DNA from: Octopus vulgaris
Lineage: Eukaryota
DNA: 64,000 nucleotides
Reading direction: 5' to 3'
Assembly: GCA_951406725.2 (NCBI GenBank)
Contig: OX597831.1
Location: forward strand, 124,001 to 188,000
How positions within the stretch are numbered: position 1 is the first letter of the stretch; each line of letters starts with the position of its first letter. The notes beneath the pieces were generated by a model that saw nothing but the letters and a program-made list of their open reading frames with translations, made no database searches and was not told the DNA's origin. Below, in pieces: positions 1 to 64,000 of this stretch. A program made the position numbers and the translations under genes.

Positions 1-64
1 ACACATTCATATATACATATATATATATATACACACACACATATATACGTACATATAATCATAG

Positions 65-108
<44 letters not shown>

Positions 109-355
109 ATACAGTTGCCACTGAAAGTTTGAAGCCATTGAGTAGGTTGATTTTTGTTTTATTTTGTCTCATTTTTGGTGAGTTTTTTTGCTTTGTTTCT
201 TTGTTTTTGTTTTTTTTTTTTAATTTTGTATATATTTTGTATATACACTTGTATAATTTTATGGTTTATGAAGCGAATGGACGAACTAAACCCGTGTTAT
301 TTAATTCTGCATTAAATTGCCTACTAAAAAAAACATTGCTTTCAGTAACATGTTG

Positions 356-422
<67 letters not shown>

Positions 423-819
423 CCTCTTTTTCTTTCTACTTATTTCTCTCTCTTTCTCTCTTTCTCTTTCCATATCTCCACGTCTATCTCTCTAGCTATC
501 TATCTATCTCTATATCTATCCATCAATCTACCTGTCTATTTCTCTTATATCAATGAGTTTTAATTTTCTATTTGAACGTAGACTTCAAGACGCCATATAT
601 ATCTATATCTATATATACATACACTTTGAAAGTATCATCACCATCATAATCATCGTCGTCATTATCATCATCATCATCATCATCATCATCATCGTCGTCA
701 TCTTGATCATTATCATCGTTATTCTTCACACAAACAACTGTTTGCTATTGAGTAAAATATACACAAAAGTTTATATCCAATGTCTTTCTTGTACCGTTCT
801 TCTCTTTCAATAACTTTAT

Positions 820-1510
820 GATACTTGTGAGACACGAACGCAGCCAGACGCTGGTTATGAGAAAGAGGAATTCTTTCTTTGAACAAATTACACAGACATT
901 TGGACCTTCGGCCGTTCATGAGTCCTGATGCCATGATGATTCCATAGATACGCGTCTCTATAAGCACATGCACAAATATGCAGGGTGAAAGGTAATGTAC
1001 AGTAAAAAATATATAAAAATATATAAAGCAATAAAATATATAAAAATATATATAAAAATATGTACAAATATAAAAATATATATGTAAGAAATGAAATGGT
1101 TGTACGTGGACACAATCTAAAAAGCAGGTTCTGTCTGTGATCTCGAGGGGACCAAAAACGTAACAAATATTTAGCCATGTGTGGACATGAACCAAAAAGT
1201 TCAGTTCTTGAATTTAGGCATGTAGCAAGGTCTTAGCTGCTTTTCTAGATGAGCCATCTTTCCATATCACCAAGACCGCACTCTGCACTGCCGTTGGTGT
1301 AAGGCTTACACTTGGCTAAGATCTTCCAATGGATGTTATAGTTGACACCTTTTTCTTTTAAGGACCATATATAACTGGATAATTTGGTTGTTTTTCTTTT
1401 TTCCCAGTGTCTGAAGCTCAAGGTGTGATTGTTGAATCTGGCGTTGAAATTTCCCTCTGTGAGACCCACGCATTTCTTTGACGAAACTATGTCCTTATTG
1501 GTTGTCATCG
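820..1510 (-). mobile_element. Penelope-like retroelement 3' remnant (GIY-YIG endonuclease C-terminus plus downstream pLTR-like sequence)
   Basis: ORF 1245-1508 (CVGLTEGNFNARFNNHTLSFRH..TTKLSSYIWSLKE..YNIHWKILAKCKPY) continues past stops as ..CLNSRTELFGSCPHMAKYLL. This matches the GIY-YIG C-terminal pattern of Penelope-like elements. Decayed; the left boundary is approximate. Confidence 0.8.
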
Positions 1511-1671
1511 ATGGTCGGAGACCGTTCTACATGTGCACAATCTCGTCATGGAGTTTTCATTCGTGAGAATGAACGCGAGAATGTCGTATTTACAAAAAAA
1601 AAAGAAAACAGAATATCGAAAGTCTGAAATACAGAAAACTCGTGATACCAAATTCCATAATATTCGTTTCA

Positions 1672-1850
1672 AATTTTGGCTCAAGGCCTGCAATTTCGGT
1701 GGAATGGTGTAAGTCGATTACGTCGACCCCCAGTGTTCAACTGGTACTTGTTTTATTGACCCCCGAAAGGATGAAAGGCAAAATCGACCTCGGCAGAATT
1801 TGAACTTAGAAAGTAGAGGCAGGCGAAATATCACTAAGCATTTTGTCCGG
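1672..1850 (-). mobile_element. tRNA-derived SINE family B (Nin-like core), diverged and partial
   Basis: Reverse complement of the core ttcatcctttcggggtcgataaattaagtaccag and of the B-box gagttcaaattc, shared with many copies in the window. Confidence 0.8.
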
Positions 1851-1892
1851 AGTGCACATGCATATATATATAATTATATAACAACCAACATA

Positions 1893-3285
1893 CGAAACTC
1901 TCGGACCTTGAGTCACTCTGTCGTTTCTGCTAAATATTGATAAAAATATACTCAGACCAACCAGGGGAAACAACATCTTGTACCTCTGCTTCACAAATAA
2001 TATGAACCTTATCCATAATGTGAAGGCGACAGCAACAGCACTCTCAGATCACAACATTGTTGAACTATGTATGGTCTTAAGCGAACTGCTGGTATCTACC
2101 CTATCAGGAGGACTCAAGCCTTATCCAACCTGGATTTCAATAAAGCAAAATGGGAATCTATCCGCAAAGAGATCCACAAACGAAACTAGCCTCACGTTCT
2201 ATGTATGCAAGACATTGGCTTGGAACTCAACCCGTTTAAGAAAGAAAGGCCATCATTCGGACAAAGAAGATTCCCAGGGACAGAAAAATTCTTATGAAAC
2301 GCAGGTCAAAGGTCTCAAAGCGGCTGAATAGACAACTGAAGGTTAGGGAGAAGTCTACCTTAATACGGGCAACTCCTAGACATCAAGAACAAAGATCAAA
2401 CACTCTCACGAAAGGGAAAAAGCAGCGAGAGAGAGAACAGAGCTGTGGAGAGCATCAAAACAAATCCAAAGCTTTCTATGAATTCGCAAAACGAAACAGC
2501 CACATACAATATAAAATAGGACCATTGTTCCAAGGGAATGACTCACTGACCGCGGACCCAGAAAGGATAAGTGAGGTATTCAGTAAACAATTTAAAAGTG
2601 TCTTCCCTTCCTCGCTTGGTCACATACAGATTAAAAAAAAACCCGGCTGAATTCTTTAATATTGCGGCTCTAAAAAGGAGGCACCAACCATCGATTACAT
2701 CAACATCGAGGAGACAGATGTAACAGAGGCCATAGATGAAATGAGCTCAAGCTCAACTGGTCCTGATGGTCAACTGGTCCTCAAGCTCAACTAGTTCTGA
2801 TGGCTTCCCGGCTATTCTCCTGAAGTCATACAAGCAGGCTTTAGCGAAACCACTTCAGATACCTTTCCAAAGTTTCCTTGCAAGTGGTAAACTTCCTAAA
2901 AAGTTAAAAGAAGGCATTATATGTCCTATCCACAAAGGTGGAAGCAGAGCAGAGGCTAAAAACTACAGGCCAATTTCTCTGACTTCACATATCAGTAAAG
3001 TCATGAAGCGAATCATCAGAAAGAAATTGATAGTGTTCCTAGAAGAAATGACCTACTGAACTAGACATCCTCCTCTCCACAATACCGGATGAACCAACGG
3101 CCCGATATGAGGTACAGACGAGGGCAGCGGAACCAAACTCCTTTGTACACCAAATGGGCCGACAGCTGGGACAAAGGCACATACAGGAGTGGTGATATGA
3201 AACATCCCAGACTGAGGAAGTCAGAAAGTCTGTGGTGGTGCCTCCAGCATAACCGTAGCTGTATGGCTGAAACAAGTAAAAGAGT
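1893..3285 (+). mobile_element. CR1/L2-group LINE ORF2 remnant, internally deleted, with intact 3' tail
   Basis: APE end (NILYLCFTNN..SDHNIVEL), linker (KAFYEFAK..IGPL), RT start (GFPAILLK..IICPIHKGGSRAEAKNYRPISLTSHISKVM), then a jump at ~3050 to the C-terminus (ELDILLSTIPDEPT..). Ends ..ggctgaaacaagtaaaagagta. Confidence 0.85.
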
Positions 3286-3334
3286 ATATATATATGTATG
3301 TATATATGTATGTGCGTTTATATATAGATATACA

Positions 3335-3866
3335 TGGTGGCTGCCCCCTCGTTATCGAGTATGGCCATTGCACGAAGCTTAATCAATGTTGTTATTGTGC
3401 AATGCCTGTGCAAGAAGATTTTTTAAGTGAGGAAAGGCTGTGCACTGAGTCAATCCCACTCACTAAGCAACAGCAGCTATAATCCGAAAAGAAGAACAAG
3501 TCAACATCATCGGTAACCACTGAGCCGCAGGTTTTATGTCGGAGTTATCCCAGTTACCTGAGTTACCTTCTCCTAAAAGGATACCCTAACAAAGGCTAGG
3601 AGTCCTTCACTCCCAATGGTTTAACCGCGCGATCGGGTATTCAGTCCGATTATTTCTATGTCCCCGCGCATGATACAGCCTTAAGACATCTATTGGAGTT
3701 CCTCCGCCCTTTGACGGATTTTGTTTTTCATCCCGCAGGGTGTCCAATAAGCACCCTCCTCACCAAGCAAGCTTGGTGGGGTTGCCGGTTTAGTCGCCGA
3801 CGACCCGACCATGCAACAGGTTTTACTGGGTTACATGTTACCAGTAGCACTCGAAAGTGACCTGAC
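3335..3866 (-). mobile_element. Non-autonomous RTE-derived element (5'UTR-like plus 3' end)
   Basis: Minus strand contains an RTE 5'UTR-like motif (..ttttaggagaaggtaactc) and an RTE-like 3' end (gccatactcgataacgagggggcagcc) running into microsatellite. No ORF. Confidence 0.6.
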
Positions 3867-3876
3867 ATAATAGACA

Positions 3877-3906
<30 letters not shown>

Positions 3907-3907
<1 letters not shown>

Positions 3908-4844
3908 GTAGTGACTTCATTTAGGCATAGAGTAGATTCGAACCTGAATCGGCAAATTTCCAATAATACTTCAACAGCACGGAAAAAACAATAGTCACAG
4001 CAGTTACATTTAACACATGGCTTTGCAAAGCCGATTTATGTCTTTGCCACTTGACCCTTCTAACCTCTTCTATCTCACCGAGAATGGAATTGAGATAACA
4101 GTGGACCCCCAAAGAATATCTTTTGTTCTCTGCAATATACCTATTTTTCTAACTAGTTTTGCATGGTTATAAATACTAGAATTTGGTAAGACAAAGTCAG
4201 TTGGTGAACGGAGACAACTAGAGATAGCCACAGTCAGACAGCCACTAGAGACAAAAGACCACAAGGAGAAAGACAACAATCAGCCATTATGAGACATACA
4301 ACTTCCCACCACCCTCACTTCCACTAGCTCACTTTCTTTTCTCTACAACAGTGCTTTTCCAACTTTTTGCTGGAGCGGAACCCCAAGGAAACATTCCACT
4401 TGCTCGAGGAACCCCTGAGCAATAATTTAATAGTCTTATGCACACATATCTGCACAGGAGAATTAAAAATTACTGCCGATTTTAGCAGTTTTGTAACTTC
4501 TTGCGGAACCCCTGGACTGTACTGGCGGAACCCTAAGGTTCCGCGGAACCCTGGTTGAAAACCACTGCTCTACAACATTACTTTATATCTATCTGTGGTT
4601 TTCCTACCATGCAATGACGAGAACACAAACACAAACTATACAAGGAAGATCCACGATATCTCTCTTTACCTAGCATGCTTTACGAATTTATCACACCAGC
4701 CCGTCGTGTTTGGCTATAACAATATGTTACGGTAAATAAATGTTTGTTTACAACTTCGATCTCTGTTCTTCTTTCATCTTGAATATCTGCAACATCAACA
4801 CCTGTTACAGTCAGTAACTGCCGACACCAACAATTATCATTACA
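3907..4844 (+). mobile_element. Solo LTR (Gypsy-like)
   Basis: Termini tgtagtg...cattaca, 4-bp TSD cata (3903-3906 and 4845-4848), internal AATAAA near 4735. Confidence 0.8.
4349..4567. mobile_element. hAT-type MITE nested in the solo LTR
   Basis: TIRs cagtgcttttccaac / gttgaaaaccactg; perfect 8-bp TSD ctctacaa (4341-4348, 4568-4575). Confidence 0.9.
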
Positions 4845-4925
4845 CATACTGTTACAAATGATGACCAACCCCTCTGCAAAGGAATTTTATTTAATTCTTT
4901 CGCAGGAAGGGCTAGTTCGACGAGT

Positions 4926-4999
4926 CGTGTTCTGTCCTCACCTTCGAAACACGCATTTCGAGTCGTACTAGGGACAGCTGATGAAGGGGAATTTTCCTT
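4926..4999 (+). ncRNA. Candidate non-circularly permuted hammerhead ribozyme (copy X)
   Basis: cgtGTT (4926-4931), stem I strand ctgtcct (4932-38), cGAAAcacg (4945-53), stem I partner gggacag (4971-77), CTGATGA (4978-84), then a hairpin. Folded by eye. Confidence 0.6.
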
Positions 5000-5209
5000 G
5001 TGTTGTTTGTCTTGTACTCTGTTTTTTCGTTGTTAAAAAAAGGTCCGTTTCCATGTTTGTTTTTACGTTTTCGTTTCTCGTTGAGTTCTACGTCTATTTG
5101 TGGTGTCCTGTACTCACGTATATATATTTATATATGCATGTATATATACATGTAGATGTAGGTACGTACATATATGTATGTATGTATGCATATATTTTAT
5201 TTATTACAC

Positions 5210-5283
<74 letters not shown>

Positions 5284-5352
5284 GTGGTAAGGCAACAAAA
5301 CAATGAAAGAGACCTCGATATTATGTAAATAGAGTAATTTATCTGTAAATGT

Positions 5353-5497
5353 AATATGCGACAATTATTCGGTAGCCATGATAAAACTCCGAGTTTCAGA
5401 TGCCGGCCGGATAACTGAAGAGATGGCGGTGTGGATTTCCACCCCGGCACCCGAAACTCGGAGTTTTATCATGGCTACCGAATAATTGTCACATATT
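5353..5497. repeat. Inverted repeat (perfect 38-bp core arms 5360-5397 / 5453-5490)
   Basis: gacaattattcggtagccatgataaaactccgagtttc and its exact reverse complement; flanked by (AT)/(GT)/(CA) microsatellites. Confidence 0.95.
5410..5470 (+). ncRNA. Type I hammerhead ribozyme inside a fold-back repeat
   Basis: gataa-CTGAAGA (5415-21)-imperfect stem II capped by gtgg-attt-ccac-cGAAAc (5452-57)-tcgga-GTT (5463-65)-ttatc. Stem I is gataa/ttatc. Confidence 0.65.
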
Positions 5498-5503
5498 AAA
5501 TTT

Positions 5504-5542
<39 letters not shown>

Positions 5543-5607
5543 TATATATACTTGTATATGTTAACATCGTATAGATTGTAAATATTATTAATGATTATAT
5601 ATGAATA

Positions 5608-6065
5608 CGTACATACATACATACATACATACATACATACATACATACATGCATACATACATGAATGCATACATACATACATACATACATACATACATAC
5701 ATACATACATACATACATACATACATACATGCATGAATGCATACATACATACATACATACATACATACATACATACATACATACATACATGAATGCATAC
5801 ATACATACATACATACATACATACATACATACATACATGCATGAATGCATACATACATACATACAAATACATACATACATACATACAAATACATACATAC
5901 ATACATACATACATACATACATACATACATACATACATACATACATACATACATACATACATACATACATACATACATGAATGCATACATACATACATAC
6001 ATACATACATACATACATACATACATACATACATACATACATACATACATACATACATACATACA
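5608..6065. repeat. (ATAC)n microsatellite with recurring atgaatgc variants
   Basis: Direct reading. Further long (ATAC)/(GTAT)/(AT)/(GT)/(GATA) arrays at 6600-6850, 13290-13460, 15820-16260, 16700-16840, 17470-17905, 30520-30695 and 32520-32900. Confidence 0.95.
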
Positions 6066-6596
6066 CACACTGAAATACATGTATACATCACCATCGTTTA
6101 GTTTGTTATTATTGTGTAATGAGCAGACCTAACCAACAAGAAAACATTCAAACACATACAGTGAAATACTGTATCAATAAACAAGTTGTTAATGTAACAC
6201 GGAAACATTGATTACTTGAAAATATATGTTGTTATCACAAAATAATCTTTCGAAAAATAAATGTAAAAATTAATATAATGGCATATGAGCATTATTAATG
6301 AAAACAGCGACTGTTTCGTGATTTATTTTATATATAAAATAACTGGCATTTCGTCGGTTACGACGTCGAGTGTTCCAGTTCGTGAAATTAAAATGCAAGT
6401 GGCTGAGCACTCTAGAAACACGTGTACCTTTAATGACACCTCGCGCCGCCACGAATCGAACTCGCGACCTAACGACCGTGAGCGGAATAACCTAACCACC
6501 AAGCCACGTGCCTCTGTCTCTCTCTCTCTCTTCCCCTCTCTCGCTCACTCTTTCTTTCTCTCTCTCACTCACTCTTTCTTTCTCTCTCTCCCTCTC

Positions 6597-6647
<51 letters not shown>

Positions 6648-6755
6648 TATGTATGCATGTATTCATGTATGTATGTATAGATGTATGTATGTATGTATGT
6701 ATGTATGTAGGTATGTATGTATGTATGTATGTATGTATGTATAGATGTATGTATG

Positions 6756-6789
<34 letters not shown>

Positions 6790-7557
6790 TGTATGTATGT
6801 ATGTATGTATGTATGTATGTATGTATGTATGTATGTATGTATGTATGTATAAGGGGTGGAATATCAAGGCTACCACTGGTTTCATTTTAAGAAGATATCT
6901 CAAGAAAATATCTCGCGTAGAAAAATTGGTGTTCGTCTCAATTTTGGATTAACACACGAAAAATTACGGAAAATCACAATAAAAGCTTTTATATCCTGCC
7001 ACAGGTTGGTATAGATAAAGTAAGGTAGCAGAGGTTTAATCAATGTGTTCACACGACGTACTTCGCAAGACTACAAAGCACTCTCTCCGACTGCTACCGA
7101 TCACTACTCTTTATAAAATTTCGGGTTGTCCATTCTTCCAATCCCCCAGGGGTGTCAATGACTCTCACAACATCTCTCCCTCTGAAATTGACTTCTGTTG
7201 GAAGTTAATATTATTATTACCTCTGCCTTAGCGAAGAGGGGGGGTATTGTTTTCAGTCGCGTTTGTTTGTTTGTTTGTTTGTTTGTCCCAGGACAAGATA
7301 TCTCAAGAACCGCTAAATGGATTCGGATGAAACTTTCAGGGATGCCTTGTGACTAGCACGAACTGATTAAATTTTGGGATCGACCGGACACCGGAAAAGG
7401 ATTCTGGATTATTTTTCTGAGTTTTTTTTTTACTTAATTTTAGAGAACGGTCGTGTTCATTTGTAGTAATCTCCTTTGTGAAAGCAGTCGAGTTCATTTC
7501 AGATATTAGCATTTTAAAAATCATTTCTGGCTAATCATTGAGAGAACGTTGGTGTTG

Positions 7558-10038
7558 TAGTGGAGTCATGTGATTCCCTGTTGCATTTGATGTGTGTTCA
7601 CTTCATGTAAGTCTTGTTATTGTTTAAATTGTTGAAGGTCTACCGCAGCTAATTGTTGCATTACTGAATTGTTAAATTCATTGTTACCTGTAAATTTTTA
7701 TTTTCTTCCCCATTTATGGGTGAAGTTGTGAATAACAACATTATGGAAAGTCAACCAATTCCAGCCGGCAGTTATGCTGCAGTAACTGGGAATAGTCTAA
7801 TGGCAGATATCCTGCAAGTAAGAGAAATTCGACTGAACGACACAAATTTTAAGAAATATAATGAATTGTTACGAAAGGAGGGAGGCAGCATGATGCTAAC
7901 GCCGCCCAAGGAAATGATGGGAAAAAAACAGAAAAAAAGACAGTAATATACAGAACACTGTCTACCGCTACAAAAAGAGTTGAAATAGCTGCAGCAGAGG
8001 CAATCGAAGAATGCTTGAAAGAAATCAAAAGCCTAACTACGTATTACACCAGAGGAAAGAAATATGGCACAGTGGAGGTACGCTTCGCGAGTGAACAAGA
8101 AGTGATAAAACACTCCACTGTGCCTTTGAGATCAATTGAGTGGGTACTACTACCAACCTACTGTGGCAAACGTGCGGCCAGAGTTAGGATTGGTAGAGTA
8201 TCCCCAGAAATTGACGAGGCGTGGCTGGTGGTAGCCATCTTCTATAATACAGAAGAGGAAACTAAAATACTTAAAATCACAAGAACTACAGAGGTCAAAT
8301 GGTGTGGATACGGCCTTGAGATGACGGCCCACATCAGTTTACCAAACCCCCACAAAATTGCAGAAGAATTAGTGTTACCGGACGAGATGAAGCTAAGACC
8401 TTCCATATGGTTTTAGTGTAGAATACGGAGACACATGAAAGCTAAGTTCCCCAGAAACACGAAGAGGGGGTGACGGAGATGGAACAGCAAGGAGAGGTAG
8501 AGATGCAAGGCACAGAGGAGCATAGACTAGTGAAAAATATGGAAGAAAGATACACAGTGATGAAGAGGATGAAAAGACAAGAAAATGTGGATTCGCCACC
8601 AAAGAGTCCCATGAAGAAAAGAAAAGGAAGAGTAGAGGAAAGACAAGGGTTACCAAAAGGAGGAAAAGCGAACGAACAGAAAAGAAACGAGATGTCGGCA
8701 AAATTAAACGAGAAAGACGAAGAGAGAAAACAGAGAGTGATACCAGCAACTATCACGGAGGAGAAAGTAAAAGGAGAGGGGGAAAAGGAAGATAGAAGAG
8801 AACTGACAACAACATCGAGAGAGAGACAAACAGAGAAGGAAGTAATGGAAACGCCAGCAACAGCAGCCGTCCAAGAATTTGGACCTGGAGATTTCCATTT
8901 CCAGCTACTTCGAGGGCTACCTCCCAGTGCTGTCGGGCGTCAACGAAGAACCCTCGACAACAACAAGACGACCAAAGTTTTTTTTTTTTTCAAGGTCTGG
9001 GGTCTCCCGCCCCTAAGTCCTAGACCATCACCTAATCACCCTTATCCGTCTTATTGCTTAACAACAATAACAACAACAACAACAACCAGCAACAGCAGAA
9101 GGGATTGGTGATGGAAATCAAAAAGTAACACTGACGGGAAAACATTTAAGAACTGATACAGTACAGAAAAATGTGGAAATTGGAAAAAATGATCACGAAA
9201 ATGAAAAATGTAATTAGGGTGAAGTTAGTTCCCAGGGAGTGCAATGAAGGATTTAATGCAGTCTTGCTTGTAAAAGAGAAGTGTGAAAAGTCGAAGGAAC
9301 TATTCGGGGAAATGATAGAGATATTACCGTTACAGTTTCGATTCAATGAGTTGCCACCGGTGGTGGTATTTGATAACATAGTGGAATATCTAATATAAAG
9401 GAAAGTGAAATATTTAAAATTTTTAAATCAGGCCTTTTTTTTAAATGATGGGAGAATAAAAAGAATAATGAACTGTGTGATACATAAACAGTAAAATAGA
9501 ACTGCCTGCTTGTGGGGGACAGGTAAGTCATTTCATCTCATTTATCAGTTATTCATAATTTCATCCGTTATGTTTTGTGTATCCCACTGTATTGCTTCGT
9601 CTGTCTTTGTATTGTCCTATCTTTATAGGAAAGGAGGAAGCACTCCGTCGGTTACGACGACGAGGGTTCCGGTTGATCCGATCAACGGAACAGCCTGCTC
9701 GTGAAATTAACGTGTAAGTGGCTGAGCACTCCACAGACACGTGTACCCTTAACGTGACACAGAGAGTGACAAGGCCGGCCCTTTGAAATACAGGTACAAC
9801 AGAAACAGGAAGTAAGAGTGAGAGAAAGTTATGGTGAAAGAGTACAGCAGGGATCACCACCATCCCCTGCCGGAGCCTCGTGGAGCTTTTAGGTGTTTTC
9901 GCTCAATAAACACTCACAACACCCGGTCTGGGAATCGAAACCGCGATCCTACGACCGCGAATCCGCTGCCCTAACCACTGGGCCATTGCGCCTCCACTAT
10001 CTTTATAAGAGGCCTTGTGACTAATAAAAGAAATCAGG
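7558..10038 (+). mobile_element. ORF1-only (HAL1-like) non-LTR element
   Basis: 12-bp TSD acgttggtgttg (7546-57, 10039-50). Disrupted ORF1 from ATG 7716 (SYAAVT.., RRM-like RGKKYGTVEVRF..RVRIGRV) with a decayed CCHC knuckle at ~8408-8452 (WF*CRIRRHMKAKFP). No endonuclease or RT. 3' end ggccttgtgactaataaaagaaat. Confidence 0.7.
9636..9996 (-). mobile_element. tRNA-derived SINE family C
   Basis: Minus-strand head gtggaggcgcaatggcccagtggttagg..gtttcgattccc (A/B boxes); tail cgtcgtcgtaaccgacggagtgc; TSD ctatctttata. Confidence 0.9.
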
Positions 10039-10610
10039 ACGTTGGTGTTGCCTTGGCGGAGATTTGCCCTCTCTGAGTTCTCTCGTTTTTACTTATCTTT
10101 ACGTCGTCACTTTTATATCCTGACGACTCGTTGTCAGATGTTGCAACGTAATTGTTACCCGACTCTTGAGTAGCATTGTTAGTTTTTTTGCACATAGCAC
10201 TCGTATTTCTCGTTGTACTAAGTACTCTTGTGATTAGTACAACGGACTTTAGTGCAATTTTTTAACCCCAAGAAGACATCACCCTTAGCTGGTTAACACT
10301 TCACAGCTGCATCCGATGTATTGTGAGCAGGGGAATCGAACCCTTACCACATTCTAGCGATGGAACCAATACACAGTAATTCGAACAACTTCCATTACAG
10401 CAGCTTACGGGTTCGGTGCGAGTTCAGCGCGGAACTAACGCACCGACTCTTACCGACTTCTAGCAAAACTCTTCGACTTCTGCTGACTTGCCGCCTTTTC
10501 ACAGGACATTATAGGTATTTTACTGGTGGTAATTTGGCTGCCGAGCGTGCAACTTCTACCAGCTTTCACCAACTTCTCGATGTCCTGGTGCATGCAACAG
10601 GTATTATATA

Positions 10611-10787
10611 GGCGCTGGAGTGGCTGCGTGGTAAGTAGATTGCTTACCAATCACATGGTTCCGGGTTCAGTCCCACTGCGTGGCACCTTGGGCAAGTGTC
10701 TTCTACTATAGCCTCGGGCTGACCAAAGTTTTCTGAGTGGATTTGGTAGACGGAAACTGAAAGAAGCTCGTCGTATATATGTATATG

Positions 10788-10864
<77 letters not shown>

Positions 10865-11068
10865 CTGTGTTTTTCCCCCCAACATCGCTTGACAACCGAT
10901 GCTGGTGTGTTTAGGTCCCCGTAACTTAGCGGTTCGGCAAAAGCGACCGATAGAATAAGTGCTAGGATTACAAAGAATAAGTCCTGGGGTCGATTTGATT
11001 CGACTAAAGGCGTTGCTCCAGCATGGCCGCAGTCAAATGACTGAAACGAGTAAAAGAGTAAAAGAGTA
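10611..11068 (+). mobile_element. tRNA-derived SINE family A, full length
   Basis: A box tggctgcgtggtaa, B box gggttcagtccc, internal (GT)n, tail gcagtcaaatgactgaaac(gagtaaaa)n; 18-bp TSD ctggtgcatgcaacaggt (10585-602, 11069-86). Confidence 0.95.
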
Positions 11069-11599
11069 CTGGTGCATGCAACAGGTTTTTACTGGGTTAC
11101 ACCTTACCAGTAGCGCCCAAGAGCGACCTAACCTTGTAATGAGAAAGGCATTACGACCCTCTGTGTATATATAAGCACATTATCACATATCGAATACAAA
11201 TTCGACACTGTGTTACGTCTAGCCACACTACATCTTGTTTCTGTTGCAAGCGACTTAGTTATGTCGCCATCAAAAGAGTTTTTTCTAATTATTATTCTTT
11301 GTTTCTTTTGCAGGGTGGAAGCGGACGTTGCGTAGAAACGATGCATATGTAGCTTGAGTTCTTTGAGCTGTTGTCGTGGATGATTACTTTGTGCGGAAGA
11401 ATAAGGATGGGTATTAGTAGTGTGATTAAAAATTAAATTAAGATAACATTGAGATTATCATTAAGAAAAGTATGGCGGCAAGAGTGTAGAAAACATAAAT
11501 AAACTTTCGAGATACACCAAAGTTGATAGAAAGTTAAATTCGATGCAGCGAAGAAATATGAGAGGAAAATTCGTAACAGACTGAAAAGGCCTCTTGTCA

Positions 11600-11864
11600 C
11601 TGTGGGATGACGTCAGCAGCTGGACGTCAGCAGCCGGGTGCGTTGACCGGAAGCTGGAGCAACCGGAAGGGGTCAGCCGTCAGGCGTGCGCAGGGAGCGG
11701 GAAATTGCGCCTTTTTCCAAGGTGGGTTGTGTAGGTGACAAGACGTGTGAGGACGTCGCTAAGGGTTTGGGCTAGCAGCTGTTATCGTTAGTGTTCGGGT
11801 CGGGGCTATGTGGAAGGACTAGTCACCACTGGAGGGTCTCCGTCACTAAGAAGAGAAGGTAGGT
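11600..11864 (+). promoter_or_regulatory. CpG-rich promoter-like region with possible first exon
   Basis: CRE TGACGTCA 11608, ETS CCGGAAG 11647 and 11663, NRF1-like GCGTGCGCA 11684, candidate donor AG|GTAGGT at 11859. Confidence 0.5.
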
Positions 11865-11982
11865 GCCTCTATATTCAAATCGCGCACACACTACAAGCTA
11901 TTTCGGCCACTGTGCTTGGCTAGGTAGGATTGGTGATCACCGACGCTACAGTCACACTACTTAGCTATTACACCTCCCAAAT

Positions 11983-12463
11983 ATCACACTTCCCACTGCA
12001 AACCTTTATTTAAATTTTTAACCATTTAAATATCAGAGTTTTCTCCCTTGTTGTTGCCATCTTTATCATTTACAAGAATTGCTATTATATCTGATGATAT
12101 TTCTTCTCATTAATGCTATAATTTTAATCTTAATTAGAAATTAGTTTTGGTTAATTACATTAAAATATGTCAGTTTGAACTTAACTCTGCTGAGAAAGAG
12201 ATCACTGACAAGCAACTTAGTCACTCTGACTACTAACTATCACACTCCCAACTGTGCATCTCCATTTAATTATTAAACAACTTAAATTGGAGAATTCTCT
12301 CCCTTGCTTCCCGCTCTTTTGTTTTGTTTTTTGCAAGAATTTTTTATTAACGCTGACGGCTTTTTTTCTTCATTGAAGCTATAACTTTAATTTTAATCAA
12401 AAATTATTTTTGGTTGATTACATTAAATACGTTATCCTGAGCCTAAACTTAGCTGAGAAAGAG
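11983..12463. repeat. Diverged ~255-bp tandem duplication
   Basis: Two units, each from atcacact.. to ..gctgagaaagag. Confidence 0.7.
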
Positions 12464-13027
12464 GTTGTCACGTACAACACAATCGATTGTTTGGTTGATT
12501 TAATGATATCACTTTCGCTGCAGTTCTCTAAAGCGACAGACAGACAGACCAGTGGTGCATAATGAATAAGCGTAAACCCTCCGGTAAACTTGGCTTCTAT
12601 GGAAACCGAACTAGTGATGTATAAGTACCTTCCGCTCTTGTGTATACTTTCTATGAAAGGACATTGACCTCACATAACAACGTTAGACCACTCAATTCAA
12701 TGTAATGTATGCGAAAGAACAGTACAAAGCGAGATGACAGGCGGAAGCCGCCGAACAAATGCGATTGTCATCAACGACTTTTATTGCCAAACGTAAAATG
12801 TTCTGCTAAATAATCTATTCAATAAATTACTGCCGTATATAAATGCTTTATCGATAAAAGAAGACGATACCATCTAAATAACTTGATCTATACAATAAGT
12901 CATAGTATTTCTACTGCCGCTGCTGTTATTGTTGTGATTGCTGTTGCAATTTAAAACCAGCGTTCTGTTTTTCCAGATATCTTTTATCTAGGAATATATT
13001 ATTCAAAGTATTCTTGTATTCTTTTAT

Positions 13028-13270
13028 TCTTTTATTATTTTACTTGTTTCGGTCATTTGACTGCAGCCATGCTGGAAGTACCGCCTTTCGGGGCTTTTTT
13101 TAAAATATTTTTAGTCGAAGAAATCGACCCCAGGATTTGTTCTTTATAAGCCTAGTACTCATTCTATCTATCTCTTTTGCCGAACCGCTAAGTTATGGGG
13201 GTGTAAACACACCAAATTCGGTTGTTAAGCGATGGTGGGGGGGGACAAACACAGACACAAGGACACACAC
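13028..13270 (-). mobile_element. SINE family A, 3' half
   Basis: Reverse complement of the family A tail and central region. Confidence 0.85.
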
Positions 13271-13356
13271 TCAAGTAAATATACATATACATACATACAT
13301 ATACATACATACATACATGCATGCATACATACATACATACATACATACATGTATAT

Positions 13357-14655
<1,299 letters not shown>

Positions 14656-15068
14656 ACAAACAGACGCTGTCTGACCAGCAGGCACGGACACATCTATTCA
14701 CACCCGCATACTAACCTCCTGATAACCCCAAAATCATTCATGCATAAAGGGGAAGTATACACCACATTGGCTACTTCTTCTGTTCTCTCAGTTCAGCCTT
14801 TCTGCTAATACTGACAGGTCAGTAAAAACATACTTAAAATATTCTGAGATGTACAAAAAATCCATTTTAATTTTTGCTGTCAAAACGCTGTATATATATA
14901 CCAAAGATTGTATATATATACATGTAATGTGACAATTTGCGACAACCAATAATTAACGTAACCAATTCCCAATAATATATTTGTTTTATCCTTTTCTGCC
15001 AAATTTTCCCAAATAGTCTCATCACACTATTGAACTTCTCTGTTACCAAACACTATATTTATACATGT

Positions 15069-15210
15069 AATGTGACAATTATGTATAAAAAAACATTTTT
15101 GAATTCATAATATCCAATGTGACAATTATGTAAAAAACTTTTTTGAATGCATAATATTCAATGTGACAATTATGTAAAAAACTTTTTTGAACCCATATTA
15201 TTCAATGTTT
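15069..15210. repeat. ~45-bp minisatellite, about 3 units
   Basis: aatgtgacaattatgtaaaaaactttttgaa.cataatat.c repeated. Confidence 0.8.
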
Positions 15211-15301
15211 CCTTAAATGTAACTTTTGACAATCTTTTACCAAAGAGTGAAACCGGTTAAGTAAATAAACATCGTTTAAATTGCATTTTCAAACCTTTTT
15301 T

Positions 15302-15333
<32 letters not shown>

Positions 15334-15339
<6 letters not shown>

Positions 15340-15890
15340 TCTTCTTTCAGTTTCCGTATACCAAATCTACTCACAAAGCTTTGGTCAGCTCGAGGCTTAA
15401 GTAGAAGACACTTGCCCAAGGTGCCACGCAGTGGGACTGAACCCCGAACTATGTGGTTGGGAAGCAAGCTCCTTACCACACAGCCACGCCTGCATCTGAC
15501 CTTCATTTTTAAAACAATAGGGTGCAATTTTAGTTGGATTTTCTTTCTTTTGGTGGTTGGATGGACGGAGACAATCCTATTATCTTTATTTTTTTTATCT
15601 TTTACTTGTTTCGGTCATTAGACTGCGGCCATGCTGGGGCACCGGCTTGAGAAATTTTATTCGAGCTAATCGATCCTGGGATTTCTTTTCTTTTTTTTTT
15701 TTTAATCTGGTACTTGTTCTGTCAGTCATTTTTGCCGAACTGCTAAGTTACGGGGACATAAGCACACCAACACCGGTTGTCAAGCAGTAGTGGAGAACAA
15801 ACACAGACACAAAGCCACACAAACATACATACATACATACATACATACATACATACATACATACATACACACATACATACATACATACAT

Positions 15891-15921
<31 letters not shown>

Positions 15922-15922
15922 T

Positions 15923-15953
<31 letters not shown>

Positions 15954-16022
15954 TACATACATACATACATACATACATACATACATACATTCATACACAC
16001 ACACACACACACATACATACAT

Positions 16023-16057
<35 letters not shown>

Positions 16058-16615
16058 TACATACATATATACATACACACACACACACATACATACATAC
16101 ATACATACATACATACACACACACATACATACATACACACACACATACATACATACACACACACACACATACACACACACACACACACATACATACATAC
16201 ACACACACACACATACATACACACATACATACATACATACATACATACATACATACATACATGACAGGCTTCTTTCCGTTTCCGCCTACCAAATCAACTC
16301 GCGAGGCTGGTCGGTCCGAGGCTATAGTAAAAGACGCTTGCTCAATGTGCCATTCAGTGAGAGTGAACCCGGAACCATGTGTTTGGGAAGCAAACTTCTT
16401 AACCACACAGCCATGCCTGAGCTTATATTCTTTATCTTGTTTTCTTGTTTTACTCATTGGTCTGCAGGTATGTTGTGGCACCGCTTTGAAAGGTTTGGTT
16501 GAACAAATCGATCCCAGGACTTGGCTTTTTAAAAACTGGTACTTGTTCTATTGGTCTCTTTTGTCGAATCAACACCGGTTGTGAAACGTTAATGGGAACA
16601 AACACAAACACAAAG

Positions 16616-16620
<5 letters not shown>
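15334..16620 (-). mobile_element. Cluster of SINE family A copies (head 15334-15490; full copy 15596-16417 with expanded microsatellite; tail 16440-16620)
   Basis: Homology to the 10611-11068 copy. Confidence 0.85.
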
Positions 16621-16646
<26 letters not shown>

Positions 16647-16746
16647 ATGAGGTGGTGATAGACAGACGGACGGACAAGCAGACAGATAGATAGATAAATA
16701 GACAGACAGACAGATATGTAGATATGTAGATAGATATGTAGATATG

Positions 16747-16838
<92 letters not shown>

Positions 16839-17057
16839 CATATACATAAATGTATATACATGCACACTTATTGATTAGTTTGATATGCGTATCTAATGTT
16901 TAGTTGATTCTTTATATGTACCATTTAATTCTTATTAGAATTGTTGATTAACTTATTGTGTAATCGGGTTATAGGTGGATAAGTTTATAATAATGAACCG
17001 CGTGTAAACCTTTAGCTCTATATATTCCCAGGCAGGTTAGACTGTAGTTTTGCTACG

Positions 17058-17154
17058 AGCGTTTGACATTGTCGGAAATAATGGTCTTGCCTATATGTGT
17101 CGAAACAACGTTGATATCCGTTAGGCAGCTGAAGAGGGAATATAAGTATATTCC
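17058..17154 (+). ncRNA. Candidate non-circularly permuted hammerhead ribozyme (copy Y)
   Basis: agcgtt..[hairpin]..GTC (17084-86), ttgccta (17087-93), cGAAAcaacgtt (17101-12), taggcag (17122-28), CTGAAGA (17129-35), g, hairpin ggaatat/atattcc. Confidence 0.6.
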
Positions 17155-17697
17155 TTAGTTGGTTACGTTTCTGAGGCTAACGGATGTATTAAATACTATA
17201 TATTTCTAGACATCGTTGTTTATTGGTGTTTATAAGTTTTAGTGATTAATTCTGATATTCATTTGTGGTGTTTATCTGTAGATTTATATCAGTTTTTCAC
17301 AGATTCTTAAGTTAGACATTTGATTCTGGAATTGTTAAAGACTTTTGGCTAATTTATTTCATACCTTACTGGATTGTACTGGTTTAAGTTATTTAATTTT
17401 ATGAACATAATTTTTAGTTGAGGAGTATGACTTTGTTCATTTATGAACATAGGATATATGTGTTACCTTCATACGTACATACATACATACATACATACAT
17501 ACATACGTACATACGTACATACATACATACATACATACATAAATTCGTACACACATGCACAGATTTATACACACATGCATACATTTATATACATATTTAC
17601 ATGCATAAATACATACATATATATATATATATGCATACATAGAAAAATAAATAAATACATGCACGCATACATGCATACATATACACACATACATACA

Positions 17698-17747
<50 letters not shown>

Positions 17748-17750
17748 CAT

Positions 17751-17799
<49 letters not shown>

Positions 17800-17877
17800 T
17801 ACATACATACATACATACATACATACATACACACACACATGCATACAAATACATACATACATACATACATACATACA

Positions 17878-17908
<31 letters not shown>

Positions 17909-18439
17909 TTTATAAATCAAAAAAAGAAGTGAAAATCATTTAGATTTTCATTTGTTTGTGGATATGGATTTTAAAGATATTCTTTGCCATACACCAACCA
18001 GGTGTTAAGCATTACCGTTTCCGAAGAGAATGTATTAAAATTTTTGCATTCGTGGAAAACATTAAGTTCTTATTTCTTCTGCAGACCTACTGGTTGCTTC
18101 GAGCATTTATTTAAACTACATTCGACTGAAGAAGTTTCAACAGAGATATCACAAATAATTATTGAAATTTATTTGTTATTCTCACAGAACGCATTTGAGA
18201 TATTCAGATTAATTTTTAAAGAATTAATGGCAATTCCACTGCAGATGTTCCCATGTTCTGTCTAATTTTTTAATCAAAGATACGATATAAGTCAAAGGCT
18301 TCTGACGAAGAATTTTTTGTCTATCAACTTCACAAACATTTTAAGAATTTGGATCTTACAGAGACTCAAAAATATCGAAGATTTCAAATTATTCCATAAT
18401 CTTTCGATAATCACACGATTACTTATCTCAGAAAATATG

Positions 18440-18812
18440 GAGGCGGTCATGGCTGTAAGAAACTCGTTTTGAAACTACATCATTTCGGGTTCAGTCCCAC
18501 TTCACGGCACCTTGGACGAGTGTCTTCTACTATAGCCCTCAACCGACCGATACTTTGTGAATGTCAGTGAATTTTGTTGATGGAAACTGTGCTGAAGCCT
18601 ACCATGTATGTATGTGTGTCTTTACACTTGTGTTTATCCCTCCACCACTCAACAATTGGCGCTGATTTTTTTACGTTCCGTAGCATAGCGGTTCGACAAA
18701 AAGGACCAATAGAATAAGTGCCTTATTTAAGAAATAAGTCCTGGGATCTACTTGTTCGACTAAATTCTTCAGAGCGGTGCTCTAGCATGGCATCAGTCCA
18801 ATGACTGAAATA
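18440..18812 (+). mobile_element. SINE family A, old diverged copy
   Basis: Homology across head and tail. Confidence 0.8.
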
Positions 18813-19671
18813 AATTTGATGAAATGAGATAAGATTTCAGCTTTTGAGAAAATTTCAATTTTTAGAAGAAATATCACGTCTCACTTTTAGTCAATTTCCT
18901 TTCCCAAAACACCGGTAATTTGTTGAAGTCATTCAAATTTTTTAAACCTAAAATCGGAAAACAAATTTAAATATAAATGAACTTTTGGATGAAGTAACAT
19001 TAATTAGAAAAAAAAAAAGAAGACTAAATATTCAATTTTTACAAAAATTCAACTTTTGGAGAAAAAAAATATCAAATTTCACACTTTTTTCAGACAATTC
19101 CTTTCCAAAATACTAACAGTTTATTGAAGTTGTTGGAGGTTTAAAATTTAGTAGTAAATTAAATTTAAATATTGGTAAATTTTTTTATGAGATAGCATTA
19201 ATTAGAGTCAACTGTGAATCTTCCAAAAACTCCGCATCGTACACCATACAACAACATCAACAAGTAGTATAGTCATTTATAAATATTCTGACGACATGAA
19301 ATGTTCAAATGTATTTTCGAATACTTTCATTTTCGTTTTTGTTTGTTTTTGTGTTGTTTTGTTTTATTTTTCTTCATTCCTGGAATTTCAGCAAACTAAC
19401 TCTAGAATTCTTTTCTTAATTTTTTTTTTCTTTTTAATGTAATAATTCAAAAATGAAGATATCAAAGAGACAGATGTTCGGTTTAGCTACAAAGGTGTGA
19501 GCTTTTGATATATTTCCATTTTCAGTTTTTGATATATTTCAATTGTTTACATTTTTCAGAAAGAAAAAGAATGTATGAGAATTGTTCTTTTGCTGAAGTA
19601 AGCAAAACAGGAAAAATGCAATATTAAATAATAAAAAGACAGTGTCAAAAAAATATTGTGTGTGTGTGTAC

Positions 19672-19741
<70 letters not shown>

Positions 19742-19932
19742 AGAATTCACGAAAAAAACAAGAGACGAAGACAGGTGGTGTAGAAAACAAACAGATGTAT
19801 TAGTATAACGCTCAGGAATTGAAAAAGTCTTTTACCCTTCGAGCCTACGCTCTTCCACAGAAAGGAACACAGAAAGAAATAAGGAGAGAAAATAAAGAAT
19901 GTGCAGTGGCTACCGATCTATCATGGCGATAC

Positions 19933-20029
<97 letters not shown>

Positions 20030-20099
20030 AAAAATGTGTTTTCCATCTATTATTTTACGTGGATTCTTCTAAAATATTTAAGGTCTACAAATACACTGA

Positions 20100-20265
20100 A
20101 CCGGCTGCGTGGCAAGAAGCGTGCTTCCCAACCACATGGTTCTGGGTTCAATCCCACTGCGTGGCACCTTGTACAGGTGCCTTCTACTAAAGCCTAGGGC
20201 CGACCAAAGTACTGTGAGTGGATCTGGTAGATTGAAACTGAAGTAAGCCCGTCGTATATATATGT

Positions 20266-20303
<38 letters not shown>

Positions 20304-20458
20304 AGAGGGAGAGTGATGTATATGTGTGTGTATTTTTATGTTTGTCCTCCACCATCGCTTGACAAAAGATGGGTGTGTATTTACGACACCGTAACCTAGC
20401 GGTTCGGCAAAGGAGACCAATAGAATAAATACCAGCACTTGAAAAAAAAATAAGTACC
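20100..20458 (+). mobile_element. SINE family A, 3'-truncated
   Basis: Homology to family A. Confidence 0.85.
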
Positions 20459-20499
20459 CAAAAGAAACCGGAATTTTGCAGTATTATTTTATTTACTTA

Positions 20500-20745
20500 G
20501 TTTTACATATTTACAGGAACATGACTGTCTCGCTCGAACTGGCTGGTCTGTCGCTGGATGCTCCGTGGTCAATGGCCTTGGACCAAAGACCGTCTGTCGA
20601 TCTCGGCAGCAGGAAGCAAAAGAAAGAATAGCAGTAAGAGCTAGCTGCTGCTGATTGCTGTGCATGCGCATAAGGGACTTCCGGCAGGCCTTCCGGAAGA
20701 CACCAATCATTGCACATGCGCAGTTGAACATCCCGAAATGGCGTA
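20500..20745. promoter_or_regulatory. Housekeeping-type promoter motif cluster
   Basis: NRF1-like TGCATGCGCA 20661 and ACATGCGCA 20714, ETS ACTTCCGG 20677 and TTCCGGAA 20691, CCAAT 20703, YY1-like AAATGGCG 20736. Confidence 0.55.
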
Positions 20746-21042
20746 CGACGTTATTTGTACTGCATATCTCAGGGAGAGCGGATTCATTCCACCAACGCTA
20801 CAGTTTAAACAACTTGTATACACAACAATAGCAATGAAATACTACACGGAAAGAGTTTTGAGTGTTTTCAAAAGTACCATTTCACAAAATCCATAGGGAC
20901 AAACTATAAAATTTTCAATTTGTATTGAAAATTAAATTTTTTCCACAAATTCTTTGGTATATTTCACATTTTCTTTTCTTGTTTCGATCTCTTTTTTAAT
21001 CATAAAAGCTATATTATTTATTCGGTCCACCCACACAAAGTA

Positions 21043-22589
21043 AACTGAGAATGTGTGTCTGTCTGTCTGTGTGTTTCCCTAAAACTTGAGAACTACACGA
21101 CCAATTTCATTCAAATTTTACACATGCCTTACTTAGGGTCCGGGGAGTGTCATCGGCAAAAAGAAATTTGGAACTTTTTGCCTAGGGCGAGCCCACAGCA
21201 ATATCATATCTTCTCCACTACGATTACCTAAAACTTGAGAACTACACAACCAATTCCATTCAAATTTTGCACATGCCTTACTTAGGGTCCATGTAGTTTC
21301 ATGGGCAAAAAACATGTTCAACTTCTTGCCTAGAGCGAGCCCATAGCAATATCATATCTTCTCCACTATTTCAGTATTACGTGTTAAAAGTGAAACAAAA
21401 ACGTTTTTCTATTTTATGTCAGATACTTTCACTTTAACAATAAAAATAATAATAATAACAATTGAATTATATGTAGTAAGTAATAATTAAAATCAAACTA
21501 AGGTATAATATAATCGTAACATAACAAAAGTAAAAATAGCAATTGGTATAAAATTGCATCAATGATTTGAACTTGAATAAGTGGTTTCACATGAATGGGA
21601 ATAAATTAAAAATAAAATTAGCGTGCAGAAATGGAATAGTCCAGATGGATAATAAAAAATTAAATTAAAGAAAAGACTATTGTCTATAAAGTATACAATG
21701 TAGAGAAAAAAGAAGATTTGAACACATGGAGGAAAGCACCTTCGAAAAGTGTCTTGGTGTGACACAATAGAAGCAAGGTTCGAGTCAATGGAGCGTGCAA
21801 GGGAGTACTCGACTCGAACTTGCAAAGTGGAAATATTTTATTTTTACCTCTATATCTGGGACGTAGGACGTGCCGGAAAAAAATTTTTAATGCCCCCCCC
21901 CCCCCCTCCAGAAGTAGAGGTAGGCTGGATTGTAGCCACACTTCTATACAAGAGGGAGGACAAGATACAATTGATCGAAATTACAAGAGACGGGCTAACA
22001 ATTCCATCTGTTAGATATTTTGAGTATTGTTATCACTAGCGATATCAAGATATAACTTTGTATTTTGTATTTTATGTGTAGATGTATATATATAGATGTA
22101 CATGTAATATGTACACATATATATATACACATATATACATGCACTAGCACTATGACCCGGCAACGATGGGTTTTTAATGCTAGTATATATATATAAAACT
22201 GAGAATGTGTGTCTGTCTGTGTGTTTCCCTAAAACCTGAGAACTACACAACCAATTTCATTCAAATTTTACACATGCCTTACTTAAGGTCCGGGGAGTGT
22301 CATCGGTAAAAGAAATCTTAATTTTTTCCCTAGGGCGACCCCACAGCAATTTCATATCTTCTCCACTATTTCAGTATTACGTGTTAAAAGTGAAACAAAA
22401 ACATCTCTCTTTTGTAATGCAGACACTTTCACTTTAATACTGAAACTATTAAAGTGAAAGTATCATATAACAGGGATGAACCATTAACAATGGTCATCCA
22501 TTTTGATAGAAGATCCGTAATGGTCTTATATGCTATACCACTGGTTTTCAATTCATATTAATCAAATTAATATTCAATTTTTCACCCTT

Positions 22590-22644
<55 letters not shown>

Positions 22645-23110
22645 TAGCAATTCGTATAAAATTGCATCAATAACTTGAACTTGAATAAGTGGTTTCACAT
22701 AAATGGAGATGAATTAAAAAGGTTTGTTGTTATTATTATTCTGTTTGACTATTGTAATCACGTTTGTTGGTTCCTCGTCAGAGAAACGTTGTTGTGTTGC
22801 ATTTGTTAAATAATTGTAAACCGTAACCCTCCCCCTTTCGGAGAAGGGGCTTTGGTTATTGTTTAAAAATAGAATTGTGTCCCTGTTTGGGGAAATTGAC
22901 AATATTTTCAACGTCTTTACGGAAGCATTTTTGTTAAAATGCCTTCGATAGAAGAAAGTCCGAAAAGGAATTTCGCAGCAGCCGTACACTTCTATACAAG
23001 AGGGAGGACAAGATCCAATTGATCGAAATTGCAAGAGACGGGCCTACAATTCCAGTCTGTTATATATTTTGAGTATTGTTATCACTAGCGATATCAAGAT
23101 ATAACCTGGA
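21043..23110 (+). mobile_element. Two head-to-tail non-autonomous Helitron copies
   Basis: Shared 5' block aaactgagaatgtgtgtctgtc..ccctaaaacttgagaactacac; hairpin+CTAG end at ~22183 directly followed by the next 5' end; shared internal blocks (21935-22055 vs 22985-23105). Confidence 0.7.
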
Positions 23111-24911
23111 CTCTACCTGTACTTGCTTGCAACTTCTATCAGCTGTCGTCCACCAAATCCACTCTCGAGGTTGAGCCGTGCACCATGCTGCTGGGAAGCA
23201 ACATTCTTACCACATAGCCACGCATGAGTAAATTGAAATATTACTCTTGAATATTAGATATTACTTTTAATTACTCCATCTAGATAAAGCCAAATCTGAA
23301 CCAACTTGAAATTAAAAACTTCTAAGTTGGTAGAAACATCTGGCCCAGAGTTCACAAAATCTAACTCAATAAAGCTTATTCTATTGGATTCTTTTACCCA
23401 ATTGCTAACTCAACAAAGCTAGTGCAGTTATACGGGAATTTCATTATCTACATTGGTGGTTGGCCCCGAGTAGCTCTGGTTATGATAACTCTCGAAACTG
23501 ATGAGACTTCAACTCTAGCAATGAGAAACAGAGCACAGCAGCCCCCTCACCGTGCAAGTATTTACCCTAAAATGAGTCAGGTAAATTATTTGGGCTCTGA
23601 AATTTACATCCATCTGTTTATTTCCATTCCTGAGATTGCAATATTTTCAATGCTATTAAATTGCTAACACTCATTGAGGCTGGCTTTCAGAATTTTCTCT
23701 TTTCTTTATACAAGTTCCTAAAGTTCTCCCATATCTATTCAATTTTCGAAATCACTTTGAACACTTCTTAAAAAGCAACTTCTTATTAAGAATAAAATAT
23801 CAACTTTGCTTAAAAGAAGGCATCTTATTACACTTTATTAATTAACCTTTAATTAAAGTAAACCATAATTAATATACTTTCATATTAATGTAAATTATCT
23901 ATATATATAAAACTGAGAATGTGTGTCTGTCTGTCTGTCTGTTTCCCTAAAACTTGAGAACTACACAACCAATTTCATTCAAATTTTACACATGCCTTAC
24001 TTAGGGTCCATGTAGTGTGATGGGCTCGCTCTGGGCGACATTGAGGCGACTGTAGACAGCCGCAGGCCCACAGTCGACGCTATGGCGACCAGAGCTCGCT
24101 CTGGGTAACATTGAGGTGACTGTATACATCCAAAGGCCCACAGTCGACGCTATGGCATCAGTGTCACTATAGCGGTTGGGTTGGGAGAATTTCCATTATA
24201 TATTGAGAACTATTGCGCGAAGGCAGTACAAAAAACAACCCTTCCTCAATTGTTGGCAGATTTACCTACTCCGCATTGCGAGTAGTGCAACAAGTTGCGT
24301 CTTCGTCAAAGCAATTGCTCCCCCAAAGCAAATTAAATAAAATTTGAGATACGTGGAACGTCAAAGCTGCTAACAAAAACAGGACAGTGAAATATTCGGT
24401 AAGGGCTGTTTAATCCTATCGAGGTGAAGTGGTGAACGCTGGAGAAAAAAAGCTTTGTCAAGAGACAGAAAAGAATGCGTGTTATAGTTATAAACTGAAC
24501 GAGAAGAAAAAGAATTACATTTATAAACAGAGATATATAATTATTGAGGACAGAATTTAAGTTAGAAATAGAGAACTATAAATATTGTATTATGCATAAA
24601 GTGGTGGCTTACATTCGGGGCTTCCAATTTCTCTGTAAAATATAAGATAGTCGCAAAATCATCGCACATGTCACCATCGATTACAAACGCCGGTGGAAGA
24701 TAAAAGTTCCAGAGGACATTCTTGTTCTTTCGTTTGTACAAGGATCGTATTATGTTTCGGCTTAAAATAAATTATAAATACAAATATAATGTATAGAAAT
24801 ATATAAAAACCAGAATAGAAAATAAACGTCTTAGGCATATAAAATGAGATAACAATGAGATATCGAGGTGTTATATAATTGAAACCTACTAGAATATCAT
24901 AGATTATATAT

Positions 24912-26560
24912 ATATCAAGTCATCCAATCAGTTCTGTCCACTTTTACCTTTTTTTTTTTAGATTTAAATGAAAATTAATAGTATCTTCAAATGTCTAATT
25001 CAATTAAAAATTATTTTTATGCATTTGTGTACGTTTAAATTAATTCAATATTGTTTTACAAAATAATAGAGGGTGTCCACAAAGTCTGCGTACATGGGGA
25101 TTAACACATACTTTTAAAACAAACCAATTTTATTTAATTATAATGTTAATAAATAATATTTTCAAAGTGATTTCCATCATTTTTCAATGCATAACTTGAT
25201 GCGCCTTGCAAAATTCAGGTGAACTTGATTAAATAAGTCTACATTGCCATCGATTTCAGCACACTGACTGGTAATGCGTTCTCTCGTGTGTTTTTAAATC
25301 TGTAATCTTTATTGCAATCTTTCTCTTTCAACATACCCCAGAAAAAGAAATCAAGAGGAGAAAGGTCTGGTGAACGAGGGGACCTTTCCATATGAGCCCT
25401 TCGTCCAATCCAGTGAGGAAAAGTGTCATTAAGCCAATCTCTAACAGTTGTGGCAAAATGGGTAGGGGCCCCATCCTGCTGAATCCAATTTGGAAGGCCC
25501 TCGCCTAGGCGCTCAATTTGAGATATTAATTTGTCTCTCAATATGTTTACATAAGTCTCATCCGTTACATGTTCAATGAAGAAGGGTCCTAGAACATGAG
25601 CTTTCCACAAACCACACCATCACCTTTTTGCTGCCTTGCTGTTTGGATGGATCCATCCAATGTGGATTACCTCGAGACCAGTATAGAAGATTCTGTCTGT
25701 TGACCTCACCATTTCATCTGAAGTCTTTGGTCGCCCGGAACGGGGTTTATCCAAAACACTGCCTGTTTCTTTAAATTTCTTGATCAATTTCCCGACGGCA
25801 ATAAAAAAAATAGGTTACCTATAAGGGTGTCGAAGATTAAATTCTTCCGCAATTTTGCGATAAGACCATCCCTCTCGTCCACTTAATAATAATAACTCGA
25901 TTCTTTCTTCTTTAGACACAGCCATCATTCGATCATCTGTAGAAAAAATAACAAATAAATTTAGAAAAGTAAAGTATTTTTTTAATTTAATTTAAACAAA
26001 AGTAAAAAAGGAAAATTATTATTTCTTATATTTATTTATGTTATGATTTTATTCCATGTACCCAGACTTCGTGGACACCCTAAAATTGCTTTGATTAAAA
26101 CCTTTCAACATGGAAGTATCCAAGGAGCATTTATGGTACATATAATTCTTTATGAGTATAATAAAGGTAACTCTGCAGCCGAAGTGACTCGAAACATACA
26201 CTCAGTTTATGGGAAAGTGCTTGAATGAAAGAACTTGCAGGAGATCGTTTGCAAAATTGAAGATGAAGATCGAATAGGATGTCCAGTTGAGTTTGATGAT
26301 AAGCTCCTTGAGGCATTACTTGAAGAAAATCCATCATTATCAGTTGAAGAATTGGCAATAAAGCTTACTTCAAACCATACAACAGTTCATCGTCATCTTC
26401 AACAACGTGGAAAGATTCCTAAACTTGGAAAATAGGTGCCTCATGTATTATCCGAAAGCAACTACAAATCCCGAGTTGACATCTGCTCTTCTCGCCATTC
26501 TCGCAAACTCATTTCACCCTTTTTCAATAGACTTGTGACGAAAAATGGATTTTCTATCCA
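24912..26560 (+). mobile_element. mariner transposase 5' fragment, split by the rosa-like element
   Basis: HIILYEYNKGNSAAEVTRNI..EDEDRIGCP..LEENPSLSVEELA..TVHRHL..K*VPH..RLVT..EKWIFY. Confidence 0.85.
25069..26082 (-). mobile_element. Tc1/mariner rosa (DD41D-like) element, decayed
   Basis: TIRs agggtgtccacaaagtctgcgtacatgg / ccatgtacccagacttcgtggacaccct; transposase QQDGAPTH..WIGR..SPRSPDLSPLDFFFWG with 40 residues between the 2nd and 3rd D. Confidence 0.85.
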
Positions 26561-26749
26561 GTTCATTCAGAAAATATAACAGAAAAGTCTAATTCTTCAA
26601 TTGAATGTAACCGGGCAACGCCGGGTATCTCTGCTAGTTTAAGATATACATATATAAATATAAATATATATATATACATACATACATACATACATACATA
26701 CATACATACATACATACATACATACATACATACATACATACATACATAC

Positions 26750-26962
26750 AAACGTTAGCACGCCGGATGAAATGCTTAGCGGTATTTCGTCTGTCGTTAC
26801 GTTGTGAGTTCAAATTCCGCCGAGGTTGACTTTGCCTTTCATCCTTTCGGGGTCGATAAATTAAGTACCAGTTCCGCACTGGGGTCGATGTAATCGACTT
26901 AATACCTATGTCTGTCTTTGTTTGTCCCCTCTATGTTTAGCCCCTTGTGGGTAATAAAGAAA
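26750..26962 (+). mobile_element. SINE family B
   Basis: Near-consensus copy lacking the first ~15 nt. Confidence 0.9.
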
Positions 26963-27273
26963 TCATTATTATTATTATCATCATCATCATCATTATATCA
27001 TTTTATATTATTTCATTCATATAAGAAGCGAATGCAGTTAATAACTTTCTCTAATATTATTTACTTAAGGACCGAAGTTATTAACTAACTCCAGTTGACT
27101 CGAGATGAAATTATGTCAAAACACTGATATCTGACACTCCTCTGATATCATTTGGAACATAATGTGTTTTTAACACACAAAGTCCCTAAAGGAAAGATTT
27201 TCTTGACGAAAAAATCACACAGCCATTGCTGTCCCACGTTTGTGTATACCTGAACGTGTTAAAATGATAAACG

Positions 27274-28709
27274 TGTAAGGACTGTGCGATGCGAGATGAC
27301 GAGAATAGCTCTTTAGTACATCACACGGTCGATACAATAAATATAAATTGAATAGTACATATAAGTTCCAGAGGGGAAAAAGGAGGCACAACCGCGTAGT
27401 ATGATTAAGAGAAGATTTATTGATATGTTAACATGTGTGTCTGTGCGTGCGTCATGTATGGAAGCACTCCATCGGTTACGACGACGAGGGTTCCGGTTGA
27501 TCCGATCAACGGAACAGCCTGCTCGTGAAATTAACGTGTAAGTGGCTGAGCACTCCACAGACACGTGTACCCTTAACGTAGTTCTCGGGGATATTCAGCG
27601 TGACACAGAGTGACAAGGCCGGCCCTTTGAAATACAGGTACAACAGAAACAGGAAGTAAGAGTGAGAGAAAGTTGTGGTGAAAGAGTACAGCAGGGATCA
27701 CCACCATCCCTGCCGGAGCTTCGTGGAGCTTTTGGTGTTTTCGCTCAATAAACACTCACAACGCCCGGTCTGGGAATCGAAACCGCGATCCGATGACCAC
27801 GAGTCCGCTGCCCTAACCACTGGGCCATTGCGCCTCCTCGTGTCATGTATACAGAATAATAGACAGGCCGTCATGAGAACAAATGTATGTGTGCTTGTAA
27901 GCATAGATGTATGCGTGTATTAAGAATGGCAATGAAGAAGATAATGAAAGAGTCTATAGCCATTGAAGTGAGAAGTTCATAGACACAAAAATAGAGAATA
28001 CCAGTTCGTAGTCAATTGTATACTGTAGTTGAAATACTGTCTCAAGAAATCGCGGCCATGATGCTGAGCCGGTTGCAGGTACATGTCGTACGTGAAGTCG
28101 TGGCTGTGATTCTGCTGCCTGGGTCACTTGATACAGTTCATGCAGGTTGTATATTCACTGTTGATCCATGGTGAAGTAATTCATGAATAGTGAAGCGTTG
28201 GAACCTGGGCCAGTTGCTTACTGATTTGTGTACGTAGTGAGTTGATGTTGAAGACGTTAAGGACATGATGGTGGAGACGAAGACGGAGGTTGCCGTAATG
28301 CTGTTGGACGAAGTTGGTAAGTCTCAACGTAACTGCTGTGGTGTTGTCTGGAGTTGTCACTGGACCGGTATGTGTCTTGTGTGGTCAGTGGCTAGACCTT
28401 AAAAGGACTGGAACCAAAAGACCTCCAAAACGAGGAGAAGGAGAGGTTTTTTTTTTTATAAGGAACAGAAGGCTCAAACGGGGAAGTGAACAGAGTGTCG
28501 CACGTGATTTTATTTAGATGCTCCGATTGGTTATACGCAGCAAATTGGCACGACATAATAAGAGACAAATTGCGCCTATATCAACCAATCAGAATAGTGG
28601 ATACAACAGGGTCCAAATAGCGGACAAAGGCTAGCTGTTACATGCTACGTTCGAATGCACGTATATATAATAAAAGGGAGAGAGGAGTTTCACTCGAGTG
28701 CACACTACA
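27274..28709 (-). mobile_element. Solo LTR-like element interrupted by SINE C
   Basis: Minus-strand tgtagtg...ccttaca termini, AATAAA, colinear homology with 40820-41815. No TSD recovered. Confidence 0.6.
27460..27838 (-). mobile_element. SINE family C
   Basis: Near-identical to 9636-9996 and 53028-53411; TSD gtcatgtat. Confidence 0.9.
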
Positions 28710-28901
28710 TACACATCATTATTCTGGTGCCTGCTATTTCGTATGAGTACACTGAATTATTTACTTGGCCTTTCTTATATTCTATTTCGCATTAGTATCC
28801 TGTTTAAAACATTTTCATTGTAAAATATATTGTTTGGTTGAATTTTGGGGTGGAGAAGGTGAAAGATTTGCACAGTCCCACCACACTACCTCCAAATGAG
28901 A

Positions 28902-29070
28902 CAGTGGCTGTGTGGTAAGTAGCTTGTTTACCAACCACATGGTTCCGGGTTCAGTCCCACTGCGTGGCACCTTGGGATAGTGTCTTCTACTATAGCCTCG
29001 GGCCGACCAAAGCCTTGTGAGTGGATTTGGTAGATGGAAACTGAAAGAAGCTCGTCGTATATATGTATAC

Positions 29071-29151
<81 letters not shown>

Positions 29152-29858
29152 CGTGTGTCTGTGTTTGTCCACCCCAACGTCGCTTGACAACCAATGCTGT
29201 TGTGTTTACTTCCCCGTAACTTAGCGGTTCGGCAAAAAAGACCGATACAATAAGAATAAGTACTAGGCTTACAAAGAATAAGTCCTGGGGTCGATCTGTT
29301 CGACTAAAGGCGGTGCTCCAGCATGGCCACAGTCAAATGACTGAAACAAGTAAAAGAATAAAGAGAGAGAGAGAGAGCAAAGCGAGTACTGGCGTTGATG
29401 TAATCGACTAGCTCTCCTCCAAAATTTTACCTATTATTAGAAAGAATTATATAGTAGGCGTAGGAGTGGCTGTGTGGTAAGTAGCTTGCTAACCAACCAC
29501 ATGGTTCTGGGTTCAGTCCCGCTGCGTTGCATCTTGGGCAAGTGTCTTCTGCTATAGCCCCGGGCCGAACAATGCCTTGTGAGTGGATTTGATAGACTGA
29601 AAGAAGCCTGTCCTATATATGTATATATATATATGTATGTGTGTGTGTTTGTGTGTCTGTGTTTGTCCCCATAGCGTTGCTTGACAACCGATGCTGGTGT
29701 GTTTACGTCCCCGTCACTTAGCGGTTCGGCAAAAAGAGACCGATAGAATAAGTACTGGGCTTACAAAAAGAATAAGTCCCGGGGTCAAGTTGCTCGACTA
29801 AAGGCGGTGCTCTAGCATGGCCGCAGTCAAATGACTGAAACAAGTAAAAGAGTAAAGA
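28902..29858 (+). mobile_element. Two tandem SINE family A copies (28902-29365, 29456-29858)
   Basis: Full head, (GT)n and tail in each. Confidence 0.9.
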
Positions 29859-30596
29859 GACAGTTATATATATAACACATTTCAATCCTCTGTTAAGAGA
29901 CCAAATTAGAAAAATCGTTCAAAACTGTAACATTTCTTTGATAACTCAGTTACCTTTCCATTGACATGCAACTGAGACATTCATATTTAAGTGGATTACC
30001 TCAAAAGGCGGTGGTTTGGCAGACTTTTTAAGCTAAATACCACCGAGGTGAATTTTGCTTTTCATTCCTTCTGAGCTCGATAAAATAAATGTGCCAGTCA
30101 TGTAATGAAATCGATATAATCAACTGTTCCATTCTCCAAAATTTGATACCGTGTTTCAACTGTAAGAAATTTTATATCTAACAGCAAAATTTTAGAGAAT
30201 ATAATGAGTTGTTTCCCCTTAGTGCTGATTAAGTCCCTTAGATTTAAATTTTTTTATATTTTTCTTCTTTTACGCAATTTTGTTATATTTTCTTTTCTTC
30301 GTTTGGCTCATTGAGTTTCGCCCATACTGAAGCACTGCCTACAAAAGTTTAAATCTATTATATCTATCCCTGTATAGATATAGTAAAAACAGAAAAATGA
30401 GTATAAGCGAGTGCACGCGCGCGCACACATAGACAAACATACATACATACATACAGACAGACAGATAAGCAGGCAGGCAGGCATGCAGACAGACAGACAG
30501 ACAGACAGACAGATAGATAGATAGATACATACATACATACATACATACATACATACATACATACATACAAACATACATACATACATACATACATAC

Positions 30597-30694
<98 letters not shown>

Positions 30695-30983
30695 TTCACT
30701 TGGGCGCAGTAATCTTAATAACCTGATGTTAGAACTTCATGTAGATATGCTTCAGAATAAAACGTTAGTCAAGTACAGAGGCGTAATGTAAAAAAAATTA
30801 AATGGCAATTAAACAGGGAGTACATGTGTTGATTATGTAATTCCCGTTTCCTTGTCATTTAATTGTCGACACACACACTAATACAGACATTCCATCAGTG
30901 TTCCACTTGATCCGAGGATGGAACAGCCTGCTCGTAAAATTAACGTGCAAGTGGCAAAGCATTCTACAGGTACGTGTAGTTAA

Positions 30984-31725
30984 GGCGGCGAGCTGGCAGA
31001 AACGTTAGCACGCCGGGCGAAATGCGTAGCCGTATTTCGTCTGCCGTTACGGTCTGAGTTCAAATTCCGCCGAGGTCGACTTTGCCTTTCATCCTTTCGG
31101 GGTCGATAAATTAAGTACCAGTTACGCACTGGGTCGATGAAATCGACTTAATCCGTTTGTCTGTCCTTGTTTGTCCCCTCTGTGTTTAGCCCCTTGTGGG
31201 TAATAAAAAATGAGTAGTTCTCAGGGAGATTCAGCATGATGTAGAACGTAACAAGGTTTGTCCTTTAAAATACAGGAACTACCCGTTTTTGCCAACCAAA
31301 ATTGGACTGGATGAATGTGAAATAAAATACCATGCTGAAGGACACAGAGCATCGTCGGGAATTGAACTCACGACCTTACGATCATTAGCCGAATAACCGA
31401 ACCATTAAGTGTGTGTGTGTGTGTGTGTCTATGTGTGCGTGCGTGCGTGTGTGTCTGTGTGTGTGTGTGTGTGTGTGTACATATATGTATGTAAGGCGGC
31501 GAGCTGGCAGAACCGTTAGCACGCCGGGCGAAATGCTTAGCGGTATTTCGTCTGCCGTTACGTTCTGGGTTCAAATTCCGCCAAGGTCGACTTTGCCTTT
31601 CATACTTTCGGGGTCGATAAATTAAGTACCAGTTACGCACTAGGGGTCGATGTAATCGACTTAATCCCTTTGTCTGTCCTTGTTTGTACCCTCTGTGTTT
31701 AGCCCCTTGTGGGTAGTAAAGAAAT
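30984..31725 (+). mobile_element. Two SINE family B copies (30984-31210 inside an old C-like SINE; 31495-31725)
   Basis: Head ggcggcgagctggcagaa; the second copy has TSD atatatgtatgtaag. Confidence 0.9.
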
Positions 31726-31751
31726 ATATATGTATGTAAGTATATCTATTC

Positions 31752-32140
31752 ATCTATTATATCAAATCAGTTCTGTCTGTCTGAGTGTGTGTCTTCTAGG
31801 ATCTCGAACATCCTCCATCCGATGGCGCTCAAATTTGATATGTAGATACCGACGGTATCAGGGCGTGTATAAGTCTTGAAAAAAAATTCCAAAAATCGAT
31901 TCCAGGCGAGAATGCGATCGATAAAGCCGTGGGAACGTGAATTTGTAAAATTGTTTTCCTTGGAATAGAAAAAAAGTTTATCTTGATTTCTTCTTTTGCT
32001 GGTGTTTCAAATTTAAGTTAAATTAGTGTTTCTCAAAGGGGAGGCCTATGGGACGTTCAGACAAGTTGTTTTGAGAAAATTTGATTTAGATGTTTGACAG
32101 CTCAGCACCGTTCATTGGACGCGGGGGGCGGGGGTTACTC
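31752..32140 (+). mobile_element. Helitron-like non-autonomous element 5' portion
   Basis: A|TCTATTATAT start, (CTGT)n, 'catccgatggcgctcaaatttgatatg' block typical of such elements. Confidence 0.5.
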
Positions 32141-32175
<35 letters not shown>

Positions 32176-32182
32176 CATACAT

Positions 32183-32490
32183 GATTCAATGGTTAGAGCG
32201 TCGGGATCACAATTATGAGGCAATCAGGTTTAATTCCCGGACCGGTCCGTATGTTGTTCGTGAGCAAAGCATTTTATTTCAAGTTGCTCCTGTTCACTCA
32301 GCTGTAGAAATGAGTTGCAATGTCATTGGTGCCAAAGCTGTACGGACCTTTGCATTTCCCTTGAACAACATCAGTGGCGTGGAGAGAGGAGGCTGGTATG
32401 CATGGACGACTGCTGGGATTCCACAACCTTAACCAAATTTGTGCCCTGGAGAGGAACCTTCTAAGTACAACCCCAATGTCATTCATGAGT
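32183..32490 (+). mobile_element. Diverged tRNA-derived SINE (separate family)
   Basis: A box tcaatggttagagcg, B-box-like ggtttaattccc, core gagcaaagcattttatttc..cactcagctgtagaaatgag. Confidence 0.65.
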
Positions 32491-32934
32491 CTTTACCCTA
32501 AATATATGTATGTATATATATATATGCATAAATATGTATTTATACATACATACATACATACACACATACATACATACATATAAACATACATATATACCTA
32601 CATACACACACATACATACATATATACCTACATACACACACTTACATACATACATACACACACTTACATACATACTTACATACATGCTTACATACATACA
32701 TACATATGTACATGCATATAAACATACATACATATATACCTACATACACACACTTACATACATACATACATACATACACACTTACATACATACATACACA
32801 CACTTACATACATGGTTACATACATACATACATACATACATATATACCTACATATACACACATACATACACTCATACATACATACGTATGTATGAGTGTA
32901 TGTATTATATATAATGGGGTAAAGACTCCTTGCG

Positions 32935-32980
<46 letters not shown>

Positions 32981-33054
32981 GGCTGAATTTGATAGTTTGC
33001 ATAAAACGAAAGCAAGACACAGTATCCTGTCCCCAGAAATAAATGTATTCCTGA

Positions 33055-33100
<46 letters not shown>

Positions 33101-33106
<6 letters not shown>

Positions 33107-33238
33107 AATATAAGAGAGTGGTCACTATATTGATCACTCTAGCACCAGTAAATCCAAAAGGTTTCTCGTGGTTGAAACCTTTTGGATTTACTGGTGCTAG
33201 AGTGATCAATATAGTGACCACTCTCTTATATTTATTTT
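33101..33238. repeat. Perfect 65-bp inverted repeat with 8-nt loop
   Basis: Arms 33101-33165 and 33174-33238, loop tcgtggtt, embedded between (AT)n arrays. Confidence 0.95.
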
Positions 33239-33364
33239 GTGAAAATATTGTAATATGTTATAAAATATTATAATAATCCAGGTTTCTCGTAGCACTAGGC
33301 CACTTGGTGTGGAATAAATATACTATTAAATTAGTATCTAATTCTCTCACCCTTATTAATTAAT

Positions 33365-33423
<59 letters not shown>

Positions 33424-33904
33424 ATAAAAAAAGGCATAACAGAAAGATAGAGCAGTAATTATTACAAAAATATATTTATATCTTGGACGCGCAGTTACAA
33501 GGATTTGCCTTGTGGACGCGAAATCTTGTGTAACTCTGTCCAAGATGAAAAAAAATGTTGTTGTAATACACACACACTCATATATTCGTTTGTTTATTTT
33601 AGTCATTTGACTGCAGTCATGCTGGAGTTGAATGTTAAAGGATCTTAGTTGAAGAAATCGATACCAGGATTTTCCTTTTGTAAGCCTGTTGCTTATTCTC
33701 GAACTGCTATTTTTAGCGGAAGCAAACACGGGCATCAGTTGTCATACGCATATATGACGAAGGGGAGGGAAAAGGTGGCCCTGTGGTACCATGGACATCT
33801 CAAAGAGAACGTCGCCCTCAACAGAATAGACGATGACAAAACGGAATAAAGACGCATTGTTCTTCCGACCAGTGTCAGTTGTCAAGGAAGGAGAATAATT
33901 AGAA

Positions 33905-34042
33905 AGGAGAGGAAATGACGTCAGGAAGGGACCGGAAGTACGATGTCAGGAAGCCAGGGGTTGAAGACGTCTTTATTCCTACAGTATCTGCGATGATGCC
34001 AAGTCGTGTGCTGGAAACGGCCGCAGAGTAGAATATGTGAGT
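33905..34042 (+). promoter_or_regulatory. Probable promoter and non-coding exon 1 of ZNF-A
   Basis: CRE TGACGTCA 33916, ETS ACCGGAAGT 33931, donor AT|GTGAGT at 34037; matching acceptor ttttcttatttcAG at 36128. Confidence 0.55.
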
Positions 34043-34415
34043 ACACTTTCTTAAAATAATCTGGTGAGAATTTGAAAGAACTTGAAGGTGAAGCTGTTGA
34101 CAGAAAGGGGACAAAGAAAAACCCTTGAACGAAACCAATCACTCAGTAGAGCCATCTGTTAGAGAATTAAAGAAATACAATCAGATAAAGGGAAATAACT
34201 TCTACAACACTTCAACCATGGTCCAAGTAAATCAATTAGGATGGTTAATTACTGAACTCTGACTCGTTTATATGTGAATACGGTAAATTGGCAAATATTT
34301 ACGGTACTACTAGCGAACAGTGGTTCCGGTGCGCGCACTCGCGCTAGCTAGTCGTAAGTAGTCGATCCTACAATGACTTTTTAACCCTAACCTTAGTTTG
34401 TTTATAAAAATAATT

Positions 34416-34489
34416 GGCGATCTTTCGTCTCTAGTAGACCTTTCCGTCGATTTCCGTAAAAAAATATTTTTTTTACATATGGGCTTGCC
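34416..34489. mobile_element. 74-bp one-armed derivative of the Merlin-like MITE
   Basis: Matches one arm of 56952-57327; perfect 8-bp TSD aaataatt. Confidence 0.8.
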
Positions 34490-35156
34490 AAATAATTTAT
34501 GGCGATCCTTCGGTATACGTACAGTAAGTACCGGAAGTGGCTTTGTTTACATTTCTGAAGATAACAGAAACCCTTTTGTCCTAACCCTAACCAATACACA
34601 CACACCCCCCCCCATATGTATAAAAAAAACACTTTCTTGAAGTGTATCCGGTACCTATACCGAAGTTACGCCATCCCACCCTCCAAATTTCTTAAAACAA
34701 TTCCTTTTGGCAAAATACGGAGATTATGATTGTGAAAAAAAATTTTTTTACAGGACAATTTGGGTATGGGGAAGTAATTTACAAAGATTTTAATGAAACA
34801 TATCAACCAACTGCTCTTAAAATCTAAGATTTTAAAACTATTTAACTTACATTACGCAGTTAAAGGGCAGTACTGTATATCTTCTGACTCCGGATTTGTG
34901 ATGAAGGGGTGTATATAATTTTACTGTCCCAATAAATAATTGGTGCAGAATTCTTTGTTTTTGTTTTCTGTAGCAGAGATAAATAAATAAATACCTGGCC
35001 AGGTACTGGTGTAAGATAGTTTGAACGAATACCCAGCCTTTTTTACCCTTTCTTTTAAATCTCGCCAAAAACAGTTGATGTTTTGTGTGCGTATGTGTAG
35101 TGTCAACAAAATTTTTTTGCGGTTTATTATGTAATGTTGACAACCCAGTGTTTATA

Positions 35157-35690
35157 GGCACAGGAGTGGCTGTGTGGTAATTAACTTGCTTACGAACTAC
35201 ATGGTTCCGGGTTCAGTCCCACTACGTGACACCTTGGGCAAGTGTCTTCTACTATAGCCTCGACCAAAGCCTTGTGACTGGATTTGGTAGATGGAAACTG
35301 AAAGAAGCCCGTCGTATTTATATATATATATATATATATATATCGAAATCGATCAACATCAATGGAAATTGCAGCAGTGATACCAGTGCTGGTGATACGT
35401 AAGAAAACCATCCAAACGTGGCCGTTGCCAGCGCCGCCCCGACTGGCACGTAAAAGGCACCATCCGATCGTGGCCGTTTGCCAGCCTCGTCTGGCCCCCG
35501 TGCTGGTGGCACATAAAAGCACCCACTACACTCACGGAGTGGTTGGCGTTAGGAAGGGCATCCAGCCGTAGAAGCATTGCCAGATCAGATTGGGCCTGGT
35601 GCAGCCTTGTGGCTTCCCAGACCCCAGTTGCACTGTCCAACCCATGCTAGCATGGAAAGCGGACGCTAAACGATGATGATGATGATGATG
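35157..35690 (+). mobile_element. SINE family D (family A tRNA head + ~60-bp internal repeats + RTE-type (GAT)n tail)
   Basis: A-type head to 35315, then ggcgttaggaagggcatccagccgtag..catggaaagcggacgctaaacgatgatgat. Confidence 0.8.
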
Positions 35691-35721
35691 TGTGTGTATG
35701 TGTATGTTTGTGTGTCTGTGT

Positions 35722-35860
35722 TTATTCCATGGGTGTGAAGACTTAATGCATGCTTTTATTCCATTAGGTCTTGTCTGTCTTGGAATGATTGGTAATGTAT
35801 GTCTGAAGTCCCATGATAAAACTAATGTAACTCCTCCCATAGATTTACAATTGTGAGTGA
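35722..35860 (-). mobile_element. Helitron PIF1-type helicase fragment
   Basis: MGGVTLVLSWDFRHTLPIIPRQTRPNGIKACIKSSHPW resembles the GG..V.L.GDFRQ.LP.IP.G...AC.K.S.LW motif. Confidence 0.7.
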
Positions 35861-36139
35861 AATACCCCAACCACTAAGCCATGCCACTTCACAGGTGAAA
35901 CAAATGAAAGCAGAGAAGAGAAAGAAAACAGATAAATAATTAGAGAAATGTTGAAGCGATTCATCTATATACAGGATGTTGGAAAACTTTCAAAGCCTCA
36001 ATGGATTCTGACCCATGCAAACGTAGGCATTAAATGGATGACAGTGTTGATGTTGTAAGATTTGCAATGTTGAATTACTATGTTGTTTAATCATTCTCTT
36101 TATCTCACTGCTTCTTTTCTTATTTCAGAATATCGCATC

Positions 36140-36208
36140 ATGTTGACGTTAAAGAAATTTCTTCGTTCAGATGTGCCTCTGATATTTTTATTTACTTTCA
36201 TCAATTAA
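36140..36208 (+). other. Conserved 22-codon upstream ORF in the ZNF-A leader (paralogues 46124-46192 +, 56444-56512 -)
   Basis: MLTLKKFLRSDVPLIFLFTFIN*, starting 11 nt after the splice acceptor in all three genes. Confidence 0.6.
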
Positions 36209-36428
36209 AGGAAGACCATATATTCATAAGGCACATTCATCAACGCATCAACTTCCTTGTATAAATGAAATCTTCAGCAAACGATGGGAAAATATTTCTT
36301 CTGGACAATGTAATTAAGAGCAACATTTTTGTTGTCTTCACTATCTTGGAATGTAGAGGAGATCATCAATTTACAGGTTAATTAACTTACTGGTTAATTA
36401 AGTTTACATCTTCTGTTTTGGATATTAA

Positions 36429-36649
36429 CCCTTTAGCATTTAAACCGGCCATATCCGGCCAAAAGTATTCTGCTTGTTTTATGTTCAAACTGGCCATATC
36501 TGGTCTCTCACACCAACCCTATAATATCATCTTAAAAATTAATAGCTACCTCATCAAAATTTCATAACTACAAGATAATGCATGATTAGTTCAAAACAAT
36601 GTGAATAAAAAAGCATTAACTTTGGCAGAATAATGTGAACACTAAAGGG
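36429..36649. mobile_element. piggyBac-like MITE in the ZNF-A leader
   Basis: TTAA TSD, ccctttag/ctaaaggg TIRs; the paralogue ZNF-B has a single TTAA at the equivalent site. Confidence 0.9.
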
Positions 36650-36761
36650 TTAAGCAAGATCACGGATGAAAGAAACATAGCATTAAACTATTCTCCGAAA
36701 ATACTGACACAACTGAACACAGATATATTCATAGAAATGAAAAATTTATTATCATCTCATA

Positions 36762-37661
36762 ATGGAAAATTTAACTAAGCCAAACATCCCTGATACAAGA
36801 GAGAAGTCCCATCACTGTGATATCTGTGGTAAGTCATTCTCTGAAAAAAGAGTCTTAACCAAACACAAAGGCATTCATACAGGAGAGAAACCCCATCACT
36901 GTGATGTTTGTGGTAAATCGTTCTCTCAAAGTGGTCACTTGACCAGTCACGTGCGTACGCATACAGGAGAGAAGCCATATCATTGCGATATCTGTGGTAA
37001 ATCATTCTCCCGTAGTAGTCACTTGATTAGTCACAATCGTATTCATACTGGGGAAAAACCATATCACTGTGATACCTGTGGTAAATCATTTTCTCAAAAT
37101 AACACTTTGATTAATCACAAACGTGTTCATACAGGAGAGAAGCCATATCGTTGTGACGTCTGTGGTAAATCGTTTTCTGAAAATAGTAAATTGACTAATC
37201 ACAAACGTGTTCATACTGGGGAAAAACCATATCAGTGTGATATCTGTGGTAAATCATTTTCTGAAAATAGTACTTTAACCACTCACAATCGTATTCATAC
37301 TGGGGAAAAACCATATCAGTGTGATATCTGTGGTAAATCATTTTCTGAAAATAGTACTTTAACTAGTCACAAGCGTATTCATACAGGAGAGAAGCCATAT
37401 CATTGTGACATCTGTGGTAAATCTTTCTCTCAAAGTGGTGACTTGACTAAACACAAACGTACACATACTGGAGAGAAGCCATATCAGTGTGATATCTGTG
37501 GTAAATCATTCTCTGGAAGTGGTGCCTTGCTTAAACACAAACGTACACACACAGGAGAGAAATCGTTTCATTGTAATATCTGTGGTAAATCATTCTCCAG
37601 AAATTGTCATATGACTAGTCACAAACGTATTCATATGGGGGAAAAAACCCTATCGGTGTGA
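36762..37661 (+). CDS. Tandem C2H2 zinc-finger protein ZNF-A (10 fingers, no effector domain); 3 further fingers out of frame to 37899
   Basis: Repeated CDICGKSFS......HKRxHTGEKPY; extra A in the run 37642-37647. Confidence 0.9.
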   Translation: MENLTKPNIPDTREKSHHCDICGKSFSEKRVLTKHKGIHTGEKPHHCDVCGKSFSQSGHLTSHVRTHTGEKPYHCDICGKSFSRSSHLISHNRIHTGEKPYHCDTCGKSFSQNNTLINHKRVHTGEKPYRCDVCGKSFSENSKLTNHKRVHTGEKPYQCDICGKSFSENSTLTTHNRIHTGEKPYQCDICGKSFSENSTLTSHKRIHTGEKPYHCDICGKSFSQSGDLTKHKRTHTGEKPYQCDICGKSFSGSGALLKHKRTHTGEKSFHCNICGKSFSRNCHMTSHKRIHMGEKTLSV

Positions 37662-38341
37662 TATCTGTGGTATATCCTTTTCTGAAAATGATACATTAAC
37701 TAGTCACAAGCATACACATACAGGAGAGAAGCCATATCATTGTAATATCCGCGGTAAATCATTCTCTAGAAATAGTCAATTGACTAGTCACAAACATATA
37801 CATACTGAGGGAAAACCATATCATTGTAATATCTGTGGTGAATCATTCTTTGAAAAAGGCCTCTTAAGTACACATGTGAGTATTCATACACAAGTGTAAC
37901 CTGTATCAGTATTAAAATTTAATTAAACATGACAACAATTATGAATATTTTGTCTGCTAAAAGCCAGGGTTTATTCCTCTTCAAGCTTAACATTATCAAC
38001 TTCAGTTTCTTGGATGTCAACATGAAATTCATGAATCACAACTTCCATATCATTTATATGTCTAAATATATCAACACAGAGATGACTTTGATTTCTAAAG
38101 ATGATTGTGCTGGATTTTTGAGGAATTTGTTATAAGAGAATAAAGGAATGGGAATAAGGAATAAAAGTTTTAAGTGACATTGATTTTGCCGTTGTTATGT
38201 TTTCATCATCATCATAATCATCCTTTAACATTCATTTTTATGCAGGTATGGGTGGGAAAGTGTGACAGGAGCCATCAAACCAGAGTGCTCCTCCCGGTTC
38301 CAGTCAGATTTGGCTTGGTTTCTTTGGCTGTATGCCCTTAA

Positions 38342-38551
38342 CCCTTTTGTTACTAACCCGGCTCTGGCTCTGTGATAAAATGTCTTGTTTTCATAAGTTT
38401 TGAATTAAAATATTCCACCAAGCCTTAGTCACAATTTATGTTCCAAACACTAGCTTAATGATAACTAAGTTATTTTACAAAATTCTTTGTTATATTTAAA
38501 ATGATTGAAAGAAGCACAGAGCATCTCAAAATAAATACAGTAATAAAAGGG
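38342..38551. mobile_element. piggyBac-like MITE (relative at 45562-45709, nested in a Tc1-type MITE ~45508-45810)
   Basis: TTAA TSD, cccttttgttact / agtaataaaaggg termini. Confidence 0.85.
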
Positions 38552-38769
38552 TTAAGATGCGTGGCGTATTTTATAAATATGCCTGTCCCACTATCATAAT
38601 AGCATGAAACTAATAGTAGCTCTTTCAGTCGTGTATTTAATTTGATATATTAGATTGAGTAAAAAGTAAGCAACGTTTTGAATCATGAAGAATTTGTACC
38701 AGGTTTTTGCAGAGTTTTGAATTTTTTTAAACATCTTTTTGAAATTGTCTGATAATACAAACACAGCCT

Positions 38770-40312
38770 TGTCCAAATGCACTAATAAATTAACATTTGT
38801 ATTTTTTTTCACTGTTACAATCATCTGAAATGGAACTGTGAAAGAGCGATAACCGAGCATTATGTTATTCAACTTCTAAAAGGGACATAAAGCAGCTGAA
38901 ACTACTTTCAATATCAACGAAACATTTGGTGAGGAAATGAGCAGTGAGTGGTCAGGTTGAAAATGGCTTAAACGATTTCACAGTGGAGACCTGAGCCATA
39001 AAGATCGTGAGCATAGTGGACGCTCATCTGTTATCAATTAAAGACTGTCATTGGGAGAGATCCACGTGGAACCACTCAAGGACTGGGAAAAGAACTACAA
39101 GGTAGAAAACTACCTGCAACCATTTGCATGCAATTGAAAAATCAAAAAGCTTGACAAATGGATATCACACGGTTTGAATGAAAATCAGAAAATGCATAGA
39201 TAAGAAATTGCTCATTACTTCTTCTCTGTAACCAGGCTGATCTATTTCTCGACCATATTGTAACTTGTGATGAAAGGTGGATTCTGTACAATAATAAAAA
39301 ATGGGATATTTTCGGTTTGAACGGCAGTTTTTTCTAGCGTTGTCATATGAAATTGTCACCCATAATTATGACCCTAGTATCGATCTATTGCATTTCAATC
39401 TCATTTAGGGAAGGGTATCTTTTTTTTCTTCACAAATGTAAATAAACCCAATCTGTTTCTTAAACGAGGGACATATTCATAAGGCACAGAATGTTTTTTT
39501 TACCTCAATAGACGTCAGTGATTGGTTGAAATTGAAGAAAAAAAACAACAAATATCTTACAAACTATAGAATTTTCTCAATAAAGCCAAGAGAAAAAGGT
39601 GTTTTATAAACACATTCTACCAGTATACAAAGTTTAAAATTTTCTAGTTACCTAGAAATTATGTTAAAAACTGCCGTTCAAACCAAAAAGATCCAAAAAA
39701 TGTTCTTCACAGTGATTGGACCAAAATGAAGCACCGAAAGCCTTCCCTGTATCTGAGCTCTTCAAAAAGGTTCTGGTGACAATTTGGTGGTGTACTGCTG
39801 GACTCATCCACTATAACTTCATAAAACCCAGAAAAAACCAATACTACAGAAACATATTGTCATGGAATTGCCAAAATGAATGAAAAACTGCTACTCCTCC
39901 ATCCTGAACAGGTCAACAGAAGCGGGCCAATCATTCTTCATGACAATGTTTGACCACACGTTTCACTAATAATGCTCCAGAAGTTGAGGGAACTTGGCTA
40001 CGCAGTTCTTCCCCACCCAGCTTATTCCCCAGACCTTTCTCCTACCGACTACCACTTTTTCAAGCACCTTGATGATTTCCTGTGGGAGCAGGAGTTCAAA
40101 AATCAAACCGATGCTGAAAGTGCATTCAAAGAATTCATCAACTTTAGAAGTCCAGATTTTTATATTACCAGAATAAACAAACTTGTAACTTGTTGGCAAA
40201 AATGTGTTGATTGTAATGATAATTTCTTCGATGAATAGAATTTTCGCCATATTGAAATATATTATGATGAATTTCATGTTTAGAAACATTGCTTGCTTTT
40301 CACTCAACCTGA
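38770..40312 (+). mobile_element. Decayed mariner (DD34D) element
   Basis: KGHKAAETTFNINETFG.., IVTCDERWILYNN, ILHDN..PH, HPAYSPDLSPTDYHFF; many stops and frameshifts. Confidence 0.9.
39304..39694. mobile_element. Merlin-like MITE inserted in the mariner transposase
   Basis: GG-starting ~29-bp TIRs (ggat.ttttcggtttgaacggcagttttt); 8-bp TSD aaaaaatg. Relatives at 54800-55057 and 59476-60209. Confidence 0.8.
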
Positions 40313-40319
40313 ACACGAT

Positions 40320-40480
40320 GTCAGTCTGATAACTAAAATAAGTGTATACAAATCTTGAATTTTGAGCATATTTTTGTATGGGGCAGAAGCATGGACTACC
40401 TTTTGCAGACAAATAAGGAAATTTGAAACTTTTCGCATGGGTTGCTTGCTCAACATATACAACAAAATGGTAAGATATCA
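40320..40480 (+). mobile_element. RTE LINE C-terminal fragment
   Basis: VYKS*ILSIFLYGAEAWT..RQIRKFETFRMGCL. Confidence 0.7.
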
Positions 40481-40485
40481 AATAA

Positions 40486-40671
40486 GGCGACGAGCTGGCA
40501 GAATCGCTAGCACGCCGGGCGAAATGCTTAGCGGTATTTCGTCTGCCATTACGTTCTGAGTTCAAATTCCACCAAAGTCGACTTTCATCCTTTCGGGGTC
40601 GATAAATTAAGTACCAGTTATGCACTGGGGTCGATGTAATTGACTTAATCCGTTTGTCTGTCCTTGTTTGC
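40486..40671 (+). mobile_element. SINE family B
   Basis: Homology to family B. Confidence 0.9.
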
Positions 40672-40819
40672 CGGACAGGAAATAGAGAATTATTTACTCA
40701 TAAAATCTCTACAGCTTGATTTGTGTTCGTTTTGTTACTCTTTATCTAGAAACTGTCTCCTCTATACCTTAAATCTCTGAACTGGCACAATGACACACCT
40801 GTTCAATAGTAACTGTTGC

Positions 40820-41815
40820 TGTTGTTGCTACACCCTAGCATAGCTAGGTGATATCCTCACTGTTTGAGAGATATATTAGAAATGATCTCATGTTAGATAG
40901 CAACCATCTTTGGCTATTTTGACCCTGTTGTGTCCACTGCTCTGATTGGTTGAAAGTGTCTTGACTTATTTTGTACCAGTATGTAAGCCAACCAAACACG
41001 GCCTTCGGATAAGGTCCCATGACAGTGTTTTGGGGATTTCACTGGAGCCCGCCTCAGGTTATTGAAGGTGCCAGCAAATCACTATCTTTCATCTTAGGTT
41101 CTAGTCCTTCTCAGAACTAACCTCTGACCACAGAGCGACTCGGCCAGTTCCATGTTCCAGTGGCAACCAGACCAGCTAGTTCCAGCGACCCAGCCATGTT
41201 CCTGCTGCTGCAGCACCAATGCCGTCATCTCAACCATCACCATTCTCCATCTCCAGCAACACTAATACATACACAGCAACTCGCTCAGGTTTAGCTTATA
41301 CGTTGTTGTGATATTCACCGAGGTTAACAGCCCAGCACTACCTGCAAGATCTTCTGTATCAATGTAACTTGGCACAGCATCGAAGCCACAACTGCTACAC
41401 GACATGTGTTCAACCGGCATTCTGCCTTGTGACCCCAATATCCTGTTACAGAACTATTACTATTGTGTAACCTTATTACGAACTGGTAAATTAACTCCAT
41501 CTTGTCTGAAATATCCTGAGAAACTCATTTTCTATGCTCTGTATTCTGTCATACCTACATACACTTGTGTTTGCACTTAAGTTCAGGCTTACAACGAACA
41601 CACAGACACAAACACTTGTTGCACGCACTGTTCTTATACTACAGCGTACGCACAGACACATGTGCACGCACTCAGACACGACACTGTGCTAGCACCCATA
41701 CTTTATCCTACTGTACACATCTGTAAATAAAGTCTTCTCTCTCAAACAGTAGAACGGTTGTCATCCTCATTATTGCTTTTGGCACTTATTCAGTTATATC
41801 ATGTATTTGGCTTGT
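40820..41815 (+). mobile_element. LTR-like element, relative of 27274-28709
   Basis: Shared blocks gctattttgaccctgttgtgtccactgctctgattggttga, tacgaactggta, aataaagtcttctct..cggttgt. Confidence 0.55.
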
Positions 41816-43026
41816 TTTGTTAGGGCGGCCGTGCGGCGTTAAAAGGAGAAATTTCTGTCACCAACTCCTTACGTGTGGTCTTACTCCCTACAAGGGTTTT
41901 GTGGCATATTAGTAAGGTCATCGGAATTCCTTCAATAAAAAAAAGAAATTCCAGTGATTCCGGGATGGGGTATAGGGGGTGCCGTTTCTTACCCAACCCA
42001 TTTTCTGAACAAAAAAAATGAGGGGTTTGCAGCATATAAGAGGTCAGGGTATTTCATTCCAGAAAAAAAAATTCGAGATTTTTGTGGGTGAAAGGGTCAA
42101 AATTGACCGCAGTGAGTAGCGCCATCTTTAGGAGAAGTCATGTAATATAATTATGTAAGGGGAAACAACTCCAGCAGCACTTGATCTTCGCGCCAATTAA
42201 ATTATTAATTGCGTTGATTAATTGCGCATCACTGACTCGTTGTTTATATCTGGATCCGGTAAGTTGATCAAGATTTCCTTTAAGGCTGTAATCATGATAA
42301 TAATACTACTAATGATAATGGAAGATAATAGATTTATGTGAACCTCTCGATGCTGGAGTAATTATTTCGAAGCGGGAACCTGACAACAATTAGGAAAATA
42401 GATTTGTCCGTCTGAAGAACTTCCAAACTGAAATGTTGATCTGTTGTTTATGGGAACCTATAATCCATTGTTACATGAGGCATAAAGGATATTAAGGTTA
42501 ATGTTGATGTTGTTACCCGGGTATAAAAGAAAAAGGTGTAGAAAAGGAATCCGAAGAGAAAAATGTGCAGAAAGTAATGAGGGTTGAGAGGCCTTCGGAA
42601 AATTGACAAGATCCGAAGTTTTTCCCTCGTAACTTTTAGGAAAATGTTTTGTTTTTTTTTTTTTGTAAATGAAATTTAATATAAATACGTTTCAAACGGT
42701 ATAGCTCACGATTACAAAGAAATTTGTGGCGAAAATCTTTTGCGATGGGGTAAGGAGAGGACTTCGGAAAATCCGATGTTTTTCCCTCGTAACTTTGAGG
42801 AAAATGGATATCTTTCTATTTCACATCCACGTAGGGAACGAATCTGAAAATAAAAATGCACTGAAAGCAACGGGGTGGGGGGAGGACTTCGGAAAATTCA
42901 CAAGATCCAAGTTTTTCCCTCGTAACTTTGAGGAAAACATAATCCTTTTGAAATAACAAATTACGCTTTTCCTCAGGAACTTGGATGCTAAACATCCTTT
43001 TGAAGGGTTCGGGTCCTTACTTCTGC

Positions 43027-43057
<31 letters not shown>

Positions 43058-43586
43058 GTATATAAATTTGACATGGGCGATTCTTTATTGTTTTGCGATT
43101 CACGATCAAACGGCTGGGTGGAATTGAACCAAAAATTACACAGATGTGTAGCATTACTTTCTAATCGTAATCTATTCCATGTGAAAGGTATTTATATAAA
43201 ATTTCATTTGAGAAAAACCCCATTTTCCTAAAAGTTAAGATCATGGTCTGCACCCCCTTTGGGATTTCGTTTTTTTGGGGTTTTTTTCTGGAGGAACACT
43301 GTATATCGATGGTGGAGATTACACAATCTGCATTTCAAAACCTAACCACGCCCTTCAATTTCTTAAATTTTCCCAATATTTAGCCAAAAAATTTGTTTTT
43401 GAAAGTGAAAATTTAAGAAATGGGGTTGAGGGGTAAAATTTGGAAATGCTGTTTTGTTTTTTTGTTTTTTTGTTTTTTTTGGCAGATTTGGAATCTCCAC
43501 CATGGATACTGTTGTCCAGTAGAAAAAAAAATCCCAAAGGGGGGGCGGTGCATGATCTTTGCCTCCACTATAATTTGTACTTTGAA

Positions 43587-43804
43587 GGCGGCGAGCTGGC
43601 AGAAACGTTAGCACGCCGGGCGAAATGCGTTGCCGTATTTCGTCTGCTGTTACGTTCCGCCAAGGTCGACTTTGCCTTTCATCCTTCCGGGGTCGATAAA
43701 TTAAGTACCAGTTACGCACTGGGGTCGATGTAATCGACTTAATCCCTTTGTCTGTCCTTGTTTGTCTCCTCTGTGTTTAGCCCCTTGTGGGTAGTAAAGA
43801 AATA
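43587..43804 (+). mobile_element. SINE family B
   Basis: 18-bp TSD tataatttgtactttgaa (43569-86, 43805-22). Confidence 0.95.
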
Positions 43805-44134
43805 TATAATTTGTACTTTGAAATTAAAGATGTATGGGGCACTACCCACGGACTATAGAGCCTTTAGTGTGGCCAAGTCTGCAACCTGGTCCACAGAGAA
43901 GAGACTTCGAGTCAGGTAGGGAGGAGTCTGGGGACGTAAACGATCCTACTTGCCTTCACCGCGTGTGGCTAATGGAAGTGAAGTAAGCAATACACACACT
44001 CTTTCCCCCTGATTATTTTTATGTATAGCTTATGAGGTACATGCAATCAATTAGACTTATACTGGATGGTTTCTGTGTTGAAGCTCCTAGGAGCTTGTTC
44101 ACAGGTCCTTTTCCACTAGTAAAATTAATTTATC

Positions 44135-45126
44135 AGCCAGCCTCGCCTGGCCCCCGTGCCGGTGACACGTAAAAGCACCATCCGTTCGTGTCCGTTGCCA
44201 GCCTCGCCTGGCCCCTGTGCCAGTGACACGTAAAAGCACCATCCATTCGTGGCTGTTTGCCAGCTCTGTCTGGCAGCTGTGCGGGTGGCACGTAAAAAGC
44301 ACCCACTACACTCACGGAGTGGTTGGCATTAGGAAGGGCATCCAGCCGTAGAAACACTGCCAAATCTGACTGGGCCTGATGAAGCCTTCCAGCTTCACAG
44401 ACCCCAGTTGAACCGTCCAACCCATGCTAGCATGGAAAACGGACGCTAGATGATGATGTGCGGTACAACTCTTCGACAGTTGTAGCTAATAGTAACAGAC
44501 AGGGTCAAATTTTGCAGGTCACTCCCTCCAATGTGCATCAAGCCTGTTCTTGAAGGCATTGACTGATGGAGCTGCAACCACAGGCGTTTGGCAGACTGTT
44601 CCAGGTGGAGGTCACACCCTTCACGAAAAAGCAGCTTCTAATGTTGAGCCTGCAGTGTGATCTTTCCAATTTCAGGCTGTGTCCTCTCGTATTTCTGCCT
44701 TGGAAGTTGTTGAATTGGGTGCGGTTGGTCAGGTACAGGCCGTGCGTATACATATACATGTCATCGACTTGTCAAGATTCATTCGTTGGTCCCCCTTTTG
44801 TTATAGCACATGCTGTCAACTATAAACACATGAAATATTATCACTAATAATACTTTCTTGATACACATCCCCGACTGGCCTCCGTGTCGGTGGCACGTAA
44901 AAAGCACCATCCGTTTGTGGCCATTGCCAGCCTCGCCTGGCACCTGTGCGGGTGGCACGTAAAAAGCACCCACTACACTCACGGAGTGGTTGGTGTTAGG
45001 AAGGGCATCCAGCCGTAGAAACACTGCCAGATCAGACTGGGCCTGATGCAGCCTCTGCCTTCACAGACCCCAGTTGAACCGTCCAACCCATGCTAGCATG
45101 GAAAGCGGACGCTAAGTGATGATGAT
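44135..45126 (+). mobile_element. Two 5'-truncated SINE family D copies (44135-44458, 44870-45126)
   Basis: Internal ~61-bp repeats and (GAT)n tails. Other copies at 50006-50230 -, 50343-50485 +, 51977-52203 -, 55205-55522 +. Confidence 0.85.
44460..44770 (-). mobile_element. CR1 LINE 3' fragment
   Basis: NTRGHSLKLERSHCRLNIRSCFF..VTSTWNSLP C-terminal CR1 signature. Confidence 0.85.
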
Positions 45127-46387
45127 GTATGTGTGTGGAATGTAGATAATAAAAATCAATGTCGCAGTTTAAACTTGAGAAAAGCTTTGCATATTTATAA
45201 TGTGCAAGTTATATATATATGTGTGCATTTTCGTGTGTGTATGCGGCTAGGGTTCCTTCTTAAGTGCTTCATTTGTGTATGTAAATTTCTAAGAAGAAAA
45301 CGACATCGTTGTCACAAAAGCCATATTAATGATGATATTTCGTTAATTTACAGTTCAGAGCACCTGCTGTCAACCTCACTAAAACTAACAAACGAATCTT
45401 GATGAGTCTGAGACTCAAAAACGATTAAATGCAGCTTAAGTACAGAGGAACGAGATGCTGTTAAGCATTTTGTCTGACAAGCAAATGATTCTTCTTGTAA
45501 ATAATACATGGTTGACCAGAATCCATGACTCACTTGTTCATTAAATTCTTTTCTATATTAACCCTTTTGTTACTGTATTTATTTTGAGATGCTCTCAGAA
45601 CATAAACTGTGATTAAGTTTTGGTGTAAGATTTTAATTCGAAATTTATGAAAACAGGACATTTGTACTCAGAGCCAGAGCTGGTTTCAGCCAGGTTGGTA
45701 ACAAAAGGGTTAATACACTTATTAAGAAATAAAATAGTCAATTTAAATAATAAAAGAAGCATGCTAGAAAAGATGACTAAAATTGAGTCATGAATTCTGG
45801 TCCACCCTGTAGGATTTTATGAACCCTTCGAAGTTACAGTAATCACATAGAAGGGAAAACATAGAAACATTGAGAAAATATGCTTCCTCGTCTTGGATAT
45901 CTCAAACATTGATTTTCTTTAAAGGTATGAGGAAACGAATTTAGGGTGTAACACACATTTATGTCGTTATGCCATTCTTTCAATGCCTCAATGAACTCCG
46001 ACCCCTAAAAACATTTAATCGATGACAGTGTTCATGTTGTAAAATTTGCAACATTGAATTAGCGTATCATTTCACTATTCTTTTTATCTTAATGTTTCTT
46101 TTCCTATTTCAGAATATCACCTTATGTTGACCCACAAGAAACTTCTTCATTCAGATGTGCCTTTCATATTTTTACGTCGTTTCATCAACTAAAGCAAGAT
46201 GACATAATTTATCAGCAGCATTCATCAATACATCAAAATTTATATGAATACAATCTAAGAATACAATATTTTTCTTGTCTTCACTGTTTGGAATGTAGAG
46301 GAAGTGATTGCCTTACAGTTTAATTAAGGTTGGATAACTTTACAAACGAGTTGACAATTTCCACCTGCTGATTTAGATATTAAGTAA

Positions 46388-47753
<1,366 letters not shown>

Positions 47754-48467
47754 CACCTGCGAATGTACATATTCATACCACACAAAATCTACATCATGGT
47801 CAAATCTGTTGTAAATCATTCTCTCATAGATCTAACTTAACTGTAAATGAATGCATTCCTACAGGAGAGAAGCTATGTCAGAGTAACATCTGTGCTAAAC
47901 CATTCTCTTGAAAAAAGCTACATCCATACACCTGGGTATTCACAACAATTGTAACTGTACCAATGTCAGGATTTATTAAAACATTACAACAATTAAGTCT
48001 GTTTTGCCAGCTGTAATGCAGGGTTTTTCCCATCATCAATTTTGATGTCATCAATTTGAATACCGTCAGTGTGAATCTCAAATCTGTCATCATCTGTCAA
48101 AATATTGACTCTGAGTTAACTTGATTGCTAAAAATGCCTGTGTTTGGATTTTGAGGAATTTGCTAGAAAAGAATAATGAATAAAAAATCAGAATAAAAGT
48201 TAGACCATTTTGTGTTTGTTTTGTTACTCATTATCTAGACACTGTCTCCTCTATACCTTAAATCTCTCAACTGGCACAATGGCACACCCGTTCAATAGTA
48301 ACTGCCCACCTCCCTGTTGTGGGATTTTTTGTCAGCTGGGGATTTGGTGACCCTTTTGGCGCTGATGTTACGTGTCCTTACATACTGTTAAAGTGCTGCT
48401 ATTAACAGTGTATTATTCAAATTCCTTGTTTCTATTGGCTCCTGTAATTTATATGTAATCTTTTAGT

Positions 48468-49102
48468 CTTTTATTCTTTGACGTATTTCAGTCATTTGAC
48501 TGAGGCTATGCTGGAGCATCATCTCCAAGGGTGTCAGTGGCAGAAATCGACCCCAAGACTTAGTCTTTGTAAGTCCAGTACTGATTTTTTCGTTGACTTT
48601 TGCTAAACCGCAGTTACAGGGACATAAACACACCAGTACCAATGATTAAGCGCATGGCAGGTGGACAAAAAAAGACACAGACACATACCCAAATACACAT
48701 AGATATACACTTATATACTCTCTTTATTCTTTTACTTGTTTCAGTCATTTGACTGCGGCCATGCTGGAGCACCGCCTTTAGTCGAGCAACTCGACCCTGG
48801 GACTTATTCTTTGTAAGCCCAGTACTTATTCTATCAGTCTCTTTTGCCGAACTGCTAAGTGACGGGGACATAAACACACCAGCGTCGGTTGTCAGGCAAT
48901 GCTACGGGGACAAACACAGACACACAAACATACATATATACGACGGGCTTCTTTCAGTTTCCATCTACCAAATCCACTCACAAGGCTTTGTTCAGCCCGA
49001 GGCTATAGTAGAAGACATTTGCCCAAGGTGCCACGCAGTGGGACTGAACCCCAAACCATGTGGTTGGTAACCAAGCTACTTACCACACAGCCACTCCTGT
49101 GC
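48468..49102 (-). mobile_element. SINE family A tail (48468-48690) and full copy (48720-49102)
   Basis: Homology to family A. Confidence 0.9.
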
Positions 49103-49149
49103 CTATATATATATCTATACATTTATATATATATATATGTAGTAGCCTA

Positions 49150-49612
49150 AGGTCGAGTTGAGCTGGCAGAAACATTAGCACCCCGGGGAAATGTATAGTG
49201 GTATTTCATCTGGTGTTGCGTTCTGAATTCAAATTCCACCGAAGTCGACTTTGCCTTTCATCCTGTTTGGGTCGATAAATTAAGTACCTATTTCTTTATT
49301 ACCCACAAGGGGCTAAACACAGAGGGGACAGACATAGGTATTACGTCGATTACACCGACCCCAGTGCGTAACTGGTACTTAATTTATCGACCCCGAAAGA
49401 ATGAAAAGCAAAGTCGACCTCGGCGGAATTTGAACTCACAACGTAACGCAGACGAAATACCGCTAAGCATTTCGCCCGGCGTACTAACGTTTCTGCCAGC
49501 TCGCCGCCTTAAATTAAGTACCAGTTACTCACTGGGGTTGATGTAGTCGACTTAATCCCTGTCCTTGTTTGTTCCTGTCTGTGTTTAGCCCCTTGTGGGC
49601 AATAAAGAAATA
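49150..49612 (+). mobile_element. SINE family B with a second B copy (49289-49509, -) nested antisense
   Basis: 13-bp TSD taaattaagtacc (49276-88, 49510-22). Confidence 0.9.
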
Positions 49613-50491
49613 AAAAATCAACCCCAAGACAGGGACATAAACACACCAGTACCAGGTGTTAAGCGATGGCAGGTGGAAAAACATAGATACACACACATTT
49701 ATACACGTACCCAAATACATACATGCATACACACACACACACACAAACACATATATAGTGGCCTAAGTACCCAATGTTGCTCGGAATTTAAAGGAATGTT
49801 ACCCCTTTTGATACCAACCCAGCTGACACCCCCTCTGACTCTGCTGTACAAATGTCACGTTTTCATAAGTTTTGAATTTAAATTTTGCACCAAAACTCAT
49901 TCACAGTTTATGACCCTGAAACTAGGTTAATCACCAAGTTATTTTATGAAGCTGTTTGTTATAATTATAATGAATTAGATGACACACAGAACATCTCTAC
50001 AGAATTCATCATCATCATCGTTTAACGTCTGCTTTCCATGCTAGCATGGGTTGGACGATTTTGACTGAGGGCTGGCATAACAGATGGCTGCACTAGGCTT
50101 CAATCTTGATCTGGCAGAGTTTCTACAGCTTGATGCCCTTCCTAATGCCAACCACTCTGAGAATGTAGTGGGTGCTTTTACGTGCAACTGGCACGGGGCC
50201 ATTCAGGCAGTACTGGCAACGACCTCGCTTGAATCTTCTAATTATGGTAACAAAAGTCTTAAAGGAAATTAATGTATTTATTCTGATATATTTTCAGAAC
50301 AATTCTATCAGTTTTGTAGAACTTCCAAATTTACAATGTTTTCAGCACCCACTACGTTCTTGGAGTGGTTGGTGTTAGGAATGGCATCCAGATTGCAGCC
50401 TGGTTCAGCTTCGTGAGTTGCCAGTCCTCAGTTGAACCGTCTAACCCATAGAAAACAGGTGTTAAATGATGATGATGATGATGATATCATA

Positions 50492-51046
50492 CAGGGTCAG
50501 GCAAAATGATCGGTCACATTTGTAGGTTAAATAAAAGGCATTGTTTTTCGTTTCTTTTTCAGTTGCTGCCATGAATTGGACTGGTGAGCATCGCGCTTTC
50601 ATTGTGGAAACATTTATCAAAACAAACAATTCTGTAACTGCAATACAAAGAGCGTTCCGTTTGCACTTCAATCTTGGTAGAGATGATCCCGTACCAGCTC
50701 GAAACACGATCTTGTTATGGGTTACCAACTTCAGAGCTACTGTATCTGCATTGAAACGAAAATCAACCGGCCGACCTCGCACCGCCAGAACTTAAAGATG
50801 CAATTTGTCAAGAAATTACTGCCATTCCACATGAAATGACCCACCGAGTTATTGACAACTTTCGTGAACGCCTTCGACAGTGTGTGGACAATAATGGATC
50901 CCATTTGACTGATTTCATTTTTAAAACATAATGAAACAAAATGGCATTATATGTACTTTTCAAAAATAAAAACACTTTTTTGTTTCTTTACCTCATTTGC
51001 CTTTTATTTAACCTACAAATGTGTCAGATCATTTTGCCTGACCCTG
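50492..51046 (+). mobile_element. Internally deleted rosa/DD41D-like Tc1/mariner element
   Basis: TA TSD, ~49-bp TIRs cagggtcaggcaaaatgatc..; N-terminus MNWTGEHRAFIVETF..STGRPRTAR fused to the C-terminus ELKDAICQEITAIP..RLRQCVDNNGSHL. Confidence 0.9.
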
Positions 51047-52259
51047 TATATGATATATTGTTATGCCACTGAAAGTTTAGGTAAAATTTGTCCATCACTC
51101 GCTGTCTCTCTCTTTCTCACTCACTCAACACAAAGAAGATACGTGATTTCCTCGCCAAAAATTGCAAAGGGAAACTGCTTTAGCGTTTCAAATTTATTCT
51201 GCCATCTGGGATTATTATATCTTATATATTTTATATTCAGTGACTCTAACAGGTATAAAAAGATAATTTTGTTTTAATATTTATGCTTTTAGTTGTTTCA
51301 TGCACAAACTAATGTGCATTTCTCTTTAGATTAATTATTTATCCTTATATATCTCTCCACTGACTTTGGTACCACTGTAACTTCTATAAGCTCTGCTTTT
51401 TCACTTATTTATTTCAAAATTCTTCAATTTTCAATTTAATGTACTACACACTCTCTTGAAAACATGTTTCTGCAAAATGTCATCTAAAAATATGGGTAGA
51501 TAAAGAAACAGCAAAAAATATTGGGGTGGCGTGTAGGCTGAAATGTCTGACGCTTCCACCACACCCCTTCCTGTGTTTCGAACCACAAAAAAAGGGGTTT
51601 TGTGACCTAATATGAGGTCACCGAATTCATTCAATGACACAAAAAAGATATTTCCAATGATTCTGGGATGTGGTGTGGTTTCTCACCCACCCCATTTTCT
51701 GAACAAAAATGAGGGGTTTGCAGCATATTAGGTCAGGGTATTTGATTCCACACAAAAAACCCGAGATTTTATTTTTTTTCTTAGTGAAAATCTTGCGGGT
51801 GAAAGTATCAAAATTGACCCCAGTGAGTAGAGCCATCTATAGGAGAAGTCATGTAATATAATTATATAAGGGGGAAACAACTCCAGCAGCACTTGATCTT
51901 CATGACAATTCAATTATTAACTATGCTAAACATCCTTTTGAAGGGTTCGGGTCCTTGCTTCTGATATATATATATATCATCATCATCATCGTTTAACGTC
52001 CGTTTTCCATGCTAGCATGGGTTGGACGGTTCAACTGGGGTCTGGGAAGCCAGAAGGCTGCGCCAGGCCCAGTCTGATCTGGCAGTGTTTCTACAGCTGG
52101 ATGCCCTTCCTAACGCCAACCACTCCGTGAGTGTAGTGGGTGCTTTTTACGTGCCACCTGCACAGGTGCTAGACGAGGCTGGCAAACGGCCACGATTGGA
52201 TGATATATATATATATCTACACACACACACATATATATATATACATATTTATATATATA

Positions 52260-52579
52260 TATAAAACTTAGATATGTTTCGACCAAAGATTGGTCCAGGC
52301 CATGTCTAACTTAATAGCACCACCTTATAGGATTATCTAAATCCTGTTTAAGTCAAGTTTTGTTTATGGTCCATTCAAGTAGTGAGTTGTATCCAATTAT
52401 GGGTGGCTTATCTGGTATTCCTTGAAGGAATCTATCCAGACTCCATTTAAAGTTGATGGGATCCTTTTCCTCTTTGATCTCTTTCGGGACAATGTTAAGT
52501 AGGGCAGGGCCTGTTGAGGAAAAGAAATTATGTATGCTGTGATCTTGAATTGGGCAGGGGACGTATGGCCCGTGGTCCC
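52260..52579 (-). mobile_element. CR1/L2-group LINE 3' end inserted in a (TA)n array
   Basis: HNFFSSTGPALLNIVPKEIK..FKWSLDRFLQGIPDKPPIIGY..NSLLEW*; 3' stem-loop gaccaatctttggtc followed by gaaaca. Confidence 0.8.
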
Positions 52580-53027
52580 ATATATATATATATATATATA
52601 TAAATTTGACATGGACGATTCTTTCTTGTCCTGGAATTAACGATCAAACGGCTGGGTGGAATTGCACCAAAGATTACACAGATATGTAGATTTACTTTAT
52701 AATCGTAATCTATACCCTGTGAAAGGTATTTATATAAAATTTCATTTCAGAGAAACCCCATTTTCCTAAAAGTTACGTGTGTAAAACTTCGGATCTTGTG
52801 TATTTTCCGAAGGCTTCCCTCCAGCCCCCTTGCTCTCCCCACATTTTTGTCTTCAGATTTGTTTTCTACACCTTTTACACCCGTTGCACCATTTTATTAT
52901 TTTTTTTGTTTCTTTGGATTTCGTTTCTGGGTAATAATGTCAACATTAACCGAAATCAATTTGTAAAATGAGAGGAATGTGGCATAACAAACTGGTAACA
53001 TGAGAGGAAACTGATTCAAGAATGGAT

Positions 53028-53411
53028 GGAAGCACTCCGTCGGTTACGACGATGAGGGTTCCGGTTGATCCGAATCAACGGAACAGCCTGCTCGTGAAAT
53101 TAACGTGTAAGTGGCTGAGCACTCCACAGACACGTGCACCCTTGACGTAGTTCTCGGGGATATTCAGCATGACACAGAGAGTGACAAGGCCGGCCCCTTG
53201 AAATACAAGGTACAACAGAAACAGGAAGTAAGAGTGAGAGAAAGTTGTGGTGAAAGAGTACAGCAGGGATTACCACCATCCCCTGCCGGAGCATCGTGGA
53301 GCTTTAGGTGTTTTCGCTCAATAAACACTCACAACGCCCGGTCTGGGAATCAAAACCGAAATCCTATGACTGCGAGTCTGCTGCCCTAACCACTGGGCCA
53401 TTGCACCTCCA
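53028..53411 (-). mobile_element. SINE family C
   Basis: TSD (ac)tgattcaagaat. Confidence 0.9.
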
Positions 53412-53948
53412 CTGATTCAAGAATAACACATTGATAAATGTTGTCCTGTTGTTTATGAAGCACTGATAAAACGTTCAGTTGACGAAGATTTCCTTTATGG
53501 TTATATTAATAATACTAATCATGATGAGGGTTTCAAATTTTTGGTCCAGGGCCAGCAACATTTAATGCTTGCGGGAAGTCGAATACGTGAAACCCAGTAT
53601 TTCCCGAAAGAGATGAAAGGTGAAGTCAACCTCGGCTGGATTTGAACTCGGAACTCTATGCCGAGCTGGATTTTGCCTTTAATTCCTTTCGAGATGCACA
53701 AAATAATACCATGTCATTCATTAGCTAATACATGAGTATAACTACACTGAATATGATATGAATTCGAACAGAATTGATGCTGGCAGCCAAACCAACTAGA
53801 TCCCTTAATTTGCAACACCTGTGCGTTTTTATCAGCCTCACTTTTGTTGGTAATTCTCGTCAACAACTTTTCTTGTGATCATGATTTGATAAGACATACA
53901 GCAGTATGCTAAAGATCGAACATAATCTCTTGAGGGCAAGAAATCATA

Positions 53949-54611
53949 TCTATAAAAGGCATGATGTGTGTGTGTGTGTGTACGTGATTGTAATTTATGC
54001 ACATCCACAAATTAGCACGCATGTCGCTCAAATTTTAGGAGGACATTCGTCAACACTCTATCTGGGTTTTGTCAACTTATTTTTTTCCCCGAGGCACCCG
54101 CGGATAGTGTAAAAATCTATTTTTAGCCATAAAATATATCAGCCATGGCTTTTTTTGATGGCGTCTAACAAAAAAAAATAAAGAAAAGTGGAAGAGGGGC
54201 AGAGAGTTTCACAGGAAAGACAAAGGGAGAGAGAGAGAGAAAGTGATGACGTTCATAAAAAATAAAATGTAAAATGTTTTGTTTTTTCTTAAACACGAGA
54301 TATAGTGTTCAAAAAATCAGGATGATTTTGAAAGACACTATATTTTATAATCATAGTATATATACTTTCTCACACAACAATTACAATATACATATTTTAA
54401 TTCATTTATTTATTTTAAACCGTCCATCTTTCTCCTCCCTCTCTCTCTCACACACATTACTTTGGGTGCGAAAGAGTTTTGTTTTTATTTTACGCCGAGT
54501 AGAAAAGTGTTTTGTTGAGAGTCGATATTACTTAGTTTGGTTTGAAATAAAGAACTTGATTAGCTTAATAATCGTAACTTAATCCCGGGCAAGGCCGGGT
54601 TATACTGCTAG
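53949..54611 (+). mobile_element. Non-autonomous Helitron
   Basis: A|TCTATAAAA start (less certain); 3' hairpin cccgggcaaggccggg + CTAG|T. Confidence 0.6.
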
Positions 54612-55629
54612 TGTAAAATAAAGTTTATTATAAACAACATGTGATACCTGTTCAATAGAAATTATCTTTATTCAATAAAAATTTAATTAAATCCAATCAA
54701 GAGTAAGTGAAATTCTGCTGAATAAAAACTAAATTAAAAATATTTATCCCTGGCTGTCTCGGCAATACTCAGAACTTTTAGGTGAGAATTTTACATAAGT
54801 AGGACACATTTTCATATGACGCCACCAGAAAATGTTACGGCAGAAATTGAATTCACCTTAATAGACGTCATTGACTGGTTGAAATTGCCGAAATGCAAGA
54901 AATTAAACAACAAATATGTTACAAACTACAGAATTTTCTCAAGAAAGCCAAGAGAAAAAGATGTTTTATAAACACATTCTACCAGTATATGAAGTTTAAA
55001 ATTTTTTAGTTACATAGAAATTATTTTAAAAATCTGCCGGTCAAAGTGGAAAGATCCCACTTGTTTTAACAAATATCATCCTGAAAATCACCTCTGTCAA
55101 TTACACGGGTGCACAAAGTACATGGGTGTTTACAGCGCTTGTGTTTAGTTAAGTGATACTTTTTAGAAAATGATTTACCACATATTACAAAGATATGGCT
55201 TTGCTATTTGCCGGTGGCACGTAAAGAACACCATTCGAGCATGATCGTTACCAGCGTCGCCTTACTGGCACCCATGCCAGTGGCATGTGTAAAAGATTCG
55301 AGTGAGATCGTTGCCAGTGCCGCCTGACTGGCCCCGTGCCGGTGGCATGTAAAAGCACCCACTACACTCTCAGGGTGGTTGGCGTTATGAAGGGCATCAA
55401 GCTGTAGAAACTCTACCAGATCAAGATAGAAGCCTGGTGCAGCCATCTGGTTCGCCAGCCCTGAGTCAAAATTGTCCAACCCATGCTAGCATGGAAAGCA
55501 GACATTAAACGATGGTGATGATGTGTGTGTTTGTGTCGAGCCAAGTCCTACAAGACATTATAATGATATTTCTTTTCTCCTGTATATGTATGTATGCGTT
55601 GAATCAAGTTACACCCATAAGAGAACGAT

Positions 55630-56118
55630 TTACCACGTGTTACAAAGATATGGCTTTACTGTTGCATGTGTATACTCGTGTTTAGTCAAGTTACTCCTTT
55701 TAGCGAATGACCTATCACAGATATCACAATCATATGGCTTTTCTCCTGTGTGAGTACGTTTATGTTGAGACAAGTTACTCCTACACGCGAATGATTTACC
55801 ACAGATATCACAACGAAACGGCTCTTCTCCCGTATGTGTACGTTTGTGTTCAGTCAACGTACTCCTTCGAGAGAATGATTTACCACAGATACCACAATCA
55901 TATGGCTTTTCTCCTGTATGTGTATGTTTGTGGTGAGCCAAGTTACTCCTACAGGAGAATGATTTACTACAGATATCGCAATGATATGGCTTTTCTCCTG
56001 TATGCGTATGCTTGTGTTCAATCAAGGTATTCCTATAAGAGAATGATTTACCACAGATTTCACAGGAATGTTGCTTCTCTCTTGAATCTGGTTTTTTTGG
56101 TTTAGCTAATTTGCTCAT
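55630..56118 (-). CDS. Tandem C2H2 zinc-finger protein ZNF-C (5 fingers; decayed fingers continue to ~55120 across a SINE D insertion)
   Basis: [26 protein letters not shown]..; a deletion in finger 6 gives CNTW*; acceptor AG at 56525-56524. Confidence 0.8.
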   Translation of the reverse strand: MSKLAKPKKPDSREKQHSCEICGKSFSYRNTLIEHKHTHTGEKPYHCDICSKSFSCRSNLAHHKHTHTGEKPYDCGICGKSFSRRSTLTEHKRTHTGEEPFRCDICGKSFACRSNLSQHKRTHTGEKPYDCDICDRSFAKRSNLTKHEYTHATVKPYLCNTW

Positions 56119-56951
56119 TATGAGAGAATAATTTATTATACATATCACAATAATAATGTTTCCTTCATCTCTATAAATATCTTTGTTTTCAGTTCTGCCA
56201 CTTTTTCTAGAAAAGAATTCGAAGCTGTGTTTCTTTCTTCTGTGATCTTACTTAATATCTAAATCAGCAGGTGGAAATTGTCATCTCGTTTATAAAGTTA
56301 TCCAACCTTAATTAACCTGTAAGGCAATCACTTCCTCTACATTCCAAACAGTGAAGACAAGAAAAAATATTGTATTCTTAGATTGTATTCATATAAATTT
56401 TGATGTATTGATGAATGCTGCTGATAAATTATGTCATCTTGCTTTAGTTGATGAAACAACGTAAAAATATGAAAGGCACATCTGAATGAAGAAATTTCTT
56501 GTGGGTCAACATAAGGTGATATTCTGAAATAGGAAAAGAAACAGTAAGATAAAGAGAATAGTGAAATGATACAGTAATTCAATGTTGCAAAATTTAACAT
56601 TGTCATCCATTAAATGGTTCCAGGGGTCAGAAAATTGTAATTTGTTTGTTTAACGTAGTTTAATTTTTCGAATTTTAACCAATGAATCGCCTCTAGTGAG
56701 CTAAAATCATTTACTGCGTCTAAAACTGAGACAACATCCTGTCACTAACCCTAACCCTAAATTTTAGCCTTTCGTTTTGTTTTTTTTTCTTAATTGTTAA
56801 ATTAATTTAATTGTTACGCGTGTGTCTAAAATTATTCGCTTAGTTTTTGCTTTGAGTTTTTGCTTCGTTGTAGCCTTTCGTTATGTATACGCACGGAAAG
56901 CGTGTGTATAAAATTATAGAATTATTTTGTTTGTTAATTGTTTAAATTATT

Positions 56952-57327
56952 GGCAATCTTTCGTCTCTAGTAGACCTTTCCGTCGATTTCCGTTAAAATT
57001 TTTTTTTTTTTACATATGGGCTTGCGGGAACTTTTGAAGTAACGAGAGCGAAAGAGACACATTACTCTCTCTGTCTCTTCACACACACTAACAGAAGCAC
57101 TTCACTTACACAACATACTGTCTGTCTCCCACACCCCATCAAACACACACATGTACATCAATGCTCCCATGCACGGTAACTTCAAACGAACTTCCCTCGT
57201 CATACAATCGCTTTCTCTTAGTCTCTTTCGCTCTCATTACTTCAAAAGTTCCCGCAAGCCCATATGTAAAAAAAAGAATTTTTTTACGGAAATCGACGGA
57301 AAGGTCTACTAGAGACGAAAGATTGCC
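56952..57327. mobile_element. Merlin-like fold-back MITE
   Basis: ~105-bp TIRs starting GGCAA; 8-bp TSD aaattatt. Confidence 0.85.
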
Positions 57328-57780
57328 AAATTATTTTCCATTGCTTTCGTTTTAGCCTTTCGTTTTTTTTTTTTTCTTAATTGTTATCCTTAAATTAATT
57401 TAACAATAGGGCCCTGTACATCTTAAATTTCAAAGCACGAACTCATTCCAGTTCGACTTTGCCTTGCATCCTTTCCAGGTAAACAAAATAAGGAGCTCCT
57501 TTAGAAACGCATCTCTCCAAGAAAATGAAATGCAATTGAAAAAAAAAAAAGTCATGAAAATATATACAAAGTAAATGATGTATGCAAAAAAAATTAGGAA
57601 GATTTATCCGTTTTAAATATTTTATACTAAAGAATAAAACAGACAGAGAACGTTGCTGGCCCCGGGCCAAAATTTGAAACCATCATCATTATTACTTTAT
57701 GCAGCCCGAAAAAGAAGTCCAGCTCTCAGTGGAAATAGGGCCGAGGTCGTATTTGCCTTTCATCCTTTTCGAGAAATACT

Positions 57781-58011
57781 TGTTTCTTTACTACCCACAA
57801 GGGGCTAAACATAGAGGGGACAAACAAGGACAGACAAGGGGATTAAGTCGATTATATCGACCCCAGTGCGTAATTGGTACTTATTTAATCGACCCCGAAA
57901 GGATGAAAGGCAAAGTCAACCTCGGCGGAATTTGAACTCAGAACGTAGCGACAGACGAAATACTGCTAAGCATTTCGTCTGGCGTGCTAACGATTCTGCC
58001 AGCTCGCTGCC
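57781..58011 (-). mobile_element. SINE family B inserted antisense into an older B-related SINE
   Basis: TSD (cc)ttttcgagaaatact. Confidence 0.9.
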
Positions 58012-58654
58012 TTTTCGAGAAATACTGAGTTCAATGTATTCGACTTCGGGTTCGCATAAAAGACTTCTGGCCCCGGGCCAAAATGTGAAACCATCATTAC
58101 GATTATCAAAATAACCTTAAAGTAAATCTTCGTCAACTTAATGTTTTATCAATGCCTCATTAACAAACAACAGGACAACATTAATTAATGCGGTATTCTT
58201 CAATCGGTTTCCTCTCATTTTGCTTATTAATTGCGCCGCTTTACTTTCATTTTACCAATTAATTTATTTACTTTATATGACATGAAACAGTCGATCATAG
58301 GTTTTCATAAACAATAAATCAACATTTCTGTTTGGAAATTATTAATTAAGGCGAGGAAATACCTTTCCCTATTGTCATACCTTCGAAATAATTACTATAA
58401 CATCGAGAGGGTCACATAATTCTATAATTTACATTATTATTATTAGCATTACAGCCTTAAAGAAAATCTTTGTCAACTTACCGTATTCAGATACAAACAA
58501 CGAGTCAGTGATCAGTAATTAAGCACCTTAATTAATGATTTACTTGGTCGTCGCTTGAAGTGTTGTATAAGTTACTTCCCTCTATATTATTGTATTTCTT
58601 CAATTCTCCCATAGATGGCGCTTCCTACCGCTTTACTTTCGTTTTATAAATTAA

Positions 58655-59045
58655 CTAGCAGTATCGCCCGGCGTTGCTCGGATTTGTAAGGGAAGTAACT
58701 ATATAAGCATTTTTAGAGAGTTATAGCAAAAAAATGCATTAAAAAATGAATAAAAATTTATGGTAATTTTTTTTAAATCGTTGACTCATCGTAGACATTT
58801 TTAGAGAGTTACTTCCCTTATATAATAGCGAAAAAAATGCATTAAAATGGAAAAAAATGATAGTAATTTTTTTTTTAAATCGTAGACTCAAAGTAGACGC
58901 GCGCTAATACCCAGAAGGGCTTGATATGAATCACGACTATAAGATACCCGGTTTTGGTTAAACTGCACCGCAAAATGTGGGAGTAGTTAGGAATCTAAAT
59001 CGTAGGAGACAGACACTCACACAACTACAGTTTTATATATAGAGA
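58655..59045 (-). mobile_element. Non-autonomous Helitron inside a ~385-bp tandem duplication (58236-59420)
   Basis: Minus strand A|TCTCTATATATAAAAC ... ccgagcaacgccgggcgatactgCTAG|T. Confidence 0.85.
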
Positions 59046-59475
59046 TTTCCTTTATATGACATGAGACAGTCGATCATAGGTTTTCCTAAACAATAAATTG
59101 ACATTTCTGTTTGGAAATTATTAATTAAGACGAGGAAATGTATTTTCCCGTTGTTCTGTTTTCGTTTCAAAATAATTACTGTAAAATCGAGAGGTTCACA
59201 GAATTCTATTAATTACATTATTATTATTAATGGTATTATTATCACCATTACAGCCTTAAAGTAAATCTTTTGTCAACTTACCGTATTCAGCTATAAACAG
59301 CGACTCAGTGTTCGGTAATTAATCACCTTAATTAATAATTTAATTGATTGGATGTTGATGTACTGTAGAAGTTATTTCCCTTGTGATAATTCTATTCATC
59401 AGTTTCCAGTAGATGGCTCTACAGACTGGCTGGATTCATTCATCTTTTTCTTTGTCCCATTCTCTCAGCAAATTT

Positions 59476-60209
59476 GGATCTTTTCGGTTTGACCGGCAGT
59501 TTTTTAAGATAATTTCCACGTAACTAGACAGTTTTAAACTTCGTATACTGGTAGAATGTGTTTATAAAACATATTTTTCTGTTGGCTTTATTGAGAAAAT
59601 TCTATTTGTAAGATATTTGTTGTTTTTTTTTCTTTCATTTCTGCAATTTCAACCAATCAATGACGTCTATTGAGGTGAATTCAATTTCTGCCGTAGTGTG
59701 TCAACAACAATTATTTGCAGTGTCATATGAAAATGTCCCTGTTTTTTATGAGAAAAAAAAGATACCCTGTGGCCATAAACTGAGGGGTCACTCGTAAACA
59801 GAGTTGGATAACAAAACCGTTCCCTCTTTAGTGTCCACCCATAATTATGACCCTAGTATCGATCTATTGCATTTCAATCAGTTTTAGGGTTAGGTGGGGA
59901 GTATCTTTTTTTCTTCAGAAATATAAATAAACCCAATCTGTTTCTTAAATGAATATATAATATATAAGAGGGACATTTTCATATGACGCCGGCAGAAATT
60001 GAATTCACCTCAATAGACGTCATTGATTGGTTGAAATTGCCGAAATGCAAGAAATTAAACAACAAATATGTTACAAACTACAGAATTTTCTCAAGAAAGC
60101 CAAGAGAAAAAGATGTTTTATGAACACATTCTACCAGTATACGAAGTTTAAAATTTTTTAGTTACATAGAAATTATTTTTAAAATCTGCCGGTCAAAGTG
60201 AAAAGATCC
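59476..60209. mobile_element. Merlin-like MITE with long internal inverted arms
   Basis: Same termini as 39304-39694; 59476-59745 inverted relative to 59970-60209. Confidence 0.75.
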
Positions 60210-60562
60210 TCCTTCTCGAAGCTGAGTTATTTTCAAAAACACCCTGGAGCGTTTTTGAAAATAACGGATCTAAGACAAGGAAGCATATTATTCCAGTGTT
60301 GTTACGTGTGAAAGTGCGAATCACATCCAGGTTGCCTTTGTCTTTCATCCCTTTCAGGAATTACTGGGTTGTATGTATTCAACTTCCCACTCACATCAAA
60401 AATTGCTGGCCCTGGGTCATAATTTGAAACCATCATCATCATTACTATTATGAATGTAACCTTAAATAAAATCTTTGTCATCGTTTTATTATTGCCTAAT
60501 AAAGACAGCATTAATTAATGTGGTATTCTTTAACTGTTTCCCTCTCATTTTACTTATTAATT

Positions 60563-61948
60563 GGAAAAGAAGGACTTGGAAGCTTAAGAACCGTTCATAT
60601 AGTCAGAGATTTAGGGATATCCTTACCGAGAAATTTGATGACATAGAAGGCAGCTCGGAATTCCTGCGAGACTGCTTGCTGAGTGACACAGACCAAATCT
60701 GTGACTGGTGCAAAGTCCTTTCCAGACCTAGGGGGGAATTACAACCGTGTTTCATGGTCTGCTACCACAACAGCTCCTTTATAGGATCCAGTTAGCTCAA
60801 GACATCATCAGGAGGAACCACGTCCGGTTTCGGCCCCTACTCCTCTACTGTTTTGACGTGGTGGGGCCCTCCCTTTCGTTGGTGTCTTCAGCTCTGGTGT
60901 TGGGTGCATGTCTTCTTTCTTTTGTTCCCTGGCCTCTTCGATGTATCATCAGCGAGTGTCAGCTGGTGACTGACTGACTTGTCAAATTTTTCCCTTTAAA
61001 TACCTGCCGCTAGGCTCCAGCAGGAAGCCCCAGCAAGTTGTCACGTGACACTGTCTCACCTTAACTGGTTAGTGAAGGCGCCTAGTTTTAGCCCGCGCAT
61101 TCCCTAAATGATCGTCACCTGTCAGTCAGCGAAGCTGATTCAGTGTCAGCTTGTCTTACCTAATGATGGTGGAACAATACTGTAGACAGGACCATTAGTG
61201 CAAAGAAGCAAGCCTGGAATGCCTGTAAGAGTTGGTGTAGCAGGAGAATGTATCAGATAGCCAAAGGGAAACTAAGAGACAGGGAGTTGTAGAAGAGAAG
61301 AGGTTTGCTAATGTTCAGCGATGTGAGGACCAGAGAAATGAAGTATTTTGGATTTCAAGACAGTGTGTGAGAGAAAACCGTGATGTCATAGGAAAGAAAT
61401 GTGTCCGCATAGATGATGGTGCCCTTGCGTTTAATGATTCTGCAAAGAAAAAGGCTTGGCAAAGCCATTATGGAAGACTGCTAAATGTGGAGAATGAATG
61501 GGAGGAGGAGAGTCTGATAAATATTGACCCAATTGAGGGACCAGCTATCCAAATCAACAGTACCCAGGTAGATGAAGTAATTAAGGATATAAAGACGAGG
61601 AAAATCACCAGGTCCAACAAGAATCACTGCTGAGATGCTTAAAATATCGGGTTGTGTTGGTTATGGTCTTGTCACCCACATCGTAAATCAGGTAGTTCAT
61701 GAAGGAGTCATACCCAATGACTTGTGTAGCAGCACCATAGTCAACTGCTACAAGGGAAAAGGTGATACTTTAGACAGAAATAACTACAGGTGTATCAAAT
61801 TATTGGATCAGATGTTGAAAGTCACAGAGAGGGTTATAGCCCAACAAATTAGGGAGAGAGTTAGCCTGGATGAGATGCAGTTTGGTTTGTGACGGGCAGA
61901 AGCACCACTGATGCTGTATTTCTGGTAAAGCAACTGCAGGAGAAATTT
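60563..61948 (+). mobile_element. RTE-clade LINE ORF fragment (linker to RT start), interrupted at 60733-61160
   Basis: RRTWKLK.., WWNNTVD.., YKGKGDTLDRNNYRCIKLL..DEMQFG..GRSTTDAVF..QLQEK. Confidence 0.9.
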
Positions 61949-62021
61949 ACATAATATTGGTGTCATTTATTATTTTGTTGTCATATTATTATTATTATTA
62001 ACAATATATAACAAACAAATA

Positions 62022-62272
62022 AATGTGCCCTTTTAAAGCGTAGCCAGGCTCACGGGCCCGGTTCCCAGGTTTCAATGGCATATGTGTTCCCCAGCTGGAT
62101 GGGATGCCAGTCCATCGTAGCGTTACTCATTTTTGCCAGCTGAGTAGATTGGAGCAACATGAAAAGAAGTGTTTTGCTCAAGAACACAACGCGTTGCCCG
62201 GTCCAGGAATCGAAACCACAATCCTACGATCATGATGCTGATACCCTAACCACTAAGCCACGCGCATCCACA
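62022..62272 (-). mobile_element. tRNA-derived SINE with V/Meta-like core
   Basis: Minus-strand head gtggatgcgcgtggcttagtggttagg..gtttcgattcc; core ctacgatggactggcatcccatccag. Confidence 0.75.
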
Positions 62273-62325
<53 letters not shown>

Positions 62326-62590
62326 ACTATTCACTGAAGGAGGAATTATGCTAAGAACAATTAGTGTAATTTATAGGGTTCTTTCTTCTCAAATTTGTCA
62401 TCGTCAGCCTCAATTTCATCACTGCTGTCAATATTGATTTCATCATGGTCAAACTTCAACATCGTCACTATAAAAACAAAATAATCGGTGATTATTTGTA
62501 ACGTATGTGTAAAGAAGAAAATGCAAACTTTAACAACTCTGTATAATAAAAATGAGTTTTCAAACAGGGGAGATAAGCACCTCCACCCAG

Positions 62591-62629
62591 CAAAGACTAG
62601 TTTCAGAGTCATAACCCTTCATCAGTCTG
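62591..62629 (-). ncRNA. Minimal type I hammerhead ribozyme (Penelope pLTR type)
   Basis: caga-CTGATGA-agggt(tatg)actct-GAAAc-ta-GTC-tttg; palindromic stem III actagt. Confidence 0.65.
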
Positions 62630-62880
62630 GAGTAGCTTGGCTTGCTAGCTGTGAATGCTTTTCCCAATGAATTAAGTAACAACATTGTAGACAGAAATCA
62701 GTTCCTTACACACACACATACATACATAGGCGTGGCTGTCTGGTAAGAAGCTTGCTTCCAAACTATATGGTTCCATGTTCAGTCCCAGTGCACAGCACCT
62801 TTGGTAAGTGTCTTCTACTATATACTTGGGCTGACCAAACCCTTCTGAGAACATTTGGTAGAGGGAAATTGAAAGAAGCT

Positions 62881-62922
<42 letters not shown>

Positions 62923-63559
62923 ATACGATACAGTGTATATTTAAACACATATGAATTTCTAAATTTATTCCTGTCGAAGTTTATCCCCAATTTTGTGGTT
63001 GGGGAGTTTGGCTGCTCTTTCAAGCGTGTGGAATCCCTATGTGTTTATATATACACTGTATCGTATGTCTAATATATAGTCTCTTTGACTAAATTTTTTT
63101 ACATGTTAGACCACTGGAAATGTAAATTTTGATTAAATGTTTTTAATTTTAATTAAATTCCATTTCCCTTTGATATGATATATATATATATATATATATA
63201 TATGTGGGTGTATGTATGTATGTTGGGTAGGTGGGCTCCAAAAGGGGTCTCAGTGAGTGGTGTCCCTGCCTTCCTAAGCTAGTTTTCTACCACATTTCTT
63301 AAAAACCATGGCATGGTAGAATCCATGTACTCTGGAACACTCATGTCTAGAAACTGAGGTTGTGGCTAAGCAAGGGCATGCTCCTTGTAGAAAATCCAGC
63401 TCTAAAAAAGCCTCATGACAGCAGGTAAAAATGGTCATTAGCAGCCCAAAGGTTGGGGTGAGCTGCACCTGCCTGCCTCGGTTGCTAAGGCATTGAGATA
63501 GATCCAGCAACCCCAGTTAGCGGGGACAAATCCTGGATTTGAAACACTGGATGATAAAG

Positions 63560-64000
63560 ATGATGTACATATGTAATTGAGTATGTACATATGTGTGTGT
63601 GTCTGTGTGCATTTTTCCACCAGCCATCGCTTAATCATTGGTACTGGTGTGTTTATGTCCCTGTAACTCTGGTTTAGCAAAAGTCACCAATAAAATCAGT
63701 ACTGGACTTACAAAGACTAAGTCTTGGGGTTGATTTCTTCCATTGACACCCTTGAAGGTGGTGCTCCAGCAAGGCCTCAGTCAAATGACTGAAATATGTC
63801 AAAGAATAAAGACTAAAAGATTACATATAAATTACAGGAGCCAATGGAAGCAAGGCATTTGAATAACACCCTGTTAATACCTGCACTTTAACAGTGTTTA
63901 AGGACATGTAACATCAGCACCAAAAGGGTCACCAAATCCCTAGGTGACAAAAAATCCCACAACAGGGAGGTGGGCAGTTACTATTGAACAGGTGTGCCAT
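63560..64000 (-). repeat. Inverted paralogous copy of the ZNF-B 3' flank (48279-48720)
   Basis: Colinear unique sequence plus the same SINE A tail at the same position. Confidence 0.9.

What the first reader, a model, noticed from the sequence alone, without database searches (positions are those of the whole stretch)
17058..17154. Second, highly diverged C-B-A hammerhead with covarying helices - copy Y
Seen: an otherwise barely alignable repeat has the same architecture: GUC (17084-86)-ttgccta, a 7-nt linker, cGAAAc-aacgtt, taggcag-CUGAAGA-G, then the hairpin ggaatat/atattcc. Stem I differs in sequence but still pairs (ttgccta/taggcag vs ctgtcct/gggacag). Distal stem III is agcgtt/aacgtt with an inserted hairpin cattgt-cggaa-ataatg. 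G10.1-C11.1 is intact, and the linker between stem I and C11.1 is 6-7 nt in both copies. Both share upstream attcYY..gcagg and acgag(t)cgt. An upstream tatattccc (17021-29) can alternatively pair with gggaatata, which could act as a switch. Inference: structure conserved without sequence argues for selection on this fold. Predicted cut after 17086.
Basis: partly seen in the sequence, partly recalled or inferred. Interest (0 to 1): 0.85.

Follow-up and report, generated by a model that had tools for sequence, protein, structure and literature searches.

The report
Split hammerhead ribozyme of Naiad retrotransposons
This stretch is a decayed tail of a Naiad jumping gene carrying a scrambled hammerhead RNA motif that is intact in related elements from several animal groups; the intact form likely cuts itself using a predicted extra four-way junction, which would explain why many Naiads were reported to lack hammerheads.

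Summary
'C-B-A' is the type-SGC non-circular hammerhead permutation (Eckert 2023), so far reported only from metatranscriptome RNAs. Y is the 3' remnant of an old Naiad (Penelope-like) retrotransposon lineage; a sister copy keeps a decayed Naiad RT upstream. Comparison gives a new topology: the G10.1 strand of stem II lies upstream, not after CUGANGA, and is tied back by two extra helices that would form a four-way junction at the A9/G10.1 step. The fold appears in three repeat families of this genome, in 9 of 80 metagenome Naiad-like loci, always in the 3' UTR, and by eye in 8 of 33 published Naiad 3' ends from five phyla. In five alignable elements stem II is 100% paired, with 5 of 6 pairs compensated; a helix not searched for appeared in 9 of 9 loci. 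Y itself has a broken stem III, a decayed hairpin and a competing hairpin, so it is probably inactive. Cleavage is untested.

The parts
16953..17461 (+). 5'-truncated 3' UTR remnant of an old Naiad lineage (copy Y); one match suggests it starts near 16900
   Evidence: blastn to sister copies spans 16953-17461 (for about 16900); lies between (AGAT)n 16680-16838 and (CATA)n 17470-17907
17021..17029 (+). strand a, pairs with a' right after A9 (6 bp in the family, 9 bp in Y)
   Evidence: 9 of 9 in Y; 82% paired in 23 copies
17030..17064 (+). hairpin P between a and the G10.1 strand; decayed in Y
   Evidence: 7 of 13 in Y; 12 bp in the family majority
17065..17070 (+). stem II 5' strand (G10.1 = 17065), placed upstream of the cleavage block
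   Evidence: 5 of 6 with 17096-17101; covariation in relatives
17072..17076 (+). strand d of the stem I-II bracing helix
   Evidence: 4 of 5 with 17117-21; 8-12 bp in 9 of 9 metagenome examples
17081..17086 (+). stem III 5' strand, U16.1 (17085) and H17 = C17086; cut predicted between 17086 and 17087
   Evidence: 3 of 5 pairs in Y, 5 of 5 in the family majority; cut site by analogy
17087..17093 (+). stem I 5' strand
   Evidence: 7 of 7
17096..17109 (+). stem II 3' strand (C11.1 = 17101), G12-A13-A14-A15.1 (17102-05) and stem III 3' strand
17117..17135 (+). d' (17117-21), stem I 3' strand (17122-28) and core CUGAAGA (17129-35)
17136..17154 (+). a' (17136-44) overlapped by a Y-specific 7-bp hairpin (17137-54) that competes with it
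   Evidence: hairpin probability 0.95, a/a' 0.01 when 17015-17160 is folded; deletion seen
4868..5230 (+). copy X: 3' part of a young non-coding repeat of about 784 nt with an intact motif at 4869-4989, cut predicted after 4931

Best explanation
Copy Y is a decayed, probably inactive 3' remnant of a Naiad retrotransposon whose parent elements carry a hammerhead core in S-G-C order that likely self-cleaves through a predicted fold with a four-way junction between A9 and G10.1. Order 5' to 3': a, hairpin P, stem II strand (G10.1), d, stem III strand, H17 (cut), stem I strand, 0-3 nt, stem II strand (C11.1), GAAA, stem III strand, d', stem I strand, CUGANGA, a'. Shown: sequence order, pairing, covariation, position in Naiad 3' UTRs. 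Inferred: the strand leaving A9 crosses into helix a/a', which stacks on P, while the strand leaving P supplies G10.1, so that A9.G12 still stacks on G10.1-C11.1; d/d' braces stems I and II as the 'interaction' helix does in type-SGC. Inferred role: cutting read-through or tandem transcripts to unit length, likely with re-ligation to a circle, because new insertions always contain the cut site intact and end about 125-375 nt behind it (about 50% sure of this role).
For: Family majorities of Y, N and X all pass the six-helix descriptor with a zero-nucleotide junction. Descriptor hits: 10 of 80 Naiad-like metagenome loci on the sense strand, all behind the RT match, and 1 of 80 on the other strand. 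Nine are genuine and start 15-522 nt after the stop codon; chance 0.01-0.22 hits per shuffled 64-kb window at slightly stricter settings. Helix d was not in the descriptor yet has 8-12 bp in 9 of 9; 17 of 3300 shuffles reach 8. On a plain MAFFT alignment of five related elements 94.9% of cells pair, stem II is 100% paired with 5 of 6 pairs changed on both sides, 0 of 500 shuffles reach the covariation score, and slid controls pair 36-46%. By eye the fold is in 8 of 33 published Naiad 3' ends. A decayed Naiad-type RT lies upstream in sister copies of Y (E 1e-15). Other Naiad-like loci carry core strings in canonical C-G order behind the RT match (8 loci).
Against: No cleavage assay. No precedent found for a hammerhead with A9 and G10.1 on different strands; Eckert 2023 state that insertions there do not exceed 1-2 nt. 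Five of the helices are imposed by the descriptor, so only d and the covariation are independent tests, and the five aligned elements are close kin. Nested folding gives stem II a probability of 0.01 or less in 9 of 10 examples and stem I 0.0 in 10 of 10; it cannot model pseudoknots, but it shows that the fold relies on them. One of 10 descriptor hits (L144) was false, and cross-element pairing of d with d' reached 8 bp in 10 of 102 cases, probably among kin. 71 of 80 loci show no such motif (58 have under 1 kb behind the RT match). Activity of Y is argued against (2 of 23 single Y copies pass). In one other Penelope-like element hammerhead cleavage was not needed for insertion in vitro (PMC11167929).
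Confidence: 0.82

Rival explanations
1. One reading: Y is itself an active S-G-C hammerhead with a 1-2 bp stem II from the G after CUGAAGA, a distal stem III, and an upstream switch.
For: All core nucleotides and stem I are intact in Y; G17136-C17101 and G17137-U17100 can pair; the distal stem III pairs 6 of 6 in Y. Core intact in 10 of 23 copies, though these were picked by likeness to Y.
Against: Downstream stem II impossible in 8 of 9 intact examples and 10% paired; distal stem III not kept in the family and at probability 0.0 in Y; Y has diverged like its sisters.
Confidence: 0.07
2. The a-P-II-d helices form a folded but silenced state; cleavage happens only after refolding, in a dimer, or with protein help.
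For: Nested folding favours a, P and III over I and II; palindromic words sit after the core in the Y and X families; dimer cleavage is known for other Penelope hammerheads (title seen; content recalled).
Against: The upstream strand supplies exactly the G10.1-C11.1 pair the core needs, no other partner for the C11.1 strand is conserved, and d/d' sits where the required bracing helix of type-SGC sits.
Confidence: 0.08
3. A conserved non-catalytic RNA structure (RT binding or priming signal) that descends from a hammerhead.
For: Fixed place near the element's 3' end; cleavage dispensable for insertion in PAc.
Against: CUGANGA, GAAA and UH are kept at exact hammerhead positions while every helix changes sequence.
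Confidence: 0.03

Closest known systems
Type-SGC hammerhead ribozymes (HRIMA-1 and variants; Eckert, Friedrich, Weinberg, Weinberg 2023, PMC10085705; read parts 1-6 of 8, term search of the supplement)
   Same: Block order S-G-C; short linker from stem I to stem II; helix bracing the far ends of stems I and II; same core nucleotides.
   Different: Block C is split: the G10.1 strand is moved upstream and joined by helices a/a' and P. Type-SGC was found only in metatranscriptomes, none in genomes of known organisms; this is in animal retrotransposons.
Naiad Penelope-like elements (Craig, Yushenova, Rodriguez, Arkhipova 2021, PMC8557442; passages, metadata sheet, 33 of 54 consensus 3' ends)
   Same: Naiad-type RT upstream, long 3' UTR, fixed 3' end at microsatellites, ragged 5' ends; Naiad_Obim and Naiad_Ovul end in a motif homologous to Y.
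   Different: The paper reports no canonical hammerhead in Naiads and only flags 10 'HHR_core' and 8 'HHR_half_core' cases without a structure; Obim, Amil and Plae carry the fold but were not flagged.
Type I hammerheads of Penelope pLTRs and animal non-LTR retrozymes (Li, Clavereau, Pollet 2026 preprint, part 1 and passages; Frangieh 2024, PMC11167929, passages; Cervera and de la Pena 2020, listing only)
   Same: Place in the pseudo-LTR or 3' end; family X is a non-coding partial-tandem unit like a retrozyme.
   Different: Those use canonical C-G-S order and a three-way junction.
Pseudoknot-containing hammerhead (Zhan et al. 2024, PMC11300833; part 1 and passages)
   Same: Hammerhead core braced by a pseudoknot helix.
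   Different: There A9 and G10.1 close the short stem of one loop and the block order is not described as permuted.

Membership tests
Hammerhead ribozyme | Core CUGANGA, GAAA and NUH at helix ends | tested here: met
   Y, X and 9 metagenome loci; the strings were part of the search
Hammerhead ribozyme | Stems I, II (G10.1-C11.1) and III, in intact family members | tested here: met
   C11.1 in 9 of 9 although U was allowed
Hammerhead ribozyme | Stem III intact in copy Y | tested here: not met
   3 of 5 pairs; Y fails the descriptor
Hammerhead ribozyme | Self-cleavage 3' of H17 | not testable with these tools
   needs an assay; contigs of public runs were uninformative
Rfam hammerhead families | Score at gathering threshold | tested here: not met
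   0 hits in the window; 0 ribozyme hits in 40 of 80 loci scanned
Type-SGC hammerhead | Order S, G, C with short stem I to stem II linker | tested here: met
   linker 0-3 nt in the examples printed; 2 nt in Y
Type-SGC hammerhead | Helix bracing stems I and II | tested here: met
   9 of 9 loci, not part of the descriptor
Type-SGC hammerhead | Block C unbroken (CUGANGA followed within 1-2 nt by the stem II strand) | tested here: not met
   so it works like type-SGC but is not filed as a member
Naiad PLE | Naiad-type RT with DKA-like motif upstream of the motif | tested here: met
   sister copies L090 and L111; copy Y itself has no ORF left
Naiad PLE | N-terminal GIY-YIG and CxC domains in the Y lineage | not tested
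   no copy reaching that far was fetched; distant homologues P0003 and P0005 carry PF01541 with PF00078
Naiad PLE | Fixed 3' end, 5' truncation, microsatellite targets | tested here: met
   N family, X family, Y
Non-LTR retrozyme (copy X family) | Non-coding tandem units, one ribozyme each | tested here: met
   784-nt unit, two motifs in L048 and L040, longest stop-free frame 167 codons of low complexity
Non-LTR retrozyme (copy X family) | Type I hammerhead | tested here: not met
   S-G-C split form
Non-LTR retrozyme (copy X family) | Circular RNA in cells | tested here: inconclusive
   no joints listed, contigs only

The most novel reading that the evidence does not exclude
An undescribed hammerhead topology, active as a monomer, in which the catalytic core is one arm of a perfect four-way junction and A9 and G10.1 come from different strands; it is widespread in Naiad retrotransposons from ctenophores to cephalopods, is the first non-circularly permuted ribozyme in animal genomes, and drives a retrozyme-like family (X) with thousands of recent copies.
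Probability: 0.7. Interest if true: 0.88.

Novelty: new variant of a known kind. Interest (0 to 1): 0.8.

Why it matters
It would break the stated rule that the CUGANGA block cannot be interrupted and add a four-block permutation class to the best-studied ribozyme. It would move non-circular permutations from obscure metatranscriptome RNAs into animal genomes, at hundreds to thousands of copies. It gives a testable answer to why Naiads seem to thrive without hammerheads: many carry one that descriptors could not see, and others appear to carry other ribozyme classes at the same place. RNAs of 105-135 nt with predicted cut sites are ready for assay.

Tried and rejected
RNA evidence: no RNA holder listed. 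Four runs guessed to be RNA were laid as contigs on an X dimer: no joints, no pile-ups of ends. Contig starts at 1560 are explained by a variant at 1559 and depth steps cannot be read, so no conclusion. Rfam at gathering: nothing. MFE folding of 17058-17154: z -0.62, no support either way. An exact family pattern found 0 matches and a shorter one 4: no young Y-lineage copy was found. L088 held too little ORF; the tblastn was swamped by unrelated repeats. RT tree: quick tree only, 10 rows under half filled because C-terminal extensions displaced the RT; the split label needs 2 changes, which I do not use as evidence of origin. The prokaryote genome collection was not searched, so nothing is said about bacteria. 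No link of family X to an ORF was seen in 30 loci. Literature searches found no paper that places a permuted hammerhead in Naiads or describes a junction at A9/G10.1. The library lacks most subscription papers; figures and alignments of Eckert 2023 were only term-searched, and the 2026 preprint's supplements were not seen.

Full report
Observation. The window is animal DNA rich in microsatellites with zinc-finger-type 84-bp repeats, on a contig of a 2.8-Gb genome. A published Octopus Naiad motif has 646 matches in it against 0 for the reversed control, so the host is inferred to be an octopus. Rfam finds nothing. The order cleavage block, GAAA block, CUGANGA block cannot be made by circular permutation; it is the type-SGC order of Eckert et al. 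2023, who found it only in metatranscriptomes.

What Y is. Y belongs to an old dispersed family (22 other matches, mostly 66-85% identity; 23 near-complete motif copies aligned). It spans about 16953-17461 between microsatellites. Following the family upstream led to copies L090 and L111, which carry a broken RT ORF ending about 1 kb before the motif. It matches ORF pieces of a second family of this genome (N) at up to 51-54% identity, best E 1e-15, and GIY-YIG+RT proteins from public data. One N piece scores on RVT_1 at E 1.3e-5, below the curated cut-off. Family N carries the motif that ends the Naiad_Obim and Naiad_Ovul consensus sequences in the supplement of Craig et al. 2021; its copies end about 80 nt after the core in (TA)n and are ragged at the 5' side. 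Copy X belongs to a third, young family: 96-99% identity, 3461 first-look candidates (not a copy number), a non-coding unit of 784 nt in partial tandems.

The fold. Comparing Y, N and X shows that the partner of the strand before GAAA lies upstream (Y family GACACC/GGTGTC, X GAAGG/CCTTC). Before it lies a hairpin P, and before that a strand a that pairs with the bases right after A9. In the majority of all three families a, P and the stem II strand follow each other with no unpaired base, and the pair next to A9 is C-G, A-U and U-A respectively. A further helix d/d' joins the far end of stem II to the far end of stem I, where type-SGC has the helix that its authors showed to be required. With the A9.G12 arm of the core, a/a', P and II make a four-way junction (inference from the pairing; no structure was modelled). 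Eckert et al. assumed that CUGANGA and its neighbouring paired strands cannot be separated; here they are.

Independent test. Naiad-like RT proteins were aligned (44 of 123) and used to fetch 80 metagenome loci (hosts unknown). A descriptor for stems I, II (upstream), III, a and P hit 10 of 80 on the sense strand and 1 of 80 on the other. L144 is false (it has a canonical-order core); the other 9 lie 15-522 nt behind the stop codon. Of the 22 loci with at least 1 kb behind the RT match, 7 are genuine hits. All nine have a 6-bp stem II, each of different sequence, and a d helix of 8-12 bp (one mismatch allowed) that the descriptor did not ask for; 17 of 3300 shuffles reach 8 bp. The junction has no unpaired base in 8 of 9. 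On a sequence-only alignment of five related loci the model pairs 94.9% of cells, stem II 100% with 5 of 6 pairs changed on both sides, whereas a stem II made from the bases after the core pairs 10%. These five are kin and count as fewer independent events. In shuffled windows the descriptor fires 0.01-0.22 times; in the real window it finds X and not Y.

Published Naiads, read by eye. I saw the 3' ends of 33 of 54 consensus sequences, mostly the last 450 nt, and named most by their order in the metadata table; no program was run on them. The split fold is in 8: Obim, Ovul, Esco (noisy), Amil, Movir-2, Plae, Dst-4 and Bfor (stem I only 2 bp), that is molluscs, cnidarians, an acanthocephalan, a crustacean and a ctenophore. 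Lpol and Ppla look like unsplit S-G-C forms (stem II unclear in Lpol, cleavage block out of view in Ppla). Nbra-3, Hpol and Smim have canonical C-G order. Chem-4 and Movir-1 look twister-like, and seven (CGi, Tgra, Pmar, Skow-1, Pfla-1, Pfla-2, Chem-2) share another motif that looks HDV-like; both labels are recalled, not tested. The remaining 11 showed nothing I could read. Craig et al. report that Naiads lack canonical hammerheads and list core and half-core cases without a structure.

State of copy Y. Stem I 7 of 7, II 5 of 6, a/a' 9 of 9, d 4 of 5, III 3 of 5, P 7 of 13. Only 2 of 23 Y copies, 7 of 30 N copies and 29 of 30 X copies pass the descriptor, in step with their ages. I put the chance that Y cleaves usefully at about 15%.

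How it likely works. Chemistry is inferred to be ordinary hammerhead cleavage 3' of H17. The role in the life cycle is less sure. Insertions contain the cut site intact and end about 125 (N), 285-340 (X) and 375 nt (Y) behind it, and some X insertions hold more than one unit, so the template for reverse transcription is either uncut or re-ligated RNA. The simplest model is that the ribozyme cuts tandem or read-through transcripts into units that close into circles and are copied from an internal start. Internal initiation is shown for another Penelope-like element, where cleavage was not needed for insertion in vitro and no RNA-seq ends were seen at the cut. Public runs gave contigs only and decide nothing.

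Against. No activity data; nested folding does not recover stems I and II; most helices were selected by the descriptor; the by-eye survey is unblinded; the tree is unreliable.

Novelty. Nine paper searches found type-SGC only in the 2023 paper and no link to Naiads. Earlier notes of this scan hold a twister in a Naiad tail and a type-CSG hammerhead, but not this form. Verdict: a new variant of a known kind; the copy itself is a fossil, the family is the finding. Interest 0.8.

Noticed in passing
window 5335-5505: Near-palindromic element with a canonical-order (type I) hammerhead-like motif on +: stem I 5410-14/5466-70 (5 of 5), CTGAAGA 5415-21, CGAAAC 5452-57, 2-bp stem III, H17 = 5465.
   Followed up: partly
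window 4868-5230; L048:1353-2645: Family X is a young, abundant, non-coding 784-nt unit with a fixed 3' end at (AT)n and partial tandems; a retrozyme-like element whose mobilising partner was not found.
   Followed up: partly
L140, L142, L153, L167, 90-210 nt behind the RT match: Shared 3' UTR motif (CGGGTG...CACCTG), also in seven published bivalve, hemichordate and hydrozoan Naiads; looks HDV-like from recall; L142, the only one of the four scanned, has no Rfam hit at gathering.
   Followed up: no
L136, L144, L146, L149, L170, L182, L191, L210: Core strings in canonical C-G order with long stem II inserts (46-103 nt) behind the RT match.
   Followed up: no
L155:1987-2048: SECIS_1 hit behind a Naiad-like ORF, in line with the selenoprotein Naiads of Craig et al.
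   Followed up: no
L145, L147, L150, L151, L152, L169, L201: ORFs run 330-390 codons past the RT match; many homologous proteins carry PF00443, suggesting a Naiad-like group with an extra C-terminal protease-like domain; domain not checked in these loci.
   Followed up: no
Craig 2021 supplement, Naiad_Lpol and Naiad_Ppla 3' ends: Apparent unsplit S-G-C hammerheads with long bracing helices, possible intermediates to the split form.
   Followed up: partly
window 36793-37856, 46571-47695, 55572-56064: 84-bp tandem arrays typical of C2H2 zinc-finger genes (label from recall).
   Followed up: no
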